In this document: positions 1-64,000 of the stretch, in pieces | How the letters are laid out: each line of letters opens with the position of its first letter | How positions within the stretch are numbered: the stretch's first letter is position 1 | Origin: Scyliorhinus canicula | Taxonomy: Eukaryota | NCBI RefSeq assembly: GCF_902713615.1 | Contig: NC_052156.1 | Span: 151,220,804-151,284,803, forward strand | Length of the DNA: 64,000 nt | Direction: 5' to 3' | Notes under the pieces: generated by a model | The model's database searches: none | Told to the model about the DNA's origin: nothing | The model's input: the letters and a program-made list of their open reading frames with translations, nothing else | Program-made: the position numbers and the translations under genes

Positions 1-137
1 TTGCACATTCTTCCCGTGTTTGCGTGAAATTGTCCCTTAATTGGAAAAAATGAATTGGGTACTCTAAATTTATTTTTAAAAGACTTCATTGCAGTGTTAA
101 TGTAAGCCTACTTGTGACACTAATAAAGATTATTATT
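1..137 (+). mobile_element. 3' remnants of two SINEs (HE1-type tail, then tail of a second tRNA-derived family)
   Basis: aattgtcccttaattggaaaaaatgaattgggtactctaaatt matches the HE1-type tails elsewhere in the window; gcctacttgtgacactaataaag matches the second family. Confidence 0.6.
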
Positions 138-1008
138 GTGAACATGTAAGTTTGTTAGCTCAGTTGGCTTGATGGCTAGAGCATGATACAGAAGAACATC
201 AATGGCCGGGTACAACCGCAACACTGGTAGTCCATTCTCCTCAGCTTGCCCCATGTTGGTGGAGTGGTGACCAACAACCTAATACAACCAATTTTTGTGG
301 ACTATGGCTAATTACCTAAAATTACATTTTGCAAGTCCACTAACGTTTACAGGACGAGGTCTTTTCAGTGTTGCAGTTACTCGCACAATCCACCGTCTCC
401 AATGATCCAGCTGCTTGCAGCAATATGGGACTCCCTGGCTGGTCAGGAAGTGAACCACTAAACCAGAGCCCAAAAGTCAATCTTTTTAATAAGTCTTTTT
501 TTTCTTTCATTTCAGTTATTTTCACAAACACCAGCAGGCCAAACTTCTTTATCCAATGCCATTCATTAATAATAACATTCTGATAACATAGACAGTCATT
601 AACTGCTCTTTTTAATAAGCTGCTTAATGTTCACAGCTTAATAATGGTGTTTAGCTTAATTCAGACTTTCGGAAGACTTTTTCCCTGTTATCTATTTCAA
701 TTTTACTTTAAGTAAATGTGCAGTGTTTCCAATTCGTTCGGCGACCAAAGTCCTTAACTGATAATTCAAGAGATGTGTATCATTTGTGCTTAAGTCATTC
801 AGTTACGAACGATTAAACACAAATCACAAGCATTTGTTTCCATAGTTTCTTTCTTCTCACGTTAGCCTTTGTTCTTTCAGTTTGTAACTAGCTTTGAAAA
901 ATATCAGAAGATGATACTAAAATATATTATATATCATTGTAGTCCACTGCACTACAAAATATTTTACAACAACACCTTATCCTATGTCCCTATTAATACT
1001 TTATATAG

Positions 1009-1082
1009 GAAGAAAAGGAACTCTAGAACAAAAAGGAACTCGAGTTGGTCATGGAAGATTGCACCAAAGGCAAGACAACATG
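1009..1082 (+). CDS. Probable cytoplasmic-tail exon of upstream receptor gene: (G)RKGTLEQKGTRVGHGRLHQRQDNM
   Basis: Acceptor ...ttaatactttatatag| at 1008, donor ATG|gtaaac at 1083. The exon is 74 nt and open in phase 1 to 0. Its phase-0 end matches the phase-0 start of exon 7676. Confidence 0.55.
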
Positions 1083-1164
1083 GTAAACTTAATTTCTAAA
1101 TGTTTATCTGTAAATTAGTGGCCTAACATCTGTTACGAGTTCAAATCAGGATTTTTTGGCAGCC

Positions 1165-1400
1165 ATCAATAAAAAAGTATTAAGTAAAAGCTCTTCATCT
1201 GCCACTGGGCCACATGAAGTAGTGGCTTGGTCTGAGAGGATATGGGCAGCAAGATGTATGATAAGTTCAAGTTGATGGAGGGTGGAAGTTGGGAGCCCAG
1301 CCAGGAAAGCATTGGAATAATCAAGTCTACAGGTTTCAGCAGATGACCAGAAGTAACTGACACCAGGGGTTGACCAGTGGGAGCTGTCACTGGAAGGATA
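1165..1400 (-). mobile_element. Old L2-type LINE ORF2 remnant
   Basis: Minus strand translates to ...RLDYSNAFLAGLPTSTLHQLEL..., typical of the L2 ORF2 C-terminus. Confidence 0.6.
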
Positions 1401-1588
1401 CCAGGTGCTCTTGGATTATTTTAACCACTGACAGTCAGTGGTGCTGGAATAATCTGAAAAAATAAACTACGCAGTAATAGAAAATGATGGAAGAATGTAG
1501 GTAGCAAAATAACAAAATTATATTCAGAGAATATTCAGAACATTTCTTATTACATATCTTTGCAATGACTGATGACTTAAGAGCTGAA

Positions 1589-1915
1589 GCGGCCTCACGG
1601 TAGCATGGTGGTTAGCATCAATGCTTCACAGCTCCAGGGTCCCAGGTTCGATTCCCAGCTGGGTCACTGTCTGTGTGGAGTCTGCACGTCCTCCCTGTGT
1701 GTGCGTGGGTTTCCTCCGGGTGCTCCGGTTTCCTCCCACAGTCCAAAGATGTGCGGGTTAGGTGGATTGGCCATGCTAAATTGCCCGTAGTGTAAGGTTA
1801 ATGGGGGGATTGTTGGGATACGGGTTACGTGGGTTTAAGTAGGGTGATCATTGCTCGGCACAACATCGAGGGCCGAAGGGCCTGTTCTGTGCTGTACTGT
1901 TCTAAGCTTCTAAGC
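1589..1915 (+). mobile_element. HE1-type tRNA-derived SINE
   Basis: tRNA-like head (ggtagcatggtggttagc...ggttcgattccc), conserved core, CR1-like tail gcctgttctgtgctgtac; near-identical copies at 2448 and 16817. Confidence 0.85.
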
Positions 1916-1949
1916 TATGCTTGAAGACCCAAACATAGATTGTTTTCAT

Positions 1950-2177
1950 AGGGGGCGGCACAATTGCACATTGGTTAGCACTGCCTCTCGGCACCGAGGA
2001 CCCGGGTTCAATCCTGGCTCCAGGTCACTGTCCGTGTGGAGTGTTCACATTCTCACAGTATCTGCGTGGGTCTTCCCCTACAACTCAAAGATGTGCAGGG
2101 TAGGTGGATTGGCCAAGCTAAAATTGCCCCTTAATTGGAAAAATAAAGAATTGGGTACTCTAAATTTATTTTTTAAA
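1950..2177 (+). mobile_element. HE1-related SINE (short-tail subfamily)
   Basis: Same core (gtaggtggattggcca.gctaaattgcccc) ending ttaattggaaaa...gggtactctaaattt. Confidence 0.8.
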
Positions 2178-2389
2178 AGCAGATTGTTTTGATAGTACTT
2201 ATTTTGATTGTCATGAGATGTGCAATGTAAGCCATTAATTAGCTCTCTCAAATAGACACTGGTATGTCAAAACAAAGAAAATGAACAAATCAAAATCATT
2301 CCACTCTCTGCTTTCCTCAATTGAAGAGCTCATGCCAAACTGTTCTTTATCTATTGAAAACTTTATCTACTCAAAAATTCCAATAGTGA

Positions 2390-2830
2390 AATGAAAATCG
2401 CTTATTGTCACAAGTAGGCTTCAAATGAAGTTACTGTGAAAGCCCCTGGGGCAGCAGGGTAGCATGGTGGTTAGCATAAATGCTTCACAGCTCCAGGGTC
2501 CCAGGTTCGATTCCCGGCTGGGTCACTGTCTGTGTGGAGTCTGCACGTCCTCCCCCTGTGTGCGTGGGTTTTCTCTGGGTGCTCCGGTTTCCTCCCACAG
2601 TCCAAAGATGTGCGGGTTAGGTGGATTGGCCATGCTAAATTGCCCGTAGTGTCCTAATAAAAGTAAGGTTAAGGGGGGGGTTGTTGGGTTACGGGTATAG
2701 GGTGGATACGTGGGTTTGAGTAGGGTGATCATGGCTCGGCACAACATGAAGGGCCTGTTCTGTGCTGTACTGTTCTATGTTCTATGTTCTAGTCGCCACA
2801 TTCTGGCACCTGTTCAGGGGAGGCTGGTAC
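2390..2830 (-). mobile_element. Second-family SINE (minus) split by an HE1 SINE (2448-2790, plus)
   Basis: ...gttactgtgaaagcccct | HE1 | agtcgccacattctggcacctgttc rejoins to the reverse complement of the family seen at 35356. Confidence 0.8.
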
Positions 2831-2947
2831 AATAGTGTATAAGAACAGCAAATTTGTAAAACGAAAATTCAGAGAAAATCTGAGATAAAACGAGCGCCAA
2901 ATTTAGACTTTAAAAGTCTGCAGATTGTATGAGGAAGGAGGGCTGAG

Positions 2948-5900
2948 GAACAAAGAACAAAGAAAATTATAGCACAGGAACAGGCCCTTCGGCCCTCCCA
3001 GCCTGCGCCGATCCAGATCCTTTATCTAAACCTGTCTCCTATTTTCCAAGGTCTACTTCCCTCTGTTCCCGCCCATTCACATACCTGTCTAGATGCTTCT
3101 TAAATGATGCTATCATGCCCGCCTCTACCACCTCCACTGGTAAAGCGTTCCAGGCACCCACCACCCTCTGCGTAAAAAAACTTTCCTCGCACATCTCCCT
3201 TAAACTTTCCCCCTCTCACCTTGAAATCGTGACCCCTTGTAACTGACACCCCCACTCTTGGGAAAAGCTTGTCGCTGTCCACCCTGTCCATACCTCTCAT
3301 AATTTTGTAGACCTCAATCAGGTCCCCCCTCAACATCCGTCTTTCCAACGAAAACAATCCTAATCTACTCAACCTTTCTTCATAGCTAGCACCCTCCATA
3401 CCAGGCAACATCCTGGTGAACCTCCTCTGCAGCTTCTCCAAGGCATCCACATCCTTCTGGTAATGTGGCGACCAGAACTGCACGCAGTATTCCAAAAGTG
3501 GCCGAACCAAAGTCCTATACAACTGTAACATGACCTGCCAACCATTGTACTCAATACCCCGTCCGATGAAGGCAAGCATGCTGTATGCCTTCTTGACCAC
3601 TCTATCAACTTGCGTTGCGACCTTCAGGGTACAATGGACCTGAACTCCCAGGTCTCTCTGCACATCAATTTTCCCCAAGACCCTTCCATTGACCATATAG
3701 TCCGCTCTTGAATTTGATCTTCCAAAATGCATCACCTCGCATTTGCCTGGATTGAACTCCATCTGCCATTTCTCTGCCCAACTCTCCAATCTATCTATAT
3801 TTTGTTGTATTCTCTGACAGTCCTCCTCGCTATCTGCAACTCCACCAATCTTAGTATCATCTGCAAACTTGCTAATCAGACCACCTATACCTTCCTCCAG
3901 GTCATTTATGTAGATCACAAACAACAGTGGTCCGAGCACGGATCCCTGTGGAACACCACTAGTCACCCTTCTCCATTTTGAGACACTCCCTTCCACCACT
4001 ACTCTCTGTCTCCTGTTGCCCAGCCAGTTCTTTATCCATCTAGCTAGTACACCCTGAACCCCATACGACTTCACTTTTTCCATCAACCTGCCATGGGAAA
4101 CCTTATCAAACGCCTTACTAAAGTCCATGTATACGACATCTACAACCTTTCCCTCATCAATGAACTTTGTCACTTCCTCAAAGAATTCTATTAGGTTTGT
4201 AAGACATGACCTTCCCTGCACAAAACCATGCTGCCTATCACTGATAAGTCTATTTTCTTCCAGATGTGAATAGATCCTATCCCTCAGTATCTTCTCCAAC
4301 AGTTTGCCTACCACTGACGTCAAGCTCATGGGTCTATAATTCCCTGGATTACCCCTGCTACCCTTCTTAAACAAAGGGACAACATTAGCAATTCTCCAGT
4401 CCTCCGGGACCTCACCCGAGCTCAAGGATCCTGCAAAGATATCTGTTAAGGCCCCAGCTATTTCGACCTTCGCTTCCCTCAGTAACCTGGGGTAGATCCC
4501 ATCCGGTCCTGGGGACTTGTCCACCTTAATGTCTTTTAGAATACCCAAAACTTCCCCCTTCCGTATGACAACTTGACCGAGAGTATTTAAACATCCATCC
4601 CTAGTTTAAGGGAGATGTGCGTGGAAAGTTTTTTACGCAGAGGGTGGTGGGTGCCTGGAACGCTTTACCAGCGGAGGTGGTAGAGGTGGACACGATAGCA
4701 TCATTTAAGAAGCATCTAGACAGGTATATGAATGGGCGGGAACAGAGAGAAGTAGACCTTGGAAAATAGGAGACAGGTTTAGATTCTGGATCGGCGCAGG
4801 CTGGGAGGGCTGAAGGGCCTGTTCCTGTGCTGTAATTTTCTTTGTTCTTTGTTCTAGCCTCAACATCCGTCTTGTCCCTCTCCTTTGTGAATACCGATGC
4901 AAAGTATTCATTAAGAATCTCACCTATTTCCTCTGACTCCACGCATAAATTCCCTCTTTTGTCTTTAAGTGGGCCAATCCTTTCTCTAGTTACCCTCTTG
5001 CTCCTTACATATGAATAAAATGCTTTGGGATTTTCCTTAACCCTGTTAGCCAAAGATATTTCATGACCCCTTTTAGCCCTCTTTATTGCGCGTTTGAGAT
5101 TCGTCCTACTTTCCCAATATTCCTCCAAAGCTTCATCAGTTTTGAGTTGCCTCGATCCTATGTATGCTTCCTTTTTCATCTTAGCTAGTCCCACAATTTC
5201 ACCCGTCATCCATGGTTCCCTAATCTTGCCATTTCTACCTTTCATTTTCACAGGAACATGTCTGTCCTGCACTCTAATCAACCTTTCCTTAAAAGACTTC
5301 CACATTTCAAATGTGGATTTATCCTTAAACAGCTGCTCCCAATCCCCATTCCCTAGCTCCTGCCAAATTTTGTTATACTCTGCCTTTCCCCAATTTAGTA
5401 CTCTTCCTTTCGGACCCCTCTTGTCCTTGTCCATGAGTATTCTAAAACTTACGGAATTGTGATCGCTATTCCCAAAGTAATCACCGACTGAAACATCAAC
5501 CACCTGGCCGGGATCATTCCCCAATACCAGGTCCAGTATGGCCCCTTCCCGAGTTGGACTATTTACATACTGCTCTAAAAAACTTTCCTGGATGCTCCTT
5601 ACAAACTCTGCTCCATCTACGCCTCCAACACTACACGAATCCCATTCAATGTTGGGGAAGTTAAAATCTCCCATCACAACCACCCTATTGCTCCTACATT
5701 TTTCTATAATCTGTCTGCATATTTGTACCTCTACTTCATGGTCGCTTTTGGGAGGCCTGTAGTAAAGTCCCAACAATGTTACTGCACCCTTCCTATTTCT
5801 CAGCTCCACCCATATTGCCTCAGTGCTCGAATCCTCCATTGTACCCTCCTTAATCACAGCTGTGATATCATCTCTGATGAGTAATGCAACTCCTCCACCC

Positions 5901-7600
5901 CTTCTACCTCCCTCACTATCCCTCCTGAAGCATCTATACCCTGGGATATTCAGTTGCCAGTCCTGCCCTTCCCTCAACCAAGTCTCAGTAATACCAATAG
6001 CATCATATTCCCAGGTACTGATCCAAGCCCTAAGTTCATCTGCCTTACCTGCTACACTTCTCGCATTAAAACAAATGCACCTCAGACCACCTTTGCGTTC
6101 ATCATCTCTTCCCTGTCTACTCTTCCCCTTAGTCACATTGAGTTTATTGTCTCGTACCTTACTGGCTTGAGTTGCTGCTTCTTTACTGACCTCTAACTTC
6201 CTAATCTGGTTCCCATCCCCCTGCCACATTAGTTTAAAACCTCCCCAACAGTGTTAGCAAAAGCACCCCCTAGGACATTGGTTCCAGTCCTGCCCAGGTG
6301 TAGACCATCCGGTTTGTAATGGTCCCACCGCCCCCAGAACTGGTTCCAATGTCCCAAAAATCTGAACCCCTCCCTCCTGCACCATCTCTCAAGCCACGTA
6401 TTCATTCTGACTATTCTTGAATTTCTACTCTGACTGTCCCGTGGCACTGGTAGCAATCCTGAGATTACTACCTTTTTTGAGGTCCTACTTTTTAAACTTA
6501 TCTCCTAACTCCCTAACTTCTGATTGTAGGACCTCATCCCTTTTTTTACCTATATCGTTGGTGCCTATATGCACCACGACAACTGGCTGTTCATCCTCCC
6601 CCTTCAGTATGTCCTGCAGCCGATCGGAGACATCCCCGACTTGAGCACCCGGGAGGCAACATACCATTCGGGAGTCTCGTTTTCGACCACAGAAACGCCT
6701 GTCTACTCCCCTTACAATTGAATCCCCTATGACTATAGCCCTGCCAGTCTTTTTCCCGCCCTTCTGTGCAGCAGAGCCAGCCACGGTGCCATGAGCCTGG
6801 CTACTACTGCCTTCCCCTGGTGAGTCATCTCCCCCAACAGTATCCAAAACGGTATACCTGTTTTGGAGGGAGATGACCGCAGGGAACACCTGCACTGCCT
6901 TCCTGCTCTTTCTCTGCCTTTTGGTCACCCATTCCCTGTCTCCGTCACCAATCCTAATCTGCGGTGTGACCAACTCACTGAACGTGCTATCCACGACCTC
7001 CTCAGCATCGCGGATGCTCCAAAGTGAGTCCATCCGCAGCTCCAGAGCCGTCATACGGTCTAACAGGAGCTGCAGCTGGACACACTTCCCGTACATGAAG
7101 AAGTCAGGGGCATCGGCCGTGTCCCTGAACTCCCACATTGCGCACGAGGAGCATAACATGGGTCTGGGATCTCCTGCCATTTTTACCCTTTACCTTAACT
7201 GATTACAAATATAGTATCAAATAATTAATAAGTGATAGGAATAAAGATTTTACTTACCGATCACAGTACTCACCAACACACGAAGAGTTAAATTTCTCCC
7301 AGCAACTGCTAATTGGAGCACTTTCCTTGCCAGCCAATCAGGTCACTGCTTTGCTGTGATGTCACCCTTCAAGGTAAGTTTTTAAAGAGATAAACTTAGC
7401 TTCCCGACAACCACGGTTGTTTTTTTTTTGGTTAGAGGAGGGGGTAGGGAGGGAAACACTGAGGAAGTGTTTCAGGTTAAATTGTCACTTGACGACAGCC
7501 CCTTCACAAACCACCTTCAAATTAGGCTGACCGCACTGCACGTATGCAAATCTCCCCGGAACAACCACTCAGTAGCTCCGCTCTGCTGCCCTCTGCTGGA
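2948..7600 (-). mobile_element. Near full-length CR1 LINE: ORF1 (Cys-rich N-terminus + SGNH/GDSL esterase, 7180-6229) and ORF2 (APE endonuclease ~6200-4860, RT 4548-3100), disrupted
   Basis: ORF1 motifs IVIGDSIVR, HIGTND, DGLHL. EN motifs GITETWL, MGDFN, SDH. RT motifs QGSVLGP, FADD. (TTCTTTG)n 3' tail near 2948. The 5' boundary is approximate. Confidence 0.92.
4605..4853 (+). mobile_element. 3'-terminal CR1 fragment inserted antisense inside ORF2 of a same-family element
   Basis: Reverse complement closely matches 2948-3200; CTAG is duplicated at 4601-4604 and 4854-4857. Confidence 0.85.
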
Positions 7601-7675
7601 TCAATAAGATAAGATCAGGAAGAGAAGTACAGAAAAAAAATCCATTTGTATGTCTATGTCTTTCCCATTTTGCAG

Positions 7676-7798
7676 GATGAGAACAACGGGAATAATATCT
7701 GCTATGCAGAACTGAAACTGGGAAACATGAAGAAAGTAAGAAAAAAGGAAGAGGAGATTGTCTACAGTACAGTGCTTTTGTCAAAATCTGGTGAATAG
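7676..7798 (+). CDS. Terminal coding exon of an ITIM-bearing receptor: DENNGNNICYAELKLGNMKKVRKKEEEIVYSTVLLSKSGE*
   Basis: Polypyrimidine acceptor tctttcccattttgcag| at 7675. Phase-0 frame open to TAG at 7796-7798. Two I-x-Y-x-x-L/V motifs 20 aa apart, followed by AT-rich non-repeat UTR-like sequence. Confidence 0.85.
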   Translation, partial: DENNGNNICYAELKLGNMKKVRKKEEEIVYSTVLLSKSGE

Positions 7799-9149
7799 GA
7801 CACACAACAAATAATGACGCATGTCATTCTTTAAACTAGTCACAACAGCAGTGAACTGGAATAACGAAAAGCCAAAACAAATCTTTTGGCAGTGGCACAC
7901 ATCACTGAAATGAAACAGAGCCTTTAACCTTTTGAGGACGAAATGTAATTTGAAATTTGCATATTTGTTAAGTTAAAAATACACAAGAACCATCCGGCAA
8001 AGAACCTTAGATCAAACTGTTGCATCTTTGTCATCATTCTCGCAGTTCTTTTCTCTTGCATTATCTTAGAATTGGGCAGTTAGTTGTGTGTCATAATAAT
8101 ACATTAATGCATATATGTCTATGTGCCCTATGATTGTACATGTTTGCATATAATCACTTATCCAAATATGGGTATGTGCTGTCTGAGTGCTCCATTTGTG
8201 TTTGTGCTGTATTTGTTCTGTCTTGCTGCATTTTCATACTTTGTCTGTGGTCTCTGTGTATGTTACTTATGTCCATGCGTGCATCCCTGTTTGGTACGTG
8301 ATGTGCGATGTTGTATTCTCTGTGCTTTGTAAGTATGTGTTTATGTTTGTGCAGAGTAAATGTTTATAATTAGGTTTGGTCTTTTTGTGTACTGCAGTTT
8401 ATTTTGTAAACTTAAATACATATTTAAATTCTGCATCTAGAATGTAATTTTAAAATTATTATGTAACAAACTTGGGCCAGGATTTTTGCCTGACTCATAG
8501 GTCACTTTGCCAGCACCAACTTGTCCTAGTCATTTTTGGAAAGGGGTTGGGATAGAACGGCTCCCAGCAGCAATTGTCTGGTAGCTTGTTCAGTCAATTA
8601 ACAAGCCATTTAAGGCTAGTATCAGAGGCTAACTGGGTACTTCCAGTTGGGCTGTAGGCCCCTTGTGGCATCAGGATCAAGTCATCTGCCAGGTGACAGT
8701 CTCCCTGCAGCAGCAGGGAGGGCCAGAACTCGGGTAACTTTAAGCTTCCCTCGTCCACCTGGCCACAGCTGTGGCTGCAAACAACTTGTCCGGCAACTGT
8801 GGCCATTTTTTCCTTCAAATGGGTTCGAAGTGCCGAGAGGGTGTCTAAGTGGAAGCACCCTTTTTCTCCCTTATATCAATGGCAGACTAGAACTTCATTA
8901 CTGGAGGGCCTCCTATTGACCTGCTAGTTTAGAGTCCCTGCCGGCCATACTTAATCAGAAGGCAAGTCTGCCCTCTGGCTGCTAATTGGCCAATTCAGTA
9001 AAATTTTGTTTTGGGTTGCTGCTTTTTACAGTGTTGAATCAGGAACTGCATTTGATACCAATATTGGACCCCTGACTGTAAATGGAAAAACCTGCCTTTG
9101 GTACAGTTTCTAAAATATCAGAAAATGTTATATTATCGATTAGTGTGTT

Positions 9150-12100
9150 GGCTTTCTTTTTTTTTTTGGAAATGTTTTTTATTAGTTTTCATATTTTATA
9201 TCTAACAAATTATTAGAAAAAAACACGCAAAAATTAACCTGTATATTTACAGGCAAGCATCTTCACAATAACAACTGTGGCCACCCCCTTTAACCGGCAT
9301 ACATAATTTACATTCCCCAATATGGCCGAGGCACATGTTTATAGGCATTTATTTACTATTTGGTTTTGGGCCTTAGCTTGCCATCAGACTGTCGCTTGTG
9401 GCTTTGTCCTTCCTTTTTTTTTTGGGAATAATTTTTATTCAAGTTTTCAACAACAAATCTTATCACAACAGAGAAAAACAGTAACCCCTCCCCTCCAACA
9501 CAAAAACAAATTAACAAGAAAAAAAAATAAGCATAAAACCATGAGAACAAACCCCCGTAACGAACCCGTACCCCACCCCCCCCCACCCCGGCTACCTTTC
9601 CCCCGATTTCTGTCCATTTTCCCCTGATTCTTGGCCACCCGACTATTCTTCCTCTTGTTCGTTGGCCACAAAGAGGTCCCGGAACAATTGCATGAATGGC
9701 TCCCACGTTCTGTGGAAGCCATCGTCTGACCCTCGGATGGCGAATTTGATTTTCTCCATTTGGAGAGATTCCGAGAGGTCGGACAGCCAGTCTGCAGCTC
9801 TGGGCGGTGCTGCTGACCACCAGCCAAACAGGATTCTATGGCGGGCGATCAGGGAGGCAAAGGCAAGGGCATCCGCCCTCCTCCCCAGGAATAGATCTGG
9901 CTGGTCTGAAACCCCGAAGACCTCCACTATCGGGCATGGCTCCACCCTCACCCCCACCACTTTGGACATAGCCTCGAAGAAGGCTGTCTAGTACTCCACA
10001 AGTCTGGGGCAAGACCAGAACATGTGGGTGTGGTTGGCCGGGCCTCTTTGGCACTATTCACATCTGTCCTCCACCTCTGGGAAGAACCTATTCATACGGT
10101 TTCTTGTTAAGTGGGTTCTATGTACCACTTTTAGTTGCGTCAGGCTGAGCCTTGCGCACACGGAGGTGGAGTTGACCCTATGCAGTGCTTCGCTCCAGAG
10201 TCCCCACCCTATCTCAATCCCCAGGTCATCCTCCCATTTCTTTCTTGTTGCGTCCAGTACGGTGCCAGCCCTTTCTACCAGTCGGTCATACATGTCGCTA
10301 CAGTTCCCTTTATCTAGGATACTTGCGTCCAGTAGGTCTTCCAGTCGTGTCTGTCATGGCGGTTGTGGGTACGTCCTTGTCTCCTTTCGTAAGAAGTTTT
10401 TGAGCTGCAGGTACCGTAGCTCGTTCCCCCTGGCTAGCTGAAATTTCTCTGTCAGTTCGTCCAGTGTTGCGATCCTACCGTCCGTGTATAGGTCCCTGAC
10501 TGTCAGTGTCCCTCCGTCCTGCCTCCACCTTTTGAAGGTGGCATCAGTCAGTGCTGGTGTGAACCTATGGTTGTTGCAGATGGGAGCCTTGTTCGACATT
10601 TTGGTCAGGCCAAATTGCTGCCGCAGTTGGTTCCAGGATTGGAGGGTGGCTGTCACCACTGGGCTGCTGGAGTGTTTTTTGGGTGGGGATGGGAGTGCTG
10701 CCGTGGCGAGGGCCCGGAGGGAGGTCTCCATGCAGGAGGCCTCCTCTGCACGCACCCACTCGGCCTCTGGCTCCTGGATCCATCCCCTTACTCGCTCGGC
10801 TGTTGCCGCCCAGTGGTAGAATTGTAGATTTGGGAGGGCTAGCCCCCCCCAACCCCCTCCCCCTGGATTTTGTTTTTTGTAGGACCTTCTTTGGGATCCT
10901 AGCATTTTTACCCCCGCCCCCCCCCCCCCCCCCCCCCCCCCCCATACGAACGCCATGATTAGTTTGTCCAGCACTTTGAAAAAGGCCTTGGGGATGTAGA
11001 TCGGAATAGATCTAAACAGGAAGAGGAACCTGGGCAGTACGTTCATTTTGATCGTCTGGACTCTCCCCGCGAGGGAGAGGGAGAGTGGGAGTGTGCTCCA
11101 TCTTTGCAGGTCCTTTTTTACTTCCTCCGTCAGACTGGTGAGGTTCCATTTGTGGATCCCTTTCCAGTCATGGGCTATTTGGATCCCCAGGTAGTGGAAT
11201 TTGTGTCGGGCTTGTTTGAACGGCAGCCCCTCCCCCCCTCGCGGGTGTACTGGGAAGATCTCGCTTTTGCTCATGTTGAGTTTGTTGCCCAAGAAGGCTC
11301 CAAACTCTTTCAGGAGCGCAATGATTCCGTCCATGCTGCTCTGTGGGTCCGAGATGTAGAGGAGCAGGTCATCTGCATAGAGTGAGACTCTGTGCTCTCT
11401 GCCTCCCCTTCGGATCCCCCTCCAATTTTTTGCTGCCCTGAGCACGATTGCTAGCGGTTCGATTGCTAGTGCGAACAGCAGCGGGGACAGTGGGCATCCT
11501 TGTCTGGTGCCCCTGTGCAGTTAGAAGTATTGGGGGTTAGCACTGTTGGTCCGTACACTCGCCATGGAAGTGTTGTGTAGGAGCTTTACCCAAGCGGTGA
11601 ACCCTGTTCCAAGCCCAAACCGCTCCAGTACCTCTATGAGGTATTTCCATTTGACTCTGTCGAAGGCCTTTTCTGCGTCCATGGAGACGATCACCTCTTG
11701 TGTTCTCTCCCCGGAGGGGGTCATTATCACGTTCAGCAGGCGCCTGATGTTCGAGGTAAGTTGTCTACCTTTGACAAAGCCCGTCTGGTCCTCTGTGACC
11801 ACCTCAGATACACAGTCTTCTAGCCTTTTGGCTAGGATTTTGGCCAGTATTTTGGCGTCTGCGTTCAGCAGGGAGATGGGTCTGTATGACCCACATTCCG
11901 TTGAGTCTTTGTCTTTCTTGGGTATCAGCGAGATTGAGGCATGTGCTAACGTGGGTGGCAACGTGCCCCTAGCTAGCGAGTCTGTGAACATCTCCCACAG
12001 GTGCTGGGCCAGCGCTGTCGCGAATTTTTTGTAGAAGTCTGCCGGGAATCCGTCCGGTCCCGGCGCCTTCCCCATCTGCATGGAGCTAATGCTCTCCATG

Positions 12101-13432
12101 ATCTCTCCCAGTGCTAGTGGTGCTCCCAGATCCCGTTTTCTGCCCTATCCCACGACTGGTATGTCCAGTACATCAAGGAACCGGTTCATCCCAGCGTTCC
12201 CCGTTGGGGGCTCTGAGGTGTACAGCTCTTGGTAGAAGGCCTTGAAGGTTTTGTTAATCCTCTCTGGTTCTGTTTCCAACGTGCCTCCGGTACCCCTGAT
12301 TTGTGCAATTTCCCTGGTGGCTGCCTGCTTTCTCAGCTGGTGTGCCAACAGGCGGCTGGCTTTGTCTCCGTGTTCGTACAGGGTCCCGCGCGCCTGGCGG
12401 AGTTGGTGCACTGCTTTCCTGGTGGAGAGCAGGTCAAAGTTCCTTTGTAGTTCTTTTATCTCTGCCAGGAGCTCTACGGTCGGGGCCTCGGAGTATTTAC
12501 GGTCTACCTCCAGTATGGAGTCGACCAGCTTCTACCTAGCCACCCTTTCCTCCCTATCTCTTTGCGCTTTGAAGGCAATGATTTCCCCTCTTAGTACGGC
12601 CATAAGCCCTTCCCAGAACGTGGAGGATGAGATCTCCCCGTTTTGGTTGTTCTCTGTGTACTCTGCTATGGCCCGCGCTATCCTTTCGCTGAAGCCCTTG
12701 TCAGCTAGTAAGGCACCGTCCAACCTCCATGTGGGGCGCTGGGCCCTTCCCGTCTCTAGCCGCACGTCCATGTAGTGTGGAGCGTGGTCTGACATCACAA
12801 TTGCGGAGTATTCCACTTTGTCTATCCCTGGAAGCACCGTTTTCCCCACCACAAAGAAGTCAATTCTGGTGTACACGTTGTGTACTGGAGAGAAGGAGAA
12901 TTCTTTCTCCCCCGGGTGGGCGAACCTCCAGGGGTCCACTGCTCCCATCTGCTCCATAAAGTGACTGAGTTCCCTTGCCATGCTCGAGGTTTTCCCTGTT
13001 TTGGGGTTTGATCTGTCCGTCTTTGGATCCTGTACACAGTTGAAGTCCCCCCCCATGATTAGTCGATGCGTCGCTATGTCCGGGATTTCTGCCATAGTCT
13101 TTTTGATGAAACTCGTGTCATCCCAGTTGGGCGCGTACACGTTGACTAGAACTACCGGTGTCCCATCCAGGGCCCCGCTGACCATGACATACCGCCCCCC
13201 CTGGGTCTGTAACCGTCTTTGTCGCCCTAAACATTGTCCTCTTGCCGATCAGGATCGCCACCCCCCGTGGCCCTTGTCCCATAGCAGGAATGGTAGGTTT
13301 GTCCCACCCAACCCTTTCTTACCCACAGTTGGTCCTGCTCCCTCAGGTGCGTCTCTTGGAGGAAGACTATGTCGGCCCTCATGTTTCTGAGTGTGTTGGC
13401 TTTCTTTATCGGTTTAGTTTGTTCTGCTGACC
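9150..13432 (-). mobile_element. 5'-truncated L1/Tx1-clade LINE, frameshifted ORF2 (EN, RT, C-terminal Cys domain), 3' UTR and polyA
   Basis: IVFLQETHL, MGGDFN, SDH; GKAPGPDGFP...YRPISLLN...DAEKAFDRV; LYADD; T-rich tail with TTTATT near 9150-9185. Confidence 0.9.
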
Positions 13433-14079
13433 TAATTTGTGTGTTCCTGCACATGTCTTGATGATGAACTGTTTTCAGTTGGATAGTAAATCAAAATTCC
13501 CACTTCTGATTCAGGTGAATACTAATAAGCTGATGAGAGTTAAAACAGTGATGGAGATGGTGGGAATGGCACTTAATAAACTGCTCATTTCGAGAACTAA
13601 TCCAGACACAATAGGCTGAACATCCTGCTTTTGTCCTGCAATATTTCTGTGACTATGATTACAAAAGTGCTTTGGGACGTCGTGAGGTGTGAAAGGTGCT
13701 TCACAAAATTTCTTTAAAGGACTGCGATAATCTGGGATGCAAGAATTAGTTCCCTCACAAAGTTTATAGCACAGAAGAAGGCCATTTCGCACATTATGTC
13801 CATGCCGGACAAAAACAGAAAATCTAGTTCAGGGTTTCGCAAACTATGTTCAGAGCCACCCAGAGGTTCAGTGATAGGCCAGGCTCATATGTAAAATTTG
13901 AAGAATGCTATGGAGCTGTTTGTCCGATCAGTGATCTTATGAGCTAGGAACAGCACAAAACTCAAATCTCGATATTAGGCTGAGCACAGGCAGCAGAGCG
14001 TGGCGAAAGTGGACCTCAGGTCCAGATGAGAGCAGTTCTCAGAGCCAGATAGAGTGGGCCTTGGAGACAGATGGGAGTG

Positions 14080-14372
14080 GACCTCGCAGAGAGACGAGAG
14101 AGTGTTTTTGTGTTTGAAAGAGACGAATGTGTCTGTGTGAAACAGAAGAGAGTGTATATGAGAGAGAAAAATGTGTGTGCGTGTAAGAGACAAGTGTGCG
14201 TGCAAGTGAGACAAGTGTGTGCATGAGAGACAAGTGTATGTGTGAGAGAAAGACAAGAGTGTGTGTGTGTGAGAGAAGATTGTGCGTGTGTGCAAGAGAC
14301 GAGTGTGTGTGTGTGAGAAGAGAAGAGCGTGTGTGTGTGTGAAAAGAAAAGTGTGCGTGTGTGTGTGTGTGT
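14080..14372. repeat. Degenerate (TG)n/(GA)n simple repeat
   Basis: Directly visible; explains the His/Thr-rich spurious ORFs at 13975 and 14039. Confidence 0.9.
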
Positions 14373-15061
14373 AGTAACGACAAGGGGAGTGTGGCGAGTT
14401 CACAGGGAGACATTTATTCAGCTTTACAGCGACACTTACATACGGCCCAGTTACACATATCCGGGTTTTTACTCAATTCTGGCAGCGAAGAGATTGAGGT
14501 ATAACTATTGTGTTCAAAAGAAGTACTACTCCATTAATGATACTGAATTCGGATCTTATTTTGTAGAACTCCATACATTGACCTCGGGGCCACTGAGTTG
14601 ATGTTCCTCATCACCTTTGAAGAGTTTGATCCTTCCTGGTCTCTTCTTGGACCTCACGTAGTTTCGTTTCTGATACTGGTAGTAGTGTTGAATTAAGATT
14701 GACATGCAGATCTACATCTTCAGCAATTTCATTACTAATATTTTATATTGCCGCTCTCGATAATGTATCTGCTAAGAACAAATATTTGCCTGCTGTGTAG
14801 ATGAGATTGAAATCATAGCATTGTAAGTTCATCATCAACCTCTGAATACGCAGAGACATTTGAGATTCTTCTTGATGATATTAACCAAAGGACGATGATT
14901 TGTCTCAACTGTGAAAGCTGGAGAGACCATACACGTAGCCGTGGAATTTCTCCAAGCCTACAACTAAATCTAGGCATTCTTTTTCGATTTGAGCGTACCT
15001 CTGCTCTGTTGTCGTCATGGATTGTGATGCATATGCGACTGGTTTCCAATAGTCATGCTCT

Positions 15062-15287
15062 TTTTTAATATGAATTTAGAGTACCAAATTCATCTTTTCC
15101 AATTAAGGGGCAATTTAGCATGGCCAATCCACCTACCCTGCATATCTTTGGGTTGTGGGGGTGAAACCTACGCACACACGGGGAGAATGTGCAAACTGCA
15201 CACGGACAGTGACTCAGGGCCGGGATCAAACCTGGGACTTTGGTGCCGTGAGGCTGCAATGCTAACCACTGCGCCACCGACCTGCCC
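15062..15287 (-). mobile_element. HE1-related SINE inserted in Gypsy pol
   Basis: Reverse complement of the 1950-2177 family. Confidence 0.8.
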
Positions 15288-16342
15288 TCAATCGTCATGC
15301 TTGAGTTGCAGAAGAACTGCCCCTAGACCATCTTTTGACGGGTCTGTTGACTCTTTAATCTGCTTAGATGGGTCAAAAAATATGAGAACTGGGGTGGTGG
15401 TTAGTGAAGTCTTGAGCTTCTTCCACTCTTACTCATGTTGCTCAGTCCAAGTGAAATACATTGTCTTGTGCAGGAGATCGCGTAGATGTGTTGTTTTTTG
15501 CTGACAGGTTTGAATGAATTTCCCTATAAAATTGATCATACCCATCACTCGTAAGATGGCTTTCTTGTCATGTGGTTGTGGCATGTTGAGAATTGCTTGG
15601 ATTTTGTCCTTGTCAGGTTCAATGCTTTGCAACGAGAGCTTGTCACCTAGGAATGTGACCTTGGTTACACCAAATTGGCACTTTTGCTTGTTGAACTTAA
15701 GCCCATTTCTCCTGATGCTCATTAGAACTTTAAGCAACCTTGTATTGTGTTCTTCTATGGTTGAGCCCCAAATCATGCTATCATCCATGTACACCTTCGA
15801 TGTCTTTGATTATGTGCTCCATGGCACAGTGAAAATCTCTTATGCCGAAATTATGCCAAACGGCATTCTCAGAAAGCAATACCATCAAAATGACGTATTA
15901 AAAGTGCAGTACTTTGTACTTTGTTCCTCTAGCTTTAGCTGATAGGAACCTTGAGAAGCTTAAAGCTTCGTAAAGAATTGTGCACCGGCCATCTCAGATG
16001 TGATTTACTCATGCTTTGGTATTTAGTAGTGTTCTCGTTAAGATCTTTGGGATCCATACATATGCGAATATCACCATTCTTTTTCTTTACACATACCATG
16101 GAATTTACCCAATTGGTAGGTTCTTCTATCTTTCTGATTGCTTTTAATTTTGTCATTCTGTATAGCTCATTTTTGAAGTGATCCCGAAGAGGTACAGGTA
16201 CTCTTCTTGGCACGTATCACACGTTTTGCATCCTCTTTGAGTTGCGTCTTGTAGGTGAATGGTGGTGCACCAAAACCTGTGAACACATCGCTGAATTTGC
16301 TGATAATGTCCTCAGAATTGTTGGAGTGTTAATCCAATCCTT

Positions 16343-16794
16343 TGTGGGGGCTATATACCAACTGCACTAGACCTAATTGTTCTCAGGACTGTAGCCATCT
16401 GGGATGGCCACTTCCAGAATACAAAATGGATTCTCGCAATGACTGTAGGGAACAATGGACAATGTTAAGAAAGCAAGCAGGCACAGAGCCTCAGATCCGA
16501 ACAACAGCCATTGTTCCTCTAACTGAGTGGGCACCTGAAGCTAAGTATAGGCGTTAGCGTTAGAGATAGTTTAGTCTGTAGTCATTTGTGCATGAGTAGA
16601 TATTACTGTGTGTGTAAATAAATAGTATTGACTTTGAATTAACTAACTGGTGCATTGGCTCTTTGATCAGTATTCGGGTTTGAACCTTGTGGCGGTATTG
16701 AGAGATACCTGATGACTCTAGAGCAAACATAATTAGGATTAACAAAGGCGACCATATTGACCGCCATACTTATAACCAAATAAATATAGCAACA
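16343..16794 (+). mobile_element. Possible solo LTR inside the Gypsy element
   Basis: TGT...ACA termini and internal AATAAA-like signals; interrupts the gag-pol homology. No TSD found. Confidence 0.4.
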
Positions 16795-16816
16795 GGACTG
16801 ATCCTCTAATGATGAA

Positions 16817-17163
16817 GGGCAGCACGGTAGCATGATGGTTAGCATAAATGCTTCACAGCTCCAGGGTCCCAGGTTCGATTCCCGGCTGGGTCACTGTCTG
16901 TGTGGAGTCTGCACGTCCTCCCCGTGTGTGCGTGGGTTTCCTCCGGGTGCTCCGGTTTCCTCTCACAGTCCAAAGATGTGTGGGTTAGGTGGATTGGCCA
17001 TGCTAAATTGCCCGTAGTGTCCTAAAAAGTAAGGTTAAGGGGTGGGGGGTTGTTGGGTTACGGGTATAGGGTAGATACGTGGGTTTGAGTAGGGTGATCA
17101 TGGCTCGGCACAACATCGAAGGCCGAAGGGCCTGTTCTGTGCTGTACTGTTCTATGTTCTATG
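16817..17163 (+). mobile_element. HE1-type SINE
   Basis: Near-identical to 2448-2790, with a (TTCTATG)n tail. Confidence 0.85.
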
Positions 17164-19952
17164 ATGAATCCATGCCCTTGGATACAATACGGAATAGGTT
17201 AGAATAAACTGTGTTCTTCACCACCACACTCGGGTCACAAGCACCATAACATTTAATGCTTGAACCATTATAATCTCTCGGAGATATTTTGTGGTTTCTT
17301 CTAATCAGCTGGAAGTTTCCCGCCTTTTTGGAAAAAGGGCGGGAACGGACGCTTTCCTCCAAGAAGACGCCGCCATTACTGAGAAACATTTTAGAATGCT
17401 GCACTGCTAAACCATGAGCCTGACAAATCTTGACTGTTTGTTCCAAGGAAAGCTCCGATTCCCTCAGCAGCCGTTCCCTCAGCTTATTTTCATTTACACC
17501 AAACACAATTTGGTCCCGAATCATGGAAGATTCCACCGCAGAAAAATTACAGGTTTTAGCTTTTAACTTTACATCAGTGATGAAAATATCTATGGACTCT
17601 TCTGTCTTCTGTAAACATCATCTAAACACATAGCGATCATAAATTTAATTCTTTCTGGGGGTGCAATATTCATCAAATCTTCGAATTACTTTGTTAAAAT
17701 TTTTACTTCTCATTTTCAAATTTAAATGTATTAAACACAGCAATTGCTTCAGGCCCTGCCGCTGTTAGGAGCATTGCTACCTTACACAAATCTGATTGAT
17801 CCCCTAAATTTACTGCAGCAAGAAACAGATTGAATTGTTGTTTAAACACGCCAGTTGCTGTCACATTACCATGAAATCTGAGACCCATTGGTGGCTTCAA
17901 CGACTCCATGTTTTTCATTCTTGCAGTCTACAAAATGTTCAAATCTCTGTGGACCTTGTGGCAGGCTTGTGTTTAATACCATCCAGCCCTGGTACCATGT
18001 AATGTTCTTGTCGGGTGGCCTGATTTATATTACATGAACACTTGTAGCTAAAATGATAAATGATTTATTAACATTAACTGTGGGTCAAGTATATACAAAA
18101 CAACAGATGAATAACAGTATGAATATGCACAAGCAACCTCTCTCCCAGCTCCCTCGTCAGTCTGAAGTCACCTGACTCTAACATTCATTCATATACTAAT
18201 GAGACACCAAGGGGTCAGTCGGTGAATTACAACCACGATATCACTACACTCTGGTTACAAGATTAACTTTACTAAGTGTGAGGCCATGCCGGAGGGGGTG
18301 TTGAGGGGTAAACTGTCTCCCTTACTAACCTTCCCTTTACATGGTTACCCCATGTGATTTAAATATCAGGCAGATATTTAGACAGTTATATTGGGCCAAC
18401 TTCCCGCAGTTGATCGCAGCTATAAGGTGGGATCTTTATCGGAGGTTCGCGCTCCTGATGTCATGGCTATGGAGGATTGCCCTCATTAAAATGAACGTGT
18501 TGCCCAGATTGTTGTATCCCTCCAAATGCTGCAAATATTGTTGTCGGCTAGAATTGTTAAAGAAATGATTGGATTGATTTGTTCATTCATTTGGAAAAAA
18601 AATAAACCACGCCTTAAATTTGCTAAGTTTCCATTATAAGAGCTGGTTAAAGGGATAGGGAACATGCAGTCGGGGAAGGCGCCGGGGCCGGATGGGTTCC
18701 CGGTTGAATTTTACAAGGCGTATACAGACCAGCTGGGCCCCCTGTTGGTTAGGACCTTCAACAAGGCGGGGGGGGGGGGGGGGGGGGGGGGGCTTTGCCC
18801 CTGACGATGTCTCGGGCGCTGATCTCCTTGATCCTTAAGCGAGACAAGGATCCCCTGCAGTGTGGGTCATACAGGCCGATCTCACTCCTGAATGTGGACG
18901 CCAAGTTGTTGGCAAAGATCTTAGACACAAGGATAGAAGATTGTGTGCCGCAGGTTATCCACGAGGATCAAACGGGGTTTGTGGAGGGGAGGCAGCTGAA
19001 CACTAATATACGGAGGCTCTTGAACGTTATTATGATGCCGGCGGTGGAAGGGGTGGCGGAGATAGTGGTGGCGCTAGATGCGGAGAAGGCCTTTGATAGA
19101 GTCGAGTGGGGGTACTTGTGGGAGGTGCTGGAAAGGTTCGGGTTTGGGGAGGGGTTTGTCAGTTGGGTGAGGCTATTGTATGAGGCCCCGATGGCGAGTG
19201 TGGCCACGAATAAGAGGAGGTCGCAGTATTTTCGACTATACCGAGGGCAATTGCGCTGGCAATTGAACCCCTGGCTATGGCGCTGAGGGAGTCGGGGGAT
19301 TGGAGAGGGCTGGTCCGAGGTGGGGAGGAGCACCGAGTGTCGCTCTATGCGGATGGCCTATTGTTGTATTGTTGGATGGCGGACCCGGTGGGGGGAATGC
19401 CGGTGATGATGGGGATTCTCTGGGAATTTGGGGATTTCTCAGGGTATAAGCTTAACTTTGGGAAAAGCGAGCTGTTTGTGGTACACCCGGTGGACCAGGA
19501 GGAGGGGGATTTGGAGGCTCCCACTGAAAAGTGGGAGAGAAGCTTCAGGTACTTGGGGGTTCAGGTGGCCAGGAGCTGGGGGGCCTTGCATAAGCTAAAC
19601 CTCACAAGGCTGGTGGAGCAAATGGAGGAGGAGTTTAAGAGGTGGGACATGCTGCCGCTGTCTTTGACGGGTAGGATGCAATCAGTCAAGATGACGGTGC
19701 TCCCAGGTTTCTGTTCCAGTGCCTCCCATCCTTATCCCGAAGGCCTTTTTCAGGCGGGTTAACAGGAGCATTACGGGGTTTGTGTGGGCACACGGGACTC
19801 CAAGGGTGAGACGGGTGTTCTTGAAGCGGGGCAGGGGTGGGGGGGGGGGGGGGGGGGGACTGGTGTTGCCCAACCTCTGTGGGTATTATTGGGCTGTCAA
19901 CGCAGCAATGGTGCATAAGTGGGTAGTGGACGGGGAGGGGGTGGCATGGAAG

Positions 19953-22900
19953 TGTGTTGTTCCTCGTGTCTTAATAAAGCTCGTAGTCTCAAAGGTGGAG
20001 AAGATGCTTTTTGTGAATTTGTTCTGTCTTCAGAGCTTAACTTACGGCTACCTCAAATGCTGCCTGCCTGTGTGTCTGTGTCCTGCTCCCAGTTCTGCCT
20101 TCTGTGAAGTGTGTCCTCACTTCCTGTCCTTGTGTATTTATAGCTCTCCCGTGCTCCCTCTGGTGCTTGGTCAGTTGTATTGCATCTACTCAGATCTACA
20201 ATCACCACATCCCCCTTTTTTTCTTTACATATTTTCTGTACATCGTTAAAGAAAATTGGACAAAACAGTTACTTATGATATGTGTATCTATACAAGTGAT
20301 GGTGCTATTGAATATTTTACAAAGCCAATTTATATTTATGAGTTCACTCTTTAATAAAAACATTTATGAGTCCAAACTTGATGAATTTGTTCACTGAGTT
20401 TTTTCTTTTGTTGTTGACGTGGTGAATGTTGTCGGTGTTCTTGTTATTTTAAGTAACCAATGTGTCATCCCGAGGTGTTTGCATGGTCGAACCACTGATG
20501 TTGACTGACATGGACTTTTTTCTGTGCTTGTGGTATCGATTTATTATGTCATCTGCCTTGAAAGCTGGTGTGCTTGCTTGTTCTGGAGCAGATGTGAGTT
20601 TGTGCACTTCATTATCATCCCATGGCATGTTTGTAGTCTTGTCATTGTTTTGCAGTGTGCTGTGGCATTGTCCTCCATGTGTAGAGTTGTACCATTTTGT
20701 ACAAGTCGTTGTTTCATTGCTGTTGTTTCTGTCGTTCCTGTCTTTGTTGTTTATGTTGCCGTTCTTGTTGCCGTTTTTGTCGTTTCTGTCTTTGTTGTTG
20801 TCGCTATCTTTGTTATGCTTCTTGTTGGTTTTGGTGTTCTTCTTGTAGTTTTTGTCGTTGTGCTTGTAGTTTTTGTTGGTGCTGTTTTGTTGTTCTTGTT
20901 TCTGCAGTGCTTCTTGCGATTTTTGTTGTTCTTGTCACGCTTCATATTGCTTTTGTTCTTGCTGTTGTTGTTCTCGTTTCTGCTGTGCTTCTTGTGGCTT
21001 TTGTTTTTCTTGTTATGCTCAATGAGTGTCCCGTGTGGATAATTTGAGTCATTGTCACAGTTATTGGTGCAAGTGTCCTTTGTGGAATCTGTTGCATTGA
21101 CGTTTCGTCTCGAGAATGGTGAGACTGATCTGATGTTGCATTGATGCTGGTGACATCAGTCATTTGTGGTGGATTTGATTCCTCGTCTTTGCTTTCTTGG
21201 TGCTCTTATTCTGGAGTCAAATTCTTCACTATTTCATTTGACGCGGTCTCTCTGGACTCTTGCCGTTCCTCTTCTGGAGTCAAAATCTTCATGGTTTCTA
21301 TTGGCGTGGTCTCACTGGACTCTTGGTGCTCCTCTTCTGGAGTCAAAATCTGGATGGTTTCTATTGGCGTGGTCTCTCTGGACTCTTGGGTGGCCCTACT
21401 CTGCTTCTGTACAGACAAGCTGAGAACTGTCAGTCTCGCTGTGATCCTGTACCTCCTGTATGTCGAGTGTGATCACCTTGTCACTGATTTTGCATGCAGT
21501 GGGTAGATGTACATTGTCTTCTTACATAAGAACATAAGAACTAGGAGCAGGAGTAGGCCATCTGGCCCCTCGAGCCTGCTCCGCCATTCAATGAGATCAT
21601 GGCTGATCTTTTGTGGACTCAGCTCCACTTTCCGGCCCGAACACCATAACCCTTAATCCCTTTATTCTTCAAAAAACTATCTATCTTTACCTTAAAAACA
21701 TGTAATGAAGGAGCCTCAACTGCTTCACTGGGCAAGGAATTCCATAGATTCACAACCCTTTGGGTGAAGAAGTTCCTCCTAAACTCAGTTCTAAATCTAC
21801 TTCCCCTTATTTTGAGGCTATGCCCCCTAGTTCTGCTGTCACCCGCCAGTGGAAACAACCTGCCCGCATCTATCCTATCTATTCCCTTCATAATTTTAAA
21901 TGTTTCTATAAGATCCCCCCTCATCCTTCTAAATTCCAACAAGTACAGTCCCAGTCTACTCAACCTCTCCTCATAATCCAACCCCTTCAGCTCTGGGATT
22001 AACCTAGTGAATCTCCTCTGCACACCCTCCAGCGCCAGTACATCCTTTCTCAAGTAAGGAGACCAAAACTGAACACAATACTCCAGGTGTGGCCGCACTA
22101 ACACCTTATACAATTGCAACATAACCTCCCTAGTCTTAAACTCCATCCCTCTAGCAATGAAGGACAAAATTCCATTTGCCTTCTTAATCACCTGTTGCAC
22201 TTGTAAACCAACCTTCTGTGACTCATGCACTAGCACACCCAAGTCTCTCTGAACAGCGGCATGCTTTAATATTTTATCGTTTAAATAATAATCCCGTTTG
22301 CTGTTATTCCTACCAAAATGGATAACCTCACATTTGTCAACATTGTATTCCATCTGCCAGACCCGAGCCCATTCACTTAACCTATCCAAATCCCTCTGCA
22401 GACTTCCAGTATCCTCTGCACTTTTCGCTTTACCACTCATCTTAGTGTCATCTGCAAACTTGGACACATTGCCCTTGGTCCCCAACTCCAAATCATCAAT
22501 GTAAATTGTGAACAATTGTGGGCCCAACATGGATCCCTGAGGGACACCACTAGCTACTGATTGCCAACCAGAGAAACACCCATTAATCCCAACTCTTTGC
22601 TTTCTATTAATTAACCAATCCTCTATCCATGCTACTACTTTACCCTTAATGCCATGCATCTTTATCTTATGCAGCAACCTTTTGTGTGGCACCTTGTCAA
22701 AGGCTTTCTGGAAATCCAGATATACCACATCCATCGGCTCCCCGTTATCTACTGCACTGGTAATGTCCTCAAAAAATTCCACTAAATTAGTTAGGCACGA
22801 CCTGCCTTTTACGAACCCATGCTGCGTCTGCCCAATGGGACAATTTCTATCCAGATGCCTCGCAATTTCTTCCTTGATGATAGATTCCAGCATCTTCCCT

Positions 22901-25527
22901 ATTACCGAAGTTAAACTCACTGGCCTATAATTTCCTGCTTTCTGCCTACCTCCTTTTTTAAACAGTGGCGTCACGTTTGCTAATTTCCAATCCACCGGGA
23001 CCACCCCAGAGTCTAGTGAATTTCGGTAAATTATCACTAGTGCATCTGCAATTTCCCTAGCCATCTCTTTTAGCACTCTGGGATGCATTCCATCAGGGCC
23101 AGGAGACTTGTCTACCTTTAGCCCCATTAGCTTGCCCATCACTCCCTCCTTAGTGATAACAATCCTCTCAAGGTCCTCACCTGTCATAGCCTCATTTCTA
23201 TCAGTCACTGACATGTTATTTGTGTCTTCCACTGTGAAGACCGACCCAAAAAACCTGTTCAGTTCCTCAGCCATTTCCTCATTTCCCATTATTAAAACTC
23301 CCTTCTCATCCTCTAAAGGACCAATATTTACCTTAGCCACTCTTTTTTGTCTTATATATTTGTAGAAACTTTTACTATCTGTTTTTATATTCTGAGCAAG
23401 TTTACTCTCATACTCTATCTTACTCTTCTTTATAGCTTTTTTAGTAGCTTTCTGTTGCCCCCTAAAGATTTCCCAGTCCTCTAATCTCCCAGCAATCTTT
23501 GCCACTTTATATGCTTTTTCCTTCAATTTGATACTCTCCCTTATTTCCTTAGATATCCACGGTCGATTTTCCCTCTTTCTTCCGTCCTTCCTTTTTGTTG
23601 TTATAAACCTTTGCTGAGCACTGTGAAAAATCGCTTGGAAGGTTCTCCACTGTTTCTCAACTGTTCCACCATAAAGTCTTAGCTCCCAGTCTACCTTAGC
23701 TAGTTCTTCTCTCATCCCTTCTTCTTGTTTATGTGAGCTTGGTAGACTTTCATAGTCTGCTTGCGGTTGCTCAGATACGGCGGGTTGACCTTCATGGTCT
23801 TGTTCATGCATGGTGTTTGCAAGGGAGTGTTTGCTTGCTTCCCTTTTGGAGTCTTTCATCACTCTCATTGTGGAGCCTTTCTGTGCTCTCTGTGTGGCGT
23901 CGTCTTTGTCTTGGGTATTGCTGTCATCCAATGTATCGTTGGTGTTGGTGTTGGATTCCTCTACCACGAGTAGATTCGTGTTGAGCTTTGCGACCGTGTC
24001 GCTGATGCTGTGATCAGTATATCCGAATACTCAGCCATGTTTGAGTAGTATTCTTCGAAAACCAAATCATCTTAGTTGGATTCATCTACCACGAGTAGAT
24101 TTGTGTTGAGCTTTGCGACCGTGTTGCTGACGCTGTGATCAGCATATCCGAATAACTCAGCCATGTCTGAGTAGTATTCTTCGAAAAACAAATCATCTTT
24201 TTTTGTTTCGGATTTCTTTTTGTTCTCTTCACTTTGGGTGGTGCACACTGCTTTTTCCAGGGTGTTGTGAGAGTTATTTTCAACTGCTGGTTTAAGTTCA
24301 GGCGTTTTTCTGTGTTCTGAGGCAAGAAAATTTGGTTTTACAGCTTTAAATATCTTGTTTTCAATTTTCGGACATTTCCCTTTTAAGTAGGCGTGGTCCG
24401 GATGCTCAGACGTCATGATGCTCGTGACATCATGCGTAGGAATCAATTGCGCATGCGCAAATCGGCCTTCCTTTACTGTGCGGTTTTGTGTCCACTGCGC
24501 ATGCACGGCTTGTGCATGCGCATAACGATCAGCAACAAGGACTTTTTTCCGCGCATGCGCAGAACGCAAAACTGGTGATTGTAACTGCGCATGCGCGGCT
24601 TCCGTTTCCTGCGCATGCGCAGACGCAGTTTTTTGTTCTTTGTCTCCCAGATACTGTAAAATGTGCTCCAACACCATTTTATCGCGGATTTCAGCGTTTT
24701 TTCTTTCTGAAAGTTGTAAGTTACCTTTTCCTTTCGATCTGAACTGGACCTCAGCATTTTGGCTTTGTGAAAAATTCAAGTTAATTCTTCTTTTTGATTT
24801 GTACTTTTCACTCACGATTTCTTGACTGAACCCATTATTCTTTGATAGTGATTGTTTAAGTTTTGGATCACTCAGTCTCTGTGCAGTTTGGCCTCTGAGC
24901 ATACTGTGCTGTTCAAATTCCATACAGTACTCTTCAAATTTTTTTAGTATTATTTGTAAGTTTTGAGTATTTAAATCCATTATATACTTTCCTAGCTTCA
25001 TGTCCTGCGATGAGCATTGCTATTTTAATTTGTCTGAGGCTACTGCTACATCATTAGCTATGATATAAAAATCGAACATTTGTTTAAATATTTTCCAGAC
25101 ATTTCTTACATTGCCGGTTATGTCCAGCTGAGGTGGGGTTCCAAGCCATATCCTCGAATAAGCGATGTCTTCCCAAGTCGAATGTCCAGTAGAAGTTTTT
25201 CTTGCCATTTTATTCTTTCTGTGTCTGCAGCTGAGTTGTCTTGTAGTAAGCGTCTGAAGCCACTCCTGGTTACCATGTGTTGTTCCTCATGTCTTAATAA
25301 AGCTCGTAGTCTCAAAGGTGGAGAAGATGCTTTATTGTGAATTAGTTCTGTCTTCAGAGCTTAACTTACGGCTACCTCAAAAGCTGCCTGCCTGTGTGTC
25401 TGTGTCCTGCTCTCAGTTCTGCCTTCCGTGAAGTGTGTCCTCACTTCCTGTCCCTGTGTATTTATAGCTCTCCCGTGCTCCCTCTAGTGCTTGCTCAGTT
25501 GTATTGCTCAGATCTACAATCACCACA
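19953..25527 (-). mobile_element. Two-LTR, pol-less (non-autonomous) Gypsy-related element
   Basis: LTRs at 19953-20209 and 25276-25527 are near-identical with TG...CA ends. 5-bp TSD GGAAG (19948-19952, 25528-25532). PBS-like TGGTAACCAGGAGTGG next to the 5' LTR, PPT AAGAAAAAAAGGGGGA next to the 3' LTR, gag-like N-terminus. No LTR-type RT, RNase H or integrase motifs seen. Confidence 0.9.
21524..23719 (-). mobile_element. 5'-truncated CR1 with uninterrupted RT frame, inserted in the LTR element
   Basis: (TTCTTATG)n tail at 21524; TSD TCTTCTT at 21517-21523 and 23720-23726; RT motifs KSPGPDG, YLDFQKAFD, FADD with no stop until 21619. Confidence 0.93.
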
Positions 25528-25989
25528 GGAAGAGGCTGGAGATGGCATCCTGTGTGGGTACGAGCCTGGAAGCGCTGGGAATTGCACCGCTGCCGGTCCC
25601 TCCAACAAGGTATACCACGAGCCCGGTGGTGACAGCTACCCTCAAGATTTGGGGGCAATGGAGGAGGCACAGGGGGAAGGTGGCGGGCTTCGATGGGGTC
25701 CCCAATACGGGGGAACCACAGGTTTGTTCCGGGGAGGATTGATGGCGGGTTCCTGAGTTGGCACAGGGCAGGTGTCAGGAGGCTGGGGGAGGTGGGGAGG
25801 GTTGTCTCTTTGTTTTTGTTTTGGGTTGCATATCTGTTTTTTGCCAATGACGGGTGTTAATTTATTGTTTCTCTTTTATATTTACGGCGGGGCGGAGGTT
25901 CTGTTTTTTTAAATTTTTGTTCTTAGAATTTTCTGAAATTGTTTTTTTTTGTGAAAATGAAAATTTGAATTAAAATTATTTTTTTTAAA

Positions 25990-28066
25990 AAACGTTTTCT
26001 TTATAAGGAACTGAGGGGCAGGGGTGGGGGAGGAAGTCCAGAGAGGGCAGATGGTTGGAGGGCAGGACGACCCCAGGACTAGCTGCCATTCAAATGGTTT
26101 TGGACTTCTGGAACGGACAGTCCAATTGATTGTAGAGATGTAGTCGCAGAGCCAGGAACTACATGAGGGGATGTCAGTGAGCATCCAGCACCTGCAGGTG
26201 CAGTTGGAGGAGTTGCAGCAGCAGGAGGTGCCGATCATGCATGCCACCCAGGCCAACACCGCACGGGTGGCATGCGTGATGGAGGCATTGGAGATGACGG
26301 TTTTGGCTACGGATCAGCATGTTCTAGGCTTGGGGCATTCTGTGCAGGAGCTGGCCGTGATCCAGGACAGGGTTGCCGCCTCACAAGCGACCATGTGCCG
26401 GAGCCACCTGGACATCACAGCGGCACCCTTAGCGTGGCGTAGTCACAGCGGACTGGGAACGTCGGCAGCATTGCCCATTCGATGGCCAACGTGGCACAGA
26501 TGCAGAGGGAAGTAGCACAGTCCCAGAGGCAGGTAGCTCAGTCACTGGCTGATGTTACACAAACCCAGAAGGTGGTGGCACAGTCAGAGGGTGATGTGGT
26601 GCCGGTGACTCCCGCAGGGGAGATGCCGGAACACCGCAGCACCTCAAACCACCCCCCCCCACCTGTCCCTGGTGCAGCCGGTGGGCAGTGGGCGTAACAC
26701 CACGCCACCTGGGACACCCGGGCAGCATCTGGGTCCATCCAGGCCCCGTCTCCCTAGAAGACGCCCGCCAAAGGGACCCAGGTCACAGGGTGGGAATCAC
26801 AGCAGGCCGCCTCCACTCTTGCTGTACCGTCTAGGAACTCGCCTAAATGTAGCGTTAGGGCCCGTAAGGCCAGAAAGGAAGAAACTAGTTAAGTTGGCAT
26901 GGGTGCAGGGCACAGTTTAGTTATAGGGGCTAGGGCACAAACATTTGTTTTCACCACCCGTTACCTCTGTTACAACCTGCCTCGGTGCTCTGTCAGATGG
27001 GTGTGAGGGATGGGCTGGCCAGAGAGTGGGTGCTGGGGGTTGGGGAATGGGCGGCCATTGTGGGTGACCTGGGGCCCCCACCTCTGTCACCCCAGGGACC
27101 AGATGGACCATATGATAGACTGGCCAGCTCGCATTCAGAGATCACCCAGGCAGTCGGTGGAAAGTGTTACTGTCGGCAGCAGTCGGACCTCGTCGTACGA
27201 TGCGGAGCACCAGAGCTCATCACAGAGCGGGTTATCATCATCCTCCATCCCATGGATCAGACCTGCTGTTACTGCCAACCCAGGGCCCGCACCCCGTAGT
27301 ATGGCAAGTATGTATCACAGAGGGAGTTGCAGGCAGGGAAGGTGCGGGGAGGGGATGCGGTGCCAGCCCCCTGGCCAGTCCCTACCCCACACCAGTTGGT
27401 GAACCTGGAGGCGATCAGTGCGTCCCGTGCACATTGGCCCTGGTGCACACATCATGTGGCCTCCCGTGGCTGCCTGGGCCCCATATCCTGCCCATTATCC
27501 CCCTCCCCCGCATCCTCATTGGACGAGGCCTGGCATTAATCCTCTTCCTCCACCACGTCGCCCCTCCACTGCACAATGTCATGGAGGATGCAGCAGGTCG
27601 CACAATGTGGGTGACCCTCACAGCATCATACTGGAGGGCCCCTCCAGAGCGGTCCAGGTACCTGAATCACATCTTCAGGAGGCTGAAGCACTGCTCGATC
27701 ACAGACCTGGTCGCTGTGTGGGCGTTTTTTGTGCCTCTTTGTGTCCTACCTCCTCTCTCTCCCCCATCAGCCACAACGCTGATTTCACGATATTTAAAGG
27801 CACAAGTGAACCGCGCCATTGGGAACCCGGCCGATCGGAGGAGGAGAATCACGGAAGCCACGGAGAATACCGGGTCAGGCCCACTAATGACATGCAAACG
27901 ATGTTTACTGTATGTGCGTTCCGGAACGCATTGACACCATTGTCAAGGTGACAGAGAATTGCGATTTGGCGTCAAAGCGGCACCAGCTGCAATTATGGCG
28001 TCTGAACCAATTGTCCTCCCAATTGCGTTTCACAATTTCAGCGTCAGCTAACAGAGAATCCCGCAC
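25990..28066. mobile_element. Decayed PIF/Harbinger transposon: transposase remnant on minus (~27000-27900) and coiled-coil partner-gene remnant on plus (~26100-26900)
   Basis: HTATRSVIEQCFSLLKM/RFRYLDRSGGALQY is a HARBI1/DDE_Tnp_4-type motif; terminus GAGAATCCCGCAC at ~28066. Confidence 0.75.
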
Positions 28067-28068
28067 AA

Positions 28069-28756
28069 GGGCGGGATTCTCCGACCCCGCGCCAGGTTGG
28101 AGAATCACCGGGGGGCCGCGCGAATCACGCCATGCCGCCCCAATGCCAGGACACGATTCTCCGCAGAGGAGAATCGGTGCCATTGGGACCGGCGTGGTCA
28201 GCACGGCGCTGGTCAGGGGCCGCTCTATGCGGCCTCCCCGCGATTCTCCGGCCCGGATGGGCCGAGCAGCCATAAAAAAAACCGAGTCCCGCCAGCACCG
28301 CTCTAACCTGCTCTGAGCCAGGGGAATCTCGGCATTGAAAGGTCGGGTAGCGGCCTGTGGGGGAGAGGGAGGGTCCGAGCCCAGGAGGGCCTCCGATGTG
28401 GCCTGGACCGCGATTAGGACCCACCAATCGGCAGGCCAGCGTCTATGTCTCCCGGCCTCCTTTCTTCCACGCCGGCACCTGTTCTCCTGCGCCATGTTTG
28501 GTAGAGGGCAGCGCGGACAAGGGAGACACTGTACATGCGCGGAAATCGCGGCGGACCCACTGAGCATGCGCACATCCCCCGGCGCCCATTCCACGGCCGG
28601 ATCAGCAGCTGGAGCGGCGTGAATCGCTCCAGCGCCCTGCTGGCCCCCTGTAGGGGCCAGAATTGATGATCCTGGAGAATTGTTGACGCCGTCAGGAAAC
28701 GCAACGGCGTTTCCAACGCCATCAACACTTAGCCTCAGGATCAGAGAATCCCGCCC
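28069..28756. mobile_element. Harbinger-type MITE
   Basis: 13-bp TIRs GGGCGGGATTCTC (28069) and GAGAATCCCGCCC (28744-28756); CpG-rich interior, no transposase. Confidence 0.8.
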
Positions 28757-28829
28757 AAGATGTTTCTAGAATGGGGTTGAGTTCAGCAACTGAACTTTGC
28801 GACTCACAGGACAGGATATTGGGTTTGGG

Positions 28830-29190
28830 TTCGACTCTATAAACTTTTTTTATTCAACATTTTCAATTTTATGCACAACAATAGAATACTAACAAACAAC
28901 CCAAATCCATCCTCCCCACCCTCCCGGGCCCCGCCAAATGAAAAGAACCCCAATAAAAAAGCCATCCTCAACTCCCTTCTCCCCCTACCTCCCACTCCTC
29001 TCCCCAGCAACTAATGGTGACCAGCTCTTTAAAGTACTGAATAAACGGCTATCATCTCTGATAGAACCCATCAATTGCCTCCCTCACGGAGTATTTGACT
29101 TTCTTGAGGTATACCAACCACAATGAGAAGCTGACCTCCACCCCATCAGTGCCCGCTTTCGAACAATCAGCGAGGTGAAGGCCATAACAT
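28830..29190 (-). mobile_element. L1/Tx1 3'-end remnant
   Basis: T-rich tail with TTTATT; similar to the 9650-9900 region. Confidence 0.55.
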
Positions 29191-29907
29191 CCTGCTGGAC
29201 CGTATAGTTAGAGTCAAATGTGGTCCCTACCTCTCACTGTGTGGGGAACAGCCAGTCAGCAGTGATTTTCCCTGGATGGCCAATTAGTGGCCAAAGGATG
29301 GGCTCAATGTTCAATTAAGGATGGCGGCTGGGCCTTCGAAGCTGGAGAGTTTACAGGAGGAAGGGAATGAAGCCTGCAGTTCAGATGAGTGTGTACGTGA
29401 GAGAGAGAGAGAGAGGGCGCTCCCATCTGGGAGAGGCATTGAAGTGCCCACTCTCCAACTTGATAGACTTTTAAATAGAAAATGGAGTCAGCAGGCTGGC
29501 CAAAAATTGGAGACGAATCCACCTCACAGGGTGATGTGTAGCATCACCGCAAATCCAGCGAGAGAAGTGAGAGCATCGGAGGGATAAAAGGAATGAAAGA
29601 GTCACAATGAGACCAGCTGGAGAGGAGGGAGCACAGTGAGAATAAGAGGAATGGCAGAAAAAGTGGAAGAGTTGCTGCAAGACCAGGCTGAGTTCTCCAA
29701 GGGAAAAGAAGTATGAGATGACAGGAAATCAGGTCAGTAATTGGTGGTATTCTTCTATTGAAATGTGAGTAATTGTTTCAAATCAGGAGGTAGAATTTAA
29801 TAATTTAAATCAGATTACTTTATCATTAAGTGAATTAATAAGGTTGTAACATGACAGCAGATCTAGAGCCTTAATTGGAATTAATAGTTCAAACAGGGCA
29901 CTAGCTA

Positions 29908-32012
29908 GATTTTTCACAGTGCTCAGCAAAGGTTTATACCAACAAAAAGGAAGGACGGTAGAAAGAGGGAAAATCGACCGTGGATATCTAAGGAAATAAG
30001 GGAGAGTATCAAATTGAAGGAAAAAGCAAATAAAGTGGCAAAGATTGCTGGGAGACTAGAGGACTGGGAAACCTTTAGGGGGCAACAGAAAGCTACTAAA
30101 AAAGCTATGAAGAAGAGTAAGATAGAGTATGAGAGTAAGCTTGCTCAGAATATAAAAACAGACAGTAAAAGTTTTTACAAATATATAAAACAAAAAAGAG
30201 TGGCTAAGGTAAATATTGGTCCTTTAGAGGATGAGGAGGGAGTTTTAATAATGGGAGATGAGGAAATGGCTGAGGAACTGAACAGGTTTTTTGGGTCGGT
30301 CTTCACAGTGGAAGACACAAATAACATGCCAGCGACTGATAGAAATGAGGCTATGACAGGTGAGGACCTTGAGAGGATTGTTATCACTAAGGAGGTAGTG
30401 ATAGGCAAGCTAATGGGGCTAAAGGGAGACCAGTCTCCTGGCCCTGATGGAATGCATCCCAGAGTGCTAAAAGAGATGGCTAGGGAAATTGCAGATGTAC
30501 TAATGATGATTTACCAAAATTCACTAGACTCTGGGATGGTCCCGGTGGATTGGAAATTAGCAAACGTGACACCACTGTTTAAAAAAGGAGGTAGGCAGAG
30601 AGCAGGAAATTATAGGCCAGTGAGCTTAACTTCGGTAGTAGGGAAGATGCTGGAATCTATCATCAAGGAAGAAATAGCGAGGCTTCTGGATAGAAATTGT
30701 CCCATTGGGCAGACGCAGCATGGGTTCATAAAGGGCAGGTCGTGCCTAACTAATTTAGTGGAATGTTTTGAAGACATTACCAGTGCAGTAGATAACGGGG
30801 AGCCAATGGATGTGGTATATCTGGATTTCCAGAAAGCCTTTGATAAGGTGCCATACAAAAGGTTGCTGCATAAGATAAAGATGCAAGGCATTAAGGATAA
30901 AGTAGTAGCATGGATAGAGGATTGGTTAATTAATAGAAAGCAAAGAGTGGGGATTAATGGGTGTTTCTCTGGTTGGCAATCAGTAGCTAGTGGTGTCCCT
31001 CAGGGATCCGTGTTGGGCCCACAATTGTTCACAATTTACATAGATGATTTGGAGTTGGGGACCAAGGGCAATGTGTCCAAGTTTGCAGATGACACTAAGA
31101 TGAGTGGTAAAGCGAAAAGTGCAGAGGATACTGGAAGTCTGCAGAGGGAATTGGATAGGTTAAGTGAATGGGCTAGGGTCTGGCAGATGGAATACAATGT
31201 TGACAAATGTGAGGTTATCCATTTTGGTAGGAATAACAGCAAACGGGATTATTATTTAAACAATAAAATATTAAAGCATGCCGCCGTGCAGAGAAACCTG
31301 GGTGTGCTAGTACATGAGTCACAGAAAGTTGGTTTACAGGTGCAACAGGTGATTAAGAAGGCAAATGGAATTTTGTCCTTCATTGCTAGAGGGATGGAGT
31401 TTAAGACTAGGGAGGTTATGCTGCAATTGTATAAGGTGTTAGTGAGGCCACACCTGGAGTATTGAGTCAGTGTTGGTCTCCTTACTTGAGAAAGGATATA
31501 CTGGCAGTGGAGGGTGTGCAGAGGAGATTCACTAGGTTAATCCCAGAGCTGAAGGGGTTGGATTATGAGGAGAGGTTGAGTAGACTGGGACTGTACTCGT
31601 TGGAATTTAGAAGGATGAGGGGGAATCTTATGGAAACATATAAAATTATGAAGGGAATAGATAGGATAGATGCGGGCAGGTTGTTTCCACTGGCGGGTGA
31701 AAGCAGAACTAGGGGACATAGCCTCAAAATAAGGGGAAGTAGATTTAGGACTGAGTTTAGGAGGAACTTCTTCACCCAAAGGGTTGTGAATCTATGGAAT
31801 TCCTTGCCCAGTGAAGCAGTTGAGGCTCCTTCATTAAATATTTTGAAGGTAAAGATAGATAGTTTTTTGAAGAATAAAGGGATTAAGGGTTATGGTGTTC
31901 GGGCTGGAAAGTGGAGCTGAGTCCACAAAAGATCAGCCATGATCTAATTGAATGGCGGAGCAGGCTCGAGGGGCCAGATGGCCTACTCCTGCTCCTAGTT
32001 CTTATGTTCTTA
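29908..32012 (+). mobile_element. 5'-truncated CR1, same subfamily as 21524-23719, one frameshift near 31462
   Basis: ORFs 30014-31465 and 31462-31920 are nearly the same protein as ORF 21619-23967; (TTCTTATG)n tail. Confidence 0.93.
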
Positions 32013-32473
32013 TAAATGAGGGATTAGAGGGTTTATTTTTTCACCTGAATGTTCACCTGACTGATTCCAGAAATAAAGGAGTTATTTTCCGATGATATGT
32101 TGGACAGGTCCACTGCAATTAAGAAGATTATGAGATGATCATCTCAGACACTGAGGGGATTCATGTTATGGGAGAGACTAGAACAGGGGACAGTTTAAAA
32201 ATAAGGGGTTTCCCATTTAAAATGGAGATGAGGAGAATTTCTTTTCTCTCAGAAGATTATTAGTCAGTGGAACTCTGTTCCTCAGAGAGCAGCGGGGGCA
32301 GTTTTATTGAATATTTTTAAGGCCGAGTTAAATAGATTCTTGATTGACAGGAGAGTCAAAGGATGTGGGGTTAGTTAGAAAGTAGATTTCAGGCCACAAT
32401 CTGATTAGCTATGATTTTATTAAATGGCAGAACAGGCTCAATGGACTGAATGGCCTATTCCTGCTGCTAAATC

Positions 32474-33215
32474 TGTTAGGTTACCAGTCCAGCCCCAACA
32501 TTTGTTCGGACACCAAACAAGGTTTTTTCATTTGTAAGGTTGTGGGGAAAGTTTATAACACCCCAAAATTGATGACTCTGACCAATAGGTATATTTTTGG
32601 TTAAAGTAAAACAAACTTTAAATTACGCACAGAATTAACCGCATTAACATCTACAAAATGGCATTACAATTATCAGATATACATTTCTTTTTTAAAAAAA
32701 GAAAAAACTTGGTAATTTATTATCTGGTACTAACTCCAATTAAGCAACCCAACACAGTTCAAATGCCACTTATAAATAAAGTTAACAAACAGGTTACTTG
32801 CTTAGCAGTGTAGAGACTTTTGGAGATCGGTCCTTTCAAGAGCAGATCCAGTTCACTTCTTAACCTAACAGCATTTGGAAAAACTGCTGTTCAACTTAAA
32901 ATCCTATAACATTGCAAAATGACAAACAGACCTGGCTCCTCCCATTAATTACATTATCTGTATCACACTAGGTTCCATTACCTGCTGAGCTAAGACGAAA
33001 CACCACTCTCTCATAAATTATCTACACTCCAGGGAAACTCCAGCCATCAAAATACAATTCCATTAGCCCTTTATCGACAACCAAGTGGTTGGAATCGAAT
33101 CATGAGCTCACCTTTTATGACCCTTTAATTACAGTTTTACTGCATGTATGTATTTTAAACCCGAGTTTTTAATGATATTAATAATGCAACAGGATATAAA
33201 ATATAATATATAACA
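32474..33215. mobile_element. Possible solo LTR / LTR-like repeat
   Basis: TGTTA...TAACA inverted termini; no convincing TSD. Confidence 0.35.
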
Positions 33216-33289
33216 ATTTCTACATTCATCGCAATTCATGTTAGTATTTTCATGTATGGGCATCGGTGACCTGTTGCTTTAATTCCTGT

Positions 33290-33960
33290 GCCATATGGTG
33301 TCTTTGGGTATCAGTCACTGAAAGTAAGCGTGCAGGTACAGCAGGCAGTAAAGAAGGCAAATGGTATGGTGGCCTTCATAATGGGAGGACTTGAGTATAG
33401 GAGTAGGGATGTTTTACTGCAGTTGTACAGGACGTTGGTGAGACCACACCTGGAGTATTGTGTGCAGTTTTGGTGTCCTTATCTTAGGAAAGATGTTCTT
33501 GCGATGGAGGGAGTGCAGTGAAGTTTTTCTAGGCTGATTCCTGGGATGGCAGGTCTGTCATGAGGAGAGACTAAATTGGTTAGGATTATGTTCATTGGAA
33601 TTTAGAAGAGTGAGAGGGGATCTCACAGAAACTTATAAAATTCTAACAGGATTACACAGGGTAGATTCAGAAAGAATGTTCCCAATGATGGGGGAGTCCA
33701 GAACTAGGGAGTCATATTTTGAGGATAAGGGGTAAACCTTTTTGGACTGAGTTGAGGAGAAATGTCTTCAGCCAGAGAGTGGTGAATCTGTGGAATTCAC
33801 TGCCGCAGAAGGTAGTTGAGGCCAAAACGCTGCGTGTTCTTGAGTCAAAAGGGATCAAGGGCTATGGGGTAAGGTGGGGTCAGGGTATATCACAGCCATG
33901 ATCATAATGAATGATGGAGCAGATTCAAAGGGCTGAATGGCCTTCTCCTGCTTCTAATTT
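33290..33960 (+). mobile_element. Older CR1 3' fragment (another remnant at ~32140-32470)
   Basis: [17 protein letters not shown]...RIRGKPFWTELRRNVFSQRVVNLWNSLP. Confidence 0.8.
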
Positions 33961-34039
33961 CCTTGTATGTTTCTATGTAACCTCAGGACACCATGTGTCT
34001 TGGGTGACCATGGGCTGGATTCTCTGTATGGGAGACTAT

Positions 34040-35300
34040 GTTCTCCCGACGGAGCTGAATTGCACCAATTTTACAATCCCCTTATGGTCAAAGAGGGATG
34101 CAATTCATTGTTCCACACCATGCAGATTTATGCATGACGTGGAATATGACAGAATCCCAAGGAGGGCAGCGCGATAGCAAGGTCCCGTGGTCAGCCAACC
34201 CACACTGCAAATTGGCCCCAACCGCCCCCCTCCCCATTGGATTGCCTGGATGCTCCTCCCCATCCCCAAGTACAGGGATGATCCAACTTCCCTATAATAG
34301 GAGGACCCCCAAGGGACCGCTGTAATAGAGGAACCCTCCCCAGGGACTCCTGTTATAAGGGGAAATCTCCAGGCCCCCTGCTATAGGGGGACTCTCACAG
34401 GGACTCCTGTAATAGGAGGACCCCCCTCAAGGACCCCTTACCTAAAGGAACCCCCTCCACAGACACCACCCAACACACCGACCCCCCCCCCCCCCCCCAC
34501 AGTAAAAGGGACACTAATTTGGAAGCGAGAGAGCAGTCCAGACAGGGGCAGTGGGAAGCATTATAGCTGTAATATTTTGCAGCTACACGAGTCCATTCCT
34601 CAAAGGAAATCAGCTGTGTCTGCCTCTGGTTCTCACAGATTCATTAGCTGCAGGTCATTCATAGCTTTTGAGTAGTGGTTTGTGATTGAAATCCTGTAAG
34701 AACCATGTGCAGCTTCGATCCATTCATATCCTTTCACATGTCAGTGGCCTAAGTGGTGAAACCCCAGTGTTCGTAAACATTGACCACATCAAAGAGAGGT
34801 AAGTGCAGTGAAATCAAACGCTTGAGTCATTGGAATCCACTTAGTGCTTGGAATGCACTTACATCTCTTTGATGTGGGATCTAGGAACTCCTCCTCACCC
34901 CCCTCCATTGGGCAAGAACCCCTCCCGGCCCGAACCCTGGCAGTGCCAACCTAGCACCTGGATACCCTGGCAGTGCCACCCAGGCACCCTGGCAGTGCCA
35001 GAGTCACACTACCAGGGTGCATGGGTAGCGTGCCAGGTTGACAGAGCCATGGTGTTTGGTTGCCAGGGGGAGTGCCAGGGTACTACCTTGCCCTACCCCG
35101 ACCACCGGGATCTCTAATAGCCTGTGAGAACCTCCGAGGTGCTGTTACGCCTGGTCCACGTTTGTGGAAACCAATGCTAAATGGTGCCTGGTGAGGTCTT
35201 GCAGGCGCAGCCATTGATTCCCAGGCACTGGGTTAAATGAGCCTAATGGCTAATTTAAATATGCAAGTCTGGATCTCACCCAGTGACGTTGCGCTGGATG
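34040..35300. mobile_element. GC-rich non-autonomous DNA-transposon-like repeat with internal ~30-bp and CCCTGGCAGTGCCA tandem arrays
   Basis: Shares TGGCAC/GTGCCA arrays with 43060-44430; family assignment uncertain. Confidence 0.45.
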
Positions 35301-35355
35301 GAGTGAGTCAAGTGACTCCCGATCAGCCTGACATGGTGCCCAGCATGGAGTCGGA

Positions 35356-35534
35356 GGGGCTGGTTTAGCTCACTGGGCTAAATCGCTGGCTTTTAAAGCA
35401 GACCAAGCAGGCCAGCAGCACGGTTCGATTCCCGTACCAGCCTCCCCGGACAGGCGCCGGAATGTGGCGACTAGGGGCTTTTCAAAGTAACTTCATTGAA
35501 GCCTACTCGTGACAATAAGCGATCTTCTTCTTCA
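35356..35534 (+). mobile_element. Second tRNA-derived SINE family (other copies 44431-44615, 46556-46734, 62115-62291)
   Basis: ggggctggtttagc...ggttcgattcccgtaccagcctccccggacaggcgccgg...gcctactcgtgacaataagc shared by four copies. Confidence 0.85.
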
Positions 35535-35599
35535 TTTGAAGCTCTCACGCAATTTATCCATTGTGCCTGAATCTACGTCTGGTGCGTAGAATTTTATAG

Positions 35600-36660
35600 C
35601 AAAAAAGATACCCTTTGACCCATGGTGTCTGTGCCGGCCATCAAGCACCTATCTATTCTAATCCCATTTTCCAGCACTTGGTCCGTTGCTTTGAATGCTA
35701 TGGTATTTCAAGTGCTCATCTCAATGCTGCTTAATTGTGAGGGTTCCTGCCTTCAACTCCCTTTCAGGCAGTGAGTTCCAGATTCCCACCACCCTCTGTC
35801 TGAAAAAGCTATCCCTCAAATCCCTGTAAGCCCCCTGCCCCTTCCCTTAAATCTTTGCCTCCTGGTTATTGTCCCCTCCATGAAGGGAAAAAGGTTCTTC
35901 CTATCTCCCCTATCTATGTCCTTCCTAATTTTTGCATACTTCAATCAGGTTCCCCCGCAGCCTTCTCTGCTCTAAGGAGAACAACCCCAGCCTAACCAGC
36001 CTCTGTTCATGGCTGAAATGTTCCAACCCAGGCAACATCCTAGTAAATCTCCTCTGGACCCTTTCCAGTGAAATCACATCCTTCCTATAGTGTGGCAACC
36101 AGAACTGCACACAGTACTCTAGCTGTGGTCTAATGAGCATTTTATACAGCTCCATCATAATCTCCTACTCTTATATTCTATGCTTCAGCTAATTAAAGCA
36201 AGTATCCCATATGCCTTCTTAACCACCATATCTACCTGTCAGGCTGTCTTCAGGCACCCATGGACATGCACCACAAGGTCCCTCTGGTCCTTTGTACTTC
36301 CTAGCGTCCTACCATTCATTGTGTATTTCCTTGCTTTGTTAGACCTCCCAGAATGTATCAGCAGACACATTTCATTGGTAAATTCTATTTGTCACTGTCC
36401 TGTCCATCTGACCAGCCCGTTTTTATCACTCTGTAATCCAAGGCTTTCATCTTTGCTATTTACCACACAACCAATTTCTGTGTCATCTGCAAACTTCCTG
36501 ATTACAATCCTCACATTTACGTCTAGATCATTAATGTACACTACAAACAGCAAGGGTCCCAGCATGGATTCCTGTGTACAGCACTGGACACAGGCTTCCA
36601 GTCGCAAGAGCAATTTTCCACCATCACCCTCTGCCTCCTGACACAAAGCCAATTTTGAAC
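35600..36660 (-). mobile_element. CR1 3' fragment
   Basis: [17 protein letters not shown]; QESMLGPLLFVVYINDLD...KFADD. Confidence 0.8.
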
Positions 36661-37011
36661 TTTTGCAAATTGTCTTTAAGCTGATACAAATGTTTTGAAA
36701 AGTTCAAATTGGATTTCTGCCAAACTTCTTCATGGTTTCAGAAAGTGAGTCATGAAGGGATTTGCCAGAAATTCACTTTCTACTGTATCCCAACAACAAA
36801 CTGTAGAGTCTTTTAACCACTGCACATGTACATTTTAAGTCAGAACACATTGCTTTAACAAAGACTTGATGATGTTTCTAATATACAGTATACTCTCAGT
36901 TGGGCAAGAGGTCTGGATGGTGATGGTGGGGAAGTCGGAGTAGACTATTATCAATTGTTGGCAACCTCCTTTATCAACAGTGCAGACTACAGTCTTGCAC
37001 TTCTTTTTACA

Positions 37012-37287
37012 TTAAGAAGTCTTACAACACCAGGTTAAAGTACAACAGGTTTTTTTCAAATCACCAACTGTTGGAGCACAGCTCCTTCCTCAGGTGAATG
37101 AAGAGGCGGGCTCCAGAAACATATATATAAACAAAGTCAATGATGCAAGACGATACTTGAATGCGAGTCTTTGCAGGTAATTAAGTCTTTACAGGTCCAG
37201 ATGAAGCAACTGGAGAGAGGGATAATCACAGGTTAATGAGGTGTAAATTGTCAACACCCCAATCCAACGCCGGCTTCTCCATATCAT
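37012..37287. mobile_element. Penelope-like element terminal fragment with inverted end
   Basis: aagaagtcttacaacaccaggttaaag is shared with 47945-48030; its right end is the reverse complement of the 5' ~35 nt of that copy. Confidence 0.65.
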
Positions 37288-37499
37288 TCCTTTTACATGG
37301 CCTCTGTCACTGCCTTATGTTCCTGACAGAACTAATTGCGCAGAACAGCAATGCTCCCCTGCCAACCATCACCTTCTTTTTGCAACTTACCTACCAATTC
37401 CCTTAAATCCTTTTTGTTCAGTTGCAAGGCATGCACATGTGCATCATAGGCCAATTATTTCTGAACTTAAACTGAATTTTGTCTTTCAGAAACTCTTTA

Positions 37500-40400
37500 T
37501 CAAAAATACACTAGTGGCGAACATCAGGCAACTGCTAAAGTTGATAATGACCCCATCCGGAGGAGAGAACACCAGAGGTGATTGTCTTCCTGGACGCAGA
37601 AAAGGCCTTCGACAGAGTCAAGTGGGGTGGGGACAGGATTCACCTCATGGGTGAAACTCCTGTACAATGCCCCTAAGGCAAAGGTACAGACCAACACCAC
37701 CAACTCTGAATATTTCCAGCTGCACAGATGTACAAGCCTGGAAAACCCACTGCCCCACTCCTATTCGTCCTGGCAATCGAGTGATTGGTGATCACCGTCA
37801 GGGCAATGAGAAGCTGGAAGGGAATCCGAAGGGAAGACAGGGAGCACAGAATTTCCAGTGTGGATGACCTACTCTACATCTCGGACCTGTAAAGCGGCAC
37901 AGAAAGGATCATGAAGCTCCTGAGATCATGAAACTCCTTCTCAGGCTACAAATTCAACCTGAAAGAGAGTGAAATCCTCCCTGTGAACCCAAAAGGGAGA
38001 GGGGCAGAGCTGGCGGGACTACCATTCAAGTGAGCCCAATACAAATTCCGCTATCTGGGGATCCAGATTGCCCACGACTGGACACGGATCCACAAATGGA
38101 ACCTGGCCAGTCTGGTGGAGGAAGTAAAAAAGGACCTGCTGAGATGGACTCATTCCCGCTCTCCCAGCAGGGAGGGTGCAGACAATCAAGATGAACATGC
38201 TGCCCAGGTTCCTCTTCTTGTTGAGACCAATACCGATCTACATTCCAAAGGCTTTCTTTAACTCGGTCGACAAAATAATTATGGAACTTGTGTAAGAGGG
38301 GGTGAAAGAACCGGAAACAGAATGGGTAAGGATGGAGGAGAGCTCCTGTACAGGGACGATCCTCTGGGCCAGCCAAACACACAACAAGCCCAGTGGTGGT
38401 AGCCACACTCCGAACCTGGAATCAAATCAGACAGCACCTCAGCTTAAACAAAATGTCCACTATGGCCCACATCTATGGCAACCACAGGCTCGCGCCAGCC
38501 ATGTTAGACACCATCTTTAGGAGGTGGAGACAGTACCGGGGGGACGGTGGCTGTTGGGGACTTTTATACAGAGGACAGACTAGCGATCTTAGAGGAACTG
38601 ACAGAAAAACTACAACAACCTATTGGGGGACATATTCTGATACTGGACTAGATATAAATTATAGGTGGCTCTGTAACTACATTTGTGCTCCTATATTAAT
38701 TTTGAATAGTTCTGATGAGACAAAAGGTACTCATTGGCTTAGATGCCTGTTTAGAAGAGGCAATTTGTAGAAACAGATAGTGTATACACAATCCTTGTCA
38801 ATACTAAAGACACAAAATGGTTTTTAGCTATTTTAGCAATACTAAAGACACAAAATGGCTGACTTAAGCTGCCGCATGAGAACCAACCGTGGGTACGTAT
38901 AGGGAGTATCCCAACAGCCACTTATAACAGCTTCACAGAACAAGACATTCAGTGTATCCTTGATAAAACTCAAGGTCCACAGCTGTAGACAGAACATATC
39001 CTAGTGTTAGTCTTGAGTGACTTTTGCATAAAGTTAGGGGCAAGTAAGACTACACCCACTTTAACCATATATGTGATAACTGGGATGCTAAGAAAATTGA
39101 TTGTATGTAAATGAAAATACAACTATTCCACCATTTGAATCTGTATATTAACCAGTGTGAGTCTTAGCTCAAGTGAGAAAGGGTGCTGTCAATAGGCTGG
39201 GAAGCCTCAGGCCTTTTCTCCCAGATCTGAAATAATAAACCTCTTCTTCATTTACTCAAACAGGCCTACTGTGAATATTTTCACCTCCAACACAACCCAA
39301 CAGGAACGAACTGTGACACCTACAGGTAAAAAACTTCATCCGCAAGGAGATGACAATGTACCCACAGATCCTGAGACACGCAATGTTAGAGGAACTACTG
39401 GATGCGGGCAGCCTGAGAGGGGTAAATGCGGGGATCTGTACAGACAACTATTAGAAAGGGCAGTCTCCCCACGAGATGGAACATGGGAAATATGGGAGGA
39501 AGAATTTGAGATAGAAATAGGATAGGGACTCTGGAGCGAAGCACAGAACAGGGCCAACTCCCCCTCCACTTGCGCAAGGTTAAGCCTTGTGCGACTGAAA
39601 GTGGTGCACAGAGCACACCTAAACAGAGCCCGAATGAGCACATTCTTCTCGGAGCTGGAGGACAAGTGTGAACGATGTCAGGGAGGCCTGGCCAACCATA
39701 TCCACGTGTTCTGGGCTCTCCAGACTGGTTGGGTACTGGACAGCCTTCTTCAAGGCAATGTTCAAGGTTACGGGGTTAGGGTGGAGTCGAGCCCTAAAGT
39801 GGCTGTCTCCGAGGCATCAGACCAACCAGAACTATTTATGGGGATGGGGCCAAAGCCATTGCCTTTGCTCCCCTAATTTCCCGTCAAAGACTCATGCTTG
39901 GCATGCGATTAGCAGCACCACCCAAAGCTGCAGACTGACTGGCAGACCTGTCGGAATTTTTCCACCTGGAGAAAATCAAATTCCCCATCGGTCAGAGGAG
40001 GGCTTCCACAAAACATGAAGGCCACTCACCAACTTGTTCCAGGCCCTGTTTGAAGCCAACAGCCAATAGAGCGGGGGAGGGGAGCCACACAGGAGCCAAC
40101 AAGACACCAGGTAACAGGTAGAGGGGAGCAGGGAGGGAGGGGGAGAAGCTAGGGAAGGGGGTCGACTGGGAACAGCCAGAATAGACAACAGGGCGCGAAG
40201 AACAAGGCCACAAAGATAGGGTCCTCCACCAGTGGACGAAGGGCCCCAGGACAAAATAAAGGCTGGCCAAGGTACGGGGAGGGACACAAAACCCCCCCCA
40301 CCCCCTCAGGCTGAAAACCCCACACCAACCGGCAACCAGCAGACCAACAAAACCAGCTGCAGAGCCTAGAGCTCAGCCGGGCACAAGCAAATAAAGCAAA

Positions 40401-40560
40401 ATAGAACAAGAGCCCAAAGAAACATCTGAAGCATGAGGGGTGGGGCCAATCGACAGGGGGAAGAAGGGAGGGGGGAAAGAGCTATACATATGCAAATAGA
40501 TTATAATCACCTTTTGTAAAATATGTATTCCAAAAAAATCTTAAAATAGCAAAAAGGAGG
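37500..40560 (+). mobile_element. Heavily deleted L1/Tx1 fragments, interrupted by non-L1 sequence at ~38640-39250
   Basis: DAEKAFDRVK, YLGIQIAHDW, RLKVVHRAHL...EDKCERCQG motifs. Confidence 0.75.
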
Positions 40561-40584
40561 GTTGGGGCGAAGGAGGGCTAATTC

Positions 40585-40938
40585 CAATCATAGAATTTAA
40601 TAGAATTTACAGAAGGAGGCCATTTGGCCCATCGAGTCTGCACCGGCTCCTGGAAAGAGCACCCTACCCAAGGTCAACACCTCCACCTTATCCCCATAAC
40701 CCAGTAACCCCACCCAACACGAAGGGCAATTTTGGACACTAAGGGAAATTTATCATGGCCAATCCATCTAACCTGCACATCTTTGGACTGTGGGAGGAAA
40801 CCGGAGCACCCGGAGGAAACTCACGCACACACGGGGAGGATGTGCAGACTCTGCACAGACAGTGACCCAGCCGGGAATCGAACCTGGGACCCTGGAGCTG
40901 TGAAGCAATTGTGCTATCCACAATGATACCGTGCTGCT
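40585..40938 (-). mobile_element. HE1-type SINE
   Basis: Reverse complement of the 2448-2790 family. Confidence 0.85.
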
Positions 40939-41186
40939 GAGCTCTCGTAAATTGTATCTGATCTACATACCTTTGTTTATTGTGCAGTGTATAAAATGAA
41001 AAACTTTAATAAACCATTCTTTTTAACAACACCAGTTATCTCCGTTGCACTCTTCTACAGATTACAGAATATTTCTTGTTCCGAACGCACTGTTTTCCCT
41101 GAAAGACTCTGATGAGTGGTTCCCTGGTGACTCTTGGTCGCACAGATATAACCACATGCTTTGATGGTTGGCCCAGTGTGTTTATT

Positions 41187-41278
41187 TCAGTTTGTGATGG
41201 CAGCATTCTGCTTTCTAGCTAAAGTATTCAGAAATTCTTCCCCCTGTCTTCCTCCACCTTCCCTGGTCAATAGTTCAT
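41187..41278 (-). other. Candidate terminal exon of an antisense/divergent transcript: (D)ELLTREGGGRQGEEFLNTLARKQNAAITN*
   Basis: Minus acceptor aaccttcttcag|; phase-1 frame ends in TGA directly followed by AATAAA; non-repeat island. Confidence 0.3.
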
Positions 41279-41319
41279 CTGAAGAAGGTTGCTGCCTTAC
41301 AAGGGGTTGGTAATTTAAA

Positions 41320-42250
41320 AAAAATTAATTTATGGGATGTGCGCATCGCTGGTTCAGCCAGTTCTTGCCCATCCCTAGTTGCCCTTCAGAAGGTGGTGGT
41401 GAGTTGCCTTCTTGAACCGCTGCAGTCCTTGAGGTGTAGGTACTGCGCTGTTGGGGACGGAGTTCCAGGATGTTGCCCCAGTGACAGTGAAGGAACGGCA
41501 ATATATTTCCAAGTAAGTGACTTGGAGGGGAAAGACCTGCAGTCCAAAAGCCAGGAGGGGGTTAGATTCTCTCTTGTAGAAGATGGTCATTGCCTGCCAC
41601 TTGTGTGGCACAAATGTAACTTGCCACTTGTCAGCCCAAGCCTGGATATTGTCCAGGTCTTGCTGCATTTGGACATGAACTGCTTCATTATCTGAAGAGT
41701 CGCGAATGGTGCTAAACATTGTTCAGTCATCCGCAAACATCCTTACTTTTGACTTTATGATGGAAGGGAGGTCATTGATGAAGCAGCTGGAGATGGTTGG
41801 GCCGAGGACATTACCCTGAGGAACTCCTGCAGTGATCTGCTGGAGCTGAGATAATTGACCTGCAACCACCATAACCATTTTTCTTTGTGCCAGGTATGAT
41901 TTCAACCAGCGGAGATTCATATTGACTCCAGTTTAGCTAGGGCTCCTTGATGCCATACTCAGTCAAATGCTGCCTTGATGTCAAAGGCAGTCACTTTCGC
42001 CTCACCTCTGGCATTCAGCTCTTTTGTCCATGTTTGAACCAAGGCTGTAATGAGGTCAGGAGCTGAGTGACCCTGGCGGAACCCAAACTGAGCGTCAGTG
42101 AGCAGGTTATTGCTGAGTAAGTGCTGCTTGATAGCACTGTTGATGACTCCTTCCATCACTTTGCTAATGATAGAGAGTAGACGGATAGTGTAATAATTGG
42201 CTGGGTGGATTTGTCCTGTTTCTTGTGTACAGGAAACACCTGCAAAATTT
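41320..42250 (-). mobile_element. L2/CR1-superfamily LINE fragment
   Basis: LLTDAQFGFRQGHSAPDL...FDIKAAFD; GVPQGNVLGP...MFADD. Confidence 0.8.
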
Positions 42251-42462
42251 TCCAACATTACCTGTTATATGCCAGTGTTGCCACATGTCAACCATTTGTT
42301 TGAAACCTTTGAACCAATTAATGCAGGACCCAAGATGTCAGGATGGCACAACCCCCACCCCGACCGACGACCCCCCCCCCCCCCCCCCCCCCCCATCCAT
42401 CACTTAGCTTAAGGTCACTTTTTTAGTTAACCTCATGCTGAGGATCAGTTGCTAGCTCTTAC

Positions 42463-42578
42463 CACGTACTTGTATAGATAAAAGGGTAGATAAGGCACAA
42501 GAAGGCTCGGTGGCATCAGTTCTGGAATGGGCACATCTTTGCTTTGTCTCAGTGTTGGCTGCTAGGAGTGTTTTTTTT
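42463..42578 (-). other. Candidate internal exon of an antisense/divergent transcript (116 nt)
   Basis: Strong acceptor ttttctgtttctgtctctcttcag| and donor GTG|gtaaga; open only in phase 2 to 1 (KKTLLAANTETKQRCAHSRTDATEPSCALSTLLSIQVR). Confidence 0.45.
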
Positions 42579-42649
42579 CTGAAGAGAGACAGAAACAGAA
42601 AACATCCAATCTTCTGCGAAGGGTTTACAATACAACTCTTGCTAATTTG

Positions 42650-42880
42650 TTTTTTAAAAAATAAATTTAGAGTACCCAATTCATTTTTTCCAATTAAGGG
42701 GCAATTTAGCATGGCCAATCCACCTAGCCTGCACATATTTTGGTTGTGGGGGCGAAACCCATGCAAACACGGGGAGAATGTGCAAACACCACATGGGCAG
42801 TGACCCAGAGCCGGGATACGAACCTGGGACCTCGACGCCGTGAGGGTGCAGGGCTAACCCACTGCGCCACCATGCTGCCC
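42650..42880 (-). mobile_element. HE1-related SINE
   Basis: Reverse complement of the 1950-2177 family. Confidence 0.8.
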
Positions 42881-43059
42881 CAACTCTTGCTAGTTCTATA
42901 ATATTATTAGGGGTTGAGATGACAGTAATGATTAGTGATGACAATGCAGTGCTGAAGAAAGAGGATGGCCTTGACAGAGATCAAGGACAGAATCCATTTG
43001 GCTAGAATGAAGGAACAAAAAAGATGTAGGGCAAGATCTATCGGCTGCATAGCGTTCAA

Positions 43060-44430
43060 AGCCCAGGTACTTCCTGGCAGCCACTATGCCTCATGAGATC
43101 AATTCAAGTCTCGCGAGGTGTTGAGATCAGGAACCCAACCACAATGGGCGTGATCAGGCCGCGCTCATATAAGTAGGCCTTAAACCTACTAGGACCTACT
43201 CACCCGGGATCTACCGGCCTCCTGGCATCTTACGGCCTCCTCAGGGAGTCCCCTCCGGGCACCATTCATTACTGGTCCACAAAAGTCAGAGGCCCCTGGG
43301 TGGCCATGGATAGAGCAAGGAAGCTTCCTTGCCCTCCTCCTGGAATGTGGGCACCTTTGCACTGTCCAGCTGGCACTTTGACTCTGCCACATACACTGCC
43401 AGGGTGCCTGCATGGCACTGCCAAGCTGGCAAGAGCAGTGCCAGGATGCCATGGTGGGACTGCCAAGGGTCAGGACCCAAAGGGGGCCATGCCCATGAAA
43501 GGAGGGTGGGGGTGGGTGCAGGGCAGGAAAGGCCTCTGAGAATTTGTGGGGTGATTGGTGGGGGTCCTGGAAGGGGGCTTGGGGGGGGCCTGAAGAGGGG
43601 GTCCCCAGGATCCCCATAGTGGGGTGTACTCACTTGGGGGGGGTGGGGTAATGCCCATGTGTGTGGGAGATTACATTGTCCATGGGTGGGGGCTGTGGAG
43701 ACCCAAACGTTCATTGGAGATCGGGACACCCTTTCAAAATGGCGGCCCAATCTCTGAGTTCAGCTCCCCAGTGCTAAAAAAGTTCCAAGTGTGGGCTCAA
43801 CCAGTGAGAAACTCCCCAAGGCCCCAAAAGTGACTAAATGTCATTTGATAGCAGTGGGGAACTCACCATCAGAGCCGGTGGGAAATTCCCAGCAAATCCT
43901 GCGACAATTGACACTTAGCAACTTTCCCGTAGACCAATGTTCTTTAAACTTATTTTCCGGGGACCCATTTTTACCAACCGGCCAACCTTCGCGACCCATG
44001 CCGGCCGACCTTCGCGACCCACCATTTCCTCTCATCTTGTTTGTTGCTGACAAAAATTGAGGAAATGGTTTTGGGTCCCTTTGGCCCTCGTACACACTCC
44101 TCCAATGGAACCTGTTGGATGTAAGTGAAGCCTTCCGGTGTCGGAAAGTATGGAGTCTCCATCTGTCCAAAGTTCGGCATTTTTTTCCTGTAAAGTTTTA
44201 TCAAATAAAACCCCCCCCAAACTTGTAAAAAAAACGAATAAAATAAATGAAAAAAATAAAGATTAAATGAATAAAATAAATGAATAAAATTAATTTTTAA
44301 AAACCCCAAACTTGTAAAACAAAAAGCTGCGACCGTTTAAAAAAAATAGCTGCCGCACTGGGCATTCGTGCCCGATTATCAGCGCACATGCGCATAGTTT
44401 TAGGCTATTTTCCTCAAAATAGCCTGCTAT
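43060..44430. mobile_element. GC-rich non-autonomous DNA-transposon-like repeat
   Basis: Shares motifs with 34040-35300; no coding homology recognised. Confidence 0.4.
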
Positions 44431-44619
44431 GGGGCTGTTCAGCACACTGGGCTAAATCGCTGGCTTTGAAAGCAGACCAAGGCAGGCCAGCAGCACAGTT
44501 CAATTCTCGTAACAGCCTCCCCGAACAGGCGCTGGAATGTGGTGACTAGGGGCTTTTCACAGTAACTTCATTGAAGCCTACTCGTGACAATAAGCAATTT
44601 TCATTTCATTTCATTTATT

Positions 44620-47020
44620 AGAGTGAGGAGAGAAAAGTATCCCCTCACTCTATCTAACAACAGCACAAAAGAAGATGCCGAGCAACATGAGCTCCAGAGG
44701 CCGTAAAGAGACAAAAGCGACAGAAACCAGGAGAAACAAGCGGCCTACATGGCGGACGCACAAGACAATGAAGTGCTGGCCACACCAGAACGAGGGACTG
44801 GAAAATCGCACTCGTCGGGACTCCCCCTCACTGCAGGGCAGATGGAGGAAGTTCCTCTCCAGGGAGCTAAAGTAGCTCAAGGAAGAGATAAAGACTGACA
44901 TTCAAGCTGCGGTCAAGGTGTCGCTTGCGGAAGCCCTGGCCACCATGCAGGTGGCCCTGGACAAGGCAGAGAGGCAACTGGGGACTATGGTAACACCATC
45001 AAGGAACTAGAAAAAGCCTCAACAGATCAGAGCGACCGGATCCCGCTCTAGAGACGGAAATAGCGGGGCAGGTCATAACGCAGGAAAGTCTGAAAGGGAA
45101 AATAGAGGACAAGAAGAACTGGTCACGGTGCCAGAACTTAACGATAGTGGGCCTGCTGGAAGGGTTTGAAAGGCAGGGACCCCATAAACTATGTGGCCCA
45201 GATGTTAGGAAACCTGGTGGGAAGGGACAGCTTCTCGAACCCATCCAGAAATGGCCAAAGCCCACCCTTCACTCTGGCCGAAACCCAAGGCTGGAGAGCA
45301 GCCGAAGGTGATAATCGCCAAATACACCTATATCAGGACCAGGAAAGAATCCTGCGCTGGGCCAGGCAAAGAAGGACCTTGAACTGGGAAAGGCACCACA
45401 TCAGAATATATGCGGGTAAGGAAGGCTGGGTGGGACAGACCTACCATTCCTGCTACGGGACGAGAGGTAGGGAGTAGCCATACTGTTAAACAAGAGGATA
45501 ATGTTTACTGCGTCGAGGACGGTTACAGACCTAGGGGGATGATATGTCAGCGGTGCCCTGGACGGGGCACCAGTGGTCCTGGTCAATGTGTACGTGCCCA
45601 ATTGGGACGACATGGAATTTATAAAGAAGACCATGTCGGAAACCCCCGACATCGACACACACAGACTTATCATGGGAGGGGGCTTGAACTGTTTACAGGA
45701 ACTGTGGACAGACAGGTTGAACCCCAAAACAGGGAGGACCTCGAATTGCCCTTGACTGGACATAGATCCACGAATGTAACCTGACCAGTCTGGTGGAGGA
45801 AGTAAACAAGGATCTGGATAGGTGGGGCACACTCCCATTCTCACTGGCGGGGAGACTGCAGACAATCAAGATGAACATACTGCCCAGGTTCCTCTTCCTG
45901 TTCAGATCCCTACCAATCTACATCCCCTAGGACTTTTTCAATACGGTAGACAAACTGATCATGCCATTTATGAGTGTGTGTGGTGGTGGTGGTGGTGGTG
46001 GTAGTGGTGGTTGGGGGTGGAAGAACCCAAGAATCCCAAAAAAGGTCCTGAAAAGAAAAAGAAGCATGGGAGGCCTGGCCCTCCGAAACCTACAATTCTA
46101 CCACTGGGCCATCACAGCAGAGAGAGTGAGGGGGTGGGTGAAGGAGCCGGAAGCAGAGTGGGTGAAGATGGAGGAAAGTTTCTGCACAGGGACGTCCCTC
46201 CGAGTTCTAGTTACGACAGCACTCCAATCCCCGCCAACCAAACACTCAAAAAGCCCAGTGGTAGTAACTAAGCTCGGGACATGGTACCAATTGAGGCAGC
46301 ACTTTGGGCTTACCGAAATGTCCATTATGGCCCCCATCTGCAACAACCACAGGTTAAGCCAGCAACAATGGGCGCAACCTTTAAAAGGTAGAGAGAAGAT
46401 GGGGGAATGGCGCTGACAGCGATTATATACAGATGACGGATTAGCAACGCTGGAAGAATTTACGGAGAGGTTTCAACTGCCCAAAGGAAATGAATGAAGG
46501 CATAATCGACTTAAAACCTTTCTCCATAGGGAAACACTGAGATACTCACCAGTATGGGGCTGGTTTAGCACAGTGGGCTGAACAGCTGGCTTGTAATGCA
46601 AAACAATGCCAGCAGCGCGAGTTCAATTCCCGTAGTGGCCTCCCTGAACAGGCGCCGGAATGTGGCGACTAGGGGCTTTTAACAGTAACATCATTGAAGC
46701 CTACTTGTGACAATAAGTGATTATTATTATTATTAGAGGAACTGTTGGACGTGGGCGACTTGGGGAAAGGGAACTGCAGAGACCCGTATGGGTGACTGTT
46801 GGAGGAGGCACGCTCCCCCCAGAAGAGACAAGAGAAAAATGGGAGGAGGAACTAGGAATAGAAGTAAGTGGGGGTCTCTGGATCAAAGTACTCAACACAA
46901 ACTCCACCTCCACATGAGCAGGGCTAAGCCAAATGCAACTAAAGGCGATGCACAAAATGCACCTAATCTGAACCCGAATGAACAGGTTCTTCCTGAAGGT
47001 GGAGGACAAATGTGAACGGG
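44620..47020 (+). mobile_element. Internally deleted L1/Tx1 retaining ORF1 and ORF2 pieces
   Basis: ORF1-like IEDKKNWSRCQNLTIVGLLEG; EN VLVNVYVPNWDD; C-terminal PEAEWVKMEESFCTGTSL. Confidence 0.75.
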
Positions 47021-47389
47021 TGAGTTGCCCCATTGCCCCCTCCGCAGTCAACCTGCAAAAATGACCCCAGGGAAAGATGGTGCTGGCAAAACGGCACGTC
47101 AACTGGCAGCACAGATGTTCCCACCCACCCGGCCTTCTCTACCCTCCACCCTGGCAAAACCTGCCCACGGTTTCAGTCGGTTTTCTCAATGTCTATCACT
47201 TGTATTTACTGATCAGACATAATCCTGCAGTCCAAAAGCCAGTGCCTGACAAACATTTGTCTATTATTTTATATACTGAAGAGAAATACTTTGATCATGA
47301 AGTTAGCCCTCTGGGAAACAGCGGGTCTGCATGTTTACATTGGCCACCTCCTTTGAGGAGGTTGATCTTTATTTTCGATTGCAAATTGT

Positions 47390-47457
47390 CGGAATTGAAA
47401 CCGAAAGCAGAAGAGGAGGAAGTCCGGCTGCCTTCCTGCAAGGCTGAGGTGGGAAAG
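47390..47457 (+). promoter_or_regulatory. Candidate promoter and non-coding exon 1 of the B7-like gene: ISRE (GAAACCGAAAG, 47397-47407), ETS/PU.1 (GAGGAAGT, 47416-47423), donor AAG|GTATGT at 47457
   Basis: Motifs read directly in a non-repeat island, next to a CpG-rich block; exon 53560 starts with an acceptor, so it needs an upstream exon. Confidence 0.65.
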
Positions 47458-47479
47458 GTATGTTTATGAAATTTAACTT

Positions 47480-47830
47480 TCCGAAGGACAGGGTCGCATC
47501 GCCGGGGGGCGGGGGGGTTAAGGTTTTGTTTCGCGGGGGGTCTATTTTGCTTCAAGGTGAATCTTTAACGCGAACCGTCGGCTCTTCGAACTCTCACAAG
47601 TTGGTTTCACTTCAGCAATTCCCGCCCCGACAATAAGGAGCCGAACTGGGCCCAGGACCCCTCGGGACCCCCGGCCCGGGATTCACTCCACCTTCCCCGC
47701 CTCACACCGATTTAATGCCGGGGACCTCGGGCGGGAAGACGGCCTTTCCCCCCAAATTCCCGCCCTTTCCCCCGGTTGAAGCCTGGGCCGATTAACGGCT
47801 GCTCCCCCCCCCCCCCCCAGCCAAAATCAG
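47480..47830. promoter_or_regulatory. CpG-island-like block with second IRF motif (GGTTTCACTTC 47603-47613) and GC boxes
   Basis: Dense CG dinucleotides, CCCGCCCC; not recognisable as a repeat. Confidence 0.6.
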
Positions 47831-47944
47831 AAAGAATCATTTAAATACGGTACACGTGGTCATCCTTCAAGATCCTTTCCCAATTCAATTTCAACTATCA
47901 TTGGGCACCACTGCTAGTGAGCGCCACAGGAGGTAGAAGGAAGT

Positions 47945-48520
47945 GATGATGTGGAAATATCGGCGTTAGACTGGGGTGAGCGCAGTAAGAAGTCTGACCA
48001 GGTTAAAGTCCAAAAGGTTTTTTTCAAACACTAGGTCCATACGGTGCAACTGGAGAGAGGGATAATCACAGGTTAAAGAGGTATGAATTGTCTCAAACCA
48101 GGACAGTTTGGGGGGGGGGGGATTTCACAAGCCCAGGCCAGATGGTGCGGAAGGGGGGAGGTGAATGTAATGTGATAATAATCCTGGTTGAGGCTGTACT
48201 CATGTGTGCGGAACTTGGCTATCAGTTTCTGCTCTGCGATTCTGCATTGTTGCGCGTCCTGAAGGCTGTCTTGAAGAACGCTTTCCCAAAGATCAGAGCC
48301 TGAATGCCCTTGACTGCTAAAGTGTTCCCCGACTGGAAGGGAACATTCCTGCCTGGTGATTGTCGTGCGATATCTGTTTATCTGTTGTCGCAATGTCTGT
48401 ATGTGCCATGCCTCGTGACATTCTTTCCTGCATCGCATGAGGTAGACAATGTTGGCCGAGTGGCACGAGTATGTACTGCATAACGGGTAGGTGGTGGTCT
48501 CACGTTATTTCGGGCCAGAG
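47945..48520 (-). mobile_element. Penelope-like retroelement 3' part (GIY-YIG endonuclease remnant)
   Basis: QTLRQQINRYRTTITRQECSLPVGEHFSSQGH...IAEQKLIAKFRTHEYSLN. Confidence 0.8.
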
Positions 48521-48829
48521 TTTAGAGAACCACAACATTTAAATAGATTTTGGTTATGGGGTGCAGAAAGGCCCACCCCATTCTGTAAATTAATAAAAAT
48601 TTATTTACAGGATGTGGGTGTTGCTGGTTAGACCAGCATTTATTGTCCATCTTTGTTGCCCTTCAGAAGGTGGTGGTGAGCTGCCTTCTTGACAGTGGCG
48701 TGCAGAGGGGGGGGGGGGGGGGGGCGACGGTGCATTGGCCCCGGGCATCCATTGGATGGGGGCATCCAATCAGAGAAGGAAAAAAAAAAATGTTTTTTTA
48801 AACAAAATTTTTTTTTTTTTAAATTTTTT

Positions 48830-49050
48830 AAAAAAAATTTAGATTACCCAATTATTTTTTTCAATTAAGGGGCAATTTAGCGTGGCCAATCCACCTACTC
48901 TGCACATTTTTTGGGTTGTGGGGGCGAAACCAACGCAGACACGGGGAGAATGTGCAAACTCCACACGGACATTGACCCAGAGCCGGGATCGAACCTGGGA
49001 CCTCAGTTCCGTGAGGCGGTTGTGCTAACCACTAGGCCACCGTGCTGCCC
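48830..49050 (-). mobile_element. HE1-related SINE inserted in the hAT 5' subterminal region
   Basis: Reverse complement of the 1950-2177 family. Confidence 0.8.
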
Positions 49051-49680
49051 CAGAGAAGGAAATAAGATAGTAATTTTAAAATTTCAGCGGTGATAAATCA
49101 ATTTTTGGAGGCTCACCACACTGCAGAGGCAGTTGTTAGCCCTTTATTCCTTTAACATGGTGTACCCTTTCTGTCTAGAGAAAATGGTCCTTCTCCCCAT
49201 CCCCCCACATGCATGCGGATGATGTACGTGGTGCAACCATCAAAAGCAACAAGCAGACATGGCTGTTCGTTCCTGCATTTCCTCGAGTCATAACTCTTCT
49301 TTTCTTCAGCTTTTTGTGCATCTAGATTAGCTCTTTTACCTACTCATGTCAGTGAATAGCTCTAGAACAGGTGTAACTACGGTTTTTATAGGTTTTTTGG
49401 CGATATTCAATGAAATATTTACGTGGGATGTAGTAAGAGTGAAGCCTGGATGATCAGAGGACTGCTATGGCATTTAATCGCGGAATAGGAGACATTTATT
49501 CCTTAACATGCTAATATTCGAATACAGATACCACTAATTTGCAAGTCTATGATATAAATTGCACAAAATTATCAGTGGAGAATCAGTGTGAAATAATTTG
49601 ATACGAAGGAACAAAGAAATGAAATATGGTTTATCCGTCTGCAACTGACCGATTGTTTACCATTTTCTTCCCATTTTCTC

Positions 49681-52239
49681 ATGCGTCTTACGGTTTTTGA
49701 GATAGAAAATGAAATGTTACGAGTATTTCGTGTACAACCGAGTGGAGCACAGAACAGGGAAAAAAAGAGGGCCAGAGTCGAAGAAGAGTCCCATCAAAGA
49801 GGGGCATTAGATGCATGGATAAAAAGAAGTAAAGAAGTAGGAGAACCTGGAGAAGTAAAAGATGATGTGGGTGCAGAGAAGGATTTTTCTGATACGGATT
49901 CAGCTCGGTCAGAACATAATACTCTCTCTCCTCAGTCTCGTTGTCAGGATGATGATCCATGTGAAGAAAATAAAGAAGATTTTTGCATATTTTTGCAAAG
50001 AAGCGATTTTGGCTGTTTGAAGAAACCGATTCCAGATCATTTGAAGATGACAATATTACAACATGGCCCTGAAAGATATCAGAATAAAAGTGGTCCATTT
50101 GCTGAGAAGGATGGGAGATCATTTTCCAAACAGTGGTTTGATAAAGTTTCCACAAACGGAGAAATTGTGGAGAGAAAATGGTTGTTATACTCTCCATATC
50201 GGAAAGCATGCTACTGTTTTGTTTGCTTTTTGTTTTCAAAGGAGCATTTGTCGTCTGTGTTAAACTTTGGAAAGGAAGACGGTTTCTCCACTTGGAGAAA
50301 ATTAAATCAAACAATACCTGACCATGAAAAAAGCCCTTCTCATAGAGCTCACATGAGGGAATACCTGAACCTCGTAGTTCGACTCCATCATTCAACTACG
50401 ATAGATGCTGAACTTCAACAGCAAATGTCTGCTGAAAAGAAAAGATAGAAAGCTATAACTGAACGGATTGTCGAGGTTATATCCTTTCTGGCAAAACAGA
50501 ATCTGGCCTATCGTGGACATCGAGGAGAAGGAATATCTGGGTTATCAGAGCCAGGGGAGACAGTCAGTGAAAATACAGGAAACTTTCTAGCAACAATCAG
50601 ACTTTTGGCCAAATATGATGACATCTTAGCAAAACACTTGCAGAGAGGGAAAGAGAAACCAAAAAGTGTCACCTACTTGTCCAACAGAATTCAAAACGAA
50701 ATAATCAATCTTCTTGGTGAAACTGTCAAGAAAAATATAATTTCCGAAATTAAGGACGCAAAATATTTTAGCATAATGCTGGATTCAACTCCAGATATTG
50801 CCCATGAAGATCAGGTTTCTGAAATTCTGCGTTACGTTCATATTGATGAAAACAGAAAAGTAGAAATAAAGGAGACATTTCTGGGATTTTTTCAAGTCAA
50901 CAAGAAAGATGCAGTCAGCCTGGTAAATAAAATTCAGGAAAAATTGGAAGAAGACAAAATTTCCATGAATGACTGTCGTGGTCAAGCATATGATAACGCA
51001 GCAGTTATGGCTGGAGTGAGAGGAGGTGTTCAACAAAAAATTCTTGAAGTTAACCCAAAAGCTGTGTTTGTGAACTGCGAGAACCACAGCCTCAATTTGT
51101 CCTGTGTCCATGCAAGTGAGGTGCAACCTGTTGTTGTTACATTTTTTGGCATTCTAGAAAAACTCTTTACTTTTTTTTCTTCATCTACTTCTCGTTGGGA
51201 AGTGTTAAAATCATTTGTCACTCGGACTGTGAAAAGACAGTGTGACACAAGATGGAGTTCCAGCCATGATGCTGTGCAAGTAATCCACGAAGAGTGTGAC
51301 AACGTTATTGCAAGCCTTCAACACCTGCTGGAAGGAGAATTTTCAAGGGAAACTAAATCTGATGCAGGATCGCTACTGAACTCTATTCAACAGTTCCCGT
51401 TTATAGCTTTATTAAATTTTTGGTACTCAGTTTTATCATCAGTGGATAAAGTCTCAAAACGTTTGCAGGATCCGAAAATGGGGTTCCATGAAGCTTCTTG
51501 TGATCTGAGAGGACTTATTCATATCTTGAATTTGAAGAATGACGAAATTATCCACAATGCAATAGATTTAGCCAATGAATATTGTCAAAATTGGGGAATA
51601 CCAATTGCACGAACAAGGAGAAGAAGAATAATGCCTGGAGAGTCAGCAAGAGATAGTGTACTGACGGCGCAAGAAGAAATGAATAGAGTAATGGTAGAGA
51701 TTGTGAACAGATTAAAAACTGAAATTGAAGACCGCAGTGTCCGTCTTCAAAGACTCAGTGACCGATTTTCTTTTCTTCTGAACTTGAATTCAGGAGTGAT
51801 TGAAGATGAACAAGAAAGAGAGAAATTAAAAAAGGAATGTTCAGACTTTGCAAATTATTATGACAATGATGTGGTTGCAATTCAGTTATATGACGAAATT
51901 ATTGATTTTGTGATGCTCTTTCGAGCTGGAGGGAATAGAGTTCCCCCTGATCCTAAAGATGCTCTGGAGTCTTTACTGCAGTATGGGAGGGATGTCTTTC
52001 CGACGCTGTGTGTTTCATACAGATTACTGCTTACAATCGCATTTTCAGTCGCAAGCTGTGAAAGGTCATTTTCAAAACTGAAATTAATAAAAACATATCT
52101 GAGGTCTTCTATGTCACAGGAGCGACTGACCAACCTGGCTTTAATAAGCATTGAAAAAGAATTTCTCACAGCTGATGTAAAAAGTGAAGTAGTTCAGGTG
52201 TTTTGTGACAGGAGGTATCATTTGGGGAAAAGAACTTAA
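49681..52239 (+). pseudogene. hAT transposase (TTF-type Zn finger, DUF4371-like, catalytic core, hAT dimerisation domain), ~850 codons, one in-frame TAG at 50446-50448
   Basis: WLLYSP..KACYCFVC; FSIMLDSTPD; CRGQAYDNA; CENHSLNL; VASCERSFSKLKLIKTYLRSSMSQERL. ORFs 49681-50448 and 50605-52239 share a frame, and the 52 codons between them are open. Confidence 0.92.
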
Positions 52240-53562
52240 TAAATTTGATTGATTTATATTAAAATCGAATAAAGCATTTATTTCATGTTTCATCTGTGTT
52301 TATATATTCAAAATGTTTTCCTTTCTCATAATATTTCTCAGCATATTAGGCCTTATACTTGAGTCTTTGGGGCATACACTCAAGATTTGCCCCGGGCATC
52401 ACCAGACCTCTGCACGCCACTGCTTCTTGAACCGCCACAGTCCCTAAGCTGCTGTTAGGGAGGGAGTTCCAGGATTTTTCCCCAGTGACAGTGAAGGAAC
52501 GGCGATATATTTCCAAGTCAGGGTGGTGAGTGACTTGGGGGAACCTTCAGGTGGTGGGGTTCCCAAGGTATCTGCTGCTCTTGTCCTTCTGGATGGTAGC
52601 GGCCGTGGGTTTGGAAGGTGCTGTTTAAGGAACCTTAACGAGTTGCTGCAGTGCATCTTGTAGATGGTATGCACGGCTGCCACTGTTCGTTGGTGGTGGA
52701 GGGTTTGAATGTTTGTGGAAGAGAGAGCATCAAACGGAGTGCTTTGTCCTGGATGGTGTTTGAGTGTCTTGAGTGTTGTTGGAGCTGCACTTATCCAGGC
52801 ACGTGGAGAGTATTCCGTTACACTCATGGTGGACAGGCTTTGGAGGGGTTAAGAAGTGAGTTACTCGCCGTAGGATTCCTAGCCTGTGACTTGCCCTGGT
52901 AGCCACAGTATTAATATGGCTAGTCCAGTTCAGTTTCTGATCAATGATAACCCCCAGGAATTTGATTGTGGGAGATTCAGCGATGGTAATGCCATTGAAT
53001 GTCATGGGGGGGATGGTTAGATCCTCACTTATCGGAGATGGTCATTGCCTGGCACTTGTGTGGCGTGAATGTAACTTGCCACTTGTCAGCCCGAGCCTGG
53101 ATATTGTCCTGGTCGTGCTGCATTTGGACACAGACTGCTTCATTATCTGAGGAGTCGCGAATGGTGCTGATCATTGCGCAGTCATCTGCAAACATCCTCA
53201 TTTCTGACATGATTGCAAAGCGATCGAGACAGGGAAGTAAGTATTTAGGACTTCATTTCTGGAAGATAAAACGAAAAGGGAGGTGTGGTTTTCACGATAT
53301 TAAAGATCGGGGTAAAGATGGTCGGGAGAAAGGAACTGAGCTCAGATAATAAAGAAATAGGATCAGTTTGGATGGAGCAAGAAACAGAAATGGGGAGTGA
53401 CTCCTTCAACTTAAGGTACCAGTGAAATTTGGTGATGTGAAACTCCTATCATCTGCTCGGCTTAATATCAGTCCCTCTGGATATGTATTTGCCACAAATA
53501 TTGAATAGATGCTTGGAAAAGTAAACCAGTCACTCATTTTATGGGTTTTTATTTTTCAGGCA

Positions 53563-53614
53563 ATGGAGAATCTACTGTACATCACATTTCTGTTCTTCCA
53601 ACGGCTTATTTTCA
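53563..53614 (+). CDS. Leader/signal-peptide exon of B7-like gene: MENLLYITFLFFQRLIF (phase 1)
   Basis: Acceptor tttttatttttcag| (exon starts 53560), GCAATGG Kozak context, donor TTCA|gtaagt; A+GT joins the IgV exon in frame. Confidence 0.85.
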
Positions 53615-54928
53615 GTAAGTGCTTTGTCTTCATTCAGGGGCTTTCTGTTAGTATGTAATCCACTGTGTGGTTGGTCTCAAAATATGTAGCTGCCCTTAAG
53701 CCAATAGTTTTATCTTTAATGGTTATTCATTGATTTCATCACAAATGTTCTTTTACCAGAACATATGCCCAACAATACCATGAAGGATAACTGTCTGCGG
53801 TTGTGTCTCTTCCATTGTCCTCCCTACTTGCCTGTTCAGTCTTCATTTATTCCTTTTTTATTACTTTGGCTATTTTTACTTTGGACGGGATTTGCCAGCA
53901 GTTCGTGCTGGCGTCGAATTCTCCACTGTGGATTCCCCGGTGGAGGAGGGTGGGAACAACGGGAAGCCCCATTGACCGTGGCGGGGCGAGAAGATCTCGC
54001 CGCTAGCCAATGGCAGGCCGCCTCTGTCTTTTATATCTAAATAATTGGACCAGTTCCAATAATCCTTCTTGTATATTGTTTCTGCGTTAAACATTATCTA
54101 ATGAAGACTGTGAATAGGAATCTAAGAAAAATAATTAGTAAGAACGCAGTATAAATCCAGCTTGAACGGTGGAAAATAGGTTAAAAGATTAAACACAAGT
54201 TTGGAAGGAACTTGCATTTATATAGCAATATACCACTTATTTTCAGAAATCCCAAATACTGAAAGCCAAAGAGTTTTAAAGTGCAATCACTGCTCTCATG
54301 TGGACAAATGTGGCAGTCAATTTGTGCATGGCAAGATCCCACAAACCGTCCATGAAGTGAATGATCAGTTAATGATACTCATGATGGTGTCATTTGAAAG
54401 AGGAACATTGATTAAGCTAGCAGTGAACTCCCTGGACTGAATTTCATACTCTCCCTCTGGGGGTTTATAGGCAGGGGTGAGCAAGAAATAGCAAAAATAG
54501 GCTTCCCGCTGGATTTATACCTGCCTGGACCTCGCAGCAATTTTACGCTAAGGCAGGCAAAAGCTCAGATGGGCTGTCCATCTATGTCCCAATTAAGGCT
54601 GTTAAATGGCCAATTATTATTTTTTTAGTTCAGATTACCCAGTTATTTTTTTACAATTCACCTGGACTGCAGGCGCGGGGGAGGGCCTCCAACATAGACT
54701 CCCGTTTAACTTTGGGTGTCCCACCCCACCCCTGTTTTAAGGTCCAAATTCCTCCCTCCCCACCATGCCCGCTCCATCAACATCTCTGTCCCCCATTACC
54801 CAATCACCTTTTACCCAACTCCCAACCCGTCATGCTTCCTGTGTCTTCTAGAATCAAGCACAGTGTCTATGGTTCCTCCATGTTTGTCATTAAAATTATG
54901 TATTTTTTATGTCCTGTATTTTCATTAG

Positions 54929-55276
54929 GTGAAGGATCTTTCTCTCGGGTTAATGGAATCTTGGGTACAGACATATCACTGCCCTGCACCTTTCCTGTTG
55001 CAGTCAATTTCAATCTGCAGGATCTTGTCATTACCTGGCAGCGAACAGCCAGTTCAATTGTGGTTCACAGCTTCTACAATGAGGAAAACCATCCAGAGTA
55101 TCAAGACTCAGCATTCAGGGGACGGACCAAGCTATTTCCTCAAGAATTCCCCAGAGGGAATGCTGCTGTCAGACTGAAAGGAGCAACTATGTCGGATCAG
55201 GGGAACTACACCTGCTACGTGATTCAAGAGGATGGAAAAGGCTACATTGAGCATTTGGTGGAACTGCAATTGTACG
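54929..55276 (+). CDS. IgV exon of B7/butyrophilin-family type
   Basis: Acceptor ttttcattag|, donor TACG|gtgagt, phase 1-1. LPCTF, VITWQR, VVHSFY, YQDSAFRGRTKLF, GNAAVRL, DQGNYTC give the canonical V-set Cys/Trp plus B7-type motifs. Confidence 0.95.
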
Positions 55277-55769
55277 GTGAGTGCATGGATATCTCCCAGC
55301 AGTAGATAGATCACAGAACAGTCAACATTTTATTGAGGGAATTGTGCTTAGTCAGAGACTCCTGATCATCATCTGGAAAGTGCTGCAAAGTTTTGATGTA
55401 TTTAAAAGTTACTGTGAATGAGGAAGATTCAAGTGAATGGAGCTTGTTAGGTGTGTAGGATAAATATATTGAGCCACCTTTATGCTTTGCAGAAGGTGAC
55501 TTTCATAACCCACACAGGACCTATGAAGTGGCAGTAACAAAACTCTCCGTGAACCTCGCCGAATACGATCTCCCCCGTTAAAGTGGATTGAGAACCCTAA
55601 ACCATGTATCTTCTGTGTGAGGTTGGGTAGTTTGGGTACCGACAGGAGAGTCCAGCTGGGATCTTTTGTGCTGTGTAAATAATAGTTAGCGTAATAAACC
55701 TTTATTTCCTTTTAACAACTTGGTGTGGACTCCTTCATGGTCTACAAAACTGACGACAGGGGCTCAACT

Positions 55770-56800
55770 AGTTTGCTGTTGACACTGTTAATCTGTCGGT
55801 TCATCTACCACCACCTGATCATCAACTGTGAGGTGAGTGCCCCATATCAGAATGTGCCCAGAAGTCTGACCACTACCGTTGGCTACCGAGGTGTGTGTCT
55901 GTGCTGATGGACGATGGGGGTGACAGGTGTGCCGCGAAAACGATGGCATCCTTGGAGCTCTCCTCTGAGGTGTTCTCCTTGGGAGGCGCCTGTTGGGGAG
56001 GGGGCATCCCAGATGGGCCGACGCCGTCGGCTGCTTGTCCTGCGGAAGAATGGATGTGGTCAGTGGGAGGGATGGGTCAGTCTGACCGGTCATCTGGGTG
56101 GGGGCCAGTGGATCCTCACCTCTGCGCCGTACGGCAACTTCTACATTGGTGACAGATCTGTCCTCGGCCACACCCGCAACCTCCAGGACCCATTCCTCAT
56201 AGGAGGTGACGACTCTCATTCCGGCACCCCGCTGCCCGTCAGGGCCCTCTCCTATTGGTTGTGGGACAACGTTGCCTGCGGGGACACAGAGGGATGTCTT
56301 TAGCCACTTGTGTGGTTCGTTATAGGTGTAGGGGTTGGGGGGGCCATTGAGGAGATGGACTGTATGGGGGGGGAGGATTAGGGAGTATGGGGGGAGCGTG
56401 AGGCACATGGATGGCACTGCTGGACATGTGTGCTGGAACACGGGATGGTGCTGGGTGGAGGTGGTGCCAGGCTCATTCCCTTGGCGCGGGGTGAGGGGCA
56501 GTGCCAACTCACCCGAGCGGCACTGGGTGCTGGTCCTCCGGGTCACACTCCCCAAGCTGCCGGTCACTGCCACAGCTTCCCAAGCAACACTGGCTGCCCT
56601 GTAGCTGACCCTCCGAGACCCTCAGAGGAGCAGGGCATCCGGCCTGGTCTCGGGTGCTTCAAGTAATCTGCCCAAGTCTGCACCACTGAATTGTGGGGCT
56701 GGTTGACTCGGTGGCATGGCTGTGAGCTGAGTGGGGTTGACTGTGCAGGATCAGTTTAGGGGCTGCTCTTCCTTGTTAGCAGGGGGCTGGCGAGCGCGGT
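55770..56800 (-). mobile_element. Harbinger-associated Myb/SANT-like gene remnant
   Basis: VAVTGSLGSVTRRTSTQCR resembles the Myb_DNA-bind_5 helix; GC-rich and decayed. Confidence 0.55.
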
Positions 56801-56879
56801 CCCGGCGGGTCAGCTGACTGGACCATCATTTGCGGCGTGATGCTCGTGAGGCCTAGTTAAGTGGACCAATTAACATTTT

Positions 56880-58260
56880 ATAGTGATCTCCGGTTTTGTT
56901 TGGGCGGGTAAAACCCCGTGAGTGAAGACGGTGAAGATGGAGTGTGGCCGGGGGGGAGGGTGGGCTGGCGCTGCCGAACTTTAGCAACTATTACTGGGCG
57001 GCAAATATAGCCATGATTGGGAAGTGGGGGAAGGGTCGGTGTGGGAGCGAGTAGAGGCAGCATCTTGTAAGGACACATGTTTAGGGGACATTGATCAAGG
57101 CACCTCTGCCATTCTCGCCGGCCTGGTATTCCACAAGCCCGGTGGTAGTGGTGGCCCTGAGAGTCTGGGGCAGTGGAGGAAACGTGCGAGAGCGGAGGCA
57201 GCATCGGTTTGGGCTCCAATCTGTAGCAACCATCGGTTTGCCCCAGGGAGACATGATGGAGGGTTTCAGAGATGGCAGGGATCGGGAGGATGGGAGATTT
57301 GTTTATAGATGGTAGCTTCCCTGGTTTGAGGCAGTTAGAGGAGAAGTTTGAGTTGACGGGAGGGAATGGGTTTAGGTATCTGCAGATTCGGGACTTCTTG
57401 CGAAGGCAGGTTCTAACCTTCCCACTCCTACCGCCACGGGGGATACAAGATAGGGTCATTTCTAGAGTATGGGTGGGAGAGTCGCAGATATCTATAAAGA
57501 ATTCATGGAGTCAGAAGAAACGCAGACAGAGGAGCTAATGCACAAATGGGAGGAGGAGTTAGGGGGAGAGATAGAGGCAGGTCTCTGGGCGGATGCGTTA
57601 AGCAGGGTCAACACATCCACATCATGTGCCAGGCTCAGCCTGATACAATTTTAAAGTCGATCACCGGGCACACATGACGGTGGCCCGGATGAGCAAGTTT
57701 TCTGGGATAGAGGACAGATGTGCAAGGTGCGCGGGAGGGCAAGCGAACCATGGCCACATGTTTTGGGAATGTTCGAAGCTTAGGGGATTCTGGCAGGGGT
57801 TTGCGGAGGTGTTAAAAACAAAGGTGGCACCGAGTCCAGGGGCGGCGATTTTTGGAGTGTCGGAGGACCCCGGAGTCCAGGGGGCGAGAGATGCCGACGT
57901 CTTGGCCTTTGCTTCCCTGGTAGCCCGGAGACGGATACTGTTCGCATGGAGGGACTCGAAGCCCCCGAAATCACAGACCTGGGTCAATGACATGGCTGGC
58001 TTTCTCAGTCTTGAGAAAATCAAGTTCACTCTAAGAGGGTCAATGCTAGGGTTCGTCCGGAGATGGCAACCGTTTGTCGATGTCTTTAGAGAAAATTAAC
58101 TGTCAGCAGAGGTGGTGAGGGGAGGAGGGGTTTCGTCTAGATTACTGTTCGAGGAAGGTGGGAGGTAGAGGATCTTTGCACTATAGTATGTGTATAGTTG
58201 TTTGTATATGGTTTACTGTTACTGTTATAAAATCATAAATGCCTTAATAAAATATTTTAC
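56880..58260 (+). mobile_element. L1/Tx1 3' end
   Basis: GNGFRYLQIRDFLR; IEDRCARCAGG..NHGHMFWEC; AATAAA near 58246. Confidence 0.85.
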
Positions 58261-58353
58261 AACGAGAAACATTTTATAGTGGTATCGGCTGAGAGTCGGG
58301 AAACCGACAGCGGTTCCTGCTCGCTACCTCACTGAGAAACCTTTTTGTAAAAT

Positions 58354-58377
58354 TGTGGTGAATGTAACTCACACTGT

Positions 58378-58414
<37 letters not shown>

Positions 58415-58661
58415 CCGTACGATTGTAAGCGCAGTTGCGTTTCCCGACCACTAGGGGGAATATCTCTGGGAATGCTTAGGAGTTTGTACAGGGCTCCACC
58501 CACGGCTCCTCCCCCTGGACTGCTGTATAAATATCGATGCCCAGAGCCAGCCGACCAGTTCATCGAGAGTTCAACGTGTAACAGGCTGGCTCTGTAGTAA
58601 GTAGATTAAAACCACTGTTCATATCTCAAAGCACGTGTCTAGTGAATTGATGGTCTCATCA
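58354..58661 (+). mobile_element. Solo LTR with internal (TA)n
   Basis: TGTGGTGAAT...CATCA termini; 5-bp TSD AAAAT on both sides; TATAAA inside; homologous to 63326-63606. Confidence 0.8.
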
Positions 58662-59094
58662 AAAATCGCTCCCTATACCTGTGTCCCCTTTCCGACATAT
58701 AACCTAGGAGGTCGATTAGCAGAGCACATAGCTTTTTGGGTGAAGTCCTCCGAGCTTTTTTAGAATTGATGTTAGTAAAGGTTGAACGATGTCCAGTCTT
58801 GCCTCCTTAATGAGTGCTGCAGACATTTGAAGTGGCAATCAATTATTTAGTGAGGTTCCAGATGCCGTTCCTTATCCTTGCTTCAGTTCCTTTAACAAGG
58901 CGACAGCTTACTCTAAACACCAACTAATTTGGTATTTCAGCTCAAACCTCCACCGTGGTCACATCAGGGGATAGTTAATGCCTGGACTTGCTGCTAAAAA
59001 TAGTTCATGTCACAGGCAGACTGAGTGATCTTTGTTTGTCAGTTCTTAATGGAGTCATTTAACCTTAATGTCCTGATTATTCCATATCTCCTAG

Positions 59095-59256
59095 AAAAAC
59101 CACTGGTTCCTGGAACTGATGATAAAAATCCAGCTTTGGAAAGAAAAAATCCAGAATTTCTAATGGCAATCTCAGGTGGAATTCTGATTGTTTTAATTAC
59201 AGTCGGAGTTGGACTTTGCAGAAAGCAAAAGACAAAGTCACAATATCCTGACGAGG
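59095..59256 (+). CDS. Stalk + transmembrane + juxtamembrane exon: (E)KPLVPGTDDKNPALERKNPEFLMAISGGILIVLITVGVGLCRKQKTKSQYPDE
   Basis: Acceptor ccatatctcctag|, donor GAGG|gtgagt, phase 1-1; ~21 hydrophobic residues followed by a basic stop-transfer stretch. Confidence 0.9.
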
Positions 59257-60271
59257 GTGAGTAAAGTGTTTAGAAATGTTAGGCACTTACCATGTGACTT
59301 GGATAAACATAAATACAAATTTGATACAAATCTACAACAATCGAATTACAAAATTCATTGGAAATTTTCTTGAATATTTACGGTTACGGTTTCTTTACCT
59401 GGAAGTGAATTTGCTGCTTTCTATCTCCTATTCTGGTTACACTTAAAAACTACGGATGAGATCTTCTGAGACTTCATGCTCGTGGGTTCTTCTGATCCTT
59501 CGACGACGCAGCTCCGCCGAGGGTTTCCCAGCGACGTAGGGTAGATTCAGTGGGAAATCCCATTGATAGCTGTGGGACCAGAAGATCCAGCCCACAGTGG
59601 GCCACCTCCAGCTGCCGAGAAACACATCGCGAGGGAGACCAGAGAAACCCCTATGTTGATGTGTAGATATAAAATGTGTATTGGTACAAGATATGTGATA
59701 TGATTAAGTTCTGTAAATGTATGATCTGTTATGTGATTGTTAACTTATACTAAGTATAACGCAACCTGCCTTAATACTACGAGCCCAGCTTTAACATGAA
59801 GTAGTCTTTCTTTGGACCAAGATTAATAGATTGCGAGGTTAAATTTTCCAAATTTCCACTTAAAGCATTGGCCCTTCAGCACTGGGAATTGCACATTTTA
59901 AAAAATATCGCCCAAGTATTATGTCAAGAGTCAGAGGCTGAATTTACTGATTTTTGAGAGACCCTTCTCCAGGGGAAGCTCCACTGTGGGCTCGATTCAG
60001 CTCGTAACACCAGAACTGCGATATGTCTTAGTATCAGTAAGAATGGAGCTACTTGACACTGATGCTCAGTTTGTGTTTGAATAGAGCTTGAAACGGCTTC
60101 AGACTCACTGAGTAACAAACTGTTACACGATATAAATCATAGAACCACTGCTTTACAATTGTATTCTCAATCATTGACTGCGGATTGTGGAAAATCTTGT
60201 CAGATTTGTTGTAATTTAATCTAATCTAATATATTCTGTACAGTGGCTTGAATGTTTAGTCCCCAGTGGGG

Positions 60272-60630
60272 GTGAGCACTGATGTAGGTAGGTGGGAGTG
60301 AGCACTGAGGTAGGTAGGTGGGGGTGAGCACTGGCCAGCATGCCAGTCTCCCAGCACCATCCCACCACCCAACAGCAGCCGGGCAGGTCAGCACTCCAGG
60401 AGGCTTCGAGGCCTTCCCCGTCTGCCTCGCTTCGAGGCCTTCCCCGTCTGCCTCGCTTCGAGGCCTTCCCCGTCTGCCTCGCTTAGAGGCCTTCCCCGCC
60501 TGCCTCGTTTAGAGGCCTTCCCCGCCTGCCTCATTTAGAGACCTTTCCCGCCTGCCTCGCTTAGAGGCTTCCCCCGCCTTTCTTGCTTAGAAGCCCCGCC
60601 TGCCTCACTTAGAGGCCTTCCCCGCTGCCT
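60272..60630. repeat. Two adjacent 26-bp minisatellites (~2.5 copies at 60272-60335; ~9 copies at 60403-60630)
   Basis: Units gtgagcactgaggtaggtaggtgggg and gcttcgaggccttccccgtctgcctc. Confidence 0.9.
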
Positions 60631-61019
60631 AGCTTCAGATGCAGCCACGGGTTGTCCTTTAGTGATTCCTCCCCACGCCCCACAATGGTGACATGTCTTC
60701 TACGAGTTTTTCTATAATATGAACTACTACATGTTGGAGAGAGGGCACATCCATCTTTGAACCCCTGCTCCCTCACTTACTAGAAAGGTCAGACTGCTGC
60801 TTCCGGCATGGTAGAGGGCCTCCTACTGACCTTTCAGCTTCATGGGCCTATCATGCATCCTTAATTGGATGGTGACCCTATCCTCTGGTCTTTAATTGGC
60901 TAATTCGAGGAAATTCACATCTGATTGACTGTTCCTGGACATTGCCGACCTCTAACCGTATTTGACCCTGACTGCCGGATCCCAAATGTGGCGTACTTGG
61001 GTTTTAAGAAGGCTTTTTT

Positions 61020-61232
61020 CTAAAATTTAGAGTACCCAATTATTTTTTTTCCAATTAAGGGGCAATTTAGCATGGCCAATCCACCTAACCAGCACATCTT
61101 TTGGGCTGTGGGGGTGAAACTCACGCAGACACGGAGAGAATGTGCAAATTCCAAGATGGACCAGGGCTGGGATTCGAACCCGAGTCCTCAGCACCGTAGT
61201 CCCAGTGCTAACCACTGCACCACTGTGCTGCC
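61020..61232 (-). mobile_element. HE1-related SINE
   Basis: Reverse complement of the 1950-2177 family. Confidence 0.8.
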
Positions 61233-61234
61233 CT

Positions 61235-62500
61235 TTTAAGCAGGCTTTTGACAAGGACTCACACAGGAGATTAGCAAAATTAGAGCCCATGGGTTTTGGA
61301 GTATTATACTGGCATGGATTAAGAATTGGCTAATGCACAGAAAAGAGAGTAGGAATAAATAGGTTATTCACAGGATGGCAGGTTGTGACTAGTGAGCTAC
61401 CTCAAAAGGATCAGTGCCCAGGCCCCTGCTATTCGCAATCTACATCAATGGTTTGGATATGTGGAACAAATGCAATATTTCCAAGTTTGCTGATGACACA
61501 AAACTAGATAGGGATGTGAATTGTGAGGAGGATTTAAAGAGGCTTCAAGGAGATTTAGACAGACTGAGTGGGCAAGTACATGGCAGATGGAATATAATGT
61601 GAAAAATGTGAAGTTTTCCACTTTCATATGGAAAACAGAAATGCAGAGTATTTCTTAAACGGCAAGTGATTGGGAAGTGTTGATGTTCAAAGCCTTGTCC
61701 TTGTTCTAAGTCACTGAAACCTAACATGCTGTGCAGCAAGCAAGTAGGAAAGCAAATGATACGTTGGCCTCTGTTGTAAGAGGATTTGAGTACAGGAGTA
61801 AAGAAGTTTTCCTGTAATCCCCCTTTGGTGAGACCATACCTGATGCATTGTATACAGTTTGGTATCCTTACCTCAGAAAATATATGTTTGCTATAGGGCC
61901 AACGCAATAAAGGTTCACCAGACTGTATATGGATTGTCCTGTGAGGACAAACTGGGATCACTGGGCCTATGGCCTCTGGAATTTTGAAGAATAAGAGGTG
62001 GTCCCATTAAAGCATATATGGCTGGATAATCTAGTTGCAGGAAGAATGATTTTCCTGGTTGGGAGGTTTCCAGATGCAGGGGACACAATCTCAAAATGAG
62101 AGTTAGGTCATTTAGGGACTGGTTTAGCTCACCAGGCTAAATCGCTGGTTTTTCAAGCAGGCCAGCAGCACGGTTCGATTCCCGTACCAGCCTCCCCGGA
62201 CAGGCGCCGGAATGCGGCGACTAGGGGCTTTTCACAGTAACTTCATTGAAGCCGACTCGTGACAATAAGCGATTTTCATTTTCATTTCATTATGACTGAT
62301 GAGGAATTTCACCACTCAAAGGATGGCGAATCTTTGGAATTCTCTACTGCAGAGGGCTGCAGAAGCTTTGTCATTGAATATATTCAGGACAGAGATTGCT
62401 AGATCTCTAGATATTAGATGAATCAAGACACATGGGGATAATGCAGGATAGTGGCATTGAAGTAGAAGCTCGGCCATGATCTAGTTGAATGGTGGAGCAG
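61235..62500 (+). mobile_element. Old CR1 3' remnant interrupted by a SINE at 62115-62291
   Basis: LLFAIYINGLD...ISKFADDTKL. Confidence 0.75.
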
Positions 62501-62585
62501 GCTCACGTGATTTCCTATTATACCAGCAGTAAGGAGAATACCTGGAAAGAAGCAGACACTAACGCCAGGTTATTTTGTTTTTCAG

Positions 62586-62615
62586 AAATGCCTTTACTGG
62601 GAGATGTTGTAGAAG
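62586..62615 (+). CDS. Candidate 30-nt cytoplasmic microexon: (E)MPLLGDVVE(G)
   Basis: Acceptor tattttgtttttcag|, donor GAAG|gtaatg, phase 1-1; in frame with the TM exon. Confidence 0.6.
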
Positions 62616-63325
62616 GTAATGAGCTGAGTTCTGTTTTGTGTTCTTCGATTCTAGGATATATAATGCTACTACATCTGACTACAGTGATAAAATCTGTTTG
62701 AATCAATTTTTACAAAAACCCTACCTGATCCTCTGAGAACAGTGATGACATGTTTGATTTTGTAATTTAGCCAGGAAAAAATTGAATTCTTTTCATTAAA
62801 TAATTTGGAACTTGATTGCCATATATTAAAGGAGATTAAAAACTATAGACATATGTCATTTTTTAGCTCTGTATATTGGGAAAATATTTTTAAAAATCAT
62901 TAGCTTATCAAGTATATTCCATTCAGAAAACATGAACAATCTAATAGGTATCTGCATTTCAATTTTCTCCTAAAGCCACCCGCCCACATTAATGGGGCAA
63001 TTAGAAACTGCTTTAAAACCGTGATAATGTCATCTGGATGTTCCTCCCCACACAGTACATTGATGAGAAATCTGACTTGGTTTTCATGCTTCCTTTAGAT
63101 CTTCCAAAAATATATTTGGCACACCCTTCTGGTGAGTTTCTTGGGGTGTAACCATATTCTGCTGAAACACTCCTCCGAGTAATTTCATCTTGCACGTCTA
63201 GCACCCAGATATAAATTAGGACTCAACTGGTGATCCAAACCTGATAACGTTTTCTCACACGTTCAATTTGACAGCATGGTTATGAAACCGTGATTCTCTT
63301 TCTGTGCTGAATAACACGGTAAAGG

Positions 63326-63606
63326 TGATGTGACCATCAATTCACACGACACGTGGTTGGAAGTGAACAGTGGTTTTAATAGTCTTTCAACAGAGCCTGC
63401 CTGTGACGAGATGAACTGGCAGGCAGGCTCACGACTGCCAAGCTTTATACTTCCGGTTAGTGGGCAGAGCCAAGGGTGGAGTCCAGTACAAACTCCTCAT
63501 CTCCCCTATGGGCAGAGCCATGCAACTGCTTGTATACCGAGCTTACATAGACACAATACATCATATATAATAACAGTGTGAATTACACGGACTGTGATTC
63601 ACCACA
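63326..63606 (-). mobile_element. Solo LTR, same family as 58354-58661, opposite orientation
   Basis: TGATG...TCACCACA termini; 5-bp TSD AAAGG (63321-63325, 63607-63611). Confidence 0.85.
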
Positions 63607-63611
63607 AAAGG

Positions 63612-64000
63612 AATGGAAGCTTTAGAAGCAGGATTAGACCATTTGGTCCTTTGACCCTGATCAGCCATTCAATAAATCCTTTTTGGTCTGGCTGTGGTCT
63701 CAACTCCACTTTCCTATTCGGCCCCCATGACATTATTGTCTATCAAAACTCTATCTAACTCCACCTTCAATAAATTCAATGACCCAGACTCCACAGCTTT
63801 CTGGTGGCGAGAATTCTACAGATTAAACACCCTCCGAGAGAAGAAAATTCTACTTGTCTTGGTCTTAAAAGCAAGACATCTTATTCTTAAACTGGGGTTC
63901 CAATTCCAGCCTTCACCACAGAGAGGAAACATTCTTCTGATTAAATCCCCTCAGGATCTTGTATGTTTCTGTAAGATCATCTCTCATTCTTCTAAACGCC
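63612..64000 (-). mobile_element. CR1 3' remnant
   Basis: Similar to the CR1 3' ends at 21530-21900. Confidence 0.65.

What the first reader, a model, noticed from the sequence alone, without database searches (positions are those of the whole stretch)
1009..7798. Hidden tail of an inhibitory immunoreceptor with tandem ITIM-type motifs
No long ORF covers it, but a clean acceptor at 7675 opens a 40-aa terminal exon with ICYAEL and IVYSTV, tyrosines 20 aa apart (seen). These fit the ITIM consensus (I/V/L/S)xYxx(L/V), and tandem ITIMs recruit SHP-1/SHP-2 in Siglec, SIRP and KIR-type receptors (established). A 74-nt phase 1 to 0 exon at 1009-1082 joins it in frame across a 6.6-kb TE-filled intron (inference).
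Basis: partly seen in the sequence, partly recalled or inferred. Interest (0 to 1): 0.72.

Follow-up and report, generated by a model that had tools for sequence, protein, structure and literature searches.

The report
Catshark V-C1 receptor's ITIM tail exons
The two small exons are real: they encode the cytoplasmic tail, with two conserved inhibitory-type tyrosine motifs, of a small-spotted catshark antibody-like (V plus C1 domain) surface receptor that RefSeq already predicts but nobody seems to have studied.

Summary
Observation and reading both hold. The AG at 7674-7675 opens a 40-codon terminal exon (7676-7798) carrying ICYAEL and IVYSTV. A full HMMER scan with the 40-aa tail found one protein, RefSeq XP_038667672 ('tyrosine-protein phosphatase non-receptor type substrate 1-like', Scyliorhinus canicula). 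Its last 65 residues map at 100% to these two exons. Transcript contigs from three studies stop exactly at 7675/7676, and one runs on into the last 30 letters of exon 1009-1082.

The gene spans about 36 kb: leader, V with built-in J, C1, uncharged TM, two tail exons. Most of it lies upstream of the window. Single orthologues occur in eight other sharks with inconsistent automatic names. Five of the six motif-defining positions are invariant.

So this is an annotated but unstudied ITIM-type receptor, not a hidden gene. SHP-1/2 recruitment is inferred, not shown. It is not a clear SIRP-alpha orthologue.

The V domain carries a CTLA-4-type YxC-x6-PPP-x5-GxG loop, and a B7-H3-like gene lies about 40 kb downstream. 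A complex prediction passed its controls, which is a lead only. The scan has already reported similar VJ-C1-TM-ITIM genes on other pieces of this genome.

The parts
1009..1082 (+). Penultimate coding exon (cytoplasmic exon A, 74 nt, phase 1 to 0). It encodes residues 280-304 of isoform X1 (P0002).
   Evidence: tblastn at 100% identity. Splice sites read. Its last 30 letters are joined to 7676 in a transcript contig of run X3. The same exon is present in whale shark (L001 19484-19564).
1083..7675 (+). Last intron, 6,593 nt, mostly transposon sequence.
   Evidence: Bounded by GT 1083-1084 and AG 7674-7675. The orthologous whale shark intron is only about 2.1 kb.
3100..7180 (-). LINE retrotransposon copy inside the intron: ORF1-like piece, endonuclease and reverse transcriptase.
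   Evidence: ORFs listed. Pfam RVT_1 1.4e-36, Exo_endo_phos 1.2e-17, and a weak GDSL-lipase hit at 20.5 bits, below Pfam's cut-off of 32.9.
7676..7798 (+). Coding part of the terminal exon: 40 codons plus TAG, residues 305-344 of isoform X1.
   Evidence: Three transcript contigs begin exactly here. It is the best conserved part of the protein among sharks, at 62-92% identity.
7697..7714 (+). Membrane-proximal ITIM-type motif ICYAEL (Tyr314 of X1, Tyr301 of X2).
   Evidence: The I, Y and L positions are invariant in 8 shark species.
7757..7774 (+). C-terminal ITIM-type motif IVYSTV (Tyr334 of X1). It reads TVYSSV, an ITSM-type form, in the bamboo shark.
   Evidence: Y and V are invariant; the first position is I, V or T.
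7799..9246 (+). 3' untranslated region, minimum extent. No AATAAA or ATTAAA occurs before 13575, so the poly(A) site is not located.
   Evidence: Contigs of X1, X15 and X3 run from 7675 to 8673 (then 8678-9094), 9166 and 9246. Signal scan.

Best explanation
Window 1009-1082 and 7676-7798 are the last two coding exons of a transcribed small-spotted catshark gene. RefSeq proteins XP_038667670, XP_038667672 and XP_038667673 come from it, and its coding range is about 36 kb. The rest of the gene lies upstream of the window.

The product is a type I membrane receptor. It has a leader, a non-rearranging V domain with a germline J-like strand, one C1-set domain, an uncharged transmembrane helix and a 65-residue disordered tail.

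The tail ends in two ITIM-type motifs 20 residues apart. The likely mechanism is inferred. After ligand engagement a Src-family kinase phosphorylates both tyrosines. The doubly phosphorylated tail then docks the tandem SH2 domains of SHP-1/SHP-2, and possibly other SH2 proteins. This damps signalling from nearby activating receptors, as in SIRP-alpha, PECAM-1, KIR or PD-1.

Shown here: the exons, their splicing, the protein architecture and the motif conservation. Inferred: phosphorylation, phosphatase recruitment, the expressing cell type and the ligand.
For: - The 40-aa tail hits a single protein among 1.84 billion, 100% over its last 40 residues.
- tblastn maps residues 280-304 and 305-344 to the two exons at 100%.
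- The gene range is 36,254 bp on a 169.8-Mb chromosome of GCA_902713615.2.
- Transcript contigs in runs X1, X3 and X15 (three studies) all start at 7675/7676. They extend 936, 883 and 494 letters beyond it, off the stretch that was laid.
- The X3 overhang equals window 1052-1081.
- Pfam: V-set 2.1e-13 and C1-set 1.2e-6, both above their cut-offs.
- The model shows a TM helix at 247-278 and a low-confidence tail with almost no secondary structure.
- Orthologues exist in eight other sharks, spanning Galeomorphii and Squalomorphii.
- The terminal exon is the best conserved part of the protein.
- Five of 6 motif-defining positions are invariant, against 12 of 59 other tail positions. No orthologue has a charged residue in the TM core.
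- The same six-exon layout is found in whale shark.
Against: - No experiment or read-level evidence bears on phosphorylation or SHP binding.
- dN/dS of the two tail exons between catshark and whale shark is about 0.55 on 64 codons, which is only mild constraint.
- Shark genomes evolve slowly. The flanking intron is about 80% identical over its aligned positions, so conservation is less telling than it looks.
- The species in the Fisher test are not independent.
- Both motifs also fit the YxxPhi sorting consensus.
- The one set of raw oligo-dT RNA reads that was laid had no read on the exon (X22), so tissue and expression level are unknown.
- The runs holding the transcript are RNA only by guess. 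Their contigs break at the splice site, which DNA contigs would not do.
Confidence: 0.8

Rival explanations
1. The tail tyrosines are not mainly SHP-1/2 docking sites. They act as YxxPhi endocytic or sorting signals, as in CTLA-4. Or they recruit other SH2 proteins such as Csk, SHIP or SAP-type adaptors, so the receptor is not simply inhibitory.
For: YAEL and YSTV both fit YxxPhi. The distal motif is TVYSSV, an ITSM-type form, in Chiloscyllium. The 20-residue spacing is at the short end of known tandem ITIM pairs (my own knowledge, not tested here).
Against: The residue two positions before each tyrosine (I, or I/V/T) is conserved. It matters for ITIM/ITSM recognition but not for YxxPhi sorting. 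An uncharged TM and a tandem motif are the classic inhibitory layout.
Confidence: 0.13
2. The gene is the catshark orthologue of SIRP-alpha, as the RefSeq name suggests. It would bind CD47 and work exactly like mammalian SIRP-alpha.
For: The RefSeq automatic name. SIRP-alpha and SIRP-gamma are among the PDB sequence matches (2wng at 3.1e-18, 4i2x at 4.6e-17). SIRP-alpha appears among the Foldseek Swiss-Prot hits.
Against: There is one C1 domain, not two, and two tail tyrosines, not four. Antibody light chains and UrIg2 match as well or better. Orthologues are named Ig kappa-like, CEACAM1-like or uncharacterized by the same pipeline. The invariant PPP loop is not, to my knowledge, a SIRP feature.
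Confidence: 0.05
3. The ORF is a chance open frame or a decayed gene remnant, and the motif pair means nothing.
For: ITIM-consensus pairs arise by chance: five are found in the window's open frames. The splice sites of 1009-1082 are unremarkable.
Against: Spliced transcript contigs in three studies. An intact 344-aa product. Intact orthologues with the same exons in other sharks.
Confidence: 0.02

Closest known systems
SIRP-alpha (PTPNS1/SHPS-1) and the SIRP paired-receptor family
   Same: A non-rearranging V domain with a J-like strand is followed by C1-set Ig. It is a type I membrane protein with an uncharged TM and a tyrosine-motif tail of the kind that docks SHP-1/2. The RefSeq name is derived from it.
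   Different: It has one C1 domain instead of two and one ITIM pair instead of two. Sequence similarity is no higher than to Ig light chains. The V domain has a PPP loop. No activating, charged-TM twin was found in the searches run.
UrIg / UrIg2, the non-rearranging elasmobranch antigen-receptor-like genes (PMC12227049; PDB 9dmx)
   Same: It is elasmobranch-only so far, with a germline-joined VJ domain followed by a C1 domain. UrIg2 V-C1 is the best PDB match of the orthologue profile (5.5e-24) and appears in the Foldseek list.
   Different: UrIg2 has V plus many C domains, forms disulfide-linked dimers and is most highly expressed in liver and gill; UrIg protein lies in extracellular matrix. 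That paper never uses the term ITIM (0 occurrences). With the single sequence, UrIg2 scores no better than light chains.
CD28/CTLA-4 family, including CD28X and PD-1 (PMC11599192)
   Same: The FG loop reads YxC-x6-PPP-x5-GxG in every orthologue. That is the signature the paper gives for CTLA-4 and CD28X. The tail has paired inhibitory motifs, like PD-1 and CD28HL3. PD-1 family is the top language-model look-alike of the V domain.
   Different: The family is defined by a single V domain, and this protein adds a C1 domain. Its V fold ranks nearest to TCR and antibody V domains, with no CTLA-4 or CD28 among the top rows. Its tail motifs differ from YVKM, YMNM and EYEDM.
Other tandem-ITIM IgSF receptors (PECAM-1, KIR2DL, LAIR-1, CEACAM1, Siglecs)
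   Same: It has two [ILV]xYxx[LV] motifs about 20-30 residues apart at the end of a disordered tail, and an uncharged TM.
   Different: Those ectodomains are C2/I-set or Siglec-type V, not VJ-C1. No sequence relationship was detected.

Membership tests
ITIM-bearing inhibitory IgSF receptor (functional class) | Type I membrane protein with an Ig ectodomain and a TM segment lacking a charged residue | tested here: met
   V-set and C1-set hits. Predicted TM helix at 247-278. No K, R, D or E in the TM core of any orthologue.
ITIM-bearing inhibitory IgSF receptor (functional class) | At least one cytoplasmic [ILVS]xYxx[LVI] motif, conserved among orthologues | tested here: met
   ICYAEL and IVYSTV. 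Five of 6 defining positions are invariant in 8 sharks.
ITIM-bearing inhibitory IgSF receptor (functional class) | Tyrosine phosphorylation and recruitment of SHP-1, SHP-2 or SHIP, with inhibition of activating signals | not testable with these tools
   This needs phosphopeptide pull-down and cell assays.
SIRP family | Ectodomain of one V-set and two C1-set domains | tested here: not met
   Only one C1-set domain lies between the V domain and the TM. The whale shark gene also has a single C1 exon.
SIRP family | Closer in sequence to SIRPs than to other VJ-C1 proteins | tested here: not met
   Profile search: UrIg2 5.5e-24, SIRP-alpha 3.1e-18, single Fab light chain 1.2e-17. Single sequence: light chains, UrIg2 and SIRP-alpha all score about 54-55 bits.
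SIRP family | Binds CD47; synteny with SIRPA | not tested
   No tool gave the flanking catshark genes beyond the window. Binding needs experiments.
CD28/CTLA-4 family | Single extracellular V domain (PMC11599192) | tested here: not met
   A C1-set domain follows the V domain.
CD28/CTLA-4 family | PPP (or related Pro) motif in the CDR3-like loop at a canonical distance from YxC, followed by GxG as in CTLA-4 | tested here: met
   YxC-x6-PPP-x5-GxG in all orthologues. P123-125, G133 and T134 are invariant.
CD28/CTLA-4 family | V domain groups with the family by overall sequence or fold | tested here: inconclusive
   Top sequence and fold matches are TCR and antibody V domains. PD-1 is rank 10 in Swiss-Prot models, and no CTLA-4 or CD28 is listed. 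The lists are crowded by antigen receptors, and no tree could be built.
UrIg/UrIg2 | VJ domain followed by three or more C domains; dimeric; extracellular-matrix or liver expression (PMC12227049) | tested here: not met
   The architecture here is V-C1-TM-ITIM only. Expression and dimerisation were not tested.

The most novel reading that the evidence does not exclude
This is a shark co-inhibitory receptor that presents a CTLA-4-type PPP ligand-binding loop on an antigen-receptor-like VJ-C1 ectodomain. Its ligand would be a B7-family protein, possibly the B7-H3-like gene about 40 kb downstream (IgV exon 54929-55276).

That would make it an undescribed branch linking the CD28/CTLA-4 family to VJ-C1 receptors. 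It would also be a natural receptor-ligand gene pair for a B7-H3-like molecule, whose receptor in mammals, to my knowledge, has not been firmly identified.

Support:
- The loop signature is invariant in all orthologues.
- The neighbour's IgV is closest to CD276 (5.7e-33).
- In a complex prediction the PPP loop (residues 119, 121-127) sits on the B7-like IgV, with score 0.79 against 0.47 for the best of 3 controls.
- That mark was reached by 51 of 78 solved complexes and 2 of 108 mismatched pairs.
- The three runs agree in at least 98% of contacts, and the partner's pLDDT is at least 92.

The pass may be the model's memory of CTLA-4/B7 complexes. It does not say which B7 member binds.
Probability: 0.15. 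Interest if true: 0.7.

Novelty: new member of a known kind. Interest (0 to 1): 0.4.

Why it matters
The finding itself is ordinary. It shows that a tool-less reading of raw shark DNA recovered two true tail exons of an annotated gene across a 6.6-kb transposon-filled intron.

The gene has more interest than its annotation suggests.
- It is a single-copy receptor conserved across sharks.
- It is built like one chain of an antigen receptor (VJ plus C1) but wired for inhibition.
- The same annotation pipeline names it four different ways in different species.
- I found no paper on it in the library searched.

It adds to the set of non-rearranging VJ-C1 genes (SIRP, UrIg/UrIg2 and the other catshark genes this scan has reported) that bear on how antigen receptors and paired or co-inhibitory receptors arose. 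If the CTLA-4-type loop really binds a B7-family ligand, the gene would join two receptor families usually treated as separate.

Tried and rejected
- **Relic ITIM exon after the 1082 donor.** tblastn read-through gave WPNICY-EFKSG. A DNA alignment scored 15, which is the mean for random window pieces, so this is chance.
- **Relatives outside sharks.** Three word-index searches (whole protein, orthologue profile, V domain alone) returned only the orthologues. That index needs shared 5-mers, so the blank says little.
- **Catshark DNA upstream of the window.** The upstream exon positions therefore rest on the gene range and on unchecked earlier notes.
- **Whole-protein AlphaFold model.** Confidence is poor (pLDDT 54). 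Its fold matches (tapasin, CD80, SIRP-alpha, TCR gamma/delta, Fab, UrIg2) show only a generic V-C1 arrangement.
- **V-only model.** pLDDT 76. It did not single out CTLA-4 or CD28.
- **Language-model look-alikes.** They are generic V-set clusters.
- **Raw oligo-dT reads of X22.** They gave no coverage of the exon, so there is no strand, start or end information.
- **Whale shark linkage.** No B7-like IgV lies within 10 kb downstream of the whale shark orthologue, so conserved linkage could not be tested.
- **dN/dS on the tail exons.** The sample is too small to be decisive.
Full report
**What is in the sequence**

At 7650-7675 a pyrimidine-rich tract ends in AG (7674-7675). From 7676 an open frame of 40 codons runs to TAG at 7796-7798. 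It contains ICYAEL (7697-7714) and IVYSTV (7757-7774), with the tyrosines 20 residues apart.

At 1007-1008 an AG and at 1083-1084 a GT bound a 74-nt piece. Read in phase 1-to-0, it is open and basic.

By sequence alone neither feature stands out.
- Between 1 and 7675 there are 882 open AG..GT pieces ending in phase 0.
- The splice sites of 1009-1082 are middling: pyrimidine fraction 0.7, donor 6 of 9.
- The window's open frames hold five ITIM-consensus pairs at 15-35 residues.

The case therefore rests on outside evidence.

**Identity**

A full HMMER scan of 1.84 billion representative proteins with the 40-residue tail returned one hit. It is 100% identical over the last 40 residues of a 331-aa protein.

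That protein is RefSeq XP_038667672.1, 'tyrosine-protein phosphatase non-receptor type substrate 1-like isoform X2' of Scyliorhinus canicula. It has two sister isoforms:
- X1, 344 aa, the full form.
- X3, 308 aa, which lacks the 36-residue TM exon.
- X2 itself lacks the 13-residue J-like strand.

tblastn maps residues 280-304 of X1 to window 1008-1082 and residues 305-344 to 7676-7795, both at 100%.

The gene's range is 36,254 bp on a 169.8-Mb chromosome of GCA_902713615.2. The leader, V, C1 and TM exons therefore lie upstream of the window. This agrees with earlier unchecked notes that place a V-exon FG loop about 27 kb, and a C1-TM intron about 20 kb, before the window start.

**Transcription**

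Contigs of three runs from three studies were laid on 7000-9999. In each run one long contig begins exactly at 7675/7676.

| Run | Contig length (nt) | Runs to | Letters beyond 7675 |
|---|---|---|---|
| X1 | 1935 | 8673, then a second contig 8678-9094 | 936 |
| X3 | 2454 | 9246 | 883 |
| X15 | 1986 | 9166 | 494 |

For X3 the overhang printed before 7675 is identical to window 1052-1081. The G of 1082 is absorbed by the G at 7675.

DNA contigs would run on into the intron, so these are transcript contigs, although the runs are labelled RNA only by guess. The 3' UTR is at least 1.4 kb. No canonical poly(A) signal occurs before 13575.

One raw oligo-dT run (X22) had no read on the exon, so tissue and expression level are unknown. 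Run X3 carries A>G at 7715. This changes the lysine just after ICYAEL to glutamate, the residue seen in S. torazame and Mustelus.

**The intron**

The 6,593-nt intron holds a minus-strand LINE:
- reverse transcriptase, 3100-4548;
- endonuclease, 4601-6229;
- an ORF1-like piece with only a weak, sub-threshold GDSL-lipase hit, 6485-7180.

It also holds repeated SINE-like pieces. In whale shark the same two exons are only about 2.1 kb apart.

**The protein**

Pfam finds V-set at 30-139 (2.1e-13) and C1-set at 147-225 (1.2e-6), both above their cut-offs.

The AlphaFold model is weak overall (pLDDT 54). It shows two beta-sandwich domains, a TM helix at 247-278 and a low-confidence tail with almost no secondary structure. 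The TM core has no charged residue in any orthologue.

The V domain ends in a J-like strand (IGKGTMLKVT in catshark). Its FG loop reads YxC-x6-PPP-x5-GxG.

**Relatives**

One orthologue per species was found in eight other sharks:
- S. torazame (90% identity)
- Mustelus asterias (about 75-77%, partial model)
- Rhincodon, Chiloscyllium, Stegostoma, Heterodontus, Pristiophorus and Heptranchias (58-63%)

They cover both great shark lineages. Their automatic names disagree: SIRP-alpha-like, Ig kappa light chain-like, CEACAM1-like or uncharacterized.

Whale shark has the same six exons. The terminal exon is the best conserved part, at 62-82% identity in the more distant sharks (92% in S. torazame), against 58-65% for the V domain.

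Motif 1 is I[CY]Y[AT][EQ]L and motif 2 is [IVT]VYS[TSA]V in all eight sequences with an intact C-terminus. Five of the six motif-defining positions are invariant, against 12 of 59 other tail positions (Fisher one-sided p = 0.004; the species are not independent).

dN/dS between catshark and whale shark is about 0.55 for the tail exons, on very few codons. Shark DNA changes slowly, so this conservation is supportive rather than compelling.

No relatives outside sharks were retrieved. The index used needs shared 5-mers, so that blank means little.

**Which family**

By sequence the ectodomain is about equally like several proteins.

| Match | Orthologue profile | Single sequence |
|---|---|---|
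| UrIg2 V-C1 (9dmx) | 5.5e-24, best | about 54-55 bits |
| SIRP-alpha (2wng) | 3.1e-18 | about 54-55 bits |
| Single antibody light chain | 1.2e-17 | about 54-55 bits |

Fold searches give TCR gamma/delta, Fab and UrIg2 among solved structures, and tapasin/TAPBPR, CD80 and SIRP-alpha among Swiss-Prot models. That is a generic V-C1 arrangement. The V domain alone is nearest to TCR and antibody V domains.

- **SIRP-alpha.** It fails the architecture: one C1 domain rather than two, and one motif pair rather than two.
- **UrIg/UrIg2.** It fails the architecture: those have many C domains, and the UrIg2 paper never uses the term ITIM.
- **CD28/CTLA-4 family.** It fails the defining feature of a single V domain. 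Yet it carries exactly the loop signature that the paper gives for CTLA-4 and CD28X.

I therefore file it as an unstudied member of the broad kind 'non-rearranging VJ-C1 receptors with an ITIM tail'. The scan has already reported similar genes on other pieces of this genome.

**Mechanism**

Shown: a spliced, conserved gene for a type I V-C1 receptor with an uncharged TM and two conserved ITIM-type motifs.

Inferred from established ITIM biology (SIRP-alpha, PECAM-1, KIR, PD-1): ligand binding is followed by Src-family phosphorylation of both tyrosines. The tandem SH2 domains of SHP-1/2 then dock, and nearby activating signals are dephosphorylated.

The 20-residue spacing is at the short end of known pairs (my own knowledge). 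Both motifs also fit YxxPhi sorting signals, which is the main rival.

**A lead beyond the finding**

About 40 kb downstream on the same strand lies a phase 1-1 IgV exon (54929-55276). It is most like CD276/B7-H3 (5.7e-33), then VTCN1. Its words occur in 18 RNA-like runs of 8 studies, including X1-X3.

CTLA-4 and CD28 bind B7 proteins through their PPP loop, so I ran the one complex prediction allowed: receptor V domain against this IgV.
- The score is 0.79, against 0.47 for the best of 3 controls.
- The mark was reached by 51 of 78 solved complexes and 2 of 108 mismatched pairs.
- On eukaryotes the mark was reached by 39 of 65 solved pairs with no like complex among older structures, and by 2 of 126 unrelated pairs.
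- The three runs agree in at least 98% of contacts.
- The partner's pLDDT is at least 92.
- The interface uses residues 119 and 121-127 (the PPP loop), 54-57, 75, 77-79 and 82.

The model supports binding; it does not show it. The pair resembles solved CTLA-4/B7 complexes, so the pass may be memory of those. It does not tell which B7 member binds. I give this reading about 15%.

**Verdict**

The object is an already annotated but undescribed shark inhibitory-type V-C1 receptor. It is ordinary as a gene-finding result and moderately interesting as a family member.

Noticed in passing
window 54929-55276 (+): A phase 1-1 IgV exon of a B7-family gene. It is closest to CD276/B7-H3 (5.7e-33) and then VTCN1 among solved structures. 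Its words are held by 18 RNA-like runs in 8 studies. It lies about 40 kb downstream of the receptor's stop codon, on the same strand.
   Followed up: partly
window 7715: Run X3's transcript contig has A>G here. This turns the lysine right after ICYAEL into glutamate, the residue found in S. torazame and Mustelus. It is probably a catshark polymorphism.
   Followed up: no
window 1605-1790 and 2464-2649 (+): Two near-identical 61-codon open frames (MVVSINASQLQGPRFDS...) mark repeated SINE-like elements in the intron. A related piece lies at 1917-2192.
   Followed up: no
window 9100-9999: RNA-like contig depth rises by orders of magnitude, and raw oligo-dT reads of X22 pile up on the + strand from about 9612-9623. 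This looks like a highly expressed repeat family just beyond the receptor's 3' UTR. It breaks the transcript contigs, so the true 3' end is hidden.
   Followed up: no
P0001 and P0003 (RefSeq isoforms X2 and X3): Isoform X2 uses an internal donor that removes the 13-residue J-like G strand of the V domain. Isoform X3 skips the 36-residue TM exon in frame, predicting a soluble form that keeps the 'cytoplasmic' tail. Neither was checked against reads.
   Followed up: no
L001 19484-19564 (whale shark): The whale shark model uses a donor 6 nt further downstream than catshark in the penultimate exon. It adds two residues (QDSIVN against QDNM), so the donor position has shifted within sharks.
   Followed up: partly

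What the first reader, a model, noticed from the sequence alone, without database searches (positions are those of the whole stretch)
47397..62615. Single-IgV B7/butyrophilin-fold membrane protein gene
Leader (53563-53614), IgV (54929-55276), stalk+TM (59095-59256) and microexon (62586-62615) splice in frame through phase-1 junctions (seen). The V domain has B7/BTN hallmarks (VHSFY, YQD..FRGRT.LF, GNA..RL, D.G.YTC). A non-coding first exon followed by a leader exon with 52 coding nt resembles the CD274/PD-L1 layout (established, from memory). I cannot assign an orthologue; it may be a cartilaginous-fish-specific B7 family member.
Basis: partly seen in the sequence, partly recalled or inferred. 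Interest (0 to 1): 0.78.

Follow-up and report, generated by a model that had tools for sequence, protein, structure and literature searches.

The report
Membrane-spanning NLR with B7-type outer domain
The exons are real and expressed, but they are only the front end of a larger catshark gene that joins an outer B7-type immunoglobulin domain, through the membrane, to an inner NACHT-LRR (NOD-like receptor) sensor; all cartilaginous fishes keep this layout, and I found no paper describing it.

Summary
Observation confirmed. The leader (53563-53614), IgV (54929-55276), stalk+TM (59095-59256) and 30-nt microexon (62586-62615) splice in frame. Spliced contigs from four independent studies carry the leader>IgV and IgV>TM joints, a non-coding exon 1 (at least 47343-47457) and the microexon. 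No IgC exon exists.

Interpretation partly right. The IgV is of B7 type, nearest VTCN1/B7-H4 and CD276/B7-H3. But the gene does not end in the window. The microexon donor is used, and the RNA contigs do not run on into 62616-64000.

The public catshark model (993 aa, spanning 35.6 kb) continues into NACHT, winged-helix, HD2, LRRs and a helical tail. The same signal-IgV-TM-microexon-NACHT-LRR layout is annotated in sharks, rays and a chimaera, partly by independent pipelines. It also stands on one 3341-nt skate mRNA contig. In Callorhinchus all exons lie within 11.4 kb. Salamanders have IgV-TM-NACHT relatives.

In skate the same donor also splices to a short terminal exon, giving a 214-aa single-IgV protein.

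The microexon carries a conserved [DE]xxxL[LI] sorting motif.

The scan earlier noted a different transmembrane NLR elsewhere in this genome (s1-270727). I found no paper on either.

The parts
47343..47457 (+). Non-coding exon 1 (5' UTR). The 5' limit is only the end of the longest RNA contig; the true start may lie further upstream. Donor is GTATGT at 47458.
   Evidence: The X3 contig carries 113 letters before 53558, and the last 30 of them equal 47426-47455. No ATG in this stretch. Sequence read.
53560..53614 (+). Leader exon. ATG at 53563 in a good Kozak context (GCAATGG), 52 coding nt, ends in phase 1. Encodes the hydrophobic signal peptide MENLLYITFLFFQRLIFS.
   Evidence: The joint 53614>54929 appears in 4 runs.
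54929..55276 (+). IgV exon (348 nt, phase 1-1). B7-H3/B7-H4-type V-set domain with Cys37, Trp54, Cys113 and an NYT sequon.
   Evidence: Pfam V-set 5e-12. PDB matches VTCN1 and CD276. Cys, Trp and Cys are invariant in the orthologues aligned. Covered by RNA contigs.
59095..59256 (+). Stalk, single transmembrane helix (FLMAISGGILIVLITVGVGL) and basic stop-transfer CRKQKTK. Ends with the acidic residues of the sorting motif.
   Evidence: The joint 55275/6>59094/5 appears in 4 runs. Hydropathy finds one strong TM in the five relatives scanned, four with an IgV before the NACHT, and the TM segment aligns across orthologues.
62586..62615 (+). 30-nt juxtamembrane microexon (E)MPLLGDVVE, phase 1-1. 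It completes a conserved [DE]xxxL[LI] motif. Its GT donor leads out of the window to the NACHT exon.
   Evidence: RNA loose ends after 59256 match it. A 30-nt microexon stands at the same place in Callorhinchus. The motif is present in 19 of 19 chondrichthyan sequences.
62616..64000 (+). Start of the intron that leads to the NACHT exon, which lies beyond the window. The public model P0005 reads 62616-62696 through as coding, and this is not supported by RNA.
   Evidence: X1 and X4 are not listed as holders of this stretch, X2 holds 0.00 and X3 0.06. P0005 residues 188-224 map to 62585-62695, and the rest of P0005 has no match in the window.

Best explanation
The window holds the 5' end of a small-spotted catshark gene for a type I transmembrane NOD-like receptor.

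Shown:
- The IgV is of B7-H3/B7-H4 type.
- There is one TM helix followed by basic residues, so the IgV faces outside or into a lumen and everything after the TM is cytosolic.
- The microexon donor is used.
- In the public catshark model and in all chondrichthyan orthologues I retrieved, the next exon is a large NACHT exon. It is followed by WH, HD2, about five ribonuclease-inhibitor-type LRRs and a conserved three-helix tail.
- Walker A (GDAGVGKS) and Walker B (LDGLDEF) are intact.

Inferred (about 0.4): the protein is a membrane-anchored sensor in which the outer IgV binds a ligand on a cell or microbe. Clustering of the IgV then drives NACHT oligomerisation on the cytosolic face. The conserved acidic dileucine motif, encoded across the TM exon and microexon, routes the receptor by clathrin adaptors between the surface and endosomes.

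Also likely (about 0.5): as in skate, the same donor can splice to a short terminal exon, giving a roughly 200-aa single-IgV membrane protein without the NLR part.
For: - Exons and splicing: (four runs from four studies, GT..AG joints), plus 21 and 22.
- IgV type.
- No IgC.
- Gene continues: the P0005 model is 993 aa over 35.6 kb, and only its first 224 residues map to the window.
- RNA contigs do not run on past 62615.
- V-set+NACHT(+LRR) models occur in 8 sharks, plus 5 rays and Callorhinchus. My own Pfam scans confirm this for six of the models and for the skate mRNA contig's product.
- Independent annotations: chiPu_0008549 and scyTo_0014132.
- One 3341-nt skate mRNA contig encodes IgV-TM-microexon-NACHT-LRR, 982 aa.
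- The gene tree follows the species tree, indicating one orthologue per species.
- The Callorhinchus exons, including a 30-nt microexon and a 1749-nt NACHT exon, lie in 11.4 kb on one strand.
- The junction xLLxxxx|DAIQxYKEY is conserved.
- The dileucine motif is in 19 of 19 chondrichthyans and in Pleurodeles.
- NLR part: nearest solved structures by sequence are NOD2, NLRP3, NLRP9 and NLRP5. The LRR+tail model has pLDDT 88 and best matches the NLRX1 C-terminal fragment.
- Short isoform in skate.
Against: - I could not see the catshark microexon>NACHT joint itself. The NACHT exon lies outside the window, no DNA was served for it.
- The 2089-nt catshark contig X1 extends 1514 nt past the microexon, but only its first 30 letters were shown. 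It could be either the long or a short isoform.
- The public catshark model has an odd 34-aa insertion from read-through, so it is imperfect.
- No known effector domain (CARD, PYD, BIR, B30.2) was found, so the downstream signalling is unknown.
- The direction of signalling is pure inference.
- The full-length AlphaFold model is weak over the nucleotide-binding domain (mean pLDDT 63).
Confidence: 0.85

Rival explanations
1. Inside-out sensor, working like butyrophilin 3A1. The cytosolic NACHT-LRR detects an intracellular danger or microbial signal. Its oligomerisation changes the spacing or conformation of the outer B7-type IgV, which lymphocyte receptors then read. The architecture is the same as in the best explanation, but signal flow is reversed.
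For: - The IgV belongs to the B7/butyrophilin group, whose members are ligands for lymphocyte receptors (family role from established knowledge).
- BTN3A1 couples a cytosolic sensor domain to an IgV ectodomain (established knowledge).
- NACHT-LRR modules are classically intracellular sensors.
- The IgV varies between individuals, with 6 of 7 differences non-synonymous.
Against: - No receptor is known and nothing was tested here.
- There is no B30.2 domain.
- The conserved endocytic motif fits a receptor that is internalised at least as well.
Confidence: 0.2
2. In catshark the main product is the reader's short single-IgV B7-like membrane protein. The long IgV-NLR form is rare or absent in this species.
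For: - Skate makes a 214-aa short form from the same donor. Five cluster members sit on Logan contigs, and the two I fetched come from two different runs.
- Whale shark has a 190-aa 'VTCN1-like' model.
- The catshark contigs seen were not shown beyond the microexon.
Against: - The only catshark protein holding this IgV in the collections searched is the 993-aa NLR model; the search limited to 108-345 aa found only the whale shark model.
- Both Scyliorhinus species have long models, one from an independent pipeline.
- The NLR part stays 49-93% identical across chondrichthyans with intact ATPase motifs, so it is under selection as part of this gene.
Confidence: 0.1
3. Annotation artefact: two neighbouring genes, a small B7-like gene and an NLR lacking its first exons, are wrongly merged by gene predictors.
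For: - The catshark model contains an unsupported read-through insertion.
- One S. torazame isoform runs into a legumain prodomain at its C-terminus, showing that such merging does occur here.
Against: - A single spliced 3341-nt skate mRNA contig carries both parts in one ORF.
- The junction position is identical in the chondrichthyan models aligned, which come from two kinds of pipeline.
- No stop or terminal exon follows the microexon in the window, and its donor is used.
- The NLR part has no N-terminal domain or start of its own.
- The locus is compact, 11.4 kb, in Callorhinchus.
Confidence: 0.03

Closest known systems
VTCN1 (B7-H4) and CD276 (B7-H3), B7 family
   Same: The IgV sequence is closest to these among solved structures: VTCN1 64-81 bits, CD276 57-75 bits per domain. 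Shared features are the signal peptide, type I topology, phase-1 Ig exon, and motifs such as VHSFY, FRGRT.LF, GNA.L.L and D.GNYTC.
   Different: No IgC domain. The cytoplasmic side is a full NACHT-WH-HD2-LRR module rather than a short tail. Orthology to either gene is not established.
Vertebrate NLRs (NOD2, NLRP3, NLRP9, NLRP5; NLRX1 for the C-terminal part)
   Same: NACHT with intact Walker A and B, NOD2-type winged helix, NLRC4-type HD2 and ribonuclease-inhibitor-type LRRs. The LRR plus three-helix tail best matches the NLRX1 C-terminal fragment 3UN9.
   Different: No CARD, PYD or BIR at the N-terminus. In their place are a signal peptide, an extracellular IgV and a TM helix, so the protein is predicted to be membrane-anchored, not soluble. 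It has only about five LRRs.
AjNLRC4 of the sea cucumber Apostichopus japonicus (PMC8699970)
   Same: Reported as a membrane pattern-recognition receptor with an extracellular Ig domain and an intracellular NACHT. The Ig domain binds microbes, and the receptor is internalised and drives phagocytosis. This is the only published Ig+TM+NACHT protein I found.
   Different: It is from an echinoderm, has two TM segments and no LRRs, and its Ig domain is not reported as B7-type. Homology with the shark gene was not tested, so convergence is likely.
Butyrophilins (BTN3A1 and relatives)
   Same: A B7-type IgV outside, one TM helix, and a ligand-sensing domain inside. The IgV profile scores BTN3A1 at 63 bits.
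   Different: Butyrophilins have IgV-IgC and a B30.2 domain. This protein has IgV only and NACHT-LRR.
Another transmembrane NLR noted by this scan in the same genome (s1-270727)
   Same: An Ig ectodomain and a TM helix fused to NACHT-LRR, also reported as conserved in sharks and rays.
   Different: That gene is described with a V-C1 ectodomain and a CARD. It lies on another piece of the genome and I did not examine it.

Membership tests
B7 / butyrophilin family | N-terminal V-set Ig domain with the canonical Cys-Trp-Cys core, most similar to B7 IgV domains | tested here: met
   Pfam V-set 5e-12. Best PDB matches are VTCN1 and CD276, then BTN3A, MOG and PD-L1. C37, W54 and C113 are invariant in the ten sequences aligned.
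B7 / butyrophilin family | Membrane-proximal IgC domain (IgV-IgC ectodomain) | tested here: not met
   No Ig-like frame in 55277-59094. RNA joins the IgV exon directly to the TM exon in four runs. The chondrichthyan orthologues aligned also lack it.
B7 / butyrophilin family | Type I membrane protein (signal peptide, single TM) | tested here: met
   Hydrophobic leader, one strong TM and a basic stop-transfer.
B7 / butyrophilin family | One-to-one orthology with a named B7 gene (VTCN1, CD276 and others) by tree and synteny | tested here: inconclusive
   Only score ranking was obtained. The rest of the window is transposon-rich and gives no synteny. No IgV tree with named B7 genes was built.
B7 / butyrophilin family | Binds a CD28-family or other lymphocyte receptor | not testable with these tools
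   Needs binding assays.
NLR (NACHT-LRR) family | Central NACHT NTPase with Walker A and B | tested here: met
   Pfam NACHT scores 1e-21 to 1e-25 in the nine relatives I scanned. GDAGVGKS and LDGLDEF are present in P0005. This part lies outside the window.
NLR (NACHT-LRR) family | C-terminal leucine-rich repeats | tested here: met
   Pfam LRR_6. The AlphaFold model of P0005:770-993 shows five beta-alpha repeats with pLDDT 88, and its fold matches NLR and RNH1 LRRs.
NLR (NACHT-LRR) family | N-terminal effector domain (CARD, PYD or BIR) and cytosolic location | tested here: not met
   The N-terminus is signal peptide, IgV and TM. No death-fold domain was found by Pfam.
AjNLRC4-type membrane Ig-NACHT receptors (echinoderm) | Extracellular Ig, TM and intracellular NACHT | tested here: met
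   The architecture is shared (PMC8699970 abstract). Common descent was not tested. AjNLRC4 lacks LRRs and has two TM segments.

The most novel reading that the evidence does not exclude
The gene represents an ancient jawed-vertebrate receptor class, present in chimaeras, sharks, rays and salamanders with a relative in the coelacanth. In it, an NLR is wired through the membrane to a B7-type IgV. It would work inside-out, like butyrophilin 3A1: cytosolic sensing by NACHT-LRR is reported to lymphocytes by the outer IgV. Alternative splicing at the microexon would switch between a plain B7-like ligand and the sensor-coupled form. This would link the B7/butyrophilin and NLR systems directly.
Probability: 0.15. 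Interest if true: 0.95.

Novelty: new variant of a known kind. Interest (0 to 1): 0.8.

Why it matters
NLRs are textbook cytosolic sensors, and B7 proteins are textbook cell-surface ligands. Here one conserved gene joins the two through a membrane helix.

The gene has been kept as a single orthologue across all three cartilaginous-fish lineages, whose split is by established knowledge more than 400 million years old. Relatives occur in salamanders. This would add a membrane-anchored class to vertebrate NLRs.

It also offers a natural test of whether NACHT oligomerisation can be driven from, or reported to, the outside of the cell. In addition, it suggests that exon shuffling between phase-1 Ig exons and phase-1 NLR exons built new receptors early in jawed vertebrates.

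In public records the gene sits under names such as NLRC3-like, NOD1-like and NLRP-like, which say nothing of its outer domain. Six literature searches found no description of it.

Tried and rejected
- IgC exon: I looked for one in the 3.8-kb intron between the IgV and TM exons using stop-to-stop frames. I found only LINE/RT debris.
- Synteny: the rest of the window is almost all transposon ORFs.
- Read-through in the public model: P0005 reads 62616-62696 through as coding. The RNA-like runs X1, X2 and X4 do not hold that stretch, and seven other shark models lack it, so I treat it as a model error or a minor isoform.
- DNA beyond the window: none was served for the catshark or cloudy catshark locus. 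The microexon>NACHT joint in this species therefore stays unseen.
- Axolotl locus: the look-up gave only a 600-kb gene range.
- Full-length AlphaFold model of the S. torazame orthologue: mean pLDDT 63, poor over the nucleotide-binding domain. I used it only to note a folded IgV, a TM helix and a confident WH-HD2-LRR-tail.
- Legumain prodomain: the match at the end of S. torazame isoform X2 is most likely a run-on into a neighbouring gene.
- ISRE-like motif at 47397-47407: 3 matches in the window against 1.76 expected, so not significant alone.
- First word-based protein search: it found only one relative, the whale shark 190-aa model, because of its length window.
Full report
**1. The observation**

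I read the four claimed coding pieces and joined them in a script. They are 52, 348, 162 and 30 nt long. The three internal exons are flanked by AG and GT. The leader exon starts at 53560 behind an AG, with the ATG at 53563. The junctions are all phase 1, and the product reads MENLLYITFLFFQRLIFS / EGSFSRVNG...LQLY / EKPLVPG...QYPDE / EMPLLGDVVE.

Pfam scores the second piece as V-set (E 5e-12). A stop-to-stop scan of 55277-59094 finds no Ig-like frame, only LINE-type debris.

**2. Expression and splicing**

The IgV exon is held by many small contig sets of one organism. I laid four of them, from four different studies, on 53400-59399.

- All four show contigs with the joints 53614>54929 and 55275/6>59094/5, with GT..AG ends.
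- None has depth over non-repeat intron, so these contigs are spliced RNA.
- The letters before 53558 in run X3 match window 47426-47455 exactly. The sequence there continues AG|GTATGT. A non-coding exon 1 therefore spans at least 47343-47457, and it holds no ATG.
- The letters after 59256 in X1 and X3 are the microexon 62586-62615 with two or three base differences from the window (GDGVE instead of GDVVE; MHLL in X1).

**3. The gene does not end here**

- The microexon ends in a GT donor.
- RNA runs X1 and X4 are not listed as holders of 62616-64000. X2 holds none of its words and X3 holds 6%.
- The X1 contig nevertheless goes on for 1514 nt after the microexon. The transcript must therefore splice out of the window.

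An exhaustive HMMER search with the IgV returned a 100%-identical protein of 993 aa (P0005). A source names it 'NOD1-like [Scyliorhinus canicula]'. It is encoded over 35.6 kb of assembly GCA_902713615.2. Only its first 224 residues map to the window. The rest is a linker, NACHT (GDAGVGKS, LDGLDEF), winged helix, HD2, LRRs and a helical tail.

That model reads 62616-62696 through as coding and adds seven residues before the NACHT exon. RNA does not support this. Seven other shark models go straight from xPLLGDxVE to DAIQxYKEY.

**4. Is the fusion real?**

The evidence is comparative and, in one relative, direct.

- Using the first 197 residues as query, V-set+NACHT(+LRR) proteins appear in eight sharks of both superorders.
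- Using the NLR part as query, the same architecture appears in five rays and in the chimaera Callorhinchus milii, and the cluster look-up adds the skates Leucoraja and Amblyraja.
- Two of the models (chiPu_0008549, scyTo_0014132) come from a pipeline other than NCBI's.
- A single 3341-nt Logan contig from a skate RNA run encodes the whole 982-aa protein in one frame, with V-set, TM, microexon, NACHT, HD2 and LRR. At that length it can only be spliced mRNA.
- A maximum-likelihood tree of the full proteins follows the species tree: chimaera, then sharks and rays as sister groups. This indicates one orthologue per species.
- In Callorhinchus I mapped the exons on fetched DNA (L004). Leader, IgV (342 nt matched), stalk+TM (183), a 30-nt microexon, a 1749-nt NACHT exon and three LRR/tail exons all lie on one strand within 11.4 kb.

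I therefore regard the IgV-TM-NACHT-LRR gene as established for chondrichthyans and strongly inferred for this catshark locus. The catshark microexon>NACHT joint itself remains unseen, because no DNA beyond the window was served.

**5. A short isoform**

A cluster of 214-aa proteins from skate RNA contigs (P0048; L001, L002) is identical in layout up to the last base of the microexon. It then continues into a short exon, GSPSSLTAHSAA-stop, and about 800 nt of 3' UTR. There is no GT at the boundary, so this is splicing and not intron retention.

Aligned with the long skate mRNA, the two diverge exactly at the microexon donor. So in skate one gene makes both a single-IgV membrane protein and the full NLR.

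The whale shark 190-aa 'VTCN1-like' model may be similar, or it may be truncated. The whale shark NLR part sits on a separate 25-kb contig. Whether catshark makes a short form is open.

**6. What kind of parts**

- *IgV.* Among solved structures the single sequence is nearest VTCN1 (64 bits) and CD276 (57 bits per domain). A profile of 16 orthologues gives VTCN1 81, CD276 72-75, BTN3A1 63, MOG 62 and PD-L1 59.
- *Topology.* Hydropathy finds one strong TM helix in each of the five relatives scanned, and the aligned orthologues show basic residues after it. This predicts a type I topology.
- *Sorting motif.* The end of the TM exon plus the microexon encode [DE]xxxL[LI] (EEMPLL here). The motif is found at the same position in all 19 chondrichthyan sequences checked and in Pleurodeles. 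By established knowledge this is the consensus acidic dileucine signal for clathrin adaptors. Its function here is inferred.
- *NLR part.* It is nearest NOD2, NLRP3, NLRP9 and NLRP5 by sequence.
- *C-terminus.* An AlphaFold model of the last 224 residues (pLDDT 88) shows five LRRs and a three-helix tail. Its best fold match is the NLRX1 C-terminal fragment 3UN9.
- *Effector domain.* No CARD, PYD, BIR or B30.2 is detected.

**7. Beyond cartilaginous fishes**

The next-best relatives of the NLR part, at 30-33% identity, are from Latimeria and salamanders.

- Pleurodeles proteins from two annotations have IgV (twice)-TM-NACHT, with the same LVITWQRS motif.
- The axolotl models P0125 (IgV-TM) and P0179 (TM-NLR) share the same TM and juxtamembrane residues. 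They lie on the same chromosome-scale record and look like one gene split into two models.
- The Latimeria protein begins with a TM segment before its NACHT.
- A Lissotriton protein shares the C-terminal helical tail.
- Single-IgV proteins of lungfish and Ascaphus, named CD276-like, are 52-54% identical in the IgV.

The family therefore seems older than cartilaginous fishes. Orthology was not tested rigorously.

**8. How it probably works**

The architecture and topology are shown. The mechanism is inferred.

My preferred reading, at about 0.4, is an outside-in membrane receptor. The IgV binds a ligand, clustering nucleates the NACHT ring on the cytosolic face, and the dileucine motif takes the receptor into endosomes. 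This matches what is reported for the only published Ig-TM-NACHT protein, sea cucumber AjNLRC4 (PMC8699970).

The main mechanistic rival, at about 0.2, is inside-out signalling of the butyrophilin 3A1 kind.

**9. Novelty**

Six full-text searches and three papers on fish and shark NLRs gave no description of a vertebrate NLR with an Ig ectodomain. Public records name the gene NLRC3-like, NOD1-like or NLRP-like.

This scan had already noted a different transmembrane NLR (V-C1 ectodomain, CARD-NACHT-LRR) on another piece of the same genome (s1-270727). I did not examine it.

I class the present gene as a new variant of a known kind.

Noticed in passing
window 54974-55229 (IgV exon) and 62586-62615: RNA contigs differ from the window at 7 sites in the IgV exon. 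Six are non-synonymous (V43D, N46T, R56Q, S60L, D77G, E118G). Run X2 carries two haplotype contigs that differ at 5 sites within 52 nt. The microexon also varies (V/G, P/H). This hints that the ectodomain is polymorphic.
   Followed up: partly
window 49681-52239, + strand (intron 1): Two long ORFs (255 and 544 aa) of a hAT-type transposase (Pfam DUF4371 and hAT dimerisation domain). They appear intact and lie in the same orientation as the gene.
   Followed up: partly
window 57600-58100 and 58400-58800 (intron 3): LINE/RT-derived and other repeat pieces are covered at high depth (200-800) in all four RNA runs. These repeat families are evidently transcribed somewhere in the genome.
   Followed up: no
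window 47397-47407: An ISRE-like GAAACCGAAAG lies inside exon 1, since the longest RNA contig reaches 47343. There are three matches in the window against 1.76 expected, so it is not significant alone. Another note of the scan (s1-249363) places a promoter at 47390-47830, which is mostly exon 1 and intron 1.
   Followed up: partly
L001, L002 (short) and L003 (long), skate RNA contigs: One microexon donor is spliced either to a short terminal exon (214-aa single-IgV protein) or to the NACHT exon (982-aa NLR).
   Followed up: yes
P0152, residues 986-1079 (S. torazame isoform X2): A legumain prodomain match sits at the C-terminus of one predicted isoform. It is probably a run-on into a neighbouring legumain gene, which would give a synteny marker.
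   Followed up: no
P0125, P0177, P0179 (axolotl); P0178, P0197 (Pleurodeles): Salamander relatives have IgV-TM-NACHT. In axolotl the IgV-TM and TM-NLR parts are annotated as separate, overlapping models on one chromosome.
   Followed up: partly
P0005:770-993 (model m7066a210dc4f): The short LRR plus conserved three-helix tail best matches the NLRX1 C-terminal fragment (3UN9). The tail is conserved from chimaera to newt.
   Followed up: partly
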